A DNA stretch of 64,000 bases, from contig BTVV01000013.1 of assembly GCA_045863855.1 (NCBI GenBank), positions 1-64,000 of the forward strand, in the 5' to 3' direction. Every line of letters begins with the position of its first letter. Position 1 is the first letter of the stretch. Both the position numbers and the translations under genes were made by a program. Under the pieces are notes generated by a model. The model was not told the DNA's origin and searched no databases. It saw only the letters and a list, made by a program, of their open reading frames with translations. Of this stretch, positions 1-64,000 are shown one piece after another. This DNA is from Planctomycetota bacterium (GTDB lineage: Bacteria; Planctomycetota; SZUA-567; H5-PLA8).

Positions 1-192
1 AGCAGCTTGACCGGCGAGACCGCGGATAAGACTTCGCAGTACGAAGGCGTTTTGGAGGCCTTGAAAGGCGCCGAGAAGCTTCGGATCACGGTTCCGGCGC
101 TGAAGCTGAAGGGCACGGATCTGCCGGGACAGACCGTTAACTTCCCTCAGGGCACTGCAGCTTCGGCGGGCCACGAAGGCCACGAGCACTAG
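1..192 (+). CDS. 3' end of a protein starting upstream of the window, His-rich C-terminus
   Basis: Open frame from base 1 to TAG at 190-192, ending ...AGHEGHEH; same strand as the following DUF3299 gene. Confidence 0.6.
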   Translation, partial: SSLTGETADKTSQYEGVLEALKGAEKLRITVPALKLKGTDLPGQTVNFPQGTAASAGHEGHEH

Positions 193-286
193 TAGCTCGA
201 AGAGCACCGGGATTCGCGCGTCCGTACTGATGGCGCAATTCGGGACGTCCGATATATTAAGGTAGGCGGTACGGACGAACGGCGGC

Positions 287-973
287 ATGAGCGAATCACT
301 TTCCACACCGAAAGCACGCAGCGGCGAGGACTTCTGGGTCGCCGTAGGCGTAGTGGCGGTTTTGGCGGCGCTTTCGTGGGCGGTGAGCGGCTGGGCGGCG
401 CCGGCGCCTACTGCCGTACCGGGCTTGGATGCGGCGAACCTGAAAGGCGATCCGATCGATGGGTCGGTGGCCCATCCACCGTACGATGCGGGGAAGACGC
501 CCGTGGCCGTGGGATCCGCGGTAGCGCAAGAATCCCGGCGCTTTAAGCAAGTCACCTTCGATCTGCTGGCTGGCTTCATATACAACGATCCCAACCAGAT
601 CACGACGATGTTCCAGCCCGCGCCGGGCGAACCGGCGGCGCAGGCGGACCAGATTCCCGCAACGATCCAGGCGCTCGATACCCAGGAAGTGGCGGTGCAA
701 GGTTTCATGTATCCGCTGAAAGTTGACGGCGGATCGGTGAAAGCCTTCTGGCTGATGCGCAACCAATCGCTCTGCTGCTTTGGGCAGGTGCCGCGCTTGA
801 ACGAATTGGTATTCGTGCAGGTGAAGAACGAGAAGGGCGTCGAGTGGTATAACGACGCGATCGTGACGGTATACGGCAAGCTTGAAGTCGGCGAGAAGCG
901 CAACAAGGACGGGATCGTGACGAGCCTGTACCGGATGGAAACCGAGACTGTCGAAGGGCCCCTGGACCTGTGA
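287..973 (+). CDS. DUF3299-family membrane-anchored protein
   Basis: N-terminal TM helix; V-x-GFMYPL...F-x-LMRNQSLCCFGQVPRLNELVFV and V-x-V-x-GKLEVG motifs typical of DUF3299. Confidence 0.75.
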   Translation: MSESLSTPKARSGEDFWVAVGVVAVLAALSWAVSGWAAPAPTAVPGLDAANLKGDPIDGSVAHPPYDAGKTPVAVGSAVAQESRRFKQVTFDLLAGFIYNDPNQITTMFQPAPGEPAAQADQIPATIQALDTQEVAVQGFMYPLKVDGGSVKAFWLMRNQSLCCFGQVPRLNELVFVQVKNEKGVEWYNDAIVTVYGKLEVGEKRNKDGIVTSLYRMETETVEGPLDL

Positions 974-2397
974 GCCGATTACGCATCCTCCGCGCCGTAC
1001 GCTTGCTGGTTCCGCTATGGGCGCTGTGGGCGGCGATTCCGGGGCACGCTCAGGAACTGCCCGCGTACACGTTCAAGCTCAACGACTTGGAACTTTTCCC
1101 GCAGATTATTTCGCTGAATTACGAATCGCAGCCGCAGGCCGGCGATCTGGCGATGATCAACGGGATAATGGTGACGCTGGGCGAGCCGGGCGCGTACGCG
1201 TTCTATGTGCCGCTGGAGCAGCGGGAGCGCTTGTATCTAGCGGGCGCGGACGGGAAGCGGACGCTGCATGGCGTACGCGTGACGTGGGCGATGCGCGCGG
1301 GCGAGAAGGTGCTGGTCAATCCGCTCCCGGAGCTTGAAGCCGGGGAACTGGCGGGCTTACGCGGCGTTTTCCTGGATTACTGGGACGATACGGTGGCCAA
1401 GCGCATCGGCCAATTGGATCCTCAAAAAACTTGCGTGACGCTGACCGATTTGGTCGCGCTGGGCGAAACGCGCGCGCTGCCGGCTTTACCGGCGAACCTG
1501 CGTGCGCTGGCGGTCTACGAAAAGCACGGGGGCGGCTTCAACGATTACGGATCGCTGCGGAAGCTCTCGAAGTTGGAATTCTTCGCGGTGATCAGTTACG
1601 GGCATCCGGCGCTGGACATGGAACTCTTCACCGGAATGCCGGCGCTGAAATATCTCGATGTGAGCGCCACGACCGTGCAGCACGCCGAAGCGCTGGCGCG
1701 TTGCCCGGCACTGCGCAGCTTGAATCTGGGCTTCACGCGCGGCGTGAAGGATGTGGCCTTCGCCAAGGCGCTGAGCGACCTGCGCGTGCTGGACGTGCAG
1801 CAGACCGAAGTGGCGGACCTTACGCCGCTCTCGGAGCACGCAAACCTGCGCTTCGTGCTCGCCAACCGCAGCCCGGTTAAAAAGCTGCCCGTGGGTAAAC
1901 TCCCGGCGCTGCAAGGTGCGGAGTTGCTCAAGACGCCGTTGTCCGAAGCGGATGTCGCGCAATTTCGCCAATCGAACCCCAACGCGGTGGTGCTGTTCCA
2001 GCTCGACAAGTTGCTGGCGGAATCGCTGAAGCGTTGCGACCGAATGCGCGTGCGCTCTCTGCTGCCCAGCGGTAAAATCATCGAGAAGCCCGCGCTTGAA
2101 GTGGCCGATACGGCCGTATTGTCGGAACTGGGCGCCCAAGTTCACGTGGATATGGACAGCGAAGCGCTCGAATGCGCGTGCTCCACGGGGCCATTCCTAG
2201 AATTCATGCAGAAGGACCAAGTGGTCGTGACGCTCGCGTTCCGGCACAACAAGCAGGCGGAATGGCTGGGCGGCGTGCTGGGAAATTGGCCGTTGCGCAA
2301 TGAAAGCATTCAATTCCTGGTGTCCTGGCTGGGCAAGCACGACGTGAAGGTGGAAGATAACCCGTTGCCAGGCCTGCCCAATCCGCTCGATCCTTAG
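970..2397 (+). CDS. Secreted leucine-rich-repeat protein
   Basis: Signal peptide (..IPGHA|QE); LRR units LKYLDVSAT, LRSLNLGFT, LRVLDVQQT, LRFVLANRS; GTGA overlap with upstream stop. Confidence 0.75.
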   Translation: MSRLRILRAVRLLVPLWALWAAIPGHAQELPAYTFKLNDLELFPQIISLNYESQPQAGDLAMINGIMVTLGEPGAYAFYVPLEQRERLYLAGADGKRTLHGVRVTWAMRAGEKVLVNPLPELEAGELAGLRGVFLDYWDDTVAKRIGQLDPQKTCVTLTDLVALGETRALPALPANLRALAVYEKHGGGFNDYGSLRKLSKLEFFAVISYGHPALDMELFTGMPALKYLDVSATTVQHAEALARCPALRSLNLGFTRGVKDVAFAKALSDLRVLDVQQTEVADLTPLSEHANLRFVLANRSPVKKLPVGKLPALQGAELLKTPLSEADVAQFRQSNPNAVVLFQLDKLLAESLKRCDRMRVRSLLPSGKIIEKPALEVADTAVLSELGAQVHVDMDSEALECACSTGPFLEFMQKDQVVVTLAFRHNKQAEWLGGVLGNWPLRNESIQFLVSWLGKHDVKVEDNPLPGLPNPLDP

Positions 2398-2417
2398 ATC
2401 ATACTGGAGCCCTGCGC

Positions 2418-2843
2418 ATGGAATGCGAGTTTCCGAAACAGAACGCGACGACGGCCGAAATCGCGGAAATTCTGAAGCAGTACAAATCCATCGCGGTGGT
2501 AGGGCTGAGCGACAAACCGGACCGTCCCAGCTTCGGCGTCTCGGCGTACATGCAGCAGCACGGCTACAAGATCACGCCCGTCAACCCAATGCTTAAAGGG
2601 CCGGTGTTGGGCGAGACTTCGTACGCGCACCTGAAGGACGTGCCCGGGCCGTTGGAGATCGTGAACATCTTCCGCAAGCCCGAAGACGTGCCTCCCATCG
2701 TAGAAGAGGCCATTGCGAAGGGCGCGAAGGTGATCTGGATGCAGGAAGGCATCGTGAATAACGTCGCCGCCGATCGCGCCCGTGCCGCAGGGCTGAAGGT
2801 GGTGATGAACAAATGCCTGCTGAAAGAACACCGCGTGCTTTAG
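2418..2843 (+). CDS. CoA-binding protein (YccU/CoA_binding_2 family)
   Basis: IAVVGLSDKPDRPS, ITPVNP, IVNIFR, IWMQEGI, VVMNKC motifs. Confidence 0.9.
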   Translation: MECEFPKQNATTAEIAEILKQYKSIAVVGLSDKPDRPSFGVSAYMQQHGYKITPVNPMLKGPVLGETSYAHLKDVPGPLEIVNIFRKPEDVPPIVEEAIAKGAKVIWMQEGIVNNVAADRARAAGLKVVMNKCLLKEHRVL

Positions 2844-2988
2844 CAGCCCGTAGGGTTGCGGGATCATTCGAACTGGGCGTCGTTGCGCTTCGCTCGCCGC
2901 ATCTCTCGATGCGGCTCTCTGTGCGACGCCTTGCCCAGTCTCAATGCTCCTCGCAACGCGGTCCGCACCCTTTTTCAATGGGCTGCTA
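2841..2988. mobile_element. MITE-like nested palindromic element (~148 bp)
   Basis: Terminal inverted repeats TAGCAGCCC (2841-2849) / GGGCTGCTA (2980-2988); internal pairs ACTGGGC/GCCCAGT and GCCGCATC-TCTC-GATGCGGC; lies between convergent genes. Confidence 0.6.
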
Positions 2989-3037
2989 GCCGTGCGGCGC
3001 TCGCTGCCGGCGCAAGATTCGCTTCGTATGGCCGCGA

Positions 3038-6000
3038 TTACGCGATTCCTTCGCCTAAACGCTCGGCTTCGAAGCGATTCAAATCCTCCTCCTTGATGCC
3101 GAAGTAGCGCGCTTCCGGATGGTGGAAGACCAACGCGCTGACGCTGGCTTCGGGGTCCATCATGTACTCTTCGGTGAGGCGCACGCCGATGGCTGCTTCG
3201 ACGTCCAGGGCGGGGAAGAGCAGCGCCTGGTCTTCGAGGCGCGGGCAGGCCGGATAACCGAAGCTGACGCGGACGCCGCGGTACTTGGCCTGGAAGCGCT
3301 GTTGCATGCTGGTTCCCGCGGCATCGGGGAAACCCCACATCGCCCGCAGCCGCGCATGGACCAGCTCGGCCAAGCCTTCGGCGCTTTCGATGGCCAGAGC
3401 TTGCAGGACGATGCTCTCCACATAGCGGCCGTCCTTCTTGAGCTGCTCGGCGCGCGCACGTACGCCTTCTCCGCATGTGGTGGCGAAGAGCGCGACGTAA
3501 TCCATGCCTTCGGCGCCGGGGCCGCGCACGTAATCGCTGAGACATAAGCCGCGGTCGCTGGTCTGGCGCGGGAATGCGAAACGCGTGATCTCCGCTTCCG
3601 CGCCGCCGGCCAAGGCTTCATCTTTCTTCGAGGTCTTGTAGAGGACCAAATCGTCGCCGTGGGCCAGCGCCGGGAAGAATCGGTAGACCGCTTTCGGCGT
3701 CATGATTTTATCGCGGCGCACGGTGTCGATCATGCGTTCGACGCTTGCTTTCAAATCCTTGGCCTTTGCGTCGCCTTGCGCGGCGAGCTTCTCGATGTTG
3801 CCTTTCAGGCCCAAGTGCTTTCCGTAGAGCATCAGCGGGTTGATCCAGCGGACTACTTCTTCGAGATCGAAATCGGCGAGGACGTGGCGCTTGAGGTCTG
3901 GCGGAACCGGCGCCGGAAAGCCATGATCGAACTGCGCGGGCGCGACTGCGGGTTTGGCCTCGGGCGCTTTCTTGACGACGATGGGCGCCTGGCGGTCTTT
4001 CCATAAGGTTTGGAGCTTTTCGGGATCGCGAACCCGGTTGGCGAGGTCCAGTCCGTCCATGGCGTCGCGCGCGTAGAAGACGGGCGCGCCGTAAGCCGGC
4101 GCAATGCGCGAGCGCGTAAAGGTATCCGAGAGCGCCGCGCCTCCGACGAGCACCGGGCAGTTGACGCCCGCGCGCTTGAAGTCTTCGGCGGTCAGCACCA
4201 TCTGTTGTGCGCTCTTCACGAGCAGCCCCGAGAGCCCGATCATGTCGGCCTTGTGCTCGCGCGAGGCGGCAATGAGCGTCTCGCTCAACACCTTGATGCC
4301 CAGATCGACCACCTTAAAGCCGTTGTTGCTGAAAATGATCTCGACTAGGCTCTTGCCGATGTCGTGCACATCGCCTTTCACCGTGGCGAGGACCATGGTC
4401 CCGCGCGCGGCCGCGTCGGCCTTCTCCATGTGCGGTTCCAGGTGCGCGACGGCAGCCTTCATGACCTCCGCCGACTGAAGCACTTCCGCCACGATCATCT
4501 CGTTGTTGTTGAAGAGCCGGCCGACTTCATCCATCCCGGCCATGAGCGGGCCGTTGACGATATCGAGCGGTTTGCGCGACTTGAGCAGTTCGTCAAGATC
4601 TTCGATCAGGCCGTCTTTGCTGCCCTCGATCACGTTGCGCGGGAGGCGCTCGTCGATGGAGAGCTTTAAACGGTCCTCGGATTTTCGCTCGGTCTTACGT
4701 TCGCGGAATTGTGCGACAAATGCGGCGATGGGGTCCGGTCCGGCGTTGTCGATCAGGTCGAGGCAGACCTTCTTGTCTTCGGGTGAAATCTGCGAGTATG
4801 GTACGAGTTTCTGCGTGTTGACGATGGGCAGGTCGAGCCCGGCTTCGACGTTCAGGTGCAGGAAGACGCTGTTGAGCACTTCGCGGCCGGCTTCGGGGAG
4901 TCCGAAAGAGACGTTGCTGATGCCCAATGTCGTCTTGCAGAACGGAAAGCGCTGCTTAATCAGGCGCAGGCCTTCGATGGTCTCGCGCCCCGCGCCCTTA
5001 TAGTTCTCGTCGCCGGTGCCGATGGGAAAGACCAGCGGATCGAAAATTAGATCTTCTTCGGGAATGTCGTACTTCTTCGTGAGCAGTTCGTGGCAGCGTG
5101 CGGCGACTTCGAGCTTGCGCTGGCGCGTGACGGCCATGCCCTGCTTCTTATCTTCATCGATGCAGCCGACGATGAGCGCCGCACCGAACTTTTTGACTAG
5201 CGGTACTACTTTGTGGAAGCGTTCTTCGCCGTCCTCGAGGTTGATCGAGTTGTAGATCACCTTGCCCTGAATACGTTTCATGGAGATTTCGAGCACTTTC
5301 TCGTCGGTGCTATCAACCATGAAGGGGCAGTAGACGCGGCGGGTGAGAAGATCGAGGAAGCGCGACATGTCGGCAGGTTCGTCGCGGTCGGGATTCTGCA
5401 GACACAAATCGAGGACGTGGGCTCCGGCGCGGACCTGCTTGCGCCCGATCTCGACGGCTTCTTCGATCTTTTCTTCCTGAATCAGACGCTTGAACATGCG
5501 GCTGCCAAGCGAGTTGGTGCGCTCGCCGACGAACCACGGCCGGCCGTCTTCTGCGATTTCCAGCGCTTCCATGCCGCTGATGGCGGTGCGCTTGATCGGA
5601 TTGGGCACGCGCGGCTTGTAATTCCCCACGACCGCCGAAAGGCGGCGGATGTGCTCGGGCGTGGTGCCGCAGCAGCCACCGACGATATTGACCCAGCCCT
5701 TTTCGAGGAACTCCTGCGCCTTCGCGACGAAGCCGTCGGGCGTGAGATGGTAATGGTTATCCGCGTCAGGCAACCCGGCGTTGGGGTACAGACTGGTGTA
5801 AAAGCGGCTGTAGGTGGCCAGCGTGCGCAAAGGTCCGACCAAGGCATCGGGACCTGTAGCGCAGTTCATTCCGATGCTCAACAGCGGGCGATGGGCCAGC
5901 GAAACGTACGCAGCTTCGACGTCCTGTCCGGCAAGCATCTTCATGCCTAACGCTGGATCTATGGTCACGGAGACCATGATCGGGAGCATGATGCCGGTCT

Positions 6001-6580
6001 GCTCGAAGGCGCGGTCGCAGGCTTCCAGCGCGGCTTTGATATTGAGGGTATCGAACGCCGTTTCGATCAGGATTACGTCGGCGCCGCCCTCGATGAGCGC
6101 GAGCATTTGAGCGGTATAATTGTCTGCCTGGCGCTCAAACGTGAAGCCCACCGTTAAGCTGATTTGCTTGGTAGTGGGGCCGACGCTTCCTGCGACGAAT
6201 CGCGGGCGCTCGGGCGTCGAGAATTCATCGCAGGCTTCGCGCGCCAGTTTGCAGGCGGTCAGGTTCATCTCGCGGGTGAGGTCTTGCAGGCCGAACTCGC
6301 CCAGAACGAGTGGAGTCGCACCGAACGTGTTGGTCTCGACGAGATCCGCCCCGGCGGCAAGGTAGTCGGCGTGAATCTGGCGGATCCACTCCGGGCGCGA
6401 ACGGAGCAGGTTCTCGGAACAGTTTACGTACTCGTCGCCGCCCCAGTCTTCGGCCGTCGGGTTGCGCTGCTGGATCATCGTGCCCATCGCGCCGTCGATG
6501 ACGAGGATGCGCTCACGCAGGGCTTCGACGAGGCGGCGCGAGCGTTCGGGATACTTCGGCAGCAGGTCTTGGACGTTCAA
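3038..6580 (-). CDS. metH: Cobalamin-dependent methionine synthase
   Basis: DGAMGT, GGCCGTTPEHI (Hcy/Zn domain), VGERTN (pterin domain), KGDVHDIGK (B12 DxHxxG), SFGYPACP...EASVSA (activation domain). Confidence 0.97.
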   Translation of the reverse strand: MNVQDLLPKYPERSRRLVEALRERILVIDGAMGTMIQQRNPTAEDWGGDEYVNCSENLLRSRPEWIRQIHADYLAAGADLVETNTFGATPLVLGEFGLQDLTREMNLTACKLAREACDEFSTPERPRFVAGSVGPTTKQISLTVGFTFERQADNYTAQMLALIEGGADVILIETAFDTLNIKAALEACDRAFEQTGIMLPIMVSVTIDPALGMKMLAGQDVEAAYVSLAHRPLLSIGMNCATGPDALVGPLRTLATYSRFYTSLYPNAGLPDADNHYHLTPDGFVAKAQEFLEKGWVNIVGGCCGTTPEHIRRLSAVVGNYKPRVPNPIKRTAISGMEALEIAEDGRPWFVGERTNSLGSRMFKRLIQEEKIEEAVEIGRKQVRAGAHVLDLCLQNPDRDEPADMSRFLDLLTRRVYCPFMVDSTDEKVLEISMKRIQGKVIYNSINLEDGEERFHKVVPLVKKFGAALIVGCIDEDKKQGMAVTRQRKLEVAARCHELLTKKYDIPEEDLIFDPLVFPIGTGDENYKGAGRETIEGLRLIKQRFPFCKTTLGISNVSFGLPEAGREVLNSVFLHLNVEAGLDLPIVNTQKLVPYSQISPEDKKVCLDLIDNAGPDPIAAFVAQFRERKTERKSEDRLKLSIDERLPRNVIEGSKDGLIEDLDELLKSRKPLDIVNGPLMAGMDEVGRLFNNNEMIVAEVLQSAEVMKAAVAHLEPHMEKADAAARGTMVLATVKGDVHDIGKSLVEIIFSNNGFKVVDLGIKVLSETLIAASREHKADMIGLSGLLVKSAQQMVLTAEDFKRAGVNCPVLVGGAALSDTFTRSRIAPAYGAPVFYARDAMDGLDLANRVRDPEKLQTLWKDRQAPIVVKKAPEAKPAVAPAQFDHGFPAPVPPDLKRHVLADFDLEEVVRWINPLMLYGKHLGLKGNIEKLAAQGDAKAKDLKASVERMIDTVRRDKIMTPKAVYRFFPALAHGDDLVLYKTSKKDEALAGGAEAEITRFAFPRQTSDRGLCLSDYVRGPGAEGMDYVALFATTCGEGVRARAEQLKKDGRYVESIVLQALAIESAEGLAELVHARLRAMWGFPDAAGTSMQQRFQAKYRGVRVSFGYPACPRLEDQALLFPALDVEAAIGVRLTEEYMMDPEASVSALVFHHPEARYFGIKEEDLNRFEAERLGEGIA

Positions 6581-6608
6581 GGGTTGGGCTCCGGCACGTG
6601 GAGGAAGT

Positions 6609-7340
6609 TTACGGCTTCAGTTCGTAGACGCGAATGGATGCGTGCATGGGTCGCAGGGGCGCATTGACGGGTTTGCCCAAGCGCGGCTTCTGCTCCAGCA
6701 ATTCCACGGTTTTCTCGGTGGCGGCAACGCGGCTCTTGATTTCTTTCGGTACGCAGCCGAGCGCCATGAAGGCGATGTTGACGGTCTCGCCGATGATGTC
6801 GGGGCGCGCGTACTCGGGATGCCCGACTGGGCCGAGGTAAATTTCGCCGCTGTGGACCAGTACGTTCAAGCCTTCGTAACCGCTGACGCGGTGAAGCTGC
6901 AACGCAGCATTTACGGCGCGGTCGGCATGGCGCGGGCCGGAAAAGAAGCCGAGAAAGCCGTCACCCACGTACTTCACGGGCACGCCGCTGTGGTCGATGA
7001 CCGCTTCGGTGACCTGATAGAAGATACCGTTGGCCCACGTGGCGACGTCGCGCGGCGGCATGCTCGAAGCGCGCACCGCGTAACCGTCCATGTCGGTGCA
7101 GAGCACCGTGGCCGGGAAAGTGCTGTCCTGAGCTTCGACACGTCCAAGCAACCAGTCCACGTTTACGCTGAGGATGCGCGAAAGATCGAGCAGCACCGCG
7201 ATATCGGGCGCGTTCTCGCCGCGTTCCCACTTGCTCACGGCCTGAGCGGTGATGCCCAAGGCGTGGGCGATGTCGGACTGCTTGAGGCGGCATTTTTCGC
7301 GCTGTCCGCGAATACGCCGGCCGAGGTCCTTAAGATTCAT
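6609..7340 (-). CDS. XRE-family HTH fused to class III nucleotide cyclase domain
   Basis: N-term LKQSDIAHALGITAQAVSKWERG; C-term TVLCTDMDGY, VKYVGDGFL, VHSGEI, DIIGETVNIA; RBS AAGGAG upstream. Confidence 0.85.
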   Translation of the reverse strand: MNLKDLGRRIRGQREKCRLKQSDIAHALGITAQAVSKWERGENAPDIAVLLDLSRILSVNVDWLLGRVEAQDSTFPATVLCTDMDGYAVRASSMPPRDVATWANGIFYQVTEAVIDHSGVPVKYVGDGFLGFFSGPRHADRAVNAALQLHRVSGYEGLNVLVHSGEIYLGPVGHPEYARPDIIGETVNIAFMALGCVPKEIKSRVAATEKTVELLEQKPRLGKPVNAPLRPMHASIRVYELKP

Positions 7341-7493
7341 CGCCGTACTCCTTGGGCCTAACGAACATTAAAGCGCAAAGCCGCTGCCGTGCACAATGGA
7401 GACTCCGTTGAGTCCAAGCAAGAGGCGGTTGGTTGGGCCGGGTTGAATCAAGCCGCTGGGCGAGTACCATGGTTTCCTCGCCAACTGGGAACG

Positions 7494-9998
7494 ATGAGTT
7501 TGATGAGCCGAAAGCGTGTACTTCTGCCTGCCACCGCAGCTCTGATTGTTTGGGCCGCCAGTGCGATCGGCGCCGCGGACGTCCCCACCGGCGCCAGCCA
7601 TTTCAGCGTCACACGCTACCTTTCAGGCATCCCGGGGATCATGGCGTTTACCTTTACGCCCGACGGGCGGATGCTGCTCTGCGAAAAGGGCGGCCGCTTG
7701 CGTGTGGTCAAGAACGGCAAGCTGCTCGCGGCGCCGTTCGCCACGTTTGCCGTCGATACCACCTTTGAGCGCGGATTACTGGGTGTGGTTTGCGCACCGG
7801 ATTTCGCGGTCAGCGGGCACGTGTACATGCACTATTCGGTCAAGTTGCCTGTTCCGCACAACATTATCGCACGAGTAACGGCCGATGGCGATCGTGCCGT
7901 GCTTGGCAGCGAATTGCGTATCTTCGATTTGGAGCCTCCGCAAGCGGCCAACCACAACGGCGGCGCGTTGCGCTTCGGACCTGACGGCAAGCTGTACGTG
8001 GGTGTGGGCGACGACAGCCGTCCCGAGACATCGGCGCGTCTGGATACCATCTTCGGAAAGCTCCTGCGCATTAATCCGGACGGCAGCATTCCCGAAGACA
8101 ATCCGTTCTTCACGACCGCTACGGGCTTGAATCGCGCGATCTGGGCGTACGGGTTGCGCAATCCGTACTCGTTTTCGTTCCAGCCCGGCACCGGACGGCT
8201 ATTCATTAACGACGTGGGCCAGGATGCCTGGGAGGAGATCGACGAAGGCGTAGCAGGATCGAATTACGGCTGGCCGACATTTGAAGGACCGTTCGGCGAT
8301 GCCGAAACCAAACAACCGATTTTCAGCTATCCGCACAGCCAGGGTTGCGCGATTGTCGGCGGCGTATTCTACAATCCGCCAGCGCCAACCTTTCCACCGG
8401 AGCACGTGGGCCGGTATGCGTACCTCGACTTTTGCAGCGGCAAGGTGTTTATGCTCGATCTGGAGACCTTTCAGGCTCAGGTGGTCGCGCAGGGATTCAC
8501 ACCCGCTTCGGACCTTCAGCTCGGGCCGGACGGCGCGTTATATGTGGCGTGCGTGTACGAAGGCGCGATCTATCGCATCCAGTACGAGCCGGGGCTCGCG
8601 CCGGCGATTGTGGAAGAACCGCAGGATTTGGCGCTGCCGCAGAACCGGCAAGCGGTATTCGAGATCGCCGCATCGGGTGCGCCGCGCATGAACTATCGCT
8701 GGTACCGCGACGACCGCCCTGTGGGCAACTCGTCTCCGCGATTAGAGATCGGCGGCTTGAAGCTGGGGGACAGCGGATCGCGCATTCGGTGTGTGGTGCG
8801 CAACGCCTTCGGAGCCGTGGCTTCGCGCGATGCGATCCTGACCGTGCTGCCGCCGAACTTGCCTCCGTCGTTGATCCTGGATGCCCCGGCGAAGGGATTG
8901 AAGTATGCGGGAGGCGATGCCGTGCCCTTCGCCGCGCATGCGGTGGACCCCGAAGAGGGTGCACTGGCGCCGGAAGCGTTCACGTGGAATGTCTGGTTTC
9001 ACCACGATAGTCATCGCCATCCTTTTCTAACCGACCTGGATGGTATCGATTCCGGCGTAGCGACGGTGCCCACCGAAGGCGAATCGTCGGCTAACGTGTG
9101 GATCCGCTTCGAAGTCACGGTGCGGGATGCGGCAGAGAATACGGTCACCGTAACGCGCGATATCTATCCGCGCAAAGCGTACCTGACGCTCGGCACGCAG
9201 CCGGCCCAGCGCACGCTTGCGCTCGACGGCTCGGCGCTGCCGCGGACGCCCGCAAAAATTTTAGGCGTGGTCAATCTGGACCGCACGCTGGACGCTCCCA
9301 CGCCGCAACCTCCGACGGGCACGCAATTCGCGTTCGTGCGCTGGTCGGACGGTGTGCGCGAGGCCAGGCGCGAGATCGCGTGGCCGTCGCGCGATACGAT
9401 TCGGGAAGCCCTCTTTCGGCCCGCGCTACTGCCTGCTCTGCCCGAAGACTCGGACGACGACGGCGTGAGCGATGTGGATGAAGAGGAGGCGGCGACCGAT
9501 CCGGAAGATCCCGAACGCTATCCCTCAAGTACTCTGAGCGTGACGCGCGTGGCCGGGGCGGTGCGGTTTACCAAGCCGGGGTTGGATACGCTGACCCTGG
9601 CGGGAACGCTGCCGGAGGTTCCGGCTGCATTGGAAGCGGAAGGCGTTTTGGTGCGCGTGGAAGTAGCCGGAGCAGAAGTGCCGTTCGTGCTCGATGCGAA
9701 AGGGAAGGGGCTTTCCCAGCAGGGTACGCTGAAATTTACGGGTACGGCCTTTGAGCGCGAGACGAACGGCGGTTCGCGGCGTTTTATCGGTGGATCGGCG
9801 TCATTCACCGCGATACTTAAACGTGGCGATTGGGCGGGTGTTTGGACGGACTACGGGTTGCTTCCAGCCAGCGGCCCGACATACATGCCGCTCCTCCTGC
9901 CCGTGCGGGTGCGCTTGGGCGGACGCGTTTTCGAGACCGAGGTAAGTGTGCTGTACCTTTCGCGTTCGGCGGCGTCCGGCAGCATTAAGGGCCCTTGA
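7494..9998 (+). CDS. Secreted PQQ-dependent sugar (glucose/sorbosone) dehydrogenase with Ig-like and C-terminal domains
   Basis: ERGLLG, NHNGGALRFGPDGKLYVGVGD, GKLLRINPDGSIPEDNPF, YGLRNP, NDVGQ..WEEID, NYGWP; Ig module; DSDDDGVSD..E Ca-binding-like motif. Start moved to ATG 7494 (7503 also possible). Confidence 0.88.
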   Translation: MSLMSRKRVLLPATAALIVWAASAIGAADVPTGASHFSVTRYLSGIPGIMAFTFTPDGRMLLCEKGGRLRVVKNGKLLAAPFATFAVDTTFERGLLGVVCAPDFAVSGHVYMHYSVKLPVPHNIIARVTADGDRAVLGSELRIFDLEPPQAANHNGGALRFGPDGKLYVGVGDDSRPETSARLDTIFGKLLRINPDGSIPEDNPFFTTATGLNRAIWAYGLRNPYSFSFQPGTGRLFINDVGQDAWEEIDEGVAGSNYGWPTFEGPFGDAETKQPIFSYPHSQGCAIVGGVFYNPPAPTFPPEHVGRYAYLDFCSGKVFMLDLETFQAQVVAQGFTPASDLQLGPDGALYVACVYEGAIYRIQYEPGLAPAIVEEPQDLALPQNRQAVFEIAASGAPRMNYRWYRDDRPVGNSSPRLEIGGLKLGDSGSRIRCVVRNAFGAVASRDAILTVLPPNLPPSLILDAPAKGLKYAGGDAVPFAAHAVDPEEGALAPEAFTWNVWFHHDSHRHPFLTDLDGIDSGVATVPTEGESSANVWIRFEVTVRDAAENTVTVTRDIYPRKAYLTLGTQPAQRTLALDGSALPRTPAKILGVVNLDRTLDAPTPQPPTGTQFAFVRWSDGVREARREIAWPSRDTIREALFRPALLPALPEDSDDDGVSDVDEEEAATDPEDPERYPSSTLSVTRVAGAVRFTKPGLDTLTLAGTLPEVPAALEAEGVLVRVEVAGAEVPFVLDAKGKGLSQQGTLKFTGTAFERETNGGSRRFIGGSASFTAILKRGDWAGVWTDYGLLPASGPTYMPLLLPVRVRLGGRVFETEVSVLYLSRSAASGSIKGP

Positions 9999-10037
9999 AA
10001 CGGGCGGCTCGCCGGGCGCCCGGTATGGAGTCTCCTC

Positions 10038-10739
10038 GTGAATCTTGGTGCTTTCGGCGAACTGGCGCGCACGCGCCGCGCCACGCGCAGTTTCCTTCCC
10101 GAACCGGTGCCCGAAGAGACGTTGCACGAGTTGCTCGATTGCGCGCGCTGGGCGCCCAGCGGTTACAACCTCCAGCCCACCCACTTCATCGTGATGAACG
10201 ATCCGGCCCGCAAGGAGGCTCTGTGCCGAGCTTGTTTGAACCAGAAGCAGATTCGCGAAGCTCCGGTAACGGTGCTATTTGCGGGCGACCGGGACGTCGC
10301 ATCCAACCACTTCGAAGACATCCTCAAGCTGGACCGGGAAGCTCAGGCCATCGACGCCGCGTACGAGACGCTGCTGCGTAAGGTGGTCCCTCTGGCCTTC
10401 GGTCGCGGTCCGCTCGGGTTGCTCGCCCTCGCCAAGCGGATCTACGTGACGATTGCACACCCGTTCACACCCCTGCCGGACGTTCCGGCGGCTAACATGG
10501 ATCGGTGGCTCACCCGGCAGGCGATGCTGGCGGCCATGAACTTCATGCTCGCGGCGCACGCGGCAGGCTTGGCGACGGTACCGATGGAGGGCTTCGACCC
10601 GCGGCGCGTGCGCGATGTCGCGGGCTTGCCGAGGCGTATGTTGGTTACGCTGGTGGTGCCCGTTGGCTACGCCGCGCCTGGGACGCGATCGAAAACGCGC
10701 CTGCCGTTGGAGCGGCTGGTGCATCGGAATGGATGGTAG
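10038..10739 (+). CDS. Nitroreductase family protein
   Basis: RRATRSF, APSGYNLQP, FMLAAHAAGLATVPMEGFD, VPVGY. Confidence 0.92.
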   Translation: MNLGAFGELARTRRATRSFLPEPVPEETLHELLDCARWAPSGYNLQPTHFIVMNDPARKEALCRACLNQKQIREAPVTVLFAGDRDVASNHFEDILKLDREAQAIDAAYETLLRKVVPLAFGRGPLGLLALAKRIYVTIAHPFTPLPDVPAANMDRWLTRQAMLAAMNFMLAAHAAGLATVPMEGFDPRRVRDVAGLPRRMLVTLVVPVGYAAPGTRSKTRLPLERLVHRNGW

Positions 10740-10935
10740 AATCTTAGAGGGGCGATTTTGAATTTTGGATTGCGCGCGCTCCGCACAAAGGTGCGTAACT
10801 GAATGAGCGACTAGAGGGATCAACGCCCCTAGATTCAGATGCTATGGGCGCCCTACTGCCGACCCCATGCTCGCAAGCCGCAGCCTTCAATCCTCGAATC
10901 AAAATCCAGCATCCGAAATCGAACGCCTCCCATCC

Positions 10936-12822
10936 TTACGCGCCAGGCAGAAGCGCCTCGTATCCGGGCAGGTCCGCACCGTTGAGGCAGCTTTCGATGA
11001 TTTTGCGCCCCAGCGGATCCAGTTCCTTGCATTCCAGATAGGGCTTCAGTTCGCGTACGAAGAAGTCGTGCAGCATCTTCGCGCCGCGGTCGTAGGTTTC
11101 GACGCCGACCTCGGGCTGCGTTTCGACTTGCAGGAACCACTGCGCGATCTGCGTGCCTTCGATCACGATGGACTTCAGCGCGAAGCCCAGGAGCGGGCAG
11201 CGCGCGGCCTGGAGCTGATCGGGCCGGAAGCGCGCGCCGCCGCGCCGGGCGAGGTATTCGCGCACGATCCACTGCGGTGCGAAACCGACCTGCCAGACGC
11301 CAACATGCTGGTTGGGCGTAATGATGTAGCGCGTGCCGGGGGTCTTGCGGATCTGCGCCAGCAGTAAATTGGCCTGATCGACTTGGCGGCCGGTGCTGAA
11401 CGGCCAATAGCTACCCACACCTTCGCTGCTGAGCGGCTTCGACTCGGTGATGCTGGGGTTCGCGTGCCCGCGAGGCGCCACGAGTCGCCAGAGCCACGCC
11501 AGCGACGGAGGCAGCAGGTGCAGGATGCCGAGGATTCCGTAGCTGGGCGCCAAACGCGAGCAGGGTGGGCAGCGTACGCCAAAGCTGCGCACGTCCACTT
11601 CGACCGGCTTGTCCACGACGCCCGGCACGATGCGCCGCGGCAGGATCACACGCGGATTGGGACACGGTTCGCCCGGCCGGTCTTCGGCGTGCTCCCAAAT
11701 CAGACACGTCGCGCCGGGAACCGCGTGGAGGTTCAGGAATACGAGCGGCTCAGGAGGCTGGACGGTCAGACGCTCGAGGATCGGATCGGTGCCGTAATGG
11801 TCGACATGGTTGATGCGCACGAACCAGGCGTCTTCGGCGTCGGTGACGACGAGCTTGGTGCCCTTCTGGTGCAGGGGATGGCAGATGGCCATGTCGTCGG
11901 TGACGGGCCAGAGCGTACAGCCTTGCCCCAGCGCGAGCTTTCGGCGTTCGCCGCTGACGAGGTTCTCGCCGATCAGGAGCCGGCCGTCGTGCTCGCGGTG
12001 CGGGTACTCCAGCATCTCGCTTTTGCCGCCGCCGCTGGCGCCTTCGTGCAAGATCGTCACGATGTTGTCGTAGGGCGTGACCACTTGCACCGTGGACCCG
12101 TGCGCGGTGATCCAGCCCTCTTCTTCCCCGATGGCGAGCAGCACGCCGTAGATGCCCTTCTTGGCGCTGGGGCCGGGGTAGAGGTTCAACGAGTAGATTT
12201 CATGGAGGTCTGGCGAGCGATGGTGCACGACGATCTGCTGACCGTCGCAGTGCGAATGGCGGAAGGGCGGTGCGACGTAAATGACCGCGCGCGGTTCGTA
12301 CTTTTCGGGCAGGTTTTCGGGCAGGATCATATTCTGCAAGTCGGCCAGGGCCGCGGCGAAGAAGGCGGCGTTGAGCGGGCAGACCAGAAGCGCGGCGTAA
12401 CCAAAATCGTCGCCGCCGGCATAGAAAGGCTGGACGATCAGCGGCTGTCCGCGCAGCCAGTCCATGACCTCTTGCTTCATGCTTTCAAAGGTGCCCTTGA
12501 AGCGTTCATGAAAGCGCGGCTTATCGGATGCGAAACTCCCAGCGACCACCATGCTGTCCGGATCGCGGCGGCGCATGTACGGTTCGGGGTAATTGACCGC
12601 AAGTCCGTTGCGGCAGCGTACGACTTCGGCTTCGACGACCGAACCGTGGGCAGGCGTTTCGTAACGCACCTCGAAGCGGTCCGAGCCATTCCCGCCCAGC
12701 GCCCATTCGATGAGTTCGGCCCGGTTTTTGGGGATGCGCACTTCAGGCGCGCCCTGCAAAACCTGCTCGAGTTCAGGAGGCAAAACCAAGTTGGGATGAA
12801 GCGCTGAGCTGCTGGCCGGCAT
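10936..12822 (-). CDS. DUF4914-family protein (PEP carboxykinase-like P-loop fold)
   Basis: NYPEPYMRRRDPD, YPGPSAKKG, HEGASGGGKSE (P-loop), VTDDMA, PCPNPR, SEGVGSYWPF; start moved to ATG 12822 after AGGGAG. Confidence 0.8.
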   Translation of the reverse strand: MPASSSALHPNLVLPPELEQVLQGAPEVRIPKNRAELIEWALGGNGSDRFEVRYETPAHGSVVEAEVVRCRNGLAVNYPEPYMRRRDPDSMVVAGSFASDKPRFHERFKGTFESMKQEVMDWLRGQPLIVQPFYAGGDDFGYAALLVCPLNAAFFAAALADLQNMILPENLPEKYEPRAVIYVAPPFRHSHCDGQQIVVHHRSPDLHEIYSLNLYPGPSAKKGIYGVLLAIGEEEGWITAHGSTVQVVTPYDNIVTILHEGASGGGKSEMLEYPHREHDGRLLIGENLVSGERRKLALGQGCTLWPVTDDMAICHPLHQKGTKLVVTDAEDAWFVRINHVDHYGTDPILERLTVQPPEPLVFLNLHAVPGATCLIWEHAEDRPGEPCPNPRVILPRRIVPGVVDKPVEVDVRSFGVRCPPCSRLAPSYGILGILHLLPPSLAWLWRLVAPRGHANPSITESKPLSSEGVGSYWPFSTGRQVDQANLLLAQIRKTPGTRYIITPNQHVGVWQVGFAPQWIVREYLARRGGARFRPDQLQAARCPLLGFALKSIVIEGTQIAQWFLQVETQPEVGVETYDRGAKMLHDFFVRELKPYLECKELDPLGRKIIESCLNGADLPGYEALLPGA

Positions 12823-13004
12823 GCGGTGACTCCCTGGATCTAGATTCCACGGCTTTGGCTGAGCCAAAACCCGCGCTACCCTACCATTCCGGCGAGCTAA
12901 ATCAATTCAAGGTTGGACTGAGGATTTAAAGGCGAATGCACATTACGGCTTATGAATTTTCGGGCAAGATGCCCAATCATCACCAACCAAGAAGCTGTTG
13001 GCGC

Positions 13005-15014
13005 CTAGGGGGTATGGCGCCGAACGGCGGCGCGATGGACGATGACCTTGGTCTGATGGGTGCCCACGCCGATTTTGGAACGGTCGCCTAGCGAAAAGAT
13101 TTCCATGGCCGGACGATGGTCTTGCGCATTCACGTGCCAGGTGCAAAGCAGCCGTTGATCCAAATAGCCGCGTACTTCGCTATTTCGAACCTCTACGCGA
13201 GCCACCATGCGGCGGCCTTGGGGAATGTCTTCTTGCCGGTAGATATAGGTAGGATTCTCGGTTCCCCAGAATAATTGATCGTCCCAGATGATGCCGATGG
13301 TTCGATAGTCGCGGCACCAAAGTGCGAAGCGAGCATGGTAGGGTCCTTTGCGGAAAATCAGACATACTTCGCCACGTCCGAAATCGGGACCGTCTTGCTG
13401 GTCCTGCGGCAAGACCGTGAATTCGACCTCGTAGTCGTATTCGGCGCCGGCTGGGTCGCCTAGCTTGATCCGCGCATTGGGGTGGCTGTCCGAATACAAC
13501 TCGTTGTTCCGCTTGCGCCACTGGCCTTCCACGCCATGCCCGCGAGGATCCACCGAAGGCAACAGGTTGCGCCAGTCCTGCGCAGTGGCTGGTGCGGTGG
13601 GCCGTGTCTCGGAAACGGCAGGCGCTCCGGTTTTGGCAGCCGGCGCCGCTGGAGCCTCGGTCTTCTCCGCCGGCGCTGCCTGTTTTGGCGCATGGGGGTC
13701 CTGTACGCCGGGCGCCGAACGGGAGGGCCAAAGGGCCCAAAGCAGTAATAGGGCCAGAAGCGCTCCGGCCGCGCCGCCGGCCCAGAGCATCCAGGCCGGC
13801 CGGTGGTGCCGGGGCTCGGGCTTTCGTGGAGCGTTCCCCCGCGCGCGTGGCGCATAGGTATCCGATAATCCTGGCGGCGCGGACTGCATCCCGGCGGGAT
13901 CGGATTTCGCTCGCGGCAGCGCCGAGGTCACCACCTTTTTCTCGGCCAGCGTCTCAGCGGCCAGCTTGGCGGGTGCTTCGCCACGCAGCACGCGGTCGAT
14001 ATCTTCGAGCAACTCGTCCGGATCCGCGTACCGGCTTTCGGGATCCTTCGCCATCATGCGCAGGATCACGTACTCGCAGCCGCGGCTGATCTTCGCGTGA
14101 ACGCGCGTCGGCGGCGTCAATTCGTCGGTGGCGTGCTTTAGCACCACCTCGTAAGCAGTCTGGCCGTCGTAAGGCGTCTTGCCGGTCACCAGATGGTAGA
14201 GCGTCGCACCGAGCGCGTAGATGTCGGCGCGAATGTCGATGTTCTTGGCGTTGCGGGCTTGCTCGGGCGCCAGGTAATGCGGGGTGCCCATGGCCATTCC
14301 GGTCTGGGTCAGGAAACTGGCCTCGGGATCGGCGCCTTTGACGAGCCCGAAGTCGCTGAGCTTGACCGTACCGGCTCGGTCGAACATCACGTTCGCTGGT
14401 TTCACGTCGCGGTGGACGAGCCCCAAGCGGTGCGCGCCCTGCAGCGCTTTGGCTACGTCACGCACGACTTCCAGGGCCTCGCGTTCCCCCATGCGCCCCG
14501 TCTTGCGCAGGCGGACCGAGAGGTCGCCGCCTTCGATCAGTTCCAGCGTGATGTAGTGGACGCCGCCGTCTTCGCCGTAATCCATGGTCCGGACGACATG
14601 CGGATGGACAAGTTGCTGGCCCAGTTTGGCTTCGCGGTGAAAGCGCGCCAGCCGTTCGCGGTCCGAAACCAAGTCGGCGGGCAGCACCTTAAGCGCGACC
14701 CGAATGTTGGTGTCCTTGAGCCGGGCTTTGAGCACCGCGCCCATGCCGCCTTGGCCCAGTTTGCCTTCGATTTCGTAGGGGCCAATCTTGGCAGGGAGTT
14801 GCTCGGCGGCCAGCACCGCGGCTTTCATCAGTTGACCCACTTGTGCGGGGGTCAAGAGGCCCTGATCGACCAGCACCTGGCGCAACGCCGGGATGGTTGC
14901 ACCGCCGCGCAGCGCATCCTCTTGGAGCTTCCGGCAGCGTTCCAGATCCGCGGGTCGAACGAGGCCTTCTTCAAGCGCGCGCTGGCCGATTATCGAGTCT
15001 TCGCTGGCCTTCAT
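13005..15014 (-). CDS. Membrane-anchored Hanks-type Ser/Thr protein kinase
   Basis: LGQGGMGAV, VALKVL, HRDVKPANV, SDFGL, GTPHYLAPEQ, DIYALG; TM helix then extracytoplasmic beta domain; start moved to ATG 15014. Confidence 0.92.
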   Translation of the reverse strand: MKASEDSIIGQRALEEGLVRPADLERCRKLQEDALRGGATIPALRQVLVDQGLLTPAQVGQLMKAAVLAAEQLPAKIGPYEIEGKLGQGGMGAVLKARLKDTNIRVALKVLPADLVSDRERLARFHREAKLGQQLVHPHVVRTMDYGEDGGVHYITLELIEGGDLSVRLRKTGRMGEREALEVVRDVAKALQGAHRLGLVHRDVKPANVMFDRAGTVKLSDFGLVKGADPEASFLTQTGMAMGTPHYLAPEQARNAKNIDIRADIYALGATLYHLVTGKTPYDGQTAYEVVLKHATDELTPPTRVHAKISRGCEYVILRMMAKDPESRYADPDELLEDIDRVLRGEAPAKLAAETLAEKKVVTSALPRAKSDPAGMQSAPPGLSDTYAPRARGNAPRKPEPRHHRPAWMLWAGGAAGALLALLLLWALWPSRSAPGVQDPHAPKQAAPAEKTEAPAAPAAKTGAPAVSETRPTAPATAQDWRNLLPSVDPRGHGVEGQWRKRNNELYSDSHPNARIKLGDPAGAEYDYEVEFTVLPQDQQDGPDFGRGEVCLIFRKGPYHARFALWCRDYRTIGIIWDDQLFWGTENPTYIYRQEDIPQGRRMVARVEVRNSEVRGYLDQRLLCTWHVNAQDHRPAMEIFSLGDRSKIGVGTHQTKVIVHRAAVRRHTP

Positions 15015-15174
15015 CGCCACCCGCTCCGCCCCGATCCGAGGCCGCATTCTACCGGTACGACTTCGAATTTCACCTGGGGTGCATGAGATTCGGATTGGTC
15101 GTGGCGGTGAAGCAGCCCAGTGGGTATTTTCGGTCCCCTGTCGTTCACCTTTAGATCGATTGCCTGAGGATGAA

Positions 15175-18100
15175 ATGGCTCGAACACCTCGCCCCAAAAA
15201 GAAGGGGGCCGTAGCGCCCCTGCTGAACCACCCCGCCGAGATTTTTGCTTCCGCGCCTTTGCCCGGGCGGGGCATTCGACCGATTCGCCGGCTCATGGTG
15301 GCCAATCGCAGCGAGATCGCCATCCGTGTCTTCCGCGCGTGCACCGAACTGGGCATAGCGACCGTCGGCATTTACAGCCAGGAAGACAAGCTCGCGTTGC
15401 ACCGCTACAAATGCGACGAAGCGTACCTGATCGGCGAAGGCAAGGGGCCGGTTGCGGCCTATTTGGGCATGGAGGAAATCATCCAGCTTGCCCGCGAAAA
15501 GCAAGTCGACGCCATACATCCCGGCTACGGGTTCCTGAGCGAGAACGCGGACTTCGCGGAGAAGGTGATCGCAGCGGGGCTGATCTGGGTGGGCCCCAGT
15601 CCGTCCGTAATGCGCAAAGTTTCGGACAAGGTGGCCGCACGCGAGCTGGCGCAGAAGCTGAAGCTGCCGGTAATTCCCGGCACCGACGGACCCGTGGGGA
15701 GCCTGAACGAAGCGCTGAAGTTCGCTCAATCGGCCGGTTTTCCGGTCATGGTCAAGGCCAGTCACGGCGGCGGCGGACGCGGGATCCGGCTGGCACGGAG
15801 TGCCGCGGAATTGAAGCAACTTCTGCCGCTGGCGCAGCGTGAAGCGAAGCAGGCTTTCGGCAGCGACGAGTGCTACATCGAGAAGGCGCTGGTCGGTCCG
15901 AAGCACCTGGAAGTGCAGATCCTGGGCGATACGCACGGGAACGTCGTTCACCTGTTCGAACGCGATTGTTCGGTGCAGCGCCGCCACCAGAAGGTGATCG
16001 AGATGGCGCCCAGCCTGGTGCTGGACGAGAATGCGCGCCGCGATTTGTGCGGTATGGCCGTGAAATTCGCTCGCGCCGCGGGCTACCAGAACGCCGGCAC
16101 CGTCGAATTTCTGCGCGACCGCGACGGAAGCGTGTACCTGATCGAGATGAACGCGCGCATTCAGGTTGAGCACACGGTGACCGAGGAGGTCACGGGGATC
16201 GATCTGGTGCAGGCGCAGATCCGCGTGGCGCAGGGCTACCGGTTGAGTGACCCGGAGACGCGCGTACCGCCGCAGGACCGGATCGAGCACACCGGGTACG
16301 CGATCCAGTGCCGCATCACGACGGAAGATCCGCGCAAAGGCTTTGCGCCCGACTACGGCCGCATCGGCACCTATCGGTCGGCGGCGGGCTTCGGGCTCCG
16401 GCTCGACGGGGGCACCGCATTCGCCGGGGCGATGATCACGCCCTATTACGATTCGCTGCTGGTGAAAGTGACCGCATACGGGCGCGACTTTGCCGCTGCC
16501 GCCGCGCGGATGTACCGCGGCCTGAGCGAGTTCCGCATCCGCGGCGTGAACACCAACATGCCGTTCCTGCAGAACGTGCTGCGCCACCGTGCGTTTCTCG
16601 AAGGGCGCTGCGACGTGCTCTTCATCGACGAGCACCCGGAACTGCTTCGCTTCCATGAGTCCCGCGACCGCGCGAACAAGCTGCTCGCGTTCCTCGCCGA
16701 CATCACCGTGAACGGGAACCCGATCGTCGGTGAAGGGCAGAAAGCGCCGGCTGAGGCCAAGCCGCCCGTGCCGCCGCATCCACAACTGCCGCTCTCCACC
16801 GGGCGCTTATCGGGCGTCCCAGAGGGAACCCGGCAGATTCTGGACCGCGAGGGACCCGACGGGCTGGTGAAGTGGATTCTGCGCCAGAAAAAGCTGCTGG
16901 TCACCGACACGACCTTCCGCGATGCGCATCAGTCGCTGCTGGCGACCCGAATGCGCAGCCACGATCTGCTGCAGATTGCCCCGTATTACGCGGCGCATGC
17001 CGGCGACCTCTTCAGCCTCGAAATGTGGGGCGGGGCGACCTTCGATTCGGCGATGCGCTTCCTCAATGAAGATCCCTGGGAACGTCTGGTCGAATTGCGC
17101 CGTAAGGTTCCGAACATCCTGTTCCAGATGCTCGTGCGCGGCAGTTCCGCGGTAGGCTACACGAACTATCCCGATAACGTGGTCAAGGCGTTCGTGAAAG
17201 AATCCGCGCAAGCCGGCGTCGATATCTTCCGCATCTTCGACAGCCTTAACTGGCTGCCGGGTATGGAAGTGGCGATCGAAGCCGCGCGCGACAGCGGGCG
17301 CATCTGCGAGGCGGCGATCTGCTACACGGGCGATCTGAACGATCCGAGCAGGTCGAAGTACGGCTTGAAATATTACGTGAGCCTCGCGAAGGAACTGGTC
17401 AAGCGCGGCACGCAGATTCTCGGCATCAAGGACATGGCCGGCCTGTGCAAGCCTTACGCGGCGCACGCGCTGGTCAAGGCGCTGCGCAACGAAGTCGGCG
17501 TACCGATTCACTTTCACACGCACGACACTTGCGGCGGACAGGCGGCGACGCTGCTAAAGGCCGCCGAGGCCGGCGTGCATATTGCCGACATGGCCATCGC
17601 GAGCATGAGCGGCCTGACGAGCCAGCCGAATCTGAACAGCATGGTTGCCGTGCTCAAGGATTCTCCGCGCGCAACGGGACTCGATCCTTCGGCGCTCAAT
17701 CGGATCTCCGAATACTTCGAGCAGGTACGGAAGTTCTATTACCCCTTCGAGAGCGGGATGCAGGCCGGTACCGCCGAGGTGTGGGATCACGAAATGCCCG
17801 GGGGCCAGTACACGAACCTGCAGGTTCAGGCGAAATCGCTGGGACTCGAGAACCGCTGGGACGAGGTCAAGAAGCAATACCGCGCCGTGAACTTTCTGTT
17901 CGGCGACATTGTGAAAGTAACGCCCAGCAGCAAAATCGTCGGCGACATGGCGCTGTATCTGGTCTCGAACAAACTCACCGCGGAAGACGTCTGGACCAAG
18001 GGCAAGCACCTCAGCTTTCCGGAATCGGTGATCCAGTTTTTCGAAGGGCACATCGGGTTTCCGCCGGGCGGATTCGATAAGAAGCTCCAGCAGATCATCC

Positions 18101-18735
18101 TGAAAGGCCGCAAGCCGTTGAAGAAGCGCGCCGGCGCGTACCTGAAGCCGGTCAAGCTGCAGGACCTGCGGGAGACTCTGGCGAAAAAGTTCGGCCCTGA
18201 AACCTCCCTGCGCGACGCGCTTTCCGCGGCGTTGTATCCCAAAGTGTACGACGTCTTCGCCGGGCACCGCAAGACGTATGGCGACGTGGCTCCGATTCCG
18301 ACCAAGAATTTCCTCTTCGGCATGCAGGTGGACGAAGAGATCCTCGTCGAAATCGAACCGGGCAAGACGCTGATTGTGAAACTCGTTTCGATCGGCCCCC
18401 CTGCCGAGGACGGCACGCGCAAGGTCTATTTCGAACTGAACGGCGGGCCGCGCGACGTATCCGTGCGCGACCGCAGCGTTAAGGCGACGGTGGTCGAACG
18501 GCGCAAGGCCGATCCCGACAATCCGCACCATATGGGCGCGTCCATGCCCGGTGTCGTCGCCGAAGTGAAGGTAAAGAAGGGAAGCGAAGTCAAGAAGGGA
18601 GATGTGTTGATGGTGCTGGAAGCCATGAAGATGCAAGTCAACATCACCGCGCCGGACGACCGGGTGGTGGGGGAGGTCTGTATCGCCACCGGCGACACCG
18701 TAGATGCGGGCGATTTGCTGATAGCGTTCGAATAA
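15175..18735 (+). CDS. pyc: Pyruvate carboxylase
   Basis: VANRSEIA, HPGYGFLSE, GGGGRG, RDCSVQRRHQK (biotin carboxylase); DTTFRDAHQSLLATR, HFHTHDT (carboxyltransferase); EAMKM biotin site; start moved to ATG 15175. Confidence 0.97.
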   Translation: MARTPRPKKKGAVAPLLNHPAEIFASAPLPGRGIRPIRRLMVANRSEIAIRVFRACTELGIATVGIYSQEDKLALHRYKCDEAYLIGEGKGPVAAYLGMEEIIQLAREKQVDAIHPGYGFLSENADFAEKVIAAGLIWVGPSPSVMRKVSDKVAARELAQKLKLPVIPGTDGPVGSLNEALKFAQSAGFPVMVKASHGGGGRGIRLARSAAELKQLLPLAQREAKQAFGSDECYIEKALVGPKHLEVQILGDTHGNVVHLFERDCSVQRRHQKVIEMAPSLVLDENARRDLCGMAVKFARAAGYQNAGTVEFLRDRDGSVYLIEMNARIQVEHTVTEEVTGIDLVQAQIRVAQGYRLSDPETRVPPQDRIEHTGYAIQCRITTEDPRKGFAPDYGRIGTYRSAAGFGLRLDGGTAFAGAMITPYYDSLLVKVTAYGRDFAAAAARMYRGLSEFRIRGVNTNMPFLQNVLRHRAFLEGRCDVLFIDEHPELLRFHESRDRANKLLAFLADITVNGNPIVGEGQKAPAEAKPPVPPHPQLPLSTGRLSGVPEGTRQILDREGPDGLVKWILRQKKLLVTDTTFRDAHQSLLATRMRSHDLLQIAPYYAAHAGDLFSLEMWGGATFDSAMRFLNEDPWERLVELRRKVPNILFQMLVRGSSAVGYTNYPDNVVKAFVKESAQAGVDIFRIFDSLNWLPGMEVAIEAARDSGRICEAAICYTGDLNDPSRSKYGLKYYVSLAKELVKRGTQILGIKDMAGLCKPYAAHALVKALRNEVGVPIHFHTHDTCGGQAATLLKAAEAGVHIADMAIASMSGLTSQPNLNSMVAVLKDSPRATGLDPSALNRISEYFEQVRKFYYPFESGMQAGTAEVWDHEMPGGQYTNLQVQAKSLGLENRWDEVKKQYRAVNFLFGDIVKVTPSSKIVGDMALYLVSNKLTAEDVWTKGKHLSFPESVIQFFEGHIGFPPGGFDKKLQQIILKGRKPLKKRAGAYLKPVKLQDLRETLAKKFGPETSLRDALSAALYPKVYDVFAGHRKTYGDVAPIPTKNFLFGMQVDEEILVEIEPGKTLIVKLVSIGPPAEDGTRKVYFELNGGPRDVSVRDRSVKATVVERRKADPDNPHHMGASMPGVVAEVKVKKGSEVKKGDVLMVLEAMKMQVNITAPDDRVVGEVCIATGDTVDAGDLLIAFE

Positions 18736-18905
18736 CGTACAGTCGGGTTTCGTCCCTCCGGTGCATCGGGTCCAAGGATATGCACTAAGGGAAGGCAGAA
18801 TGTGTTCCGATCATACTTTTCAACCGGTACGCAGGTCTAACGGTTGCAATTCCAGCGCAAGCGCGCACATTAACGGGGTCAGCCGATTCGTCTGAGGAGC
18901 CGCAG

Positions 18906-20339
18906 ATGGTACGCAGAAGTCGGAATTGGATCCTGGCCGGTTTCTTGCTGACGTGTTCCATCGCGTTTCGCGCGCACGCGGGCGCGGCCGAAACGCCGGC
19001 GCCAGTCTTTCAGCCGGTCCCTTTCTCCGCATTGCCGGATTTCTCGAAGGAAGTCGAAGAGCGCGCCACGAAGAAGGGATTGGTGCACAACCACGGCTTG
19101 GTGGCCACGATCAACTACAAGGAATTCGAAAAACGCAAGCTGAGTATGCAGAAATGGAAGCTCCCGGTTTCGGCGACGGGCTTCAAGGAAGATGTGAACG
19201 TACAGATCGCGCTGCAGCCGGGCCGGGCGCCGCTGGCGGTGGCCCTGCTGGGTTTTGCGATGAAACCCGACGGTAAGGTCGCGCAGGCTTGGGCGCACGA
19301 CCTGCACAACGCCGGCTGCCACGTGCTCACCTTCGATTCGGTTTTTTGCCCCGAATTGAATTGCTGTGTTGGGCACGGCGTGGCGGGACATCTGCACGCG
19401 GAGGCCGAGATCGTTGCCAAGCTGGTCGATGCGGCGCTGATTCAGAAAATCGAAGTCGCGGAACGGTTGCGCGATCGGGTCAGCAGCATTCGGATTCTGG
19501 GCGGCAGCTACGGCGGCGCGCTGGCGTTGAACGTGCTCAAGTTGCCGCGCGCCCAGGAGTGGCCGGTGGACCGCACGTTGCTGCTTTCGCCTCCCGTGCG
19601 CATGCGCACCGCCGCAAGCACCCTCGACCGTTATTTTCGTGACGACCTGCCGCTCTTTGGCCCGTCACTCATGAAGCTCCTCGACGGGTATACGCCCGAG
19701 GGCGCTCGGCCCACGCCACGGGAAGAGTCCTTGATGCGGGCCGGAATTGCCTACGACTTCCTCGGCACGCTCACCGAGATCCTCAAGGATAACGAGAAGC
19801 GTTATCTGCCGGGCACCTTGGCGCAGTTTGCGGAATCCGACTCGAACGCCAATGCCGAGCAGCGCCGCAAGATTGAAGAGGAGATTCTCAAAGGCCGACA
19901 TAAGCGCCAAATCGAGGACCTGAAACTTCAGTTCCCCGGCTTCGACAACGACAAGGCGGTGAAGGATGCCTACGAGCAGGCGCGCAAGTACATGGAAGAC
20001 CGCCATAAAGCCGAAAAGGAATCCGTGCGCCGCACCTTGGCCAAACCCGACCACTGGGGCTTTCAAGACTACGTGAATTATCTCTGCGCCCCGGCTTGGA
20101 AAAAGGATGCCGAAGGTATCTGGATCTGTGGAGACTTAGACAAGCACCTCGGCGAAGCGCCACCCTTTGTCCAGGTGGTGATGGCGCAGGACGATCCGTT
20201 AAACGATCCGGAAGAACTGGCTAACCTGCGTAAGCTGGTTGCCGAGCCCGCGCTGCTGGTGCTGCCTCACGGCGGGCATTTGGGCTACTGCGGCACGAAG
20301 TGGTTCCAGGAACTGATCAAGAAAACCTTCCAGCCGTAA
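18906..20339 (+). CDS. Secreted alpha/beta-hydrolase with helical insertion
   Basis: Signal peptide; GGSYGG nucleophile elbow, AQDDP Asp, HGGHLG His. Confidence 0.75.
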   Translation: MVRRSRNWILAGFLLTCSIAFRAHAGAAETPAPVFQPVPFSALPDFSKEVEERATKKGLVHNHGLVATINYKEFEKRKLSMQKWKLPVSATGFKEDVNVQIALQPGRAPLAVALLGFAMKPDGKVAQAWAHDLHNAGCHVLTFDSVFCPELNCCVGHGVAGHLHAEAEIVAKLVDAALIQKIEVAERLRDRVSSIRILGGSYGGALALNVLKLPRAQEWPVDRTLLLSPPVRMRTAASTLDRYFRDDLPLFGPSLMKLLDGYTPEGARPTPREESLMRAGIAYDFLGTLTEILKDNEKRYLPGTLAQFAESDSNANAEQRRKIEEEILKGRHKRQIEDLKLQFPGFDNDKAVKDAYEQARKYMEDRHKAEKESVRRTLAKPDHWGFQDYVNYLCAPAWKKDAEGIWICGDLDKHLGEAPPFVQVVMAQDDPLNDPEELANLRKLVAEPALLVLPHGGHLGYCGTKWFQELIKKTFQP

Positions 20340-20358
20340 CGTGTGTCCGCTGGTATGC

Positions 20359-22251
20359 CTACTCACCAAATGGGTTGGGCGCTTTGTACGACGCATCCAA
20401 AGCCATCAGAATTTCCGTGCTGCGGCGATGCCGGTCGCAAAGCGCGCGGAACGCATCGCGGTCCAGTAATTCATCCACATAAAGTTCGGCGCTAACCGGA
20501 GTTGGGATGCGTGCGTAGCGGCCCTCCCACTGCACGTCCACTTGATCCGTGACATCTTTGCCCGCACGGTCGTAGACCGCGAATCGCGGTTGGTCCTTGA
20601 AGTACACGGCCAGCGTCTGCGCTTCCCAGCCCAGGAAAACCCACACCTTTGTCTTTTTGCGCTGCGTATCGAAGAACACGGGAACCATCATGCGAGCATC
20701 GCACGCGAGGTCGGGATCGTCGGCGCGGGCCGCCCAAGTCTCGAATCGGCCGATCGCGGACTCGAGGGCCGGGGCGTCGAACATCCGATCCAGATCCGCT
20801 TGCGGGAGTCGCCCCAAGACCTGTGGAAGCGCGAAATCGGCCGCGCGTGGCGCGGGAAGGCCCAACTGCCGTAGCGCCAATCCCGCCGCGCCAAGATGCA
20901 GGTCCATCACTTCCTGCAGTTCGGCAGCCACATCCATCTCGACGGGTCCGGCTGCCGTTAGCCTATGCATCGAACGAAGCGCGTCGTCTCCGAAGGCTTC
21001 TCTGAGTGTACTTCGAACGGCCGCATACCCCAGCACTCGCCGCAAATAGTGCGTAGGCAGCGGCTCGATATCCAGCCGCGGCCGGATGGTGACCTTGGGC
21101 CGGTCGTTCGGCTCGGGCATGCCGCAGCCCGCCGCGGGAATTTCAAGCTGCTTGATCTGCGTCTCGCGCGCCAGCGCCATGAGGCTCTTGAATAGCTTCT
21201 CAAGATGCTTCGCGTAACGCGGCGAAGCCTCCGCGCGTTGGTGCTCCGGCAGTCGAGCGTAGGCGACCAGCGGTTCCAGGGACCACGCCACCCAGTCGTA
21301 CCAGCCGCCATCCGGCTGCAGCGCCAATTTCCCGTTGCGAACGCGGGCGATCAGTTCGTCGATGAGGCTGAAGCCGTCCGGTATCGGGCGGTTCCCGTAG
21401 AGCTTTTTGACTAAATCCGTCTCATACGCGCGGGACGGCGGCAAGAACCGGTACATCGGAGATTCGGGTGCGAAGCGTCCCGCATCGAGTTGCCGCAGTA
21501 GTCCGCGCAAGTCGGGCGCGTCGGCCGAGAACGGATTGACCAGCCACTCCACCATGCTCAGGTAGCGTTCGTAAGTCGCCCGCACTTCGGGTTTGGCGTG
21601 CAGCGCCCGTGCGAGCGCCTCGACGCCGGCGATCTCCTTCAGGTCGCTCTGCAGCATGCGATCCTGGCGGAAGATCCCGCGCAGTTCGTCGGACCACGTA
21701 TAAAAGGAAATGGGCTTGGAACGAAGTTCGTCGCCGAGGAACTCTTCTTTAACCTGCTCGGAGCGTTCGCGAAGAGGCAGAGGGAGGTCCAGTCGCTGTC
21801 CGCCTAATTGCGCTGCGGCGGCCAGCGTGGCGGTTGTGGGCCCGGCGATTGTATTCAGATCGGAGACGAGTTCGCGCAAGACCCGCGCTTTGCCCGAAAA
21901 CGTTCCGCAGCTGCCTTGTGCGGCAAGTTCGACGGCCGCCACTAAGCCGTCGTCGAACTGCTTCGCTTTTTGCGCCAGTTCTGCAGCCGAAACGAACCGC
22001 TCGGCGCATTCGGACGCTTGAAGCGCTGCCGGGGCTGGGAAAAGCGCGCTAGAACCATATTCAGGCGGCAGGTCGATGCGGAGAGTCTGGGTAGTGGGAT
22101 CGATCTGAGCGCGATAGTCATCGGCCTCGGTGCTGCCGCCCGCAGGCAGGCCTGCGCCCGGCGCGAGGGCAGGCGAAGCGCCGAACCAGCCTTTTATGCG
22201 ATCCGCCCAAGAAGCCACGCGCCGTTCTCCAGGTAGCTTGGATGGAAGCAT
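20359..22251 (-). CDS. Hypothetical protein (~630 aa)
   Basis: Long ORF with ordered-looking sequence; 5' extension in the ORF track overlaps the cytochrome gene so start moved to ATG 22251 (a later GTG is possible). Confidence 0.65.
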   Translation of the reverse strand: MLPSKLPGERRVASWADRIKGWFGASPALAPGAGLPAGGSTEADDYRAQIDPTTQTLRIDLPPEYGSSALFPAPAALQASECAERFVSAAELAQKAKQFDDGLVAAVELAAQGSCGTFSGKARVLRELVSDLNTIAGPTTATLAAAAQLGGQRLDLPLPLRERSEQVKEEFLGDELRSKPISFYTWSDELRGIFRQDRMLQSDLKEIAGVEALARALHAKPEVRATYERYLSMVEWLVNPFSADAPDLRGLLRQLDAGRFAPESPMYRFLPPSRAYETDLVKKLYGNRPIPDGFSLIDELIARVRNGKLALQPDGGWYDWVAWSLEPLVAYARLPEHQRAEASPRYAKHLEKLFKSLMALARETQIKQLEIPAAGCGMPEPNDRPKVTIRPRLDIEPLPTHYLRRVLGYAAVRSTLREAFGDDALRSMHRLTAAGPVEMDVAAELQEVMDLHLGAAGLALRQLGLPAPRAADFALPQVLGRLPQADLDRMFDAPALESAIGRFETWAARADDPDLACDARMMVPVFFDTQRKKTKVWVFLGWEAQTLAVYFKDQPRFAVYDRAGKDVTDQVDVQWEGRYARIPTPVSAELYVDELLDRDAFRALCDRHRRSTEILMALDASYKAPNPFGE

Positions 22252-22289
22252 GCTACCAGCGGGGCAGTCCGATGGAAGACGGGTGGCCG

Positions 22290-23933
22290 CTACTTTTTCT
22301 CCGCGCCGCCTTGGCCGTAGCGCTCCTGCATGGCTTTGCGAATCGCCTCCGTCTGGCCTTCGGCGCCCTCTTTGAACCACTTGTGCTCGGGTCGCGCCAG
22401 CAAGGAGTCGATCACTTCGTTGACGGCTTTGGCTTGATCCGCCTTCCCGTGTTCGGCGGCGTGCTTGGTGATCTCGCGCGCCTGCGGAATCAGGTGGATG
22501 TAAAAGCGTTCGGCTACTTCGAACATGCCGTGCCAGTGTGTGTAGTCCGGCGCCATCATAGAGGCGCCGTGACGCGCTCGCCGGCCTTCGTGATGCCACA
22601 AGTAAAACCAGGTCCACTCGATCTCTTCGTCGAAGTCCGTCTTTGTACGCAAGCCTTGCTTGAGCAGTTCATTCATGATCTGCATGCCGGGCTTGGCGAA
22701 CTTCTCGTTGTAGAGCACGACCAAGTCATCGTACTGCTTATAGAAACCGTTGATGTAATCCGAGGTATGGCAGTGGCTGCAGCCGTTCTTCATGCGCTGG
22801 CGCTTCTGGTCGGCCGTATCGGCGATGAGTTTCTTGCGCTCCTCTGGATCCGTCGATGTCACGATCTGGTGGTTGGCGTCGGTATCCATGCGCAAGCTGA
22901 TGGGCGGACGATTGGTCCACGAAATGCGCTCGCCCGGATCGTGCGTGGCCGGCTCGCGCGTATTGGCGGACATGTGGCACGTCGCGCACGTCGGCGCGGC
23001 GTTGTAGTCTTTGCCCAGAACCCAGGAATCCGCGTCGAGGTTCATTTGCTCGCGCAGGTCGCGGTAGGCCACGCCGTGTTTGGACTCCTCGTAGATCTCT
23101 TTTTGAGGGTGATCCGGCCCCAGGTGGCACTTGCCGCAATTCTCGGGCTGCCTGGCGCGCCGCGGCGAGAAATCGTGACGGCTGTGGCATGCGCTGCACG
23201 AACCGCGGCTGCCGTCCACATTGAGCCGTCCGATACCCGTATTGGGCCAAGTGGAGGCATGGAAAAGCGGTTTGCCGTCATCGTTCTTAACGATCTTCGC
23301 CATGGCTTCGTGGTTGGTCGGCTTACCGTCGGGTCCGGGTTTCAGATCGTCGACATTGATCATCCCGCCATCGGAACTTTGAAACGCCACTTTGCTGCCG
23401 TGGCACTGCTGGCATCCGCTGAAGGCGCTCGCCATGCCGTTTACCGAAGTCACGTCGAACCCCGGCGTGGGCCCGTGCGGATTAAAGGTCGCGCGGTGGC
23501 CTTCGACGGTCTCGGCGAGGAAGTTATCGAGCGACGCAAGAATATTCCCGCCCTTGGAATGATGACTATGCGCGAATTCCAGCGCTTCCTTCTGATGGCA
23601 TTTACCGCAGTCGCGCGGCGTGACAACCGTGGCAAGCGTCTGGCCGAAATGCGCGAACGCGTCGGCATCGCCGGATTCCGCCTGGTGGCATTCCACGCAG
23701 CCGACACCTTTGCGTGCATGGGTGCTGCCTTCCCAGTGAGCCACGATGCCCGGCTGGGCTTGCTTATGGCAATCGACGCAGGTTTGTGACGAGGCCGGAA
23801 TCGCGATGTGCGGCTTAGCCAGCCCCGCTTCCTCTTGCTTGCGCACGACTTCCATCCATTGAACGAAGATCAGCGAAACCAGGAACAGAATGCCCAGGAT
23901 CCCGATGATCGAGCGCTTGGTGGTCAGTTGCAT
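22290..23933 (-). CDS. Membrane-anchored octaheme cytochrome c, hydroxylamine oxidoreductase (HAO)-like
   Basis: Eight CxxCH motifs (CVDCH, CVECH, CGKCH, CQQCH, CSACH, CGKCH, CATCH, CSHCH); HAO-family motifs CHSRHDFS..ARQPENCGKCHLGPDHPQ.EIYEESKHG, APTCATCHM, HHEGRRARHG.SMMAPDYTHWHG; N-terminal TM helix. Confidence 0.88.
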   Translation of the reverse strand: MQLTTKRSIIGILGILFLVSLIFVQWMEVVRKQEEAGLAKPHIAIPASSQTCVDCHKQAQPGIVAHWEGSTHARKGVGCVECHQAESGDADAFAHFGQTLATVVTPRDCGKCHQKEALEFAHSHHSKGGNILASLDNFLAETVEGHRATFNPHGPTPGFDVTSVNGMASAFSGCQQCHGSKVAFQSSDGGMINVDDLKPGPDGKPTNHEAMAKIVKNDDGKPLFHASTWPNTGIGRLNVDGSRGSCSACHSRHDFSPRRARQPENCGKCHLGPDHPQKEIYEESKHGVAYRDLREQMNLDADSWVLGKDYNAAPTCATCHMSANTREPATHDPGERISWTNRPPISLRMDTDANHQIVTSTDPEERKKLIADTADQKRQRMKNGCSHCHTSDYINGFYKQYDDLVVLYNEKFAKPGMQIMNELLKQGLRTKTDFDEEIEWTWFYLWHHEGRRARHGASMMAPDYTHWHGMFEVAERFYIHLIPQAREITKHAAEHGKADQAKAVNEVIDSLLARPEHKWFKEGAEGQTEAIRKAMQERYGQGGAEKK

Positions 23934-23951
23934 GAAAAGTGACTCCCTGAA

Positions 23952-25001
23952 TTAGTGCGCAACGGCGCCTTCCCATACGGTTAGCCCCACGATGGCCAGC
24001 ACGGCCACGACACCTACCCACACGCTGAATTCCGACTTCGGCCAGAAACGCCGAATCCAACCGTCCAGCAGCGGCCACATGAACATCGTGAAGAGGATAA
24101 AGCCCATGCTCAGCACCGCGGCGGTGCCCGGGAAAAGTTTCAGCCAGCGGAACGTAACGTAGAAAAACCATTCAGGTTTGATCACTTCGGGCGTGATGAG
24201 CGGATCGGCTTTAGGTCCCAGCTCGGCAGGAAAAACCGTAGCCAGAACGCTCAGCACAATCATCAGCACTAAGCCGATCATCAGCTCGGTATACAGATGG
24301 TCGGGAAAGAAATTGAAATGCTTGGGCTCGTTCGGCTTCTCGTCCTCAAATTGGAACTCCGTCACGCCCTGCAGGCGGAGCAAGGTGATATGTACGCCCA
24401 AGAGTCCGACGATCGCCACCGGTAGAGCCGCGGCATGCAGGATGAAGAAGCGTGGCAGGGTCTGCTGATTGTAAACCTCCCCGGCCAACAGGAGGCGTTT
24501 CATCAACGGACCGATCAGCGGGACCGTTTCGTTGATGTTCGCGCCGACGGTCGCGCCCCAGTAGCTGAGTTGTTCGTAGACGAGGCTGTAGCCGGTGAAT
24601 CCCGTCATCAAGGTGCAGACGAGCAGGCACATGCCCACCATCCAGTTTAATTCGCGTGGCTTGCGGTAAGCGCCGGTGAAAAAGACGCGCATCTGATGCA
24701 GGATCACCGCCGCGATCATCAGCGTCGCGGCCCATTTGTGAATGCTTCGGATATACCAGCCAAAGGCAACCTCGTGCGTGATATGGCGAACGGACTCATA
24801 GGCCCGGTCGGGCGACGATTCGTAATACAAGGCCAGCAGGATACCGGTGACGATCTGGACCACGAAGAGGTAAGCGGGTGTTCCGCCCAAGCAAAACCAC
24901 CAGCGCCTCAAGTGATTCGGCACCGGCTCGTTGGTCATTTCACGGAGCTGTTCGCCGCGGATTGGGATACGCTCTTTGAACCAAGCGTTTATGCCGAACA
25001 T
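23952..25001 (-). CDS. Cytochrome b of a Rieske/cyt b complex (b6-type, fused with subunit IV-like part)
   Basis: WFCLGG (heme ci Cys), RSIHKW..ILHQMRVF, YRKPRELNW, SYWGA, FFILH-x14-H, FFPDH, KPEWFFY. Confidence 0.92.
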   Translation of the reverse strand: MFGINAWFKERIPIRGEQLREMTNEPVPNHLRRWWFCLGGTPAYLFVVQIVTGILLALYYESSPDRAYESVRHITHEVAFGWYIRSIHKWAATLMIAAVILHQMRVFFTGAYRKPRELNWMVGMCLLVCTLMTGFTGYSLVYEQLSYWGATVGANINETVPLIGPLMKRLLLAGEVYNQQTLPRFFILHAAALPVAIVGLLGVHITLLRLQGVTEFQFEDEKPNEPKHFNFFPDHLYTELMIGLVLMIVLSVLATVFPAELGPKADPLITPEVIKPEWFFYVTFRWLKLFPGTAAVLSMGFILFTMFMWPLLDGWIRRFWPKSEFSVWVGVVAVLAIVGLTVWEGAVAH

Positions 25002-25002
25002 G

Positions 25003-25575
25003 TCAGGATAACTCCTGGGGGCCGGCCACTTCGCTTGCCGACAGGCCTTCTAGTTCCACTTCGATGAATAGCAGTCCGTTCTCTATAAGGAGCGGATAGC
25101 GCCCCAATGACTGTCCTTTGGGCGGGCCTTCGGTACCCAGTCCGGACGGGTTGAAGACGCCATTGTGGCAGGGACAATAGAAGCGGTCGTTTTGAGCTTA
25201 CCAGTGAACCTTGCAGCCCAGATGAGGACAGACGCTGGAAAGCGCGATGAAATCCTCGACGGAGCCCTGCGCCTGCTGGCGGGCGATCGTCACGCCGGCG
25301 CCGGTTGGCGTGCGGAATTCCTTGGCGCTGCCCATCGGAAAATCTTGTACGGTGGATACGAACATCCATCCTTTTGCGGTAGCACCTGACGGATAAAGGT
25401 AACGGGCAGCGAACGACGCGAAGGTTCCATAGCCGGCGACCAATCCGCCAGCCATGGCTAAGGCCGAAAGCTTGGCCAGAAAGTCTCGGCGCTCTGGTGC
25501 TTCAGGCTCTGCGTTCGAGTGAGAGGTCGTATTCACGTGATGGGCTATGCTCCAGCTCATGGCATCGGAAGGCAT
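25003..25575 (-). pseudogene. Rieske 2Fe-2S protein interrupted by an in-frame TAA (25198-25200)
   Basis: Tat motif ERRDFL; CPHLGCKVHW-TAA-AQNDRFYCPCHNGVFNPSG..EGPP; frame continues to TGA at 25003-25005, 1 bp before the cyt b ATG. May be a sequencing error. Confidence 0.85.
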
Positions 25576-25800
25576 TCTTGCTAAGAGGACCTATATGTCT
25601 ACTATAAAAGTCGGATTTTCACCATGCCGCTCATATTTGGACACCAGAGGGTCGATTTTGTGGTGCCTTCGTTCGAATGCCGCAGCATCGGGAACGTGTG
25701 CATACGAGTGAATCTGGAGCACATTTCGTTCAGGTTCGACTTCAATGCACTCGAACTCATAAAGGGGGGGCTATTCTCACGCCCAAATTCAGTCAATCGA

Positions 25801-27249
25801 TCATATTCGCGTCAACGCGGCAAAGGCAGCCAGTGCTGCATCGCGCGCGTTCGCGTGATCGACTAGCGGGTGCGGGTAGGTCATGCCTAAATGCACGCCG
25901 GCCGCGCTTCGTTCCAGTCCCGGGCATTCCCAAGGACGATGTACATATCGATCGGGAAGCGACTTCAATTCGGGCGCCCAGCGCCGCACGTATTGACCCT
26001 GAGGATCAAACTTCTCGCCTTGGCTGACCGGATTGAAGATGCGGAAAAACGGAGCCGCGTCCGCGCCGCAGCCGGCCGTCCATTGCCAGCCAAGCGTATT
26101 GTTGGCCAGATCCGCATCGACCAGTGTATCCCAAAACCAGCGCGCTCCTTCGCGCCAGGAAATCAGCAGGTCTTTCACCAGGAACGAGGCCACGATCATG
26201 CGTACGCGATTGTGCATCCAGCCGGTGTGCCAGAGTTCGCGCAGCCCCGCGTCTACGATCGGAAATCCAGTCGCTCCGCGCTGCCACGCGTCCAAGGCAG
26301 GCCGATTCCTGCGCCAAGGGAAGGATTGGAAGGATGCTCGCAAGGGTTTGTGCGGCGTGTGCGGAAAATGGAACAGCAGATGATGCGCGAACTCGCGCCA
26401 GCCGATCTCGCGCAAGTACGTCTCCTCGGCGCGCACCCAGCCACCGCCGGAAGTTCGCTCCGCCGAAGCCCGCACCGCGTGCCAGACCTCGCGTGGGCCG
26501 ATCTCGCCAAAATGCAGGTGCGGCGAAAGCCGCGAGGTCCCTGCTTGATCGGGCCGGTCGCGGCCGGCAGGATAATCCGCGAGGATGCCAGTCGTAAATC
26601 GCTTGAGGGCCGTTCGTGCACCTTTTGCGCCGGGGGTCCAATGCGCGTGAAAGCCGTCCGCCCAATCCCGGCTTGGCAGAAGCCCCAGCGAGTCCAGGGA
26701 TACGCTTTGCGGCCAGCGGCTGGGAGCGGGCAGCGTACGCGGGCGCGCCAGCGGCTCCGGCGGCTCAGGTAGTTTCAAGCAGGCTTTCCAGAACGGGGTG
26801 AAGACCTGATAGGGCGCCCCGCCGCCCGTTTGCACCGTCCAGGGCTCGAAAAGCAGCGCCGCGTTATGGCTTTCAGCCTCCCAGCCTTCTGATTTGAGCG
26901 CGCGCTTGAGCTTCGCATCGCGCCGAATCGCCGCAGGCTCATAACGCCGGTTCCAATACACCGCATGCGCGCCGGTGGCTTGCGCCACCGAACGTAGTTC
27001 GGCCAAACTTTCGCCGCGCCGAAGGATCAGGCGGGAGCCCTGCTTGGCCAGTTCGGCGTGCAGCGCCGCCAAGGAATGATGCAGCCACCATCTGCTGGCG
27101 GCTCCGGGCGCCCACGGTGCTTCCTCTTCGGGCGCCCAGATGTATACCGGCACGATAGGACCGCCGCGAGCCAACGCCGCACGCAATGCAGGCTGGTCGT
27201 CGAGTCGCAGATCCTGGCGAAACCAAACTAGGGTGGGCGATGCGGGCAT
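25801..27249 (-). CDS. phrB: Deoxyribodipyrimidine photolyase (class I CPD-like)
   Basis: WFRQDLRLDD, TSRLSPHLHFGEI, WREF, TGFPIVDAG, GWMHNRVRM, LVDADLANN..GWQW, FFRIFNP. Confidence 0.95.
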   Translation of the reverse strand: MPASPTLVWFRQDLRLDDQPALRAALARGGPIVPVYIWAPEEEAPWAPGAASRWWLHHSLAALHAELAKQGSRLILRRGESLAELRSVAQATGAHAVYWNRRYEPAAIRRDAKLKRALKSEGWEAESHNAALLFEPWTVQTGGGAPYQVFTPFWKACLKLPEPPEPLARPRTLPAPSRWPQSVSLDSLGLLPSRDWADGFHAHWTPGAKGARTALKRFTTGILADYPAGRDRPDQAGTSRLSPHLHFGEIGPREVWHAVRASAERTSGGGWVRAEETYLREIGWREFAHHLLFHFPHTPHKPLRASFQSFPWRRNRPALDAWQRGATGFPIVDAGLRELWHTGWMHNRVRMIVASFLVKDLLISWREGARWFWDTLVDADLANNTLGWQWTAGCGADAAPFFRIFNPVSQGEKFDPQGQYVRRWAPELKSLPDRYVHRPWECPGLERSAAGVHLGMTYPHPLVDHANARDAALAAFAALTRI

Positions 27250-27589
27250 CGATCGGCTTTCGAATGGTCAGGCGGTAAATCCTCTGCGCCTGTTGAACCT
27301 TGGGGTAGCCGCTGAAAGTAGGGTGCATCTTACCGGCCTCGGCGTCACACGCCAATGGCCACCCTCAAGTTTGACAGAAGGCCTCGCCGAGGGGTATGAA
27401 TAATTCGCCTTGGGAGGACGTTCCGATGTACGCATGCTTTTCGATGTGACCGCCCCGCTTGCCTCCATCGCGCCATCCGGCGCGCCGGCTGTCCTGTTTT
27501 GAAATCAGAGTATATCGCCGCACCTGAGGTTGGCGCATTCGCGCGAGCCGGTACGATGCTTATACGGACTTAAAGCAAGGAGTCTTACC

Positions 27590-29299
27590 GTGAGCAAGGT
27601 TCTGGTAACGAGCGCGCTTCCGTACGCCAACGGCCGCGTGCATCTGGGTCACTTGGCCGGCGCCTACTTGCCTGCCGATATCTACGTTCGCTGGCGGCGG
27701 TTGAAAGGCGATGACGTGGTCTTCGTCTGCGGGAGCGACGAGCACGGCGTCCCGATTACCTTAAGTGCGCTGAAGCAAAATACAACGCCGCAGGCAGTGG
27801 TGGACGAGTATCATATCTCCAATGGAGCCGCCTTTGCCGCCGCCGACATCCGCTTCGATATCTGGAGCCGTACCAGTTCGCCCGAGCACCACGCGCTTGC
27901 CCAGCATTTCTTCAAAAAACTTCTGAGTAAAGGCTTCATCGATAAGCGCACGACCCAGCAATACTACAGCGAGCAGTCGAAGCTCTTTCTGCCAGACCGG
28001 TATGTGGAAGGGATCTGCCCGCGTTGCGGCAAGGACGGCGCGCGCGGAGACCAGTGCGACGCCTGCGGCGAGACCTACGACGTCACCGAACTAAAGGAAC
28101 CGCGCTGCGCCTTGCCCGGCGACCGTTCCACGCCGGTGCTGAAGAACACCGACCATTGGTTCCTGAAGCTCGACGCATTTCAGAGCCGGCTCGAAGCGTA
28201 CGTGGCGGAGCACGCCGAGGCAGGCGCGGAACCTTGGCGCCTGGGCACGCTGCGCGGTGCGCAAGGCTGGCTCAAGCAAGGTCTGCGCGCGCGCTGCATT
28301 ACGCGGGACACCGAATGGGGCGTCAAAATTCCGCTGGCCGAGGCCGATGCCGCGGGGAAACGCCTGTACGTTTGGTTCGACGCGCCCATCGGGTACGTCA
28401 CTTTTACGCAGCAACTTTTCGCGAGGCGCGGCGATCCCGAAGGCTGGCGCGCGTATTGGCAGGATCCCGAGTGCGCCATTTACAACTTCATCGGCAAAGA
28501 CAACATTCCCTTCCATACAGTGATCTGGCCAGCCATGGAACTGGGCTACAACGACGAGCCGGATCCGGGCGAGCGTCCTTACAATCTGGCCGCGCAGGTG
28601 GTGGCGAATGAGTTTTTAAATTTCGGCGGCGAAAAGGGAAGCAAATCGAAAGGCAACGCGGTGGAGATCGCCGAGTTCGTCGATTTGTTCGGTGCCGATC
28701 CGCTCCGGTATTACCTGACTTCCATCGCCCCCGAAGAGAACGACAGCAACTTTACCTGGACCGATTTCGCGCAGCGTTACAACGGCGAATTGGCCGACGT
28801 CCTCGGGAATTTCGCGCACCGCACGCTGACCTTCACGCATAAATATTTTGACGGCCGCGTGCCGGAAGGAAGGCCGCCGGGAGAGGCCGAGGAGCGACTG
28901 CGCGCCGCCACCGATCACGCTTGCAAGGTATCCGCAGAGAGCCTGGACCGGTTACGCTTCAAGCAAGCGCTGGCCGCGGCCATCGACCTCGCGCGCGAAG
29001 GGAATCGCTATTTCGACGAAAGGGCGCCTTGGAAGCAGCGCAAGGACGACCTCGATGGCTGCGGCACGACCTTGCGCGTCTGCCTGAAAACCGCCGCCGC
29101 GCTGGGTCTGCTGCTGCGTCCGTTCCTGCCGGAGAGTTCGGCAAGATTACTAAGCTGTTTCGGCCTCGACCGCAACGCCGTGCACGCTCCGGGAACTGCG
29201 GCGCGCAACGCGCGGGAACTGGTTCTGCCCGGCCAGACGCTGGGCAAGCCCGAGGTATTGTTCAAAAAAGTGGAGCCCGACCAGCTTCCCGCGCACTAG
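27590..29299 (+). CDS. metG: Methionine--tRNA ligase (no C-terminal tRNA-binding appendix)
   Basis: TSALPYANG..HLGH, GSDEHG, CPRC/CDAC zinc knuckle, YVWFDA, FIGKDN, KGSKSKGN (KMSKS variant); GTG start after AAGGAG. Confidence 0.96.
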   Translation: MSKVLVTSALPYANGRVHLGHLAGAYLPADIYVRWRRLKGDDVVFVCGSDEHGVPITLSALKQNTTPQAVVDEYHISNGAAFAAADIRFDIWSRTSSPEHHALAQHFFKKLLSKGFIDKRTTQQYYSEQSKLFLPDRYVEGICPRCGKDGARGDQCDACGETYDVTELKEPRCALPGDRSTPVLKNTDHWFLKLDAFQSRLEAYVAEHAEAGAEPWRLGTLRGAQGWLKQGLRARCITRDTEWGVKIPLAEADAAGKRLYVWFDAPIGYVTFTQQLFARRGDPEGWRAYWQDPECAIYNFIGKDNIPFHTVIWPAMELGYNDEPDPGERPYNLAAQVVANEFLNFGGEKGSKSKGNAVEIAEFVDLFGADPLRYYLTSIAPEENDSNFTWTDFAQRYNGELADVLGNFAHRTLTFTHKYFDGRVPEGRPPGEAEERLRAATDHACKVSAESLDRLRFKQALAAAIDLAREGNRYFDERAPWKQRKDDLDGCGTTLRVCLKTAAALGLLLRPFLPESSARLLSCFGLDRNAVHAPGTAARNARELVLPGQTLGKPEVLFKKVEPDQLPAH

Positions 29300-29305
29300 C
29301 GGCCC

Positions 29306-30658
29306 TTAAAGCTTCCCGGCTTCGGTCTTCGCCTTCTTGCCGATCGCCGTATCGGGGTACTTTTCGGCGACTTGCATGTAAAGCTGCTTCGCCATATCGG
29401 GCGCGTTGTTGCGCAGGTAATTCTCCGCGCGCTTGAAGAGTTTCTCGGCTTCCGCCAACGACTGCGCGGCATTCACGCTGGGGTCCTGAGCCATGCGCGT
29501 GGCCGCGGCTTCGGCCGGCGCTTTGGCTGGCGTATCGGCATACTCGTGCGCCACGCGCTTGTACGCTTCGAGCGCTAAGGTCAGCTTGCCGGATTTCTCC
29601 AGCGCCTGCGCATCGGCCAGCGCCTTTTGCCCTTCGACGTTGCGTCCTTCCTGTTTGCGCTGCCGCGTCAACTCCGCCGTCTTGGGATCGTCCGCGATCT
29701 TCTGCGCTTCTTGCTTGGCCAACGCTTCGAAGCTCGTGCCGCGATAATCCCGCGCAAAGGCATGTAGCGCCTCCAGCGCATCGGGCCCCGCCTGGCCTTT
29801 GGCCTCGGCAAGTTTCGCGCCCAAGTCAGCCTTCAGCGTCTCCAGTAACTTCGCCGCTTCCTGGGCCGAAGCGCCGATTCCGCCGGAAGCCTCCTGCAAA
29901 GCTTGCTCGGCCGCTCCCCATTGCCTGCCTTCAAGGAGCCGCTTCGCCGCGGTGAGCTTCTCCGCGCCGCCACGGTCGCAGGCCGCGTCGAAGTGCTGCA
30001 GCATGCTCTCGATCTGGGCAGGCACGATCGTGTGCCCAATGTCCGGCTCTTCGTGTTTCAGGAAGACGTTCGCGGCTTTCAGAATTTCGACGGTGGAAGC
30101 GTAAATCCGGTGGTTCGGATCCTGCTTGCCGACCGAGTAGTAGATGGCCGTGGTCTTGGACGCCGGTTCGTAGACCGCAGGCTTGGTCCCGGGCGACAAG
30201 CCATGTGCCGTGCCGCCGAAGCAGGTGAAGTGCGCATGCTCTTTCTCCAGCGTCATGAAGCCGATCGCACAGCCTGCGGAATGCCCGGTCAGGAGCACGC
30301 GCGCGGCATCCACGTTGAAGTTTTTCTTCACGTCCTCCAAGGTCGCCACGATGCGCGCGATGTCGTCGCTGTTCCAGGTGTATCCAGGGCCGGCCTTGCT
30401 GCTCGCCTCCGGAACCGCCAAGATGCTCCCGCGCTTCTTTGCAAACCCCGTCCAGAACCGCGCGAAGTTCTCCGCCGTATCGCCTGCTCCGTGCAGCGCC
30501 ACGATCACTTCGTGCTTTTTCTCGGGCTTGTATGGCTCGGGCAGTAACAACACATAATGTCCGCCCGCCGCCAAATCGCGCTTCTCCGCGCCTGCGGCAA
30601 ACAAGTTAGCCGTAATCAAAAGCGCAAGAAGGAGTCCGCATTTCGTCCATAAACGCAT
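29306..30658 (-). CDS. Secreted esterase-like alpha/beta-hydrolase with helical/TPR-like C-terminus
   Basis: Signal peptide; VALHGAG, LTGHSAG, GKQDP, IGH; Ala/Lys-rich helical repeats ending VAEKYPDT. Confidence 0.75.
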   Translation of the reverse strand: MRLWTKCGLLLALLITANLFAAGAEKRDLAAGGHYVLLLPEPYKPEKKHEVIVALHGAGDTAENFARFWTGFAKKRGSILAVPEASSKAGPGYTWNSDDIARIVATLEDVKKNFNVDAARVLLTGHSAGCAIGFMTLEKEHAHFTCFGGTAHGLSPGTKPAVYEPASKTTAIYYSVGKQDPNHRIYASTVEILKAANVFLKHEEPDIGHTIVPAQIESMLQHFDAACDRGGAEKLTAAKRLLEGRQWGAAEQALQEASGGIGASAQEAAKLLETLKADLGAKLAEAKGQAGPDALEALHAFARDYRGTSFEALAKQEAQKIADDPKTAELTRQRKQEGRNVEGQKALADAQALEKSGKLTLALEAYKRVAHEYADTPAKAPAEAAATRMAQDPSVNAAQSLAEAEKLFKRAENYLRNNAPDMAKQLYMQVAEKYPDTAIGKKAKTEAGKL

Positions 30659-30805
30659 CGATCGATCCTCCGCTACAGGCTCGTACGATTAGACGCGCTC
30701 CCAGCGCTTTGAGCGTGGGAATTCCGCATTCAATTAGAGCGAAGCCACCGGGAAATGCTGCCGTACGAGGGGCGGTTTGCGTTGCAATAAACTAAAGTAC
30801 GGAAA

Positions 30806-31813
30806 TCAGCCGCCGATCCGGCTCATCGCCGAAGCCGGGATCTCATGCCACACTTTGTGCAGTTCGGGCTTGAGCGCCGCGGCTTGCCGGAATGCGTTCA
30901 CCAAGTCTGCCGTGGAGGCGCCGCCGCGCAGCAGGCTCTTCACTTCCACTCCGCCGCCGTCAAGCAAACAACTGCGCAATTCGCCGTTGGCGGTGAGGCG
31001 CAATCGGTCGCACTTAGCGCAAAACGGCGCGCTCATGGCGCTGATGAACCCCAGCCGCCCCGCCGCGCCGGGAATCCGCCAGACTTCCGCCGGGCCGCGC
31101 ATCGAGTCGCCGACTTCCAAAGGTTCCAGCGTTCCGAAGCGCCGCCTCAGCCGCTCCTTCGTGACCGTGTTGGGTACGAAGCCGAAGCTTCCGCTGCCCA
31201 ACGCGCAATCCTTCGCTTCCTGGAGCGGCATGTATTCGATGAAGCGCATATCCAGCGGACGCTCCAGCGTCATGGCCGCGAACGACTCGACTTCGTCGTC
31301 ATTCAGTCCGCCCAGCACCACCATGTTGAGCTTGATCGGCGCCAAACCTGCGGATTGTGCCGCGGCGATGCCCTCCAGCACGTCCTCCAGCCGGCCGCGC
31401 CGAGCGATCTGAATGAACTTTTCAGGATTGAGCGTATCCAGCGATATGTTGATCCGCTTCAAGCCCGCCGCCTTCAGGTCCGCGGCGTATTTGCCCAGAA
31501 GCAACCCGTTGGTGGTCAGCGCCAAGTCGGTGATGCCCGGCACCCGCGCGATCATCCCCGCCAGCGTCGAGATTTCGCGCCGCGCCAGCGGCTCGCCGCC
31601 TGTCAGCCGGACCTTGTACACCCCCACCGCCGCCGCGGCTTCTACGATGGCAGCGATCTCTTCGTAGCTGAGAATTTCGTCCTTGGGCAGCCACGCGACG
31701 CCTTCTTGGGGCATGCAGTAGACGCAGCGCAGATTGCAGACATCCGTGACGGAGACGCGCAAATAGGTGAAGCGCCGCCCGTAAGTATCCACGACCGGAG
31801 CTGGCGAATCCAT
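30806..31813 (-). CDS. moaA: GTP 3',8-cyclase (molybdenum cofactor biosynthesis)
   Basis: YLRVSVTDVCNLRCVYCMP, TGGEP, NISLDTL, RFIEYMP, FCAKCDRLRLT..CL, C-terminal MSRIGG; start moved to ATG 31813. Confidence 0.96.
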   Translation of the reverse strand: MDSPAPVVDTYGRRFTYLRVSVTDVCNLRCVYCMPQEGVAWLPKDEILSYEEIAAIVEAAAAVGVYKVRLTGGEPLARREISTLAGMIARVPGITDLALTTNGLLLGKYAADLKAAGLKRINISLDTLNPEKFIQIARRGRLEDVLEGIAAAQSAGLAPIKLNMVVLGGLNDDEVESFAAMTLERPLDMRFIEYMPLQEAKDCALGSGSFGFVPNTVTKERLRRRFGTLEPLEVGDSMRGPAEVWRIPGAAGRLGFISAMSAPFCAKCDRLRLTANGELRSCLLDGGGVEVKSLLRGGASTADLVNAFRQAAALKPELHKVWHEIPASAMSRIGG

Positions 31814-31917
31814 GACGGAGACCTCGGATGACGGTGCGCGGGAGCCGGACGCGCCGCGCCGCGCACGGAACCCTGGAAGTCTACTCCCCGCATCACGCCA
31901 CGCAACAGGGGCAAATC

Positions 31918-32307
31918 TCACACCGACGGGAGGGTGGTGGAGGATTCCTTGAAGACGTATTGGATCGCATTCAGCAATTCCGCGGTCTCGAAGGGCTTGC
32001 GGATGAATACGTACGCGCCGAAGTCGTGCGCGTGGGCCACATCCAGCGGCGAGAAGCGCGCCGTCATGACGATGACGGGAATCCGTGCGTATCCCAGGTC
32101 GCGCAGGCGCCTAAGCGTTTCGAAACCGTCCATCTCCGGCATCATGACATCCAGGAGCACCAGATCCACCCAGGGATCGCGACGCAGGAACTCGAGCGCC
32201 TCCAACCCATCGGAAGCTTCGTCGACCGTGTGCCCGTGCGACGAAAGCAGCCGTGTCAGGGCTTCGCGCACGTCCGCCTCGTCGTCAACGACCAGGATGC
32301 GTTTCAT
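31918..32307 (-). CDS. Single-domain response regulator (CheY-like)
   Basis: MKRILVVDDE, DLVLLDVMMPEMDG, VIVMTA, IRKPF; ATGA overlap with upstream kinase stop. Confidence 0.92.
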   Translation of the reverse strand: MKRILVVDDEADVREALTRLLSSHGHTVDEASDGLEALEFLRRDPWVDLVLLDVMMPEMDGFETLRRLRDLGYARIPVIVMTARFSPLDVAHAHDFGAYVFIRKPFETAELLNAIQYVFKESSTTLPSV

Positions 32308-33857
32308 GGGCTGGACCCGCCTTCGTCTGGATTCCCGGAAGCGAGCGCCAGCAGCGCGGCCTGCAACGTTCCGAATCCGGGCAGCGTTTCTCCCAATCCC
32401 ACTTCGTCCAGCACGCGGCGTATGCGCGGCGGCACGTGCAGCAGCACGATGCTGCCCGAAAGCGACTGCGCGATCGCACGCCATTCCACCAGACTTCCAA
32501 TGCCGCGGCTGTCGATCTTGGGGCACGATTCCAGATCGATGGCCAGGTGCGGGGACCAGTTGCGCATCACGCGGTGAGCGATCTCGGTGATGCCGTGGAT
32601 CGTTTCGAGCGTCAGCGGTCCGGCCACGCAAAAGCGCACGCCAGGCCCGTAGCGGTCGGCCGAAACCTGCACCCCCGGCAGCGCCCAGGACTCGCGCTGT
32701 TCGCACTGGGGCAACAGCGCGGAGGCTTGCGCCAGCTCGAACGAAAAGACGCAACCTCCGCCGGGCTTGGTGGTCACGTTCATGCGCGACTGGTGCGCCT
32801 CCACCAGCCCTTTGGCGATGGGCAGACCCAGGCCGCTGCTGGTGCGTTGCCCGCGCGAACGCCGCCGGTTGATCTGATAATATGGAAGGAAGATCTGTTC
32901 TTGGTCTTCGGAGTCCATGCCGATCCCGTTGTCGCGGACCCAAATGCGAACACGCGAGCCTTGGGTTTCCGCGCCGATCTGCACTTCCACCCCCGGCTCG
33001 TTGTGGACCAGCGCGTTGGAAACGAGGTTCGAAAGAACCTGGCCGATCATCTGCGGGTCGCATTGCACCCACAGCACGTCGCGGCGCAGGTCCGTGGTCA
33101 GGCGCGCCTGGCGCTGCCGGGCCAGCGGCCGCAGCAAATCCAAGGTCTCGAGCGCCAGCACGCCCAGATCCGTTTCCTGCAACTCGACGCGCAAACGGCC
33201 GGACTCGATGCGCGAGATGTCCAACACGTCGTTGATCAGCGTCCGCAGACGGTCCACGTTACGCCGCACCAGCCGCAGGTTTTCGAGGTAATCTTCGGCC
33301 GGCTCCTTCGGCGGCTTGTTTTCCATGAGCGCCAGCGCCACTTCCATGGCGGTCACGGGCGTGCGCAACTGATGCGATACGAAGGATACGAACTCGTTCT
33401 TCAGCCGGTCCAATTCCTTGAGCCGCGCGTTCTGACCCAGCAACTGGCCCATCAGCTTTTTACGCTCGATCGCGTAACGCAGCGCGCGGCGCAACAGGCG
33501 AATGTTGATGCGGCCCTTTTGAAGGCAATCCTGGGCGCCACGTTCGATGGCCTTCACCGCCAACTCGTCGGCGTCCCAGCCCGTGAGCACCAGGATCGGA
33601 AGGTGCGGGGCCACTTCCTGCACCGAGGAAATGGTGTCCAGTCCGCGAGAATCGGGCAGCGAAAGATCCAGTAAAACCACGTCGAAGCCCCGCTCGCGCA
33701 TCTGGCGCACGGCATCGGCCAGCGTGCGCGCGGGCGTCACCTCGAAGACATCCTCTTCGTAACCGCCCAGCATCTGCTTGTACGTCTCAAGCTGAGCCGC
33801 GTCGTCTTCGACCAGGAGGACCTGAATCGGTGGAAGTGCTTCCATAAGCAGCCTCAC
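32304..33857 (-). CDS. Hybrid signalling protein REC-HisKA-HATPase-STAS
   Basis: VLLVEDD..LLDLSLPDS (REC); VSHQLRTP (H box); NLVSNA, DNGIG, GLGL; C-terminal IDLESCPKIDSRGIGSLV (STAS). Confidence 0.88.
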   Translation of the reverse strand: MRLLMEALPPIQVLLVEDDAAQLETYKQMLGGYEEDVFEVTPARTLADAVRQMRERGFDVVLLDLSLPDSRGLDTISSVQEVAPHLPILVLTGWDADELAVKAIERGAQDCLQKGRINIRLLRRALRYAIERKKLMGQLLGQNARLKELDRLKNEFVSFVSHQLRTPVTAMEVALALMENKPPKEPAEDYLENLRLVRRNVDRLRTLINDVLDISRIESGRLRVELQETDLGVLALETLDLLRPLARQRQARLTTDLRRDVLWVQCDPQMIGQVLSNLVSNALVHNEPGVEVQIGAETQGSRVRIWVRDNGIGMDSEDQEQIFLPYYQINRRRSRGQRTSSGLGLPIAKGLVEAHQSRMNVTTKPGGGCVFSFELAQASALLPQCEQRESWALPGVQVSADRYGPGVRFCVAGPLTLETIHGITEIAHRVMRNWSPHLAIDLESCPKIDSRGIGSLVEWRAIAQSLSGSIVLLHVPPRIRRVLDEVGLGETLPGFGTLQAALLALASGNPDEGGSSP

Positions 33858-34068
33858 TTCAAGTCAGTTCGGTATACGATACGGCCGAATATGCTTACTC
33901 ATATAACGACAGCGCGAGGCAACGATTGGCCGCGCTTGGCAAAAGAAGTAAACCACGTGGTGCGCATCGGGTCAATCCGTTCGCTCCGGCAAATTCACTC
34001 GGCGCGAAATCGATCCATTCCATCGATTGGCGGTAAACCTATTTACCGTGCGCGACACACCGCTTGCG

Positions 34069-35352
34069 TTAGCCGCCCGCGCGTTTTGCGTACAACGGAG
34101 TTCGATCGAGCAACTCCGCGCGCGACAGGTCGCGGCTGCGGCCTTTACGCCGCGTGACCTTGCGCGGCGTGCCGTCGGGGTCGGTCACCTCGACCACTTG
34201 CCCCGATTCGATAGATTCTTCCGCCGAAATGGCGATCACCGCGCCTTCGCGACCGGCCGCGAAATCCGTCAGCGGTTTGCGCCGCTCGTTGATCGCCGCG
34301 ACGAATTCGCGCAGCATCGCCGGATCGCCGCCTTGGTGCCCGCCCGGATCCATCTCGACCGTCTCGCGCATGACCTTTCCCGGCCGCAGCCGGAAGCTCA
34401 CCGCGATCTCGGGCGCCCGGCCGTGGGGGCAGGACAGTTCGATCTGGCCTTTGGTGCCGATAAAGCAGAATTTCCGCTCGTAATCGGGGCTGAAATGGCA
34501 TTCCGTGTACGAAAGCTTCGCGCCGCTTTCGTACAGCACGTTCACCACCGCGTTGTCGTTCACGTCGACTTCGCGGCTGTAAGCGCAGAAATCGGGTTTG
34601 CGTTGCGGCTTCTGGACATAGTCGAGCTGCACGAACCGTTCTTGCCGCTCGCTGCAATCCGCGAATTCGTCGCACTCGTGGCAGACTTTTCCCTCCGGCT
34701 CGTCGCCGCCGTAATAGTCGAGGCCGCCGAACGAATGCACCCGCGCGGCTTTCGAGCCGATCACCCAGGAGATGAAGTCGAGCGAGTGGCACCCCTTCTG
34801 GAGCAACAGACCGACCACCTTGTTCCGGCGGCTCATCCAGTGATGGAAGTAATACGTTCCGCCCACACTCACGTGGTCGATGCAATCGGCGCACAGGATC
34901 TCGCCGATCATTCCGTTCGAGACCAATCGATGCACGCGCTGCATCGCGTTGTTGAAGCGCATGCACAAACCCACCATCTGAACCGTCTCGCGCTCCCCGG
35001 CGAACCCGTTCACCAGCCGGTCGCAGTCGGCGATGGAAATGGCCAGGGGCTTTTCCACGAGCAAATGTTTCTTGAACGGCTTGAGCGCCAGTGCGCAGTC
35101 GACGTGGGTGTCGTCGGTGGTCGCGATGAATGCGGCATCCACGTCCTCGCGCCGGCCTAGTTCTTCAAGACTTGCGGATGCCGTGGCCTCGGGGAATGCC
35201 TGCTTCGCGCGCTCGATTCCTGCCGTCGCCACGTCGTACAGCGCCGTTACGCGCGCCAGTTTCAGATGCTCTTGAAACTCCCGGCTGACTCCGATGCCGC
35301 GCCCGCCGCAACCCACCAACGCCAAACGCAACGGACGTGATTCGTCGATCAT
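34069..35352 (-). CDS. Gfo/Idh/MocA family oxidoreductase
   Basis: LVGCGGRG, LLVEKPLA, LLQKGCHSLD, GGHQGGD. Confidence 0.9.
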   Translation of the reverse strand: MIDESRPLRLALVGCGGRGIGVSREFQEHLKLARVTALYDVATAGIERAKQAFPEATASASLEELGRREDVDAAFIATTDDTHVDCALALKPFKKHLLVEKPLAISIADCDRLVNGFAGERETVQMVGLCMRFNNAMQRVHRLVSNGMIGEILCADCIDHVSVGGTYYFHHWMSRRNKVVGLLLQKGCHSLDFISWVIGSKAARVHSFGGLDYYGGDEPEGKVCHECDEFADCSERQERFVQLDYVQKPQRKPDFCAYSREVDVNDNAVVNVLYESGAKLSYTECHFSPDYERKFCFIGTKGQIELSCPHGRAPEIAVSFRLRPGKVMRETVEMDPGGHQGGDPAMLREFVAAINERRKPLTDFAAGREGAVIAISAEESIESGQVVEVTDPDGTPRKVTRRKGRSRDLSRAELLDRTPLYAKRAGG

Positions 35353-35444
35353 GAACGGTCCCCTTAAGGTGTGTACTAGTGCGCTTAAGTATACCTGCTT
35401 GGCTCAACTTTCGCCAATCGAGCACGCATATGCGAGAAGGTAAT

Positions 35445-38363
35445 TTAGCGCCCCGGACCTTCGGGCATGCTGGGCGGCTTGATCGGGGCGGGACTTTCCT
35501 CCGCCGCGCCCAGATCGGGGAAGGTGATCTTGATGATATCGCCGCCGCTGGCCGGCTTGACCTTCAGCGCGATATCGGTCACGAACTCGGGCAGATCCAG
35601 ATCCAGCGCCTGACCGGGCTGCAAGTCTACGGTCAGGGTCTTGACGACCGCCCCGGAGCGCGTGTCCCAGCATTCCAGGCGGTACTTGCCTGGCGCGAGC
35701 CCCTGAACTTGCGCGCCTACGTTCTCGAACTTCGCGCGATGCGGCAGCTCCGGCAGTTCGTTCATCGCGTTGACGTCGTAAATCCAGACGTACGCCCCGT
35801 CCTTCCAGCGGTACTGCAGGCCGCCCAATCCGCCGCTGCGGCGCGTGAAACGCACTTGCTCCGTCACCGCTTCCAGCCCGCGGCGGTCTTCGCCGGCGAT
35901 GTAGTTCGCGAACGCACGGAAGGTCGGATACAGCTCGCGCTTGTCGATGAAGTCGTACCACCAAAAGAGCGGCGCACCGCCCGCCTCGGTCATCCAGGTG
36001 GACCAGAGTCCGCAATGCAGATCGGCTTCCAGGCGCGGGATGCTCGTGGCGTTCCAGTTCCCGCCGAACTCGGTGATCCAATACGGCTTCTTCGCTTCGC
36101 GAAAGGCGTTCGCCCACGCTTGCGCGATGGCGTGGTAGCCCGGTTGCGCGCGATAGGCATCGCCGACGATGTAGTCCATCGCGGGCGAGAGCGCCAACTC
36201 CTTATCCACGTAGGTGTAGTCGGTGGCGTAGTGGTTGGTGACCAAGTGCCCGTAGGTATCGTATTCGCGCAGCGCTCCCAGCATTTCGCGCGCCCAATCC
36301 TGGCCTTCCGGGGTACGGAAGTAGTTGCGGCCTTTGGGATGGCTGGGTTTACCCTTGCTTCCGTCGCCGATCAGGTCGTACTCGCTCACCAGTTCCCAGC
36401 CCATAATCGTCGGATCGGCTCCCCAGCGCGCGGCGATGTAGCGCAGCCGCTTCTTATGCAGGTTCTTGGCCGCAGCCTGGGTCAGGAACTGGCTAGGCGT
36501 CGCGACCACGCCACCGGGTTCGGTGAGCCGGTTCAAGGGATTGAGGTCCCATTCCCAGTCGCACCACTGGCTGAACTTGCCGTGGTTATCGATCACCAGG
36601 TGGATGCGCATGCCGTGCTCGCGGGCCAATGCCAGCACTCGGTCGAGCTTCCATGCGTGCTCCAGGCTGTAACGCCCCGGCCCGTGGAAATGCCGCCAGC
36701 GCCGTGTCCACTCGATCGCCAGCCACCACGAGGCCATCCATACTTCGCCCACCGACTCCCCCGCCGCCGACATCTTGGGGAAGAAGTCTTTGTACATATT
36801 CAAGCCGCGGAAGAGCGGCGGATCCTTTTCGAAGATCACATCCCAGCAGCGCAGATCCACCGGCGAGTGGACGTTGTGGCCCACCGGATAAAAAAAGCTT
36901 CCGTCCTCGAACTCGAAGCAGCGCGGATCTTTGCGCGCCACGCGTACGAATCCTTTGTGCCCGGAAGGGACGGCCGTAAAGCGCACCGGGGGCGCCGCTA
37001 CGCTCACTTCCTTTTCGGTGCCCGGGTACAGCGTGGCCTGAACGGCGATCGTGTGCTCGCCCAGTTCGCGCGGCGTGACGCGGACGTGCCATTCCGGCCG
37101 GCCCACCGGAGCCAGCCGTTCCTCGGCGAAGTAAGGCTCGTCCTCGAAGTCCTGATGCCAGAAGCCGAAGACCTGCAGCGTCCGCCCCGAAGGCGCGGTC
37201 ACCGTCGCGCGGATATCGGCCTGTTCGGGATCGAACGGGTTGTAGACCTGTCGGTTGAGTTCGAAGCGCACCGCGCAGGTCTGGAAGAGCCCGACGCGCG
37301 GGAGTCCGCTGCCGCCTGCCTCGGCTGGCGCCGCCAGCGGATCGGTGCGCAAGTTGAGGATCTCCAGCGCCTGCTCGTCGGGATCGCGAGCGGGCGCGCG
37401 CTCCCAGAGCAGGTTCAGCTCGGCCAGCCGTTCGCGATCGGCGTCGCTCTCCGCGTGGCGCTGCTCCTGCGCAAGCACCTTCTCGAAGCGCTCCTGCCGC
37501 AGCCACCCGCGGAAGCGATCGAGGTGCAGCTTGCCCGCAAAGGGGCGGTCGCCGTAAAAGGTGATGCCGATGGTCCGGACCTGACTGGCCTGGTTCTCTT
37601 CCCAGGCGCCCAAGTGTCCCAACGGCGCGACGTCGGGGCTCCCGCCTCGCAGATCGGCCGTGACCGTCGTCCATTCGCCGGGTTGCAGCGCCGCTTTGCT
37701 GCGCGCCTGGAACCAGCGTCCATCCTTGTCCTTCAGGAAGAACAGGCAGCCCACATAGCCCCGCACTTCGGCCGGGACAAAGACGTCGTAAGCGATGAAG
37801 CGCACGCCGGACATGCCCGTGGGGCGGCGGAAAATCGTGCAGGCATCGGGAAAGTGGACGGGAACAGACAGGCTCGCGCGGCTTTGGGGGTGGCTCACAA
37901 CACCCGCATCGACCTCCAGCGGCATGCCGTCCAGGGCCGGATCGCGCGCCGTTTCGCCTTCGTCTTCGCCGGTCGGCGGTTCTTGCTCCGCCGGCGCCGG
38001 TTCCGTCGGCGGGACTTCCGGATCGGGCGTTTCGGCCGATGGTGCGACCCGCACGATCCCGTTTTCATCCAACGCCAGCGACTGCTCTTGTTCGAGCCGC
38101 CAGCTTTCCGCATCCGCATCCCAACTGAAAAGCGGCTCTTGAGGATGCGGGAACCAGCCTTGCTCGGGGGTCAACTCCGCCAGCGCAACCCGCGCCAGCG
38201 CCGCCGCCGGACGCTCCGGCGGCTCGCGCAGTGCCGTGTCTTGCACATCGCTGAAGACCAGGAAGGCGGTTCCCGCCACCAGCACCACGGCCACCAGACC
38301 CAAGATCGGGTACAGGATCTTCGAAAGCGTGGTTGCGGGCTGAACTTGCACGTGGTGCCTCAC
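35445..38363 (-). CDS. Membrane-anchored clan GH-A glycoside hydrolase (DUF5060 + GH5-like) with CBM-like module
   Basis: N-terminal TM; YNPFDP..I.A.VTAPSG..VFGFWHQ..W.VR.TP.ELG (DUF5060-like); RYIAARWGADPTIMGWELVSE and WITEFG catalytic-like motifs. Confidence 0.7.
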   Translation of the reverse strand: MRHHVQVQPATTLSKILYPILGLVAVVLVAGTAFLVFSDVQDTALREPPERPAAALARVALAELTPEQGWFPHPQEPLFSWDADAESWRLEQEQSLALDENGIVRVAPSAETPDPEVPPTEPAPAEQEPPTGEDEGETARDPALDGMPLEVDAGVVSHPQSRASLSVPVHFPDACTIFRRPTGMSGVRFIAYDVFVPAEVRGYVGCLFFLKDKDGRWFQARSKAALQPGEWTTVTADLRGGSPDVAPLGHLGAWEENQASQVRTIGITFYGDRPFAGKLHLDRFRGWLRQERFEKVLAQEQRHAESDADRERLAELNLLWERAPARDPDEQALEILNLRTDPLAAPAEAGGSGLPRVGLFQTCAVRFELNRQVYNPFDPEQADIRATVTAPSGRTLQVFGFWHQDFEDEPYFAEERLAPVGRPEWHVRVTPRELGEHTIAVQATLYPGTEKEVSVAAPPVRFTAVPSGHKGFVRVARKDPRCFEFEDGSFFYPVGHNVHSPVDLRCWDVIFEKDPPLFRGLNMYKDFFPKMSAAGESVGEVWMASWWLAIEWTRRWRHFHGPGRYSLEHAWKLDRVLALAREHGMRIHLVIDNHGKFSQWCDWEWDLNPLNRLTEPGGVVATPSQFLTQAAAKNLHKKRLRYIAARWGADPTIMGWELVSEYDLIGDGSKGKPSHPKGRNYFRTPEGQDWAREMLGALREYDTYGHLVTNHYATDYTYVDKELALSPAMDYIVGDAYRAQPGYHAIAQAWANAFREAKKPYWITEFGGNWNATSIPRLEADLHCGLWSTWMTEAGGAPLFWWYDFIDKRELYPTFRAFANYIAGEDRRGLEAVTEQVRFTRRSGGLGGLQYRWKDGAYVWIYDVNAMNELPELPHRAKFENVGAQVQGLAPGKYRLECWDTRSGAVVKTLTVDLQPGQALDLDLPEFVTDIALKVKPASGGDIIKITFPDLGAAEESPAPIKPPSMPEGPGR

Positions 38364-38642
38364 TCGGTGCGAGCTATACCATCAGACGCCGTAAGGTCAA
38401 CTCCAGCGGCAGGTTTCCGGATTGATCCAGACAGCCGCCGACAAGCAGAAGCATGTATTCAACCTCACGAGGTGCCTTGAAGTCACTTGAAGGCTCGTCG
38501 GCCTCTGTCCTAACCCTTTACAGGGCAGATAGATGAATCCGTTAAGCGATTTTCCCAGGAAGTTCGCTCTATCTCGGGACCGCGAGCAGGAATCCAGTGA
38601 AGTCCTTCGTCACAATCCTGGCGCTGGACTCGTCCACGAGTA

Positions 38643-39626
38643 ATGGCGCGGGGACCGACGATGATCACAGCCCAGCGGACTATTCTGACGCTTGGGGCGA
38701 TGCTGGCCTTGAGCTTTGGCGCGAGTGCGGCTGAAAAGGACGAGCCCGTCTGCACCGTCGTTCGGCTCGACGACGGCCGCGAGGTTCGCGGCATTGTGCT
38801 CGAAGAAAACGAGCGCGAACTGCTCCTGCGCACTTGGACGGGCGATAAGCGCATCATGCGCAGCCTGATCACCGATTATCGGCGCAACTTGAGTCTCGAG
38901 GAGCGCGCGTCGATCCTGCGCGGAGCAGATCCGTGGAAAGACAGCGCGGAGTGGAAGGCCCGCGACGCCGAGTTTGCGGGCGGCGCGAAGAAGGTCGAGA
39001 CGCCTTCGGTCGAACGCATTCCGCCACGTGGCGGTACGCCCGGTCCGGCTGTCGCGCGGCACGCCTCGCCGTCGCCTGCTTCCGCGCCCAGCGCCGATAT
39101 CGGAGCGTCTGGCCGCGCCGGATCGGACCTCCTGGGCCGGCTCGACAAGCGCGTCTCGCTCGAACTGGTCGACGACAAGCTTGAAGACGCCCTCGACATG
39201 ATCGGCGTCATGACGGGCATCAACATCATCCTGCACCCCAAGGTCCGCGAGGCGCAGCAGAAAGTCTCGCTCAACGTCAGCAACATGGACGCCGCGAACG
39301 TGCTCAAGTGGCTCACCCGGTTGACCGACACGCACATCCAAGTCGACGATCAGGCGATTTTCATCACCGACAAGCCCGATGAGGGCGAAGACGACCGGGA
39401 GCGCAACGAAATCCTGATGACGCTGGCGGCCAACGGAGTCGATTTGACCGTGATGCCTCCGGGCGGTCAGCCGCTGACGGACGCCGAGCGCATGCAGGTC
39501 GCCATGGCGATTCACGAGAAGACCAACCCGAAGCCGACGGACTTCCCCGGGCCGGAGATGGGTCTGGTAGGAGCCGAAGAGAACAGCGGCTTCGCCGCCA
39601 ACCCCTTTATGGTTCCGGGCCGCTGA
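38643..39626 (+). CDS. Secreted protein with STN (secretin/TonB N-terminal)-like domain
   Basis: Signal peptide; LDKRVSLELVDDKLEDALDMI..TGINIILHP..VSLNVSNMDAANVLKWL. Confidence 0.6.
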   Translation: MARGPTMITAQRTILTLGAMLALSFGASAAEKDEPVCTVVRLDDGREVRGIVLEENERELLLRTWTGDKRIMRSLITDYRRNLSLEERASILRGADPWKDSAEWKARDAEFAGGAKKVETPSVERIPPRGGTPGPAVARHASPSPASAPSADIGASGRAGSDLLGRLDKRVSLELVDDKLEDALDMIGVMTGINIILHPKVREAQQKVSLNVSNMDAANVLKWLTRLTDTHIQVDDQAIFITDKPDEGEDDRERNEILMTLAANGVDLTVMPPGGQPLTDAERMQVAMAIHEKTNPKPTDFPGPEMGLVGAEENSGFAANPFMVPGR

Positions 39627-39678
39627 GCCTGCGGCAGCGCCTTACGGCTTGAACTTTGCAACCTCCGAGGACATAACC

Positions 39679-40113
39679 ATGGGCGAGTCGGCCGTGATTC
39701 CGGTCCGCAAAGCGGAGAAGCCGCTGGTCATGCAACGCATTCCCACCTTGGTGGGCACCTCGGGTCATTTCACGGGCGAAGTCTTCCCGCTGGAATACGG
39801 CAAGACCATCGCCGTGGGCCGCAGCCGCACCGCCGATTTCTCGCTGCGCCGCACTCAGAAATACCGCGATCAGAAGCCCGAGGACCGCGAATCCGACGCC
39901 GACGCGAAGACCGTCAGCGCCAAGCACTTCGAGATTACGATGTACAACCTCGGCTCGATCGAGATCCGCAACCTGTCCAGCAACGGGACCTTCGTCGACG
40001 GCAAGCGCATCGATACGCTGATCGTGGACGACGTGGCCAAGAAGTCGCACGAGATTCGTTTCGGGAAGGACGAAGTCTTAAAGCTTGAGATGCGCGTCCA
40101 CGAGGATCTGTAG
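39679..40113 (+). CDS. FHA-domain protein
   Basis: AVGRS, TVSAKH, NLSSNGTFVDG, IRFG; ATG after GAGGA. Confidence 0.85.
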   Translation: MGESAVIPVRKAEKPLVMQRIPTLVGTSGHFTGEVFPLEYGKTIAVGRSRTADFSLRRTQKYRDQKPEDRESDADAKTVSAKHFEITMYNLGSIEIRNLSSNGTFVDGKRIDTLIVDDVAKKSHEIRFGKDEVLKLEMRVHEDL

Positions 40114-40169
40114 GCCGGCGCTCGATTGGGCCGCAGATGGCCGCGGCCTGGACCGCCGCAGAAAATGCG

Positions 40170-40991
40170 TTACCCCCTCCGTTTCCTTCCGCCCTTATGG
40201 CGCACCGGCTGCGGCAGCGCCTCCTGCTTCGGGCCGTTACGAAGCCCCAATCGATCCAACTCCCTTCGATTCAATTGGCATTTGGCGTAGCCGTAAACAT
40301 GGCTGCGTCCGTACAGGAGCTGTAGGCGCTCCCAATTCGAGTAAAAATCTATTGTGCCCACAAACACATCCGAAACTTTATGGCTCCATTCGTGCTGCGC
40401 AAGAATTCGCAGGTCAATGCGATACCAGACATGTGCCCTGCGGTGATACTGAACCAGCGGATCGCGCGGGTCGGTGCGGCGTTCTTGCAATCCTTCCGCC
40501 AGCTTGAGTCTTTTGCGGCGCCGCGCTTTGGTGTTGTAGAGGGGATTGCGACGGAGCACCCCGGTGCGCGGATCGACGTACAATTCGCCTCGAAAGTCTT
40601 TCAACGTCCGTAAGAGTCCCCATTCGAGAACCTGGATGCGGCCCTGCCGATCCACCTGCGTATGCACGGCCACGAAATCCCTGAGGTGCTGAAAGATGTG
40701 AAGTTGCACCGCGCTGTCCAGGCGCAGATGTTCGGCGATTTCGGCATGGACTTTATTCCATGGCCGGCCCACGCGGCTGTGCAGAAAGCGCCTGAGCGGC
40801 ATCAAGTTCTCGTTCAGCGACTTGCGCCTTCGATATTCGGCCCACGGCCGCCGCATGCCTAACTGCCGGGGCAATTCGTCGGCTGCTGCTGCGGATTGCC
40901 TGCGTTGCGCGTGATCCTTAGCACGCGGAAACGAGCCGCCGGGGTTATAGCGCGGGCGCTCGACGATAATTTTGGCCATATCGGTACGCAT
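40170..40991 (-). CDS. Arg-rich conserved-looking hypothetical protein
   Basis: RBS CAAGGAG; MRTDMAKIIVERPR, LNENLMPLRRFLHSRVGRPWNKVHAEI, LYVDPRTGVLR; very basic. Confidence 0.8.
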   Translation of the reverse strand: MRTDMAKIIVERPRYNPGGSFPRAKDHAQRRQSAAAADELPRQLGMRRPWAEYRRRKSLNENLMPLRRFLHSRVGRPWNKVHAEIAEHLRLDSAVQLHIFQHLRDFVAVHTQVDRQGRIQVLEWGLLRTLKDFRGELYVDPRTGVLRRNPLYNTKARRRKRLKLAEGLQERRTDPRDPLVQYHRRAHVWYRIDLRILAQHEWSHKVSDVFVGTIDFYSNWERLQLLYGRSHVYGYAKCQLNRRELDRLGLRNGPKQEALPQPVRHKGGRKRRG

Positions 40992-41087
40992 ACGAACTCC
41001 TTGGATCGCACGACGCCAGCGCCGCGCCGCGTCACGTTTCGCGGCATCGCACAGGCTTGCTCTAAGCCTGGAGGTACAGAGTTAGCT

Positions 41088-41118
41088 GAAAAGAATGGCC
41101 GTCCCGCGGGGGACGGCC
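41088..41118 (-). terminator. Putative intrinsic terminator (attenuator) in the leader of 40170-40991
   Basis: Minus strand GGCCGTCCC-CCGC-GGGACGGCC followed by ATTCTTTTC. Confidence 0.6.
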
Positions 41119-41169
41119 TCGGCGAAAGGCTAGGCGGAGGTCAGACGGCTGGCGTCCCGGCGAGAGCAG

Positions 41170-41196
41170 CTACAGCTGAGGAATTCGCACCGTCAT
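41170..41196 (-). CDS. Putative leader peptide MTVRIPQL
   Basis: Minus strand CAAGGAGTTAGAAC-ATG ACG GTG CGA ATT CCT CAG CTG TAG, upstream of the terminator hairpin. Confidence 0.6.
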   Translation of the reverse strand: MTVRIPQL

Positions 41197-41310
41197 GTTC
41201 TAACTCCTTGCTAAAACATTCACGGCCTCGTCGCCGCAGACGGGGGACTAAATCACATCGACCGGCCCAGTGTCAAATCGGGCGGAAACTTTTTCGCCTA
41301 AGCCGCGCGC

Positions 41311-41712
41311 CTACTTTGCCGCATCCGTGCTGTTCGTCGCGATGGTGGTTCGCTTCAAGCGGATCTTGTGCGTCTTGCCTTCGCGCTCGACCGTGAACTC
41401 GCCGCCGAACTTATCGGCTTCGTACGGCCCCCCTTGCCACGCGACGGTCTTCGTGGCCGCATCGTACGTGTACTTGCCCTCGCCGCCGGGCTTTCCGCCC
41501 GGGAGCAGCACCTTGTAGACGCCGCCGGCTTCCAGCACGAGCGAACCCAGCACAAGCGGCGGGCGGCCGATCGCTCCGTACGATTGAATGACATACGTGC
41601 CCAACCGCGGCCCGGCGCTGGTATCGCCGGCAGCCTCTTCGGCGCTCAGGGTGCCCGCCAGACCCAGCACTACGACGCAAGCCGCAGTCAATCCACTCAT
41701 TACGTTCCGCAT
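41311..41712 (-). CDS. Small secreted beta-rich hypothetical protein
   Basis: Signal peptide, RBS GAGGAG before ATG 41712. Confidence 0.7.
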   Translation of the reverse strand: MRNVMSGLTAACVVVLGLAGTLSAEEAAGDTSAGPRLGTYVIQSYGAIGRPPLVLGSLVLEAGGVYKVLLPGGKPGGEGKYTYDAATKTVAWQGGPYEADKFGGEFTVEREGKTHKIRLKRTTIATNSTDAAK

Positions 41713-41843
41713 AAACGCTCCTCGAAATTGAATCGCGCTCGATGTCCAGATCGTAAGCACCGGCCTCGCGATCGCCACGGCATTCCGTGCTGCATCCACG
41801 GTTCAGTGTAAATTCAAGGATTCCCAATCCGGCATTCCCCACG

Positions 41844-42722
41844 CTACACGCGCTGTTGCTTCACGAAGTCCCGCACGCGCTGGCCGCTGACATCCTTAAA
41901 CAGTTTCGAGAGATGAAACGGGCTGCAGAAGCCCAGCCGAGCGGCGACTTGTTTGAGCGACGCGCCGGGTTCCGCGAGCCGGCGGCGCGCTTCCTGCACG
42001 CGCAGCCAGCGCACGCGCGACATCACCGTCATCCCGGTCTTGGCCCGAAAACCGTGGGCCAGCGCCGAGACGGACATGCCCAGCGCCGCCGCGACTTCGT
42101 CCAGCGCCGGCGGGCTTCCCGAGGCGACCAGCTTGCCGGCGGCTTCGTCTACGCGCTTGAGCAGACTATCTTCGCTCCAGCCGCGGCCCGGAGCGGAGAT
42201 GCGCCACGGGTCGCCCGGCAAGCCCGCGCCGCCGCCGCGAGCGGCCCGCGCCACCTCCGCCAGGATCACTTGCAAGTGCGCCGCGGCCACCGGTTCCGCG
42301 CCGGGCTCGCCGCTCTGCCGCAACGACCACATCGCACGAACGTGCGGCAAGAGACGCTCTTCGGGATCGGACAGCAGCGTGAACGGCCGTTCGCTCAGCG
42401 GCGCCCAAGCTTTGCGCAAGTCGAAGTAGAACCAGACGTGCTCGATCTGCCGCGGCGGCCGCTCGCTCATGTGCCAGTACGAGACGCCCGGGCGGTACAC
42501 GTACCACGTATGCACCGGCCGCGGAAAGGCGCCGATCTCGATATCCCGGCTCTGCACCCGCAAATGGCCGCCCGGCAGCGCCACATACTCCATCAGCCAC
42601 GGCTGCCATGTCCAAGGGCCGTACCACGTGCCCGGCACGTGCCGATAGGACCGCACCTCGCAGACCACCGAATGCAGCGCCGCGTCCGGAAGCTCGTGCA
42701 AGATTATGTATCTCCTTTGCAT
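41844..42722 (-). CDS. AraC-family transcriptional regulator
   Basis: LDEVAAALGMSVSALAHGFR..TG; SLKQVAARLGFCSPFHLSKLFK. Confidence 0.9.
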   Translation of the reverse strand: MQRRYIILHELPDAALHSVVCEVRSYRHVPGTWYGPWTWQPWLMEYVALPGGHLRVQSRDIEIGAFPRPVHTWYVYRPGVSYWHMSERPPRQIEHVWFYFDLRKAWAPLSERPFTLLSDPEERLLPHVRAMWSLRQSGEPGAEPVAAAHLQVILAEVARAARGGGAGLPGDPWRISAPGRGWSEDSLLKRVDEAAGKLVASGSPPALDEVAAALGMSVSALAHGFRAKTGMTVMSRVRWLRVQEARRRLAEPGASLKQVAARLGFCSPFHLSKLFKDVSGQRVRDFVKQQRV

Positions 42723-42732
42723 ATCGATGCAG

Positions 42733-42767
42733 ATTCGAGCAGGTAAGCTTAAATTCGAGCACTAAGC
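42733..42767. promoter_or_regulatory. Direct repeat with 20-bp period in divergent AraC/PhyH promoter (putative AraC sites)
   Basis: ATTCGAGCA-GG-TAAGC (42733) and ATTCGAGCA-C-TAAGC (42753). Confidence 0.5.
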
Positions 42768-42799
42768 ATTACAAGGATTTGTATTTTGGAGGCGCACCC

Positions 42800-43576
42800 A
42801 TGACCGAGCACGAACGCTACCTCTTCGACTTGCAGGGCTACGTGACCGTTCCCGGCGCCCTGGATGCCGAGCAGCTCCGCGCGCTGAACGCGATCCTTGA
42901 CGAACGACTGGCCAAGCTCAGCGCCGAGAAAACTTCGCACCGCTTCGGCGATCTGCTGAGTTGGGGGGCGCCGTATCGCGCGCTCCTCGATAACCCCGCG
43001 ATCCTTCCGCACCTGGAGGCGCTGCTGGGCGAGCATCCGCGGCTCGACCATACTTACCTCGATATCATTCGCGGCGGCTTGAGCCCCATCGGCGCGACGC
43101 TGCACGGCGGGGGCACGCCTTACGATCCGGGCCAGTTTTACCAGTTCCGCGACGGGCGCATGTACAACGGGCTGGTGGTGATCGCGTACAATCTGCATGA
43201 CGTGAACCCCGGCGATGGCGGCTTCGCGTGCGTGCCGGGCAGCCACAAAGCCAACTTGCCGTTGCCGAAAGAGTGGCGCGACCTGACTCAACCGCATCCG
43301 TGCGTGAAGGCCGTGACCGGGCCGGCGGGGACGGCGGTGCTCTTCACCGAAGCGCTCACCCACGGGCCGCTGCCGTGGCGCGGCGCGCACGACCGGCGCA
43401 CGATCTTCTTCAAGTACAACGCGCACTGCATCAGCTACGCCGCCGGCTACTACGACCCCCAGACCTTCGCCTCGGACGAACTGACCGAGCGCCAGCGCGC
43501 GATGCTGGAAGCCCCCAACGCCCGCTACGGCGGCCGGCCCACCGCGCCGAAACCGCAGGCGGCGAAAGCGCAGTAA
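42800..43576 (+). CDS. PhyH-like Fe(II)/2-oxoglutarate enzyme with HxG motif
   Basis: YLFDLQGY, TLHGGG, GGFACVPGSHK, AGTAVLFTEALTHG, RRTIFFKY; ATG after GGAGG. Confidence 0.85.
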   Translation: MTEHERYLFDLQGYVTVPGALDAEQLRALNAILDERLAKLSAEKTSHRFGDLLSWGAPYRALLDNPAILPHLEALLGEHPRLDHTYLDIIRGGLSPIGATLHGGGTPYDPGQFYQFRDGRMYNGLVVIAYNLHDVNPGDGGFACVPGSHKANLPLPKEWRDLTQPHPCVKAVTGPAGTAVLFTEALTHGPLPWRGAHDRRTIFFKYNAHCISYAAGYYDPQTFASDELTERQRAMLEAPNARYGGRPTAPKPQAAKAQ

Positions 43577-43592
43577 TATCCTGGGTGAGCGG

Positions 43593-44663
43593 TTAGATCC
43601 GTGCGTACAGTTCGGCCAGCGCCGCGCCGCGCACGGGCAGCGCGTGGACGCGTTCGGCATGCTCCCGCGCCGCGTGCCCGCGTTGCGCGAGCCGCTCCGG
43701 ATCGCGCAGCCACTCGTAGAGCGCCTCCGCCCACGCCGACGCGTCTTCGGCGGGCAGCACGCGAGCGCAAGCTGCATCCTCGCCGAACTCTCGCAAGCCC
43801 GGCTTATCGGCTAAAAGCAGCGGCACGCCGCAGGCCAGCAACTCGGCCGCAGGCCGCGAACTCCCATCGCTGCCCGTCGCGAAGACCAGCCCCGCGCGCA
43901 GCGCCGCCGCTTGCCGCGCGTAGCCCGTATCCGTCTCTTCCAGCACGATACGCTCGCGCGCCGGGTGCCGCGCGATCAGCCGCTCCAGTTCGGCGCGGTC
44001 TTCCCCGCGTCCCAGCAGCACCCCTTGCCACGGCACGCTGCGTTCGAGTTTTTCCAGCACGTTTAAAAACGCGCGCTGTCCACGGTCTTCGCCGGTCTTC
44101 CAGCGTCCGATCAAGCCCAACTTCGGCGGTCCCGGCGGCCGCTCGTGCCGCGGGCGATACGCATCCGTATCCACCGCCGACGGGAGGTACCGCGCTTCGC
44201 GCGCGCCGCCGGCCGCCAGAGTCGCGGCGTCGGCGCGGCTTGTGCAGACCAGCGCGTGGCAGCCTTGCGCCAATTCGCGCAACAGCGGGCTCGGTACGCG
44301 GCTGGGCGAACGATGCCACGTCCGCACCAGTTTGACGTGGCGCATCCGCCGCAGCGCCAGTTGCGCGAGCAACTGGTCGTCGCTGCGGTGCACGTGAACC
44401 GCGTCGAGCTTCAGGTCGTCCACCAGTGCGCGCAGCCGAGCGCCGTCGGCGGGCAGATGCAGGAGCCGCGCCGCGCCGCGGCCGAGCCGGAAGCCGCCGG
44501 CGAAGGCAACGCCCGCCTCCTGCGCGCCCTGCTCCGGATACGAGCCGCTCCGGCCGCCCAGCCACGCCGCGTGCCCCGCCGCGGAAAGCGCGCGGACGTC
44601 GTTTAACGCCGCCGCCACCGGGCCGGTCACGATGCGTCCGTGGATCAGGTGCAGCACGTTCAA
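43593..44663 (-). CDS. GT4-family glycosyltransferase
   Basis: DAVHVH, SAVDTDAYRP, LGLIGR, AELLACGVPLL..D.PGLRE. Confidence 0.82.
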   Translation of the reverse strand: MNVLHLIHGRIVTGPVAAALNDVRALSAAGHAAWLGGRSGSYPEQGAQEAGVAFAGGFRLGRGAARLLHLPADGARLRALVDDLKLDAVHVHRSDDQLLAQLALRRMRHVKLVRTWHRSPSRVPSPLLRELAQGCHALVCTSRADAATLAAGGAREARYLPSAVDTDAYRPRHERPPGPPKLGLIGRWKTGEDRGQRAFLNVLEKLERSVPWQGVLLGRGEDRAELERLIARHPARERIVLEETDTGYARQAAALRAGLVFATGSDGSSRPAAELLACGVPLLLADKPGLREFGEDAACARVLPAEDASAWAEALYEWLRDPERLAQRGHAAREHAERVHALPVRGAALAELYARI

Positions 44664-44808
44664 GAGGCCGCTGTTGCTCCGATGCCGATGCGGACCAGTC
44701 TAGCGGTTGTCTGAATTCGGGCGAATGGAACTGCCGGGTTTGTAGGGGCCGTTCGTTAGCGCCAAGAGAAGGTGCGCGGGTCGGCGAGCCCTTGAAGAGG
44801 GTCCGCGC

Positions 44809-45402
44809 ATGTTTCAGGTACCGAATATTCGGAAGAACTTCATCCCCGTCGCCATATGCGTGGGGATTCTGCATCTCATACTGGCGGGCGTCGAGTTCGA
44901 GGTGTGTTGCTGGCGCCGCGCGCTCGCGGGGCTGGAATGGGTGTGGCAAGCAACCGCCTGGGAGCCGGATTGGCAGATGGGATTGAGTTTATATACATTG
45001 GCCGCGGTTTATTTGCTGTTGGTGGGATGGTTCGCGCTGCCGTTTGTACATCACTTCAAGCGAGCACCGCGCGGCGATCATGCATTGCGCCTGATGGGTC
45101 TGGCCCACGCGCTCCTGATGCTGGCCACCGGGTTGGAGATTATCCGCATCACAGAGCGGCCTTTTATGACGTGGAGCTTTGGGCCGTACACCCTCTCGCA
45201 AGGCTTGGCGCTGAATTGGTTCGAGCTCAGCACTTACCTTTGGCTGCCGATCGCCGGCTGGCTGCTCACGCTATTGGCGCTCGGAACTCACGCGAGGCGC
45301 TATTTCACCGTGAATCGCGAACTGGCCGGGATCGTCGCCAGCGCTACGCTTAGCATCGTCGGCCTCGTGATCGGCCTCGGTTTGATGGTTAGTGTGCCGT
45401 GA
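44809..45402 (+). CDS. Hypothetical integral membrane protein
   Basis: About five hydrophobic helices; fits the gap between flanking genes. Confidence 0.65.
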   Translation: MFQVPNIRKNFIPVAICVGILHLILAGVEFEVCCWRRALAGLEWVWQATAWEPDWQMGLSLYTLAAVYLLLVGWFALPFVHHFKRAPRGDHALRLMGLAHALLMLATGLEIIRITERPFMTWSFGPYTLSQGLALNWFELSTYLWLPIAGWLLTLLALGTHARRYFTVNRELAGIVASATLSIVGLVIGLGLMVSVP

Positions 45403-45404
45403 AG

Positions 45405-46184
45405 CTACGCGTGTTCGACGTACAACTCCCAGATCCGCTTGTAGCACTTCATCCCCCACACTGCGTCGGCCGGCGTTGTCGGGCCGCCGCCTTCCCAACT
45501 CGTCCAGCCCTTGTAGCCGATCCCCTTGAGCAGCGTGAAGACTTCCTGCCACGGATAGCGCTTCGTATCCCAAAGCTCCTGCATATGCACGCAGCCAATA
45601 CGATGCTTGAGCAGTTCGAAGTTCGCCTTCACGCTCCCGTTCGCGTCGGGCTCGCCGGGGTTGCAGTTCCACGTCACGTACGCGTTCGAGTGGTCGGCGT
45701 GGTCCATGATCGTGCGCATCCGGTCGGGACGCTGCGTGTCTTTTCCGTGCACTTCCAGCCAGACTTGCTGGCCCAAGTCCTTGCCCGCCGCCGCAACCTC
45801 CGCGACGCTCCGCCCAATCTGCGCCAGCGTCTTCGCTTCGGGGACTTCCGCCGGCAGCCCGTTGGGCCGCACCTTGATGCCTTCGCAACCGATGTCCGCG
45901 GCGAGTTGCAGATAGCGCTTGCTCGCCTCGATATCCGCGCGCAGCTTCGTCTGGTCCGGCGTGTGGTAATCGAAAGCCGTGCCCAGGCCATAGCACTTCA
46001 CCGGGGAATCCGCGAACTTCTTGCGAACCTCGGCCCGCTGGTCCTTCGTCAGCGATTCCTCGACGCCGTGCGCGTGCGTCGTGCGCAACTCCACGCCCGC
46101 GAAGCCGGCCGCCGCGCAGTTCTTGACGATCGTTTCGATGTCCCAGTGCTGCGCGACCTGATAGGTGACGAGTCCAAGTTTCAT
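45405..46184 (-). CDS. Sugar-phosphate isomerase/epimerase (xylose isomerase-like TIM barrel)
   Basis: GFAGVELRTTHAHGVE, WLEVHG, CVHMQEL, GYKGWTSWE. Confidence 0.85.
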   Translation of the reverse strand: MKLGLVTYQVAQHWDIETIVKNCAAAGFAGVELRTTHAHGVEESLTKDQRAEVRKKFADSPVKCYGLGTAFDYHTPDQTKLRADIEASKRYLQLAADIGCEGIKVRPNGLPAEVPEAKTLAQIGRSVAEVAAAGKDLGQQVWLEVHGKDTQRPDRMRTIMDHADHSNAYVTWNCNPGEPDANGSVKANFELLKHRIGCVHMQELWDTKRYPWQEVFTLLKGIGYKGWTSWEGGGPTTPADAVWGMKCYKRIWELYVEHA

Positions 46185-46304
46185 GGCAAAGTCTCCTTGA
46201 AGCCGTACATTACGTTCGGATTGCCGAACTCGAATGGCGAATTTAGCCGTGCAAAGCGCCGCAAAATAAGCGCGACTGGGTTAAACCTCCGCAATCCGAA
46301 ATCC

Positions 46305-47444
46305 CTACGCCCCCACGCCCGCCAAGGCCTTGAAGCGCCGCGCGAGCTTCCACTTGCCTGCGGCCAGCTCGTCGAAAACCTCGTCCACCTGCGAGGGATC
46401 CAGCGGCAGGCGCATCGGCTTCTGCAGGAAATGACTCAAGACCAGCGCATTGAAGAAGTGCACGGCCTCGCGCGCGCCTTCGGGGTCCACCAGCGGCTTG
46501 CGCCCGTCGCGTACGGCGAGTACGAAATCGCGCACCAGCGAACCCGGCTCGAACGGTTCGGCCTCGGGAAAATCCTGCCAGGTCAGCCCCGGCTTCTTGG
46601 CGAACATCTCCGCCTCGTCGCCCGCGTCGTAGAAGTCGTACACGCCTCCGTCCAGCCGCCCCAGCTTGATCGGCTTTCCGAACTGGATCGCGCCACGCTC
46701 GGTCTCGTACTCGACGACGTTCGTCGGCGAAAAGCTCGAGACATTCGCGACGAACGTTCCCGTTGCGCCGTTGGCGTACTCCAGCGCGGCCGTGCAGGTG
46801 TCTTCCACCTCGTGATCGTGGAACAGGTTATCCAGCCGCGCGCGCACTTCGGCGACCTGCCCGGTCACGTTCAGCAGCGCGTCGATGTCGTGGATTGCCT
46901 GATTGATCAGGACGCCGCCGCCTTCGTACTTCCATGTGCCGCGCCACGCGCCGGTTCGGTAATACTTGTTGTTGCGGACGCTGTTGCTGATGTAGGTCGC
47001 GCGCACCAGCGGGCCGAGTTCGCCGTTGCGCATCACCTGGACCACGTGGCGCTGGGTGATCCGCTTCTGGTGATGGACGGTAAGCAGCTTTCCGGCCTTT
47101 TGGGCGGCGGCGAGCATCTTGTCGCATTCGCCGATGCGGATCGCCATCGGCTTCTCGACCAGCACGTGCAAGCCGGCTTGCAGGGCCGCGGTTCCGAGGG
47201 GCTGATGCAGGAAGTGCGGCAGATTGAGCAGCACCGCTTCGCACTGTCCGCTGGCAAAGAGCTTCTCGGCGTCGTTGAAGGCTTGCGCATTCGGGCAGAG
47301 TTTCTGGGCGTCTTCGACCGCCTTCGCGTTCAAGTCGCAGACCGCGGTGACTTCGGCTTCCGGCGTCTCGGCCGCGTTCTTCACGCGCCCCGCGCCCACG
47401 CCGCCGACGCCTACGATGCCCAGCCGGATTTTACGCTGCCCCAT
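46305..47444 (-). CDS. Gfo/Idh/MocA family oxidoreductase
   Basis: GIVGVGGVG, HVLVEKPMA, WRGTWKYEGGGVLINQAIHDID, EVED. Confidence 0.92.
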   Translation of the reverse strand: MGQRKIRLGIVGVGGVGAGRVKNAAETPEAEVTAVCDLNAKAVEDAQKLCPNAQAFNDAEKLFASGQCEAVLLNLPHFLHQPLGTAALQAGLHVLVEKPMAIRIGECDKMLAAAQKAGKLLTVHHQKRITQRHVVQVMRNGELGPLVRATYISNSVRNNKYYRTGAWRGTWKYEGGGVLINQAIHDIDALLNVTGQVAEVRARLDNLFHDHEVEDTCTAALEYANGATGTFVANVSSFSPTNVVEYETERGAIQFGKPIKLGRLDGGVYDFYDAGDEAEMFAKKPGLTWQDFPEAEPFEPGSLVRDFVLAVRDGRKPLVDPEGAREAVHFFNALVLSHFLQKPMRLPLDPSQVDEVFDELAAGKWKLARRFKALAGVGA

Positions 47445-47571
47445 GCGCGGACTCCTTAAGAGAATGCGTCGCTCGCTTCTCGATCGCTATGAAGTCACTA
47501 AACCCCGCCGGCGCACGTGTGGGCCATGGGGCGAAGGGCTGAAAGGATGTGTTTTCCTGCTGTCTGGAGCG

Positions 47572-48465
47572 TCAGGTGGGCCAGATTTTGGTCACGCGCC
47601 AGTCGCTGGGCGCCAGTCCCGTCCACTTCTTGAACTGCGCGCTGAAGTGGTACGGGTCGCCGAATCCGGTGCGCTGCGCGATTTCCTTCACGCTCAAGCG
47701 TTCCTGCCCGGCCAGAAGCGCGCACGCGCGTTCCATGCGCTTGCGCAGCAGCAGCGTCTTTGGCGCGACGCCCATGTAACGCCGGAACTGATGCGCGAAG
47801 TGGCTGGGCGACAGATTCGCGCGCCGCGCCAGCGCTTCCACGTCCAGCGCCGGATCGTCCAGGCCGCGGTCGAGCGTCTCCAGGACCGGCCACATCCAGC
47901 CCGGGCCGGAGCGCTTGGGATCGAAGCTCAGCCGCCGGGCTTGCGCCGCCGCTTCGAGCACCCGTGCGAGGAGTTGCACCAGCAGCGCTTTTGCGCGCAG
48001 CAGATCGAACGGATCGGCCTGCTTGCCGCCGCGGCCGCGCGCGACCAGTTCCTCGAAGACGCCTTGAATTTCCGCGCGCCGCGGCAGCGCCACGGCCAGC
48101 GGCAAGTCCAGCATGCGCAGCGGATCGAAGCCGCCGCGCCCCACCTGGAAGTGCGCGAAAAGGAGTTCCACTTCGCCTTCGCCCATACTGCGCTCGTGAA
48201 ACGGCGCGCCCGGCGGCAGCAGCGCCATCGTTCCCGTCCGCGCCTTCACGGTCTTGTGCGCGAAGGTGTATTCCAGGCCGCCGCGCAGAATGAAATGGAA
48301 ATCGTAATCGTCGAAGGCCGGCCGGCGCACGTCGCGCCCGGCGCGGTGCGTGGAATGCCCGAGGCCGTGGGAGAGTTCCACCCGCGCATGCGCGAGTTCC
48401 TCGCAAAGCCAGCGAGCGGGGTAGGGCGAGATACTGGCCGGAGCGGCGTCTGGAGGTCGAGGCAT
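47572..48465 (-). CDS. AraC-family transcriptional regulator
   Basis: Cupin N-terminus; LARRANLSPSHFAHQFRRYMG; SVKEIAQRTGFGDPYHFSAQFKKWTG. Confidence 0.92.
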   Translation of the reverse strand: MPRPPDAAPASISPYPARWLCEELAHARVELSHGLGHSTHRAGRDVRRPAFDDYDFHFILRGGLEYTFAHKTVKARTGTMALLPPGAPFHERSMGEGEVELLFAHFQVGRGGFDPLRMLDLPLAVALPRRAEIQGVFEELVARGRGGKQADPFDLLRAKALLVQLLARVLEAAAQARRLSFDPKRSGPGWMWPVLETLDRGLDDPALDVEALARRANLSPSHFAHQFRRYMGVAPKTLLLRKRMERACALLAGQERLSVKEIAQRTGFGDPYHFSAQFKKWTGLAPSDWRVTKIWPT

Positions 48466-48489
48466 GCCGCGATTATACGCGGCGCCCCA

Positions 48490-49740
48490 CTACTTCTTCA
48501 CGTTCTTGTAGCGGTAGACCAGCATGGTGGCTTTATTGTGATTGCTGTCGCCGGCCCGGTAGAAGAAATGGGCGTTTAGCGCGGCATCGTAAAAGCCATG
48601 CCAAAGCAGGTGCTTCAAGTTTTCGCCCTTGCCTGAAATGTCCGGGGTCGAGTCGCCCATATCGGTCCAGCGGTTGGCTTCCGGATCGTACACGGCGATC
48701 GGACCGTTGCTCTGATGCCACAGGACGACTCCATTGGCGGCATCGAAGTAAAGCTGCGCATTGTTGGTGGCGCCCAGTTGCTCCGGCTGGCCTTCGGCCT
48801 TGATTTCCGTCCACGTTCCGAGCTTCACGTCGTAGCAGGCAAAGCTATTGCCTTTGGCCACGTAGACGCGTTCGCGCTTCGAGTCGAAGCAGCCGTTGGA
48901 ATCGATTTTGGATATCGAAGCAGGCACTTTGGCGCCCGCCGTCCATGTGTTGGTGGCGTAGTCGTAGAACCAAGTGGTGCCTTGGTGCGTGTACAGCGTC
49001 TTCTTGAGGGAAGGGATGTACTCTGCGACGCCTTCGAAACGCCCGCCAGGGCCGGCTCCTTCTACGTACGTGCGCTCCCATTTATTCGCCGCCACGTTCC
49101 AGAGCAGCGGATGCTTGGTCAACGGAAGGACGGCGCCGACGTTTCCGTAAGTCTGCTTCTCCTTGGGAACATCCAGCCAATCCCAGCGCTGCGGTACGGC
49201 TTTGCCCCACCAAGGGCACTGCGTCCACATGATGTGGTAGAGCTTCAAGTCCGTGTTGTAAGTGGTGTTGTTGTAGGCGTGCGAGAGGTACGAGATGGGA
49301 ATGTCCTCGCCGTCCTCGGTGACTTCGAAGCCGTGCTTATCCAGCTTGAGTTTGGTTTCCTTATTCGCGCCGGGGTACAAGCAGATCCACTTGTGCGCGA
49401 GGGCGTCGTAAAACCACAGGTCGTCCATGTAGCGGCCGTCGGATTTCACGGCTCCGTGAACGCCGGTGCCGCAGAAGAACGCGCCGCCTAAGTCCGGCGC
49501 CGCGGCCATCTTCGAACACCAGGCTCGCCCGCGAGCGATGCCTTCTTGACCCCAGCGGGTATCGGCTTCGGGGCAGCCCAGGTTCAGCCATGCGTTGTCG
49601 CCCAGGGCTCTGATCTTTTCGATGTGCGGACCGGGTTTGGACGGCAACTCGGCCAAGGGGTTGGTGGAACTGCTTTCGCCGGCGGAGAGCAGACTCGCCA
49701 GGCACCACGCCGCCAGCAACGCCATCGGAATCGATTTCAT
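48490..49740 (-). CDS. Secreted Kelch-like beta-propeller protein
   Basis: Signal peptide; repeated W-x-YD...W units (LWFYDALAHKW, WFYDYATNTW, CYDVKLGTW, VYDPEANRW). Confidence 0.7.
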   Translation of the reverse strand: MKSIPMALLAAWCLASLLSAGESSSTNPLAELPSKPGPHIEKIRALGDNAWLNLGCPEADTRWGQEGIARGRAWCSKMAAAPDLGGAFFCGTGVHGAVKSDGRYMDDLWFYDALAHKWICLYPGANKETKLKLDKHGFEVTEDGEDIPISYLSHAYNNTTYNTDLKLYHIMWTQCPWWGKAVPQRWDWLDVPKEKQTYGNVGAVLPLTKHPLLWNVAANKWERTYVEGAGPGGRFEGVAEYIPSLKKTLYTHQGTTWFYDYATNTWTAGAKVPASISKIDSNGCFDSKRERVYVAKGNSFACYDVKLGTWTEIKAEGQPEQLGATNNAQLYFDAANGVVLWHQSNGPIAVYDPEANRWTDMGDSTPDISGKGENLKHLLWHGFYDAALNAHFFYRAGDSNHNKATMLVYRYKNVKK

Positions 49741-50975
49741 ACGTGCTCCTTTGCTTTCACGTTTTCGGCAAGTCCTTCGGTATGCGCAAGATACCGAGTC
49801 GGCACGCCCACGCGGACCGTAGGCCGGTGCGGTTGCTGCAAGCGCGCGAGCGCCAAGGCCGCGCCGATGCGGCCGAGTTCCACGCCGTCGATGCGGATCG
49901 CGTGGGCGGCGCCGCGCGGGAGCCGTTCGGCGGCGCCGGCGGCTTCCAGGCTAAGTCCATGATCGGCGCAGGCTTGTTGCAGCGCCTCGGCTTGATCCAG
50001 GTTGAAGCAGATTAACGCTTCGGGGCGTTCGGTATCCGGTTGTTGCGCCCAGCTTTGCGCCAAGTTCGCGGCTTCGCGAGCGCCGACATCAAGCCGATGA
50101 ATCCAATCTTCGCGCACGGGCAGGTTGAGTTCGTCCATCGCGACGCGGTAGGCGTGCTGGCGGCGGACGCTGTCGGGCTCGACGCGCGTATGGGTGCGGA
50201 CAAATGCGTTTAGTGCCGCGCCGTTCAGGGTTTCGGAAGGCGCCGGCGCTCCGATGACGCCACCCACGTAGTGGATGCGCCGCAAGCCTTGTGCTGCGAA
50301 CGCTTGCACCGCCGCGCGATAGCCGTCCAGCGGATCGACGCAAACCTGATCGGCGCGACCGGCGCAGCGCGCGTCGTCGAAGTCCAGCAGGACCGTGGGA
50401 AGCTTAAGCTCCAGCAGGCTTTCCAAGTACGCCTGCTCGACGACGTTGACCGTGATCAGGGCGTCGAAGCCTCCCGCGCGCACGGCCTCCAGCGGCGGAT
50501 GCCGCGGATGCACCGGCAACGCTTCGCCCAAGGCTTCAAGCGTAAGCCCGCGCGCCGGAGCGTCCCAGACGGCGCGCGTAAACGCGGCTTCGTTCGGAAC
50601 GCTCCAACTGGGAGCAACATTCGACAGGTTCCAGGCTTCCAGGACGCCACGCGTAAGCGCGCCCCACCAGGATTGAACTAAGCGCTCGGGGCGCACCGAG
50701 ACGGGCCAGAGCAGCCCGACGCGCAGATGCCGCCCGGGCAGCAGCGGCGGCGCTTGGCGGTCGGCGACGTACGTTCCGCTGCCGCGACGCCGGACAATCA
50801 AGCCCTCGGCGACCAACTCACGCAGCGCGCGGCTTACCGTCAGGGCGTTAACGTGAAGGCTGCGCGCGAGTTCCAACTCGGTCGGCAGGCGGCTTCCGGC
50901 GGGGTAGGCCGTACCCTTAAGGAGGCGCCGGAGATGCTCCAGGACGCGGGCGTGTTTGGGGGCATGGGTATCCAT
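49737..50975 (-). CDS. GntR-family regulator with periplasmic-binding-protein-like effector domain
   Basis: RLPTELELA...TVSRALRELVAEGLIVRRRGSGTYV; LacI-like C-terminus (PTVLLD, RIHYVG, PEALIC). Confidence 0.88.
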   Translation of the reverse strand: MDTHAPKHARVLEHLRRLLKGTAYPAGSRLPTELELARSLHVNALTVSRALRELVAEGLIVRRRGSGTYVADRQAPPLLPGRHLRVGLLWPVSVRPERLVQSWWGALTRGVLEAWNLSNVAPSWSVPNEAAFTRAVWDAPARGLTLEALGEALPVHPRHPPLEAVRAGGFDALITVNVVEQAYLESLLELKLPTVLLDFDDARCAGRADQVCVDPLDGYRAAVQAFAAQGLRRIHYVGGVIGAPAPSETLNGAALNAFVRTHTRVEPDSVRRQHAYRVAMDELNLPVREDWIHRLDVGAREAANLAQSWAQQPDTERPEALICFNLDQAEALQQACADHGLSLEAAGAAERLPRGAAHAIRIDGVELGRIGAALALARLQQPHRPTVRVGVPTRYLAHTEGLAENVKAKEHV

Positions 50976-51004
50976 ACCTCCCTGCGTACACCGCTCAAAA
51001 GCAC

Positions 51005-51031
51005 AGTAATGTAATTATTATAAACATTACT
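51005..51031. promoter_or_regulatory. AT-rich palindromic operator, probably for the adjacent GntR
   Basis: AGTAATGT-N11-ACATTACT, 30 bp upstream of the GntR start. Confidence 0.55.
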
Positions 51032-51067
51032 AAAATTGAATCCGAAAGTCGGCGGCGTACGCGCAAG

Positions 51068-51097
51068 ATATGATCGAATTATCCACCATATGATCGA
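51068..51097. promoter_or_regulatory. Direct repeat with 20-bp period upstream of the PhyH pair
   Basis: ATATGATCGA at 51068 and 51088; partial copy ATGATCGA near 51145. Confidence 0.45.
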
Positions 51098-51182
51098 TGA
51101 GCCTCCTTACCATGGGTGCTTCCGAGGGGTATGCTGGTCTATCGATGATCGATTCGTCGGATTACCCGGAGCACGCGCGTCC

Positions 51183-52079
51183 ATGAAGCTCAGCACCAAG
51201 CAGGTCGAATCCTACCGCGAGAACGGTTTCCTGATTGTCGAGGGCCTCGTTTCGCGCTCCGAACTCCAGGAACTTAAAGAAGATACGCTCAAGCTTTGCC
51301 GCGGCGAGTACCCCCATCCGGCCTTCCCGCCGCTCCCGGCGAACCTCACCGACAACGAGGTGCTCGAGCATTACCTTTGCCTGCATCAGGTTCACCGAAT
51401 CAGTCCGGTGATGATGAAGTACATCGCGCATCCGGGCATGGCGCAGGTCTTGAGTCAGATCGTCGCGCCCGACGTAAAGTGCATGCAGTCCATGCTTTTC
51501 GTGAAGCCGCCGGATTTCCCCGGCCAGGCGTGGCATCAGGACGAGCTGTACATCCCGACGCGGGATCGTTCGTTGACCGGCGGCTGGATCGCCATCGACG
51601 AGGCGACGAAGGCCAACGGCTGCCTGTGGGTCGTGCCTGGAAGTCACCGCACGGGCTACCTTTGGCCGCAGAAGGCGCACGAGCAGCCGGACGAATTCGA
51701 CTTCGCTCCGATGAGCTACGGGTTCGACGAGCGCGAGGAGATTCCCGTCGAGGTGCCGGCCGGGTCGGCGGTCTTCTTCAACGGCTACACGCTGCATCGC
51801 AGCCGGCGGAACCGATCGAACATCTATCGCCGCGTGCTGGTGAACCACTACATGAACGCGTATTCGCTGCTGCCGTGGAACATCCCGGTTCCGCAACAGC
51901 CGGTGCCGAAGCACGTTAGCGCCGGGCAGGCCGATTTCCGCGACGTGATCATGGTCGCGGGGAAAGACCCGTACGAGTGGAAGGGCTACACGCGCGAGAA
52001 CGGTGCGTACGCGCGGCCGTGCGAGAAGATCAAAAAGCGCCAGGCTGCGGAGAAGCAACTCGCCGGCGCCAGCAAGTAA
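51183..52079 (+). CDS. Phytanoyl-CoA dioxygenase (PhyH) family protein
   Basis: YRENGF, QSMLFVKPP, AWHQDE, NGCLWVVPGSH, FFNGYTLH.S..N; start moved to ATG 51183. Confidence 0.9.
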   Translation: MKLSTKQVESYRENGFLIVEGLVSRSELQELKEDTLKLCRGEYPHPAFPPLPANLTDNEVLEHYLCLHQVHRISPVMMKYIAHPGMAQVLSQIVAPDVKCMQSMLFVKPPDFPGQAWHQDELYIPTRDRSLTGGWIAIDEATKANGCLWVVPGSHRTGYLWPQKAHEQPDEFDFAPMSYGFDEREEIPVEVPAGSAVFFNGYTLHRSRRNRSNIYRRVLVNHYMNAYSLLPWNIPVPQQPVPKHVSAGQADFRDVIMVAGKDPYEWKGYTRENGAYARPCEKIKKRQAAEKQLAGASK

Positions 52080-52109
52080 ACCGAGGCCTCGCTTCAGGAG
52101 TTATACGCC

Positions 52110-52859
52110 ATGGCAAACCTCGATCCGAAAACCGTTTACGACCGCGATGGGTATTATGTCGCGCGCGGGGTCTTCACGCCTGAGGAAGCGCGGGCGCTGC
52201 GCGAGCACTTTATGCGGCGGCGCGCGGAAGGGCCGAAACCCGGCGATCTGGGCGGGAATCCCAAGAGCGGCGAGAAGGATCCGCTCAATGCGTATCCGCG
52301 CATGATCAACATGCATCCGTGGGACGAGACAACGAACACGCTTTGGCAAGACCCGCGCCTGAAAGACCTTGCGGCGAAGCTGGTGGGCGATGCGGTGGAG
52401 TTGAAGCAGACGATGCTGTACTTCAAGCCGCCGGGCGGGCGCGGGCAGGGCTTGCACCAGGACTGCCAGTACATCCAGCAGAAGCCGCTGATCGGCGTTT
52501 GGGTGGCGCTCGACGATTGCGACGCGGCCAACGGGCAGATGGTGGTCGTGCCGGGGAGCCACAAGCTGGGTCTGCAAGAAGTGACAAGTGCCGACGAGTC
52601 CAAGAGTTTCGTTGGCGGGCAGACCGTATTGCCCGAGGGTTGCCGCGAAGCGGGCGTGCCGATGGCGGCCGGCGACGTGCTCTTTTTCGACGGCTTCACG
52701 ATCCACGGGAGTTACAACAACACGACGGCCGACCGCTTCCGGCGGAGCTTCATCGTTCATTACGTCGGGGCGCACGCGGAGAAGCTGGTCGCGGACGAGA
52801 AGCAGCACATGAGCTACGTGCGCAAGCAGGTCTTGGAGAAGCAAAAGGTAGGCGCGTAA
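52110..52859 (+). CDS. Phytanoyl-CoA dioxygenase (PhyH) family protein
   Basis: YDRDGY, MLYFKPPG, GLHQD, WVALDD..NG..VVPGSHK, GDVLFF..TIHGS..N..RRS. Confidence 0.9.
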   Translation: MANLDPKTVYDRDGYYVARGVFTPEEARALREHFMRRRAEGPKPGDLGGNPKSGEKDPLNAYPRMINMHPWDETTNTLWQDPRLKDLAAKLVGDAVELKQTMLYFKPPGGRGQGLHQDCQYIQQKPLIGVWVALDDCDAANGQMVVVPGSHKLGLQEVTSADESKSFVGGQTVLPEGCREAGVPMAAGDVLFFDGFTIHGSYNNTTADRFRRSFIVHYVGAHAEKLVADEKQHMSYVRKQVLEKQKVGA

Positions 52860-52931
52860 GGAGTTAAGCGAAGGCGCGCAGACGGGAGCGTCCGCGGTTC
52901 GCGCAGCCGAACGCCGGGCTGCAATTAACAC

Positions 52932-52959
52932 TTGTATCCGCCTCGCTTTAAGCTATCTT
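52932..52959 (+). promoter_or_regulatory. Possible sigma70-type promoter for rplC
   Basis: TTGTAT-N16-TATCTT about 130 bp upstream of the rplC ATG. Confidence 0.35.
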
Positions 52960-53091
52960 CCCCGCTTCGTTTTGAGCACGTCCCCGCGGCCCCTGTGAGT
53001 GGCCATATGGACTGCTGCTCGGGGCTAAGGGCCGGCGCCGCGCGAGTTTAGCTTTCGCCGCCGCGATCCCACGGATGCAAGGAGTCAGACG

Positions 53092-53769
53092 ATGTCTTCC
53101 GCCACAGGTATTCTCGGCCGCAAGGTCGGCATGACTCAGGTTTTCAACGAAGCGGGCTTGCGCGTGGGCGTGACGGTCCTGGAAGTCGGCCCGTGCAAGG
53201 TCTTGCAGGTCAAGGACGTCGAGAACGACGGCTACTTTGCGCTGCAGTTGGGCTTCGGCGAGAAGAAGGAAAAGAACACGTCGAAGCCGTTGCAGGGGCA
53301 TTTCGCGAAGGCCGGCGCAAAGCCGGCTCCGTACGTCGGCGAGATTCGTCTCGCGGCGGCGGCCGAAGACAAGCAGGGCGAAGAGGTTACGGTTTCGATT
53401 TTCGAAGGCGTGCAGAAGGTGGACGTGACGGGCACGAGCAAGGGCAAGGGCTTCGCCGGCACGATCAAGCGTTACAACTTCCAGCGGCAGCGTGCGACGC
53501 ACGGTAACAGCAAGAACCACCGGACGTTAGGTTCGCTGGGCCGGCACATGTCGATCAACAAGGGCGTGCCGAAGGGCAAGAAGATGCCCGGGCACATGGG
53601 TAACGCGAAGGTGACGGTGCAAGGCTTGAAGGTCGTTAAGATCGATCCGGACAACCACTTACTGCTGATCGAAGGCGCGGTTCCCGGCCCGAACGGGGGC
53701 TTCGTCGTGGTGAACAAGTCGATCCAAGAGAAGGTGCGGAAGGACAAGGAAAAGCGCCCGAAGTACTAA
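53092..53769 (+). CDS. rplC: 50S ribosomal protein L3 (uL3), stand-alone
   Basis: GILGRKVGMTQVF, DGYFALQLGF, VDVTGTSKGKGFAGTIKR, THGNS..HR, KGKKMPGHMG, GAVPGPNG; RBS AAGGAG. Confidence 0.96.
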   Translation: MSSATGILGRKVGMTQVFNEAGLRVGVTVLEVGPCKVLQVKDVENDGYFALQLGFGEKKEKNTSKPLQGHFAKAGAKPAPYVGEIRLAAAAEDKQGEEVTVSIFEGVQKVDVTGTSKGKGFAGTIKRYNFQRQRATHGNSKNHRTLGSLGRHMSINKGVPKGKKMPGHMGNAKVTVQGLKVVKIDPDNHLLLIEGAVPGPNGGFVVVNKSIQEKVRKDKEKRPKY

Positions 53770-53796
53770 GCCAGGAATTTCCGAAGATTCTGCTCG

Positions 53797-53829
53797 AACG
53801 GGCCGGAAGAAATTCCGGCCCGTTTTTTT
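53797..53829 (+). terminator. Intrinsic terminator after rplC
   Basis: AACGGGCCGGAA-GAAA-TTCCGGCCCGTT stem running into a T tract. Confidence 0.9.
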
Positions 53830-53926
53830 ATGCTTAAACCGCACGAGTGCTGCTCGAAGTGAGTTACGCAAAGTGTATGGCCGAGGAAGCTATACGAGGC
53901 GCTATATTTGCGCCACGTCGTGCGCT

Positions 53927-53990
53927 AAGTGTAAAAGTGTAAAGCGTAAGTGTAAAGTGTAAGGCTAACTTTACACTTAGGTTTACACTT
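53927..53990. repeat. Convergent array of AAGTGTAA octamers
   Basis: AAGTGTAA at 53927, 53935, 53948, 53955; inverted TTACACTT at 53971 and 53983. Confidence 0.8.
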
Positions 53991-54077
53991 TTTTTTGACG
54001 CGGTTCGAGCGTGACAAAAGGCGCGAACCGGGTCGAATGGGTTCGAAAAAAGGCGCGTCCTTCCGTGACCTTCCGCG

Positions 54078-54665
54078 TCAGGGGTGCGGGGGAGGGGGTT
54101 GGGGCGCGTCGGCTCGAATGACGACCCAACGGGCGATGCGCGGGCAGCACAGAAAGACCAGCAGCAGGAGGAAGAGCTGGCCATACGGCGTAAAAAGGAA
54201 GAGCCAGAGCGGGTACCACCAGAAGACCGCATGCGCATCCACGCCTATATCCAAGTAATCGACGCCACCGCGTCGATTCAGGTACTGCCATTTCAGGTTC
54301 AACAGCATGACCCACGAGCCTCCGAAGGCGGCGGGGATTAAAACGCAAAGCGTAATAAGACGCCGGCTTGAGTCCGCCGTTCGATTACGCGCCAATAAGC
54401 GCAGGCCGATCAGCCACCAGATCGCGAGCAGCGTCCAAATAATCAGCAGTCCGATGAATAGCGGAGTATGGGCGTTCCGATCGATCAGTGGCCAAGCAAA
54501 TAACCATGCGGCCGCGAACATTTCGACGGTCAATCCGTAGAATTCGGTGACGCGAAACTGGACCTTGGCCTGAGGGGCCACAGGCTTTAGCCACATCGGC
54601 GCGAGCACGGCCGCCCCACAGACATGCGCGAGGGCCAAGGTCCACAAGAAGTCAAGGATGGGCAT
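54078..54665 (-). CDS. Hypothetical integral membrane protein
   Basis: About five hydrophobic helices; start set at ATG 54665. Confidence 0.6.
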   Translation of the reverse strand: MPILDFLWTLALAHVCGAAVLAPMWLKPVAPQAKVQFRVTEFYGLTVEMFAAAWLFAWPLIDRNAHTPLFIGLLIIWTLLAIWWLIGLRLLARNRTADSSRRLITLCVLIPAAFGGSWVMLLNLKWQYLNRRGGVDYLDIGVDAHAVFWWYPLWLFLFTPYGQLFLLLLVFLCCPRIARWVVIRADAPQPPPPHP

Positions 54666-54777
54666 TCCGGAGCTCCGCGAACTTCGCCGGTGCGGTCTTG
54701 TGAAGGCCGTGCAAACCCATAATATAGCGGTAGGTACATGCAGGGGAAATCCCACTACGGGGCGGCCGATTGAGCAT

Positions 54778-55539
54778 ATGGATGGAATCGTGGCGCAAAG
54801 CGATAGGCTTGGTTTCCGTCTGCTTCGAACTTTCGCATTTAGCGAATGTACGGCCTTGGTTTTTCCTGCCTTAGCATTTTCGGTTTTGGTTCTCTGTTCC
54901 TGTTCTAGTCCTAGTCAGAGGGAGCGAGAAAAATCCGCACCGAAGGACCCCCAAGCGAAGCCCATTACAGATCAGGTAGAGGATGGGGGTGAATCTTCAT
55001 TTTCAGGTGAGATCATTACGCCTGACTTGATGCAGTCGGTTCCTCCGGAAAAGCGGCATCCATTTCTTATGCCTGGCGAAGTGTATAGCGTGCCGCGCGT
55101 ATTAAGCACCCCCAGCGGCTCGGTTTTAGAATTAGCCGAAAAAGGAATTAAGATCGTTAAGGGCCATTGGGAGATTAAAGGGGACTTTATTCGAGGCTCG
55201 CCCTTAGAAGGACAACCGCAGGCCATTTTGGAGTTCGATGTCGAAGATGCCTACTATGTCGGGATTTGGGCGAGAGGCGAGGCGGCGGGAGTGGGCTATT
55301 CTGTGGGCAAAAATACTATCTACGGCATTCGTCCGAACAGTACCTTAAAGTCTGTGGGACTCTATTTCCCTATTAATCGAAGTCCCGAACTCTGGTTGGA
55401 CGAGAAGCGCCATCAATCCGAGTTGCCCGACTCGGATACTGTCCTTTCAGAAATTAAAGAGGGCAAGTGTTGGTTGATCGTAGAGCAGGGCACAATCGAG
55501 TTTATGAATTTTAGCATCTATATGCGTTCGAATAATTAG
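54778..55539 (+). CDS. Hypothetical lipoprotein
   Basis: Hydrophobic stretch ending LVLCSC-SSPS (lipobox-like); AT-richer codon usage; start uncertain. Confidence 0.55.
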   Translation: MDGIVAQSDRLGFRLLRTFAFSECTALVFPALAFSVLVLCSCSSPSQREREKSAPKDPQAKPITDQVEDGGESSFSGEIITPDLMQSVPPEKRHPFLMPGEVYSVPRVLSTPSGSVLELAEKGIKIVKGHWEIKGDFIRGSPLEGQPQAILEFDVEDAYYVGIWARGEAAGVGYSVGKNTIYGIRPNSTLKSVGLYFPINRSPELWLDEKRHQSELPDSDTVLSEIKEGKCWLIVEQGTIEFMNFSIYMRSNN

Positions 55540-55544
55540 TAGCA

Positions 55545-56381
55545 TTGGGGTCGGGTGTGGTAGTTGGACTTGGAATGGATCCATCTATGGGGAAGCACGT
55601 CAACTCGCTGCAGGAAGCAGCGAAATATTCGAATGCGCTATTTTACTTGGATTGCGAGAACGAAATACCGGTTACAAGCCCAGTACGCTTGGTTCGATGT
55701 ACGGATGATGCGTTGCAGCGGTTGAGCGATGATTTGGGTTTTTACGGACTTCTTACGGATGCCACTCAGTGCGTCTTTTTTGATATTACACCAAGCGATC
55801 CACCTTGGACGAAAGCGCAGCTTAGCGGGGATATCTGGGTTGCTCCTAAATACGAGGCACTTCTGGGCGCTGCGATTCGGCAGGTGCTTATCGGCAAGGC
55901 CGAAGACCTATACAATAGTGCCTTTGACCCAACGAAACCCCTTTACCCCCTTGAGTCGCGCAAAGTCGGTGCTACGCCCATGTCCCTCGCAGCGGAATCA
56001 AACGATTGGGATGGAACGTTTGTTCGAATGCTCCGACTGAACCCCAACATCAATGCCTGTAACTCGAATGGTGATACTCCACTTCATGGCGCCGCGAGAG
56101 GCGGCCACGCCGCTTTCGTTGAGCGATTAATCGCATTACGAGCTATGGTCAATGCCAAAGGCGCGCATGAAAGAACGCCTCTCCACCTTGCCATCCTGAA
56201 TCAGATGAACAAATATCCTCCGTCCACAGACGCCGCAAAGCTTTTGATTCTGAACCATGCCGATGTGAATGCAAAGGATGAGAAAGGCTTAACTCCTTTG
56301 GACTACCTATTGCGGTGGTGTCCCAACGATCTTGAGTTGAAGGAAATGCTTCTGTCGAGAGGCGCAGTAAGAGGAGGCTAG
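55545..56381 (+). CDS. Ankyrin-repeat protein
   Basis: NGDTPLHGAARGGH, RTPLHLAI, ADVNAKDEKGLTPLDY; start uncertain. Confidence 0.85.
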   Translation: MGSGVVVGLGMDPSMGKHVNSLQEAAKYSNALFYLDCENEIPVTSPVRLVRCTDDALQRLSDDLGFYGLLTDATQCVFFDITPSDPPWTKAQLSGDIWVAPKYEALLGAAIRQVLIGKAEDLYNSAFDPTKPLYPLESRKVGATPMSLAAESNDWDGTFVRMLRLNPNINACNSNGDTPLHGAARGGHAAFVERLIALRAMVNAKGAHERTPLHLAILNQMNKYPPSTDAAKLLILNHADVNAKDEKGLTPLDYLLRWCPNDLELKEMLLSRGAVRGG

Positions 56382-56387
56382 TAGGCC

Positions 56388-56475
56388 GGTGGCACGGGCA
56401 GTCCCTCCCACCGATCTTGAACGCGTCGCCCTTTCTGGATTTGGTGCCACGGGATGCGGACGTTCGCAACCCGTG
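56388..56475 (+). repeat. REP-like elements left of the RAYT gene
   Basis: GGTGGCACGG (56388-56397) and GGTGC-CACGGG-A-TGCG..CGCA-A-CCCGTG hairpin (56443-56475). Confidence 0.65.
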
Positions 56476-56531
56476 CACACCACCGTACGTCTCTCGATGA
56501 ACGTCACGGACTCCTATAGACTGCGCGGCGC

Positions 56532-57194
56532 ATGGACGGTCGGCCCCCGCATCGCAAGCGCGTCCGCACGTACAACGTGCCGGGGCACGCGCAATTTCTC
56601 ACCTTCTCCTGTTACCGGCGCATGCCTCTATTAAGTAACGACACATGGCGTGGTTGGTTGGGCGAAGGCGTCGCGCGCGCATGCGCTTCATTCGACTTCG
56701 CGCTGTGGGCGTATGACTTCATACCGGAGCACGTTCACCTCCTGGTGAAGCCGCGCGGGAGCGTCTACGACGTGAGCGCCTTTCGCCGGAGTCTCAAGCA
56801 GGGCGTTTCCAAACGCATCGTGAACGCGCTTAAAGAGAAGAACGCGCCGGTGCTCGCGAAACTCCGCGTCCAAGAGCGTCCGAGGAAATGGTGCTACCGC
56901 TTCTGGCAGGAAGGGCCGGGGCACGACAAGAACATCTGGAGCCTGGCCAAGGTGATCGAGAAGGCGGTATACTGCCATCGGAATCCGGTGGATCGCAAAC
57001 TCGTGCGTTCGCCGGAACAGTGGCGTTGGTCGAGTTTTCGCTGGCTGGAGTTGGGTAACAAGGAACAAGAATCGCTGGCGGTGGACGCTTGGGACGAGCG
57101 GCTCCGCGACGATCCGGACGGTGAGGCACTGGCTGCTTACACCCGCAGCCAGTGGCACCAGTTCCTAAAGGGTACGCGGAAAGATGAGGCGTGA
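56532..57194 (+). mobile_element. REP-associated tyrosine transposase (RAYT, IS200/Y1 HUH superfamily)
   Basis: FLTFSCYRR, PEHVHLL (HUH), RFWQEG, YCHRNPV (catalytic Tyr), PEQWRWSS. Confidence 0.9.
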
Positions 57195-57204
57195 CCGTGC
57201 CACC
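57127..57204 (-). repeat. REP-like elements right of the RAYT gene, inverted relative to the left pair
   Basis: CACTGGCTGC-N8-GCAGCCAGTG-GCACC (57127-57159) and CCGTGCCACC (57195-57204), the exact reverse complement of 56388-56397. Confidence 0.7.
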
Positions 57205-57272
57205 AGCCATGCGCATGAAGGTGCGCTTAAGTACGAAGAGCAAATTCTCCTGATACTAAAGGGGCAATAGCG

Positions 57273-57608
57273 ATGGATGCGGAAGAAGCCGTCAAGGCAC
57301 TCTGCCATTTAAGAAGGCGTGGAGGCATTACGGAGGATGGTTTCATTTTGGCATTGATAGCCAACGCGTCTGAATATTTTCCGGCTGACATTTGGCGTTC
57401 AATAAAAGATGACGACAAGGCGGAAGTTAAGCGCCATGTGTTCTCGATAAGGAATGGGGCTTCGGTATTTGGAGGGATTGACCGCAAGGCGGTACTGGAA
57501 GGCGTAAAAGCATTTGTTGATTTCTTTGAAAAGGACCCAGCCGCCGTCCTCCGCAAAAACTCATCGCGTGGCGGATCAGGGGATGAAGGAACCGTCGATA
57601 AAAAGTAG
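57273..57608 (+). CDS. Small hypothetical protein
   Basis: ATG after AAGGGG; lower-GC codon usage; no recognisable motif. Confidence 0.55.
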   Translation: MDAEEAVKALCHLRRRGGITEDGFILALIANASEYFPADIWRSIKDDDKAEVKRHVFSIRNGASVFGGIDRKAVLEGVKAFVDFFEKDPAAVLRKNSSRGGSGDEGTVDKK

Positions 57609-58101
57609 AAGAGCAGGGCTGAAGTAGAGTCGGAATTGGCGGCTTCAACGCAGATCCGTGCAAACGATTGCAATCCCTTCCGCCAAGTAGCCGCCAAAGT
57701 TTTGCCATCGAAACCGTAGATCAAGAGATCGAGAAGGCTTGCAACCTACCACCCTTGGTTTCCTAAACCGGAGGTCGCCCTCTGCTTGCTCCGAAGGGCG
57801 GGCTCTGCGTTGGCCTCGCCCGCCGTATGGTCTCGATGCGACGCCCTGCGGGACGCCTTGCCGTTTCAAAAGCGCCTGGCGACGCGGTGAGCACGCTTTT
57901 CAGCGAGCTGCCAGGGCGCGGGATCGATCGTTCCGGCTACGCATCTTTACGAAAGAGTGCGCGTTCTTGTGAGGGCAAAAAATTGGGTTAGGCTGAGCGG
58001 TGCATGGACGGCAAAACGCACCGGCAGCATGCGCGCACGTGCCAGCGGGATCGGCGGGCGGACGGCGTTTTGAACCGGATGCCTTGGACTTCCGCCTGCG
58101 C

Positions 58102-59268
58102 ATGTTGCGTCACGCGCCTTCATCCGTGAAATCCCGTACGCGCGTTCGCGCGTTGCTCCTGCTTTGGATCGCGCTCGTCTTCGGCGCTTTGTGGACGTAC
58201 GGGATGCCGGCGGGGGCGGCGGGCGCGGGCGTGGGGTTCGCGGTGCGTCCGGCGCCGCCGGCGGGCGGCGGCAAAGCGTTCCTGCATGCGTCGATGCTCG
58301 ACGGAAACAGCGTGCGTTCGGTGCACAGTTGCACGCTGGTGGAACTCTCCGGCGGGCGCTTGCGCGCCTTCTGGTACGGGGGGAGCCGCGAGGGGGCGCT
58401 GGACGTCGCGATCTACACGGCGGTGTACGATCCGTCCGAGCGGACGTGGAGCCGCGAGCGGGCGCTGATCGACCGGGCGGTTTCGGAAGACGGACTGCAG
58501 CGCTGCGTCCAGAAGCTGGGCAATTCGTGCGCGCTGCTGGACTCGAGCGGGAAGCTGTGGCTCTTCTTCGTCACCTCGATGACGGGCTGGTCGGGGAGCA
58601 GCATCAACGTCACGACTTCGCCGGACGAAGGCGAGACGTGGACGGCGCCGCGGCGGCTGGTCACGTCGCCGTTCTTGAACCTGAGCACGCTGGTGCGCAG
58701 CCCGCCGTTTCAGTTCGCGGACGGGACGATCGGGCTTCCGGTGTACCACGAATTCCTGAGCAAATTCTGCGAGCTGTTGCGGCTGGACGGGGACGGCAAC
58801 GTGCTCTCGAAGCAGCGTCTGACGCAGGACCGTCTGGCGATCCAGCCGGCGATCGTGCCGTTCGGGGCGCTGGAGGCCGTGTGCCTGATGCGGCCGACGT
58901 ATTCGTCGCCCAAGCGCGTGATCGGCTCGCGGACGACGGACGGCGGGCGGACGTGGAGCGCGGCGGCGCCGCTGGAGCTTACGAGCGACCGTTCGGGCGT
59001 GGCGGGGGTGCGGATGCCCGACGGCGGGCTGCTGGCGGCGGCGCGGGTGATGCGCAAGCTGACGCTTTCCGTATCGCGCGACGAAGGCGCGACGTGGCGG
59101 ACGGTGGCGCACGCGGCGGACGGCCTGGTGGCGGAAGACCCGAACGAGCGGACCACGTATCCGTGCCTGCTGCTGACGAAGGCCGGCGAATACCACCTGG
59201 TCTTCACGTACAACCGGCGCGAGATCCGGCACATGCACTTCAACCAAGCGTGGCTGGATCTGCCATGA
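58102..59268 (+). CDS. BNR/Asp-box (sialidase-like) beta-propeller protein
   Basis: N-terminal TM; FWYGGSREG..DV.I; Asp boxes SPDEGETW, TTDGGRTW, SRDEGATW; LVTSPFLNLSTLVR; YP..L; start uncertain. Confidence 0.82.
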   Translation: MLRHAPSSVKSRTRVRALLLLWIALVFGALWTYGMPAGAAGAGVGFAVRPAPPAGGGKAFLHASMLDGNSVRSVHSCTLVELSGGRLRAFWYGGSREGALDVAIYTAVYDPSERTWSRERALIDRAVSEDGLQRCVQKLGNSCALLDSSGKLWLFFVTSMTGWSGSSINVTTSPDEGETWTAPRRLVTSPFLNLSTLVRSPPFQFADGTIGLPVYHEFLSKFCELLRLDGDGNVLSKQRLTQDRLAIQPAIVPFGALEAVCLMRPTYSSPKRVIGSRTTDGGRTWSAAAPLELTSDRSGVAGVRMPDGGLLAAARVMRKLTLSVSRDEGATWRTVAHAADGLVAEDPNERTTYPCLLLTKAGEYHLVFTYNRREIRHMHFNQAWLDLP

Positions 59269-59906
59269 CCGTTCACGCGCTGAGCGCCTGCTTCGGCCTG
59301 GGCGGCTGCTTGCTCGTGGCGCTCTTCTTTTTAACCTCGGCGTTTCGCTTCGTGGCCGTTCCGGTCTGGGCGCGCTGGGGCTTCGCGGCGGCGGCCGTGG
59401 CGGCGTTGCTGGTTCCGCTGGACGGTATCTCCGGCGCGGAGTACGTGCGCTCGTGGACGGGCGACGTGAGTCTGACGCTGGCGGCGCTGCTGGCGCTGTG
59501 GTGCTGGGAGCAGCTTTCCGGGCGGCGCGTGCTGGAAGCGCGGAGCTTGACGCGGCTGAGCGGCGCGGTGCTGGCGTTGGCGGTCTGCTTTTATCCGTTC
59601 GCGCTGGGGTGGTCGATGTTCGATCCGTACGCTCTGGGGTACGGATCGCACGCGCTCTTCGCGAGCCTGCTGCTGCTGACGCTGGCGGCGTGGTACGCCG
59701 AAGAGCACGTGCTGGTGCTGGTCCTGACCTTCGGCGCGGCGGGCTTCGCGCTGGACGTGCTGGAATCGCGCAACCTGTGGGATTACCTGATCGATCCGGT
59801 GCTGAGTCTGCTGGCGCTGGTGTGGCTGGCGTCGCGGCTGGCGCTGCGGTGGCCGTGGCGCGCGAAGCCGGCCGCCGGCGCGGCGAGCGAAGCGGCGGCG
59901 CTCTGA
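59265..59906 (+). CDS. Hypothetical integral membrane protein
   Basis: ATGA overlap with upstream stop; GDVS, FYPFALG..FDPYALGY, LESRNLWDYLIDP; multiple TM helices. Confidence 0.8.
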   Translation: MTVHALSACFGLGGCLLVALFFLTSAFRFVAVPVWARWGFAAAAVAALLVPLDGISGAEYVRSWTGDVSLTLAALLALWCWEQLSGRRVLEARSLTRLSGAVLALAVCFYPFALGWSMFDPYALGYGSHALFASLLLLTLAAWYAEEHVLVLVLTFGAAGFALDVLESRNLWDYLIDPVLSLLALVWLASRLALRWPWRAKPAAGAASEAAAL

Positions 59907-59930
59907 ACCTTTCTTAAAAAGTCAGGCTCT

Positions 59931-60860
59931 TCAGAAGTCCGCACCGGGTTCGGCCTCGGCGGAGGGCTCTTTGGCGTTGGGCCGGAGGTGATGCGGGAAT
60001 TTGGATTCGAGGCGGGCTTTTAGTTTTTCGCGCGCGGGGCCATCGAGGGCGGCGAGGAGGCTTGCGCGGGCGGCATCAACGAGTTCGCGGGCGGCGGCGG
60101 CGGCATCCTGCATGAACTGCTGCGCGTCCTTGGCGAAGGCGGCGAGTTCGGGCGGCAGGTTCTGGGGTTCGCTCGACTGTTTGGCCAGCGCCCAGCCTTG
60201 TGCGGCGCGAGCTTCGAGTTCGCGGATGCGCGGTTCGAGCTTGGCGAGGCGAGCGGCCAGATCGGCGGCGAGCTTTTCGCGGACGGCGTCGAGCGCTTCT
60301 TTCTGGGCGCGGTCGGAGCCGGTGAGCACATCGTTGGCGCGCTTTTCGTAGCGGCGGCGCAGTTCGACGGCGCGTTCGGCGAGGCGGGCCTGTGCGGCCG
60401 TCCATTCCTGCTCCAGCTTGTCCCGTTCGGCTTGATAGGTCTCGCGCAGCCGCTGCATGGCCGTGGTGCCGGCGGGGAAGATCTCTTCGGCCGGGACGCC
60501 GCGCGCGAACGAATAGAGCAGATCGACGCCGCCGGGCGGCACCTTGAGGACGAAGGTGCGGCGCGGACCGTAATCGAGGTCGGACAGATCGGGCGCGGCG
60601 GGCAGGCCGAAGGCGAAGCGCACGCCGCGTTCGACGCCGTTGGGGTGCAGGCCGAAGTGCATGGCTTGGCCAATGGTGCTGTAGTGCGCGGCGCCGGTGG
60701 CGAGAAACTGAAGCGAGACGGCGGCTTGCCCGCGCTCGGTTCGAGAGGCTTCCACGCGGATAACCTTGGGGCGCTCGTTCTTGGGCGCGGATTCGTCCTC
60801 GGCGCGCGCGGCGGCCGACGCGAAGAGCAGGAGCGTCAGGGTGGCGGGGGCGAGGCGCAT
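59931..60860 (-). CDS. Secreted helical protein, paralog of 61049-62080
   Basis: Signal peptide from ATG 60860; LDYG..TFVLKVPPGGVD..EEIF then coiled coil. Confidence 0.75.
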   Translation of the reverse strand: MRLAPATLTLLLFASAAARAEDESAPKNERPKVIRVEASRTERGQAAVSLQFLATGAAHYSTIGQAMHFGLHPNGVERGVRFAFGLPAAPDLSDLDYGPRRTFVLKVPPGGVDLLYSFARGVPAEEIFPAGTTAMQRLRETYQAERDKLEQEWTAAQARLAERAVELRRRYEKRANDVLTGSDRAQKEALDAVREKLAADLAARLAKLEPRIRELEARAAQGWALAKQSSEPQNLPPELAAFAKDAQQFMQDAAAAARELVDAARASLLAALDGPAREKLKARLESKFPHHLRPNAKEPSAEAEPGADF

Positions 60861-60969
60861 GGGGGCTCCGGTGGGGCGAAGTCCAAAATTCAAACGGCAA
60901 GAATCCAACCAACGGCCAACGACAGCAACGGATCCATCAACGGAAACTTCCACAGCTACTTCAACGGCT

Positions 60970-61038
60970 GCGGGCGGGACGCCCGCGATACGGGGTTGCG
61001 GCCGGCCCCCGTCCGGTGGGGACGGGGGCTGAGGCCGC
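60970..61038. repeat. REP-like palindrome plus GC-rich hairpin
   Basis: GCGGGCG-GGA-CGCCCGC-GATAC (60970-60991); GCCCCCGTCC-GGTGG-GGACGGGGGC (61005-61029); preceded by several CAACGG units. Confidence 0.55.
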
Positions 61039-61048
61039 GGGATGAGGG

Positions 61049-62080
61049 TTAGAAGTTCTCGCCGGGAGGAGCCGCGGGCTTTTCGGGCGCGCCTTGGGGC
61101 TCGTTGCCGCGCTCGGGTCGATTGCCACGGTCTCCACCGGGAGGTCCGCCGCGACCGCGTCCGCCGTCGCGCATCTGCTGGCGGCGCTCTTCGAGTTCCT
61201 TGAACTGCGTCTCGAGCTTGGTCTTGGCGTCTCCGGTGAGGGCCGCGAGCATCTTGGCATGGGTGTCCTGCGTGACCTTCTCGATGGCCTCGCGGAGCTT
61301 GCCTATGACTTCCTGGCCCTTCTGGTAGACGCCGGCGAGGGCGCGCCAGTCGCGGTTCTCGCGGACTTCGGCGCCTTTGGCCGTGGCTTCTTCCTTGAGC
61401 TTGGTCAAGTCTTCGTTGAAGGGCTCGTTGGCCTTGGCGCGTTCTTCGTGGTAGGCCTTGGCGAGCGCATCGAGCTGTTCTTTCTCGGCCTTCTTGTCGC
61501 CCAACTGTTCGTTGGCCTTGCCTTCGTACTGTTCGCGCAGGGCGATGACCTTGAGCGCGAAGGCTTTGTTGGCGGCGTTGAGTTCGGTCTGCAGCTTCTT
61601 GAGTTCCTCGGCGTATTCCTTGCGCAGCCCGTCGAGGGAGGCGGTCTGTTCTTCGGTGAGCGTGAAGATTTCTTCGGCCTTCAGGCCGTCGCGGAAGGCA
61701 TCGAGGTTGTCAACGCCGCCGACGGGTGTATTGACGACGAAGCGCTTCTGGACGCCGAAGTCGAGGCTTTCGACTTCGATGGGCGAGCTGCGCCCGACCA
61801 TGAAATCGATCTGGCGATCGATCCAGGAGGTGGGGTTGTTTCCGCCGCCAAAACCACCGTTTCCGCGTCCGCGGAAGCCGCGCATCATTTCCGGCCCGCC
61901 GCCGGGTTGCATGCCGTCTTTGCGTTCGCCTTGCGGAGCGTTGGCGCCGGGGGTGACGGTGACAACGGCATCGCCTTCCTTTTTGGGCGCGCCTTCTTCT
62001 TCGGCCTGGGCGTGCCAAGGCAGCCAGCAGGCCAGGGCCAGGGCGAGCCCCGCTTGGACCTTCTTCGCTTCGCACAACAT
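61049..62080 (-). CDS. Secreted helical protein with Gly/Arg-rich linkers (Spy/CpxP-like character)
   Basis: RBS AGGAGG; signal peptide; LDFG..RFVVNTPVGGVD..EEIFTLTEEQ then coiled coil. Confidence 0.78.
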   Translation of the reverse strand: MLCEAKKVQAGLALALACWLPWHAQAEEEGAPKKEGDAVVTVTPGANAPQGERKDGMQPGGGPEMMRGFRGRGNGGFGGGNNPTSWIDRQIDFMVGRSSPIEVESLDFGVQKRFVVNTPVGGVDNLDAFRDGLKAEEIFTLTEEQTASLDGLRKEYAEELKKLQTELNAANKAFALKVIALREQYEGKANEQLGDKKAEKEQLDALAKAYHEERAKANEPFNEDLTKLKEEATAKGAEVRENRDWRALAGVYQKGQEVIGKLREAIEKVTQDTHAKMLAALTGDAKTKLETQFKELEERRQQMRDGGRGRGGPPGGDRGNRPERGNEPQGAPEKPAAPPGENF

Positions 62081-62130
62081 GGTACGTCCTCCTGTGGTTC
62101 GGCTCTTCGCAGCCGGATGAAAATCGATGT

Positions 62131-63405
62131 TTACTTCGTTCCCGTCCACGCGTCGGGCGGGCGATAGCGTTCGCGCCCGCGGCGCACGGCGCCGGCGGCA
62201 CGTTCGAGCTTGCAGGCCTGTCCGGCGGGCGTGGGCGCTTGCGCGTCGCGTTCCAACTGGCCGAGCCTGCGTTCGTGAGCTTCGAGATACTGCGCGACTC
62301 GGGCGCGGCGCTCGGTGAGTTCGCCGCGCGCCGCGGCTTCGGCTTGAGCCAGCCCGGCGTCGAGTTCCTTCAGGGTGCGGCGGTATTCGTCGACGCGGGC
62401 GGAGTAGAGCGCGCGCTGGGCATGGAGCGCTCCGGCGTCGGCGGTCTGCTTAAGCGTCTCGACGCGCTTCTCGACGGTATCGAGGAAGACCTGGACGTTC
62501 TCGCGTTCGAGGTCGGAGACGTACATTTCGCCGGCGCGGACTTCGACGGCGCCGGAGGCGTGCGCGGCGGCGACCTGGGCCGAACCGCTGAAGACCATCA
62601 CGATGCCCTGGCCGCGGCGATCGGGATTGGGCGCGCCGGGCGGCGGGGCTTCTTCCTGGAAGACCATGGAGACGCCTTCGACCTTCGCGTCGAGGGCGGT
62701 GCTTTTGACCACGAGCGGTTCGGCTCCGCCGGGTTCGTAGGCGAAGAGCAGGCCGTCCTGCAGATGCAGCGCTTCGGCGGCGCCGCGCGCCTGCGGCCGG
62801 AAGCGCGTCTCTTGGAGCAGGCGCAGGCGCCCGCCGTTGGCGGTGCCGAAGACGGCTTCGCCTTCCTTACTGACTTGATAGAGCTTGCCCGGCGCGATCG
62901 CTCCGGCGGGCTTGCCGTCGGCGTCCAGCAGTGCGGCGGACCCGGGCAGCATTTCGATGCGCGCGACCGCGGCGCCGCGGTCCTGGAGCGCGCGGATGCC
63001 CAGCCAACTCAGGCCCAACGCAGCGACGCACGCGGCGGCCGCGCCGAACCGGCGCAGCCCAGGCGAGCGGCGCGCTTCGGAAATGAGGAGCGGGGCGCTG
63101 CCGGGGTCGCGCACGGGCGATGGCTGGAGCGTGGAATCATTCGCGGCGGTGTCCGACGGGAGCGCGGCCATGACACGCGCGGCGAAACGTGCGCCGGGCT
63201 GCGCTTCGCGCGAGGCGGCTACGAGTTGCGCATCGACTTCGTCGAGCGCATCGAGAAGCGCGCGCGTGGCGTCCGACGCGCGGGCGCGCTGGAGCGCTTG
63301 CGCGGCTTGGGGCTCGAGCGTTTCGCCGTTGCGTTCGCGCACGTGCGCTTCGGCGGCGGCGAATGCTTCGGGCGTCAGCGCCTGTTCCAGATCTTCCGGC
63401 GTCAT
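62131..63405 (-). CDS. Putative anti-sigma factor (TM + FecR-like periplasmic domain)
   Basis: RBS AAGGAG; N-terminal helical domain with FAARVMAAL, one TM, FecR-like beta region; follows an ECF sigma. Confidence 0.7.
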   Translation of the reverse strand: MTPEDLEQALTPEAFAAAEAHVRERNGETLEPQAAQALQRARASDATRALLDALDEVDAQLVAASREAQPGARFAARVMAALPSDTAANDSTLQPSPVRDPGSAPLLISEARRSPGLRRFGAAAACVAALGLSWLGIRALQDRGAAVARIEMLPGSAALLDADGKPAGAIAPGKLYQVSKEGEAVFGTANGGRLRLLQETRFRPQARGAAEALHLQDGLLFAYEPGGAEPLVVKSTALDAKVEGVSMVFQEEAPPPGAPNPDRRGQGIVMVFSGSAQVAAAHASGAVEVRAGEMYVSDLERENVQVFLDTVEKRVETLKQTADAGALHAQRALYSARVDEYRRTLKELDAGLAQAEAAARGELTERRARVAQYLEAHERRLGQLERDAQAPTPAGQACKLERAAGAVRRGRERYRPPDAWTGTK

Positions 63406-63515
63406 GGCCACTCCTTCCACATCCAGCACGAGACTCGTACCGCGGGTTTTGCTGCCGCAGGCGCGTAAATCTCTCGAACTGCGATTATTACCGGCGCGTT
63501 CACGGTGCTGCTCAT
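63402..63515 (-). CDS. Possible 37-aa micro-ORF between sigma and anti-sigma
   Basis: MSSTVNAPVIIAVREIYAPAAAKPAVRVSCWMWKEWP; ATGA overlaps at both ends. Confidence 0.4.
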   Translation of the reverse strand: MSSTVNAPVIIAVREIYAPAAAKPAVRVSCWMWKEWP

Positions 63516-64000
63516 GGGCGTTCGCCTTTGCCGATGGCGTTGCGCAAAACGGCGAGTGCGCGCGTCAGGCGGCTGGTGATGGTGCCGATGGGCACGCCTT
63601 CCGCTTCCGCAATCTGCTTGCAGCTCAAGCCTTGCTGGTACTTCTGCAGCATGGTCTGGCGGTAGGGTTCGGGGAGTTCTTCGACCATCGCCAGGACATC
63701 GGCGGCGCGAGCGCGGTCGGGGTTCGGTTCGGGTTCGGGCACATCCATCTCGGGATGGAGCGCGCTTTCGGGCCGCGACGACTGGCGCCGCGCTTCGCGC
63801 GAGGCGCGGTGGCGGGCGATCTGGAGTAGCCAGGGGAGAAAACGAGCCTGTTCGCGCAACTGAGCCAAGGCCGAGAAGGCGTTGACGAACACCTCCTGGG
63901 CCAGGTCTTCGGCCCGATGCGGTTCGCGGACGTACGGAAAGACGACGCCGTACACGACGCGCTGATAGCGTCCGACGAGTTCTCCGAAGCGTTCGCGCTG
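63512..64000 (-). CDS. ECF RNA polymerase sigma-70 factor (5' end outside window)
   Basis: AEDLAQEVF, FLPWLLQIA (region 2); LPEPYR..GLSCKQIA..GVPIGTITSRLTRA (region 4). Confidence 0.93.
   Translation of the reverse strand, partial: QRERFGELVGRYQRVVYGVVFPYVREPHRAEDLAQEVFVNAFSALAQLREQARFLPWLLQIARHRASREARRQSSRPESALHPEMDVPEPEPNPDRARAADVLAMVEELPEPYRQTMLQKYQQGLSCKQIAEAEGVPIGTITSRLTRALAVLRNAIGKGERP

Follow-up and report, generated by a model that had tools for sequence, protein, structure and literature searches.

We report that an eight-codon upstream open reading frame (uORF) and an intrinsic-type terminator precede a gene for a basic 273-residue protein in a 64,000-nucleotide stretch of planctomycete DNA, hereafter called the window. 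The leader is probably a ribosome-coupled transcription attenuator, and the protein that it gates an RNA- or ribosome-binding backup factor of a translation-stress and RNA-repair response. Because a uORF and a terminator precede a member of a family associated with RNA-repair genes and spare tRNAs, the cassette is likely to be on when ribosomes falter. The protein family is large, unnamed and structurally unplaced, and it is the new part of the finding.

The leader elements lie on the minus strand. A promoter-like site, TTGACA-N18-TTTAGT, resembles the consensus at 41276-41247, and it was not called by a sigma-70 scan. The 5' segment at 41225..41236 is predicted to pair at long range with the region 41134-41124 or to form its own hairpin. 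The leader ribosome-binding site (RBS), CAAGGAG (41210-41204), is predicted to lie in the loop of a weak hairpin (-9 kcal/mol) that encloses the start codon. The 5' strand of this hairpin is also a two-codon ORF, Met-Phe-stop (41216-41224, minus strand), which may be chance. The uORF (41196-41170) would encode MTVRIPQL and ends in TAG. The antiterminator strand (41144..41158) begins 12 nt past this stop and includes GGGACGCC (41158-41151); it is predicted to form a three-way junction of -16.2 kcal/mol by pairing its GGGACG with the six inner bases in the 5' arm of the terminator. The same strand can pair with uORF codons 2 to 6 in a predicted helix of -18.4 kcal/mol, and these two structures and a long helix from the 5' end are predicted to compete. 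The terminator-like element (41118-41088) is a 9-bp hairpin of about -19 to -20 kcal/mol followed by a U-rich tail. Downstream of it are CTAACTC (41085-41079), a 7-bp hairpin (41070-41052), the main-gene RBS CAAGGAGTT (41003-40995), and the gene for the 273-residue protein (40991-40170). The window therefore has the parts of an attenuator: a uORF with an RBS between a promoter-like site and a gene, a terminator belonging to the same unit, and a predicted, mutually exclusive antiterminator.

All of the elements described in an earlier, sequence-only reading lie where that reading had placed them; the promoter-like site, the uORF/antiterminator helix, and the long helix between the 5' end and the pre-terminator region are additional. 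The earlier reading had also paired CTAACTC with the leader RBS region. This pairing is probably chance, because by our estimate a 7-nt match is expected in a leader of this size.

The promoter-like site, the uORF, the terminator and the gene form one cassette (40124-41299). Genome G002, from the same genus and 92 to 94% identical on both flanks, lacks 40124-41299 as a block; about 55 bases separate the flanking genes there. Therefore, promoter, uORF, terminator and gene were gained or lost together. The possibility that the terminator is the end of the upstream gene was rejected, because the hairpin is inside the cassette missing from G002. Three flanking genes are syntenic in G002: one for an FHA-domain protein (39649-40113, plus strand), one for a small secreted protein without a family (41311-41712, minus strand), and one for an AraC regulator (41844-42722, minus strand). 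The family is patchy, with members in 3 of 20 genomes of the order and in 9 of 401 genomes in a sample of the phylum. The GC3 of the main gene is 0.68, against a median of 0.82, which places it in the lowest 2% of 3870 host genes.

We estimated how often such a layout arises by chance in the host genome, using a gene set of 5149 genes from a home-made gene caller. A uORF of 2 to 30 codons followed by a strong terminator was present in 3 of 2333 upstream regions, and the reverse complements of these regions also gave 3. Taken by itself, the arrangement is rare, yet its genome-wide frequency is that expected by chance. Therefore, the case depends on comparison with other loci. The motif AAGGAG-N5-9-ATG marks 297 of the 5149 called gene starts, against 103 occurrences elsewhere in 1.1 Mb of non-coding DNA. 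The 6-nt antiterminator core was present in 14 of 2000 shuffles. Folding of the stretch from the uORF to the terminator loop was matched by 228 of 300 shuffles, and the folding z-score of the whole leader is -2.4. A search of 20 related genomes with the leader DNA returned short chance matches only, and an Rfam search with the leader gave no match at E values up to 10. These chance levels bear on an alternative account, in which the uORF is accidental, the hairpin constitutively lowers expression of a horizontally acquired gene, and control lies at the promoter, for example through a repressor. The chance frequency of the layout, the weak modelled switch, the foreign codon use of the gene and the precedent of the TrcR repressor in Anabaena agree with this account. 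However, uORF leaders precede the same family in several unrelated lineages and precede related stress genes in the same host genome, and we regard it as the least likely of the alternatives weighed here.

We then modelled the folding of the window leader with a ribosome masking part of it. With the pairing span set to 70 to 90 nt and the ribosome on codons 3 to 7, the antiterminator probability was mostly about 0.9. The sequence-only reading had proposed that a ribosome at the uORF stop masks the antiterminator. In the window leader, this happens in the model only if at least 19 nt from the P site are covered and long-range pairing is excluded: at a span of 70 to 90 nt the antiterminator drops to 0 to 0.1 only with a footprint reaching +19, whereas a footprint of 13 to 16 nt mostly leaves it in place. 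With an unrestricted pairing span, the antiterminator seldom forms. Without a ribosome, its probability ranges from 0.01 to 0.95 across settings and is 0.5 to 0.95 in most local-folding settings. The switch in the model is a small one of at most about 4 kcal/mol, and it varies with start site, span and footprint. Such folding does not fix the direction of the switch. Masking at the stop and re-pairing with the vacated uORF are both possible routes to the off state in these models, and a net effect of "on when the ribosome lingers mid-leader" would be compatible with the folding.

The strength of the uORF/antiterminator helix suggests another arrangement, of the vmlR type. Here the uORF would be an anti-antiterminator, a parked ribosome (mainly at initiation, with lincosamide- or pleuromutilin-type drugs) would turn the gene on, and lack of translation would turn it off. 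In the model without a ribosome, the uORF/antiterminator pairing has a probability of about 0.8, and the layout is the same as that of vmlR SL-1 (PMC9226507). However, local folding often forms the antiterminator even when no ribosome is present, and with a ribosome on codons 1 and 2 the post-stop segment can capture the antiterminator strand instead. In the models, the sister leaders of the host, described below, also default to on and go off with a ribosome at the stop. We consider the vmlR-type arrangement unlikely.

The reading that we prefer, a general sensor of translation, draws on other leaders in the host genome (G000). The unpublished genome G017 was not used to support any statement made here. 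The TTGACA/TTTAGT promoter shape is also found upstream of two other uORF leaders in this genome. It precedes one more host gene, which we take to be primase-like. An array of 26 tRNAs (contig C1, 28652-23667, minus strand; L235, L238), which also holds HNH and GNAT genes, is preceded by a leader with a 54-codon uORF, whose stop lies inside the antiterminator strand, and then by a terminator of -24 kcal/mol. The array leaders of G000, G001, G002 and G004 keep a uORF length of 51 to 54 codons and the position of the stop, and the peptide is entirely different in G001 and G004. In models of the array leaders of G000, G001 and G004, a ribosome at the last codons lowers the energy needed to release the terminator arm from 14-19 kcal/mol to 4-6 kcal/mol. 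A zinc-ribbon leader (contig C14, 79078-78580, minus strand; L236, L258) has the same promoter type, a 41-codon uORF that ends in the antiterminator, and a terminator; a 65-residue basic zinc-ribbon ORF follows, and the arrangement is kept in G001 and G002. Therefore, the proposed masking of the antiterminator by a ribosome at the stop does hold in the models of the tRNA-array and zinc-ribbon leaders, and modelling has the sister leaders on by default and off with a ribosome at the stop. A third leader precedes an rtcB-type gene that is apparently interrupted (contig C247, 2937-1477, minus strand; L233); it combines a promoter of the same type with a 20-codon uORF and a C-rich tract. An Rfam search of the array and the two sister leaders found tRNAs in the array only and no match for the leaders. 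It is likely that attenuation controls the spare-tRNA array of this planctomycete lineage, a task that falls to a repressor in cyanobacteria.

Leaders with a uORF also precede homologs in several other lineages, as the sequence-only reading had suggested looking for. In a Steroidobacteraceae clade, a promoter-like site, a Shine-Dalgarno sequence (SD), a uORF and a terminator stand immediately upstream of the gene in 20 of 22 tree rows, and the terminator is some 20 to 55 nt from the gene. The uORFs have 9 to 15 codons at 23 of 24 loci and 31 codons at the remaining one, and their peptides are divergent. Masked-ribosome folding of class-A leaders showed the antiterminator pairing falling at the last codons in 10 of 16 leaders, again as the masking proposal has it, and not in the other 6; modelled effects in class-B leaders were small. 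The covariation of hairpins that the sequence-only reading had also proposed to look for did not appear: although pairing in the Steroidobacteraceae helices stands at 98%, all changes are one-sided and the signal does not exceed that of shuffles. An Ala, Ser or Thr penultimate codon, present in 15 of the 24 uORFs, was set aside, because the rows are kin and the window uORF lacks it. Such a codon is reminiscent of chloramphenicol stalling. At four loci (L034, L036, L046 and L211), the stop of a 9-codon uORF overlaps the start of a three-codon ORF (MTR), which ends where the longer uORFs of relatives end.

Outside the Steroidobacteraceae, an automatic attenuator detector applied to 38 loci found little that was convincing, and the leaders that follow were read by eye afterwards, which is a selection step. 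Xanthomonadales operons (L008, L035, L061) begin with uORFs of 38 to 43 codons, without a clear SD, followed by a terminator. A 38-codon uORF with a terminator heads the operon in Sphingomonadales, and a 9-codon uORF with a terminator heads it in Burkholderiales. The modelled barrier falls near the stop in L061, in L026 (38-codon uORF) and weakly in L079 (9-codon uORF), and not in L008. In the host's own family, the G005 homolog lies behind a promoter of the same type and a uORF of 19 codons, together with a tract whose C-richness ranks near the 99th percentile; no leader was seen at the G015 homolog. Most homologs are without such a leader. Many alphaproteobacterial copies begin directly after a promoter-like site. 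A few others carry a leader of another sort, which has a terminator but no SD-led uORF. At L024, L066, L075, L076, L182, L188 and L194, this leader, 130 bases upstream of the gene, has a conserved hairpin with a U-rich tail and is possibly another attenuator. In Terricaulis/Hyphomonadaceae copies (L001-L078), the gene begins a few bases past the promoter-like site with no SD, suggesting a leaderless mRNA.

The window protein has a pI of 11.3 and 46 Arg residues, and the pI is above 9 in all 110 aligned family members. A profile search found 3955 clusters at an E value of 1e-10 among 1.84 billion representatives at 50% identity. The family occurs in about 840 stretches in GTDB and at 48 viral loci, many of them on contigs longer than 100 kb, and Myxococcus phage Mx1 carries a member. 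The window protein had no match in Pfam or NCBIfam at E values up to 1 and no family match in PHROGs or among PDB sequences, and an ESM Atlas search returned unnamed clusters only. Our literature search found no paper on the family, which is without a searchable name, or on attenuation of tRNA arrays.

The structure model of the protein has a pLDDT of 83. A flexible, basic N-terminal arm (residues 1 to 60), modelled at low confidence, holds the best-conserved motif. Residues 61 to 152 are winged-helix-like and contain two conserved histidines; the match is weak, with a best Z of 5.0 (rmsd 2.9, 62 residues aligned). The C-terminal domain is a small beta/alpha domain with a pLDDT of 91. Foldseek searches of the PDB with the whole model and with the C-terminal domain gave nothing at an E value of 0.001, and the viral library gave just two uncharacterised phage proteins near that value. 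VIA on the C-terminal domain had a best Z of 3.6 and no clear structural match, and this shows neither a new nor a known fold. One might suppose that the leader senses translation but gates a DNA-binding regulator of the winged-helix type or a general nucleic-acid binder, because residues 61 to 152 align to winged-helix domains (Z 4 to 5, rmsd 2.4 to 4) and homologs occur in large phages. However, these matches are weak and include RNA-associated domains, and the nonstop-type gene ends, the tRNA arrays and the rtcB operons described below better suit a translation factor. We hold this alternative to be quite improbable.

The RNA-binding reading, which we favor, is in keeping with the gene neighborhoods. 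We counted neighbors at 79 GTDB loci (those with a mapped start), 80 metagenome loci and 43 viral loci, which are best matches, many of them short and many kin. A same-strand rtcB is present at 12, 9 and 3 of these loci, respectively, and clusters of at least four tRNAs at 7, 2 and 6. Other neighbors among the 79 GTDB loci are SPFH (4), HNH (2), TROVE (1) and Hen1-Pnkp (1). The neighborhood check proposed by the sequence-only reading was thus borne out for rtcB and TROVE, and it also brought up tRNA clusters, SPFH, HNH and Hen1-Pnkp. At least one repair neighbor is present at 16 of 79 GTDB, 12 of 80 metagenome and 9 of 43 viral loci, and 63 of the 79 GTDB loci have none of those searched for. 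In a FastTree protein tree of 87 rows, built once near-duplicates had been removed, the rtcB and tRNA links are spread over several branches. The grouping of the window protein with planctomycete homologs is weak (support 81); 4 of 10 of these homologs are in tRNA clusters. The host genome has a separate cluster of TROVE, rtcB and rtcA with two unannotated genes (contig C34, 4117-12116; L237). The gene divergent from this cluster is presumably RtcR-like. A third rtcB of the host is on contig C3. The neighbors of the family are the same gene set as the translation-stress regulon of Anabaena, which comprises a tRNA array, rtcB, HNH, slipin and GNAT genes (PMC8421152, PMC10272220).

A second regulatory mark is found at some gene ends. 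In Burkholderiales, the ORF runs through a terminator at 4 of 8 loci, right past the conserved core, and at L271 the stop codon uses the last U of the terminator tail. In an earlier set, a terminator preceded the stop codon at 1 of 105 loci with a full 3' end. The window gene has a normal stop, with no terminator or cut before the stop codon. Directly upstream of the gene at the four nonstop Burkholderiales loci is a small basic ORF, which follows rtcB at three of the four. Such an ORF, of about 58 to 68 residues (KPRN...GAG.H), immediately precedes the family gene at the Burkholderiales loci L079 (4784-5005), L272, L274 and L275, and the L079 copy had no Pfam or NCBIfam match. In a set of 150 proteins sharing the core motif, 34 end in tails of at least 9 residues, two more having been dropped as mis-parsed. 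Of the 16 tails that contain Phe, 10 can encode a stem of at least 9 bp before the Phe, against 7 of 150 control windows. BrfA is a precedent, since it is kept down by trans-translation via a terminator inside its ORF (PMC6881298).

Three independent signs argue for a translation-stress role of the family. Of the parts of our proposal, induction by translation trouble is the one that we consider most likely. The switch geometry, which rests on the folding models, has about an even chance of being right. In this geometry, transcription would start near 41240. In a healthy cell, the ribosome would reach the uORF stop and depart, the antiterminator strand would be covered or re-paired with the uORF, and the terminator would form. 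A ribosome held on codons 3 to 7 by a drug, by a missing or cut tRNA or by ribosome damage would leave the antiterminator strand free to block the terminator 5' arm. The protein may then bind damaged or stalled translation machinery by its basic arm and its winged-helix-like domain and assist rescue or RtcB-type repair. We infer this molecular action from context, and a direct role in ribosome or tRNA rescue or repair falls slightly short of an even chance.

More tentatively still, the family may be a widespread, unnamed class of proteins that rescue or repair ribosomes or tRNA in bacteria and large phages. Its C-terminal fold would be new, several independently evolved translation sensors (uORF attenuators, Rho-type leaders, and nonstop mRNA tagged through tmRNA) would keep it silent, and it would belong to a spare-tRNA/RtcB regulon under attenuator control. 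Ribosome-sensing leaders and nonstop mRNA have repeatedly led to new rescue or resistance factors, such as VmlR and BrfA. Here both marks meet on one large unannotated family that is also found in rtcB operons, spare-tRNA arrays and large phages. As such, it is a candidate for a component not yet described in bacterial RNA repair and ribosome recovery, and its cultured carriers include Pseudoxanthomonas, Nannocystis and Variovorax.

Several known systems share parts of this arrangement. The vmlR leader of Bacillus subtilis is alike in having a second, downstream RBS, and its uORF can form an anti-antiterminator helix, which for the window leader is predicted but is not dominant in all folding settings; the window leader shows no sign of drug-specific stalling or pause elements (PMC9226507). 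No ABC-F, Erm or HflXr gene lies downstream of it, as the main gene is without a Pfam or NCBIfam match. The rescue factors BrfA and ArfA share with the family a very basic protein and, in the Burkholderiales subclade, an ORF-internal terminator (PMC6881298). However, the window protein is about four times larger, folded in two domains, and has a normal stop; at 273 residues and with no family match, it is outside the ArfA/BrfA range of about 60 to 70 residues with family similarity. The duf1127 attenuator of Sinorhizobium meliloti, in which a uORF monitors ribosome availability and a C-rich sequence is present, resembles the G005 and C247 leaders, which are without a strong terminator; the window leader differs in its intrinsic-type hairpin and its target gene (PMC12218461). 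In Anabaena PCC 7120, the TrcR regulon and the L-type tRNA array have the same cast of spare tRNA array, rtcB, HNH, slipin and GNAT, but are controlled by a DNA repressor and not by attenuation (PMC8421152, PMC10272220). The gene upstream of slipin there, alr0739, might be a family member.

The sequence-only reading had likened the window leader to those of erm, msr and ABC-F genes. A translation-sensing leader before a translation-stress gene is supported, but PA5471.1 and whiB7 are more apt comparisons, because neither the sequence nor the length of the leader peptides is constrained. In Pseudomonas aeruginosa, the PA5471.1 leader that precedes the armZ (PA5471)-PA5470 operon likewise has a short leader peptide and a downstream terminator, and is read through upon ribosome impairment (PMC12057347). 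It is an unrelated leader and gates ArmZ, the mexXY anti-repressor, whereas the window leader gates an unnamed family and its switch is predicted. In mycobacterial whiB7, efficient translation of a uORF of variable sequence leads to termination, and general translation stress leads to read-through (PMC10274678). The window uORF differs in having 8 codons and an antiterminator 12 nt past its stop, and its output is no known transcription factor; the closest counterpart of whiB7 in the host is the tRNA-array leader with its uORF of 51 to 54 codons. The regulation of the window gene is best read as an attenuator that senses general translation trouble; its kind is known, and PA5471.1 and whiB7 are its nearest counterparts.
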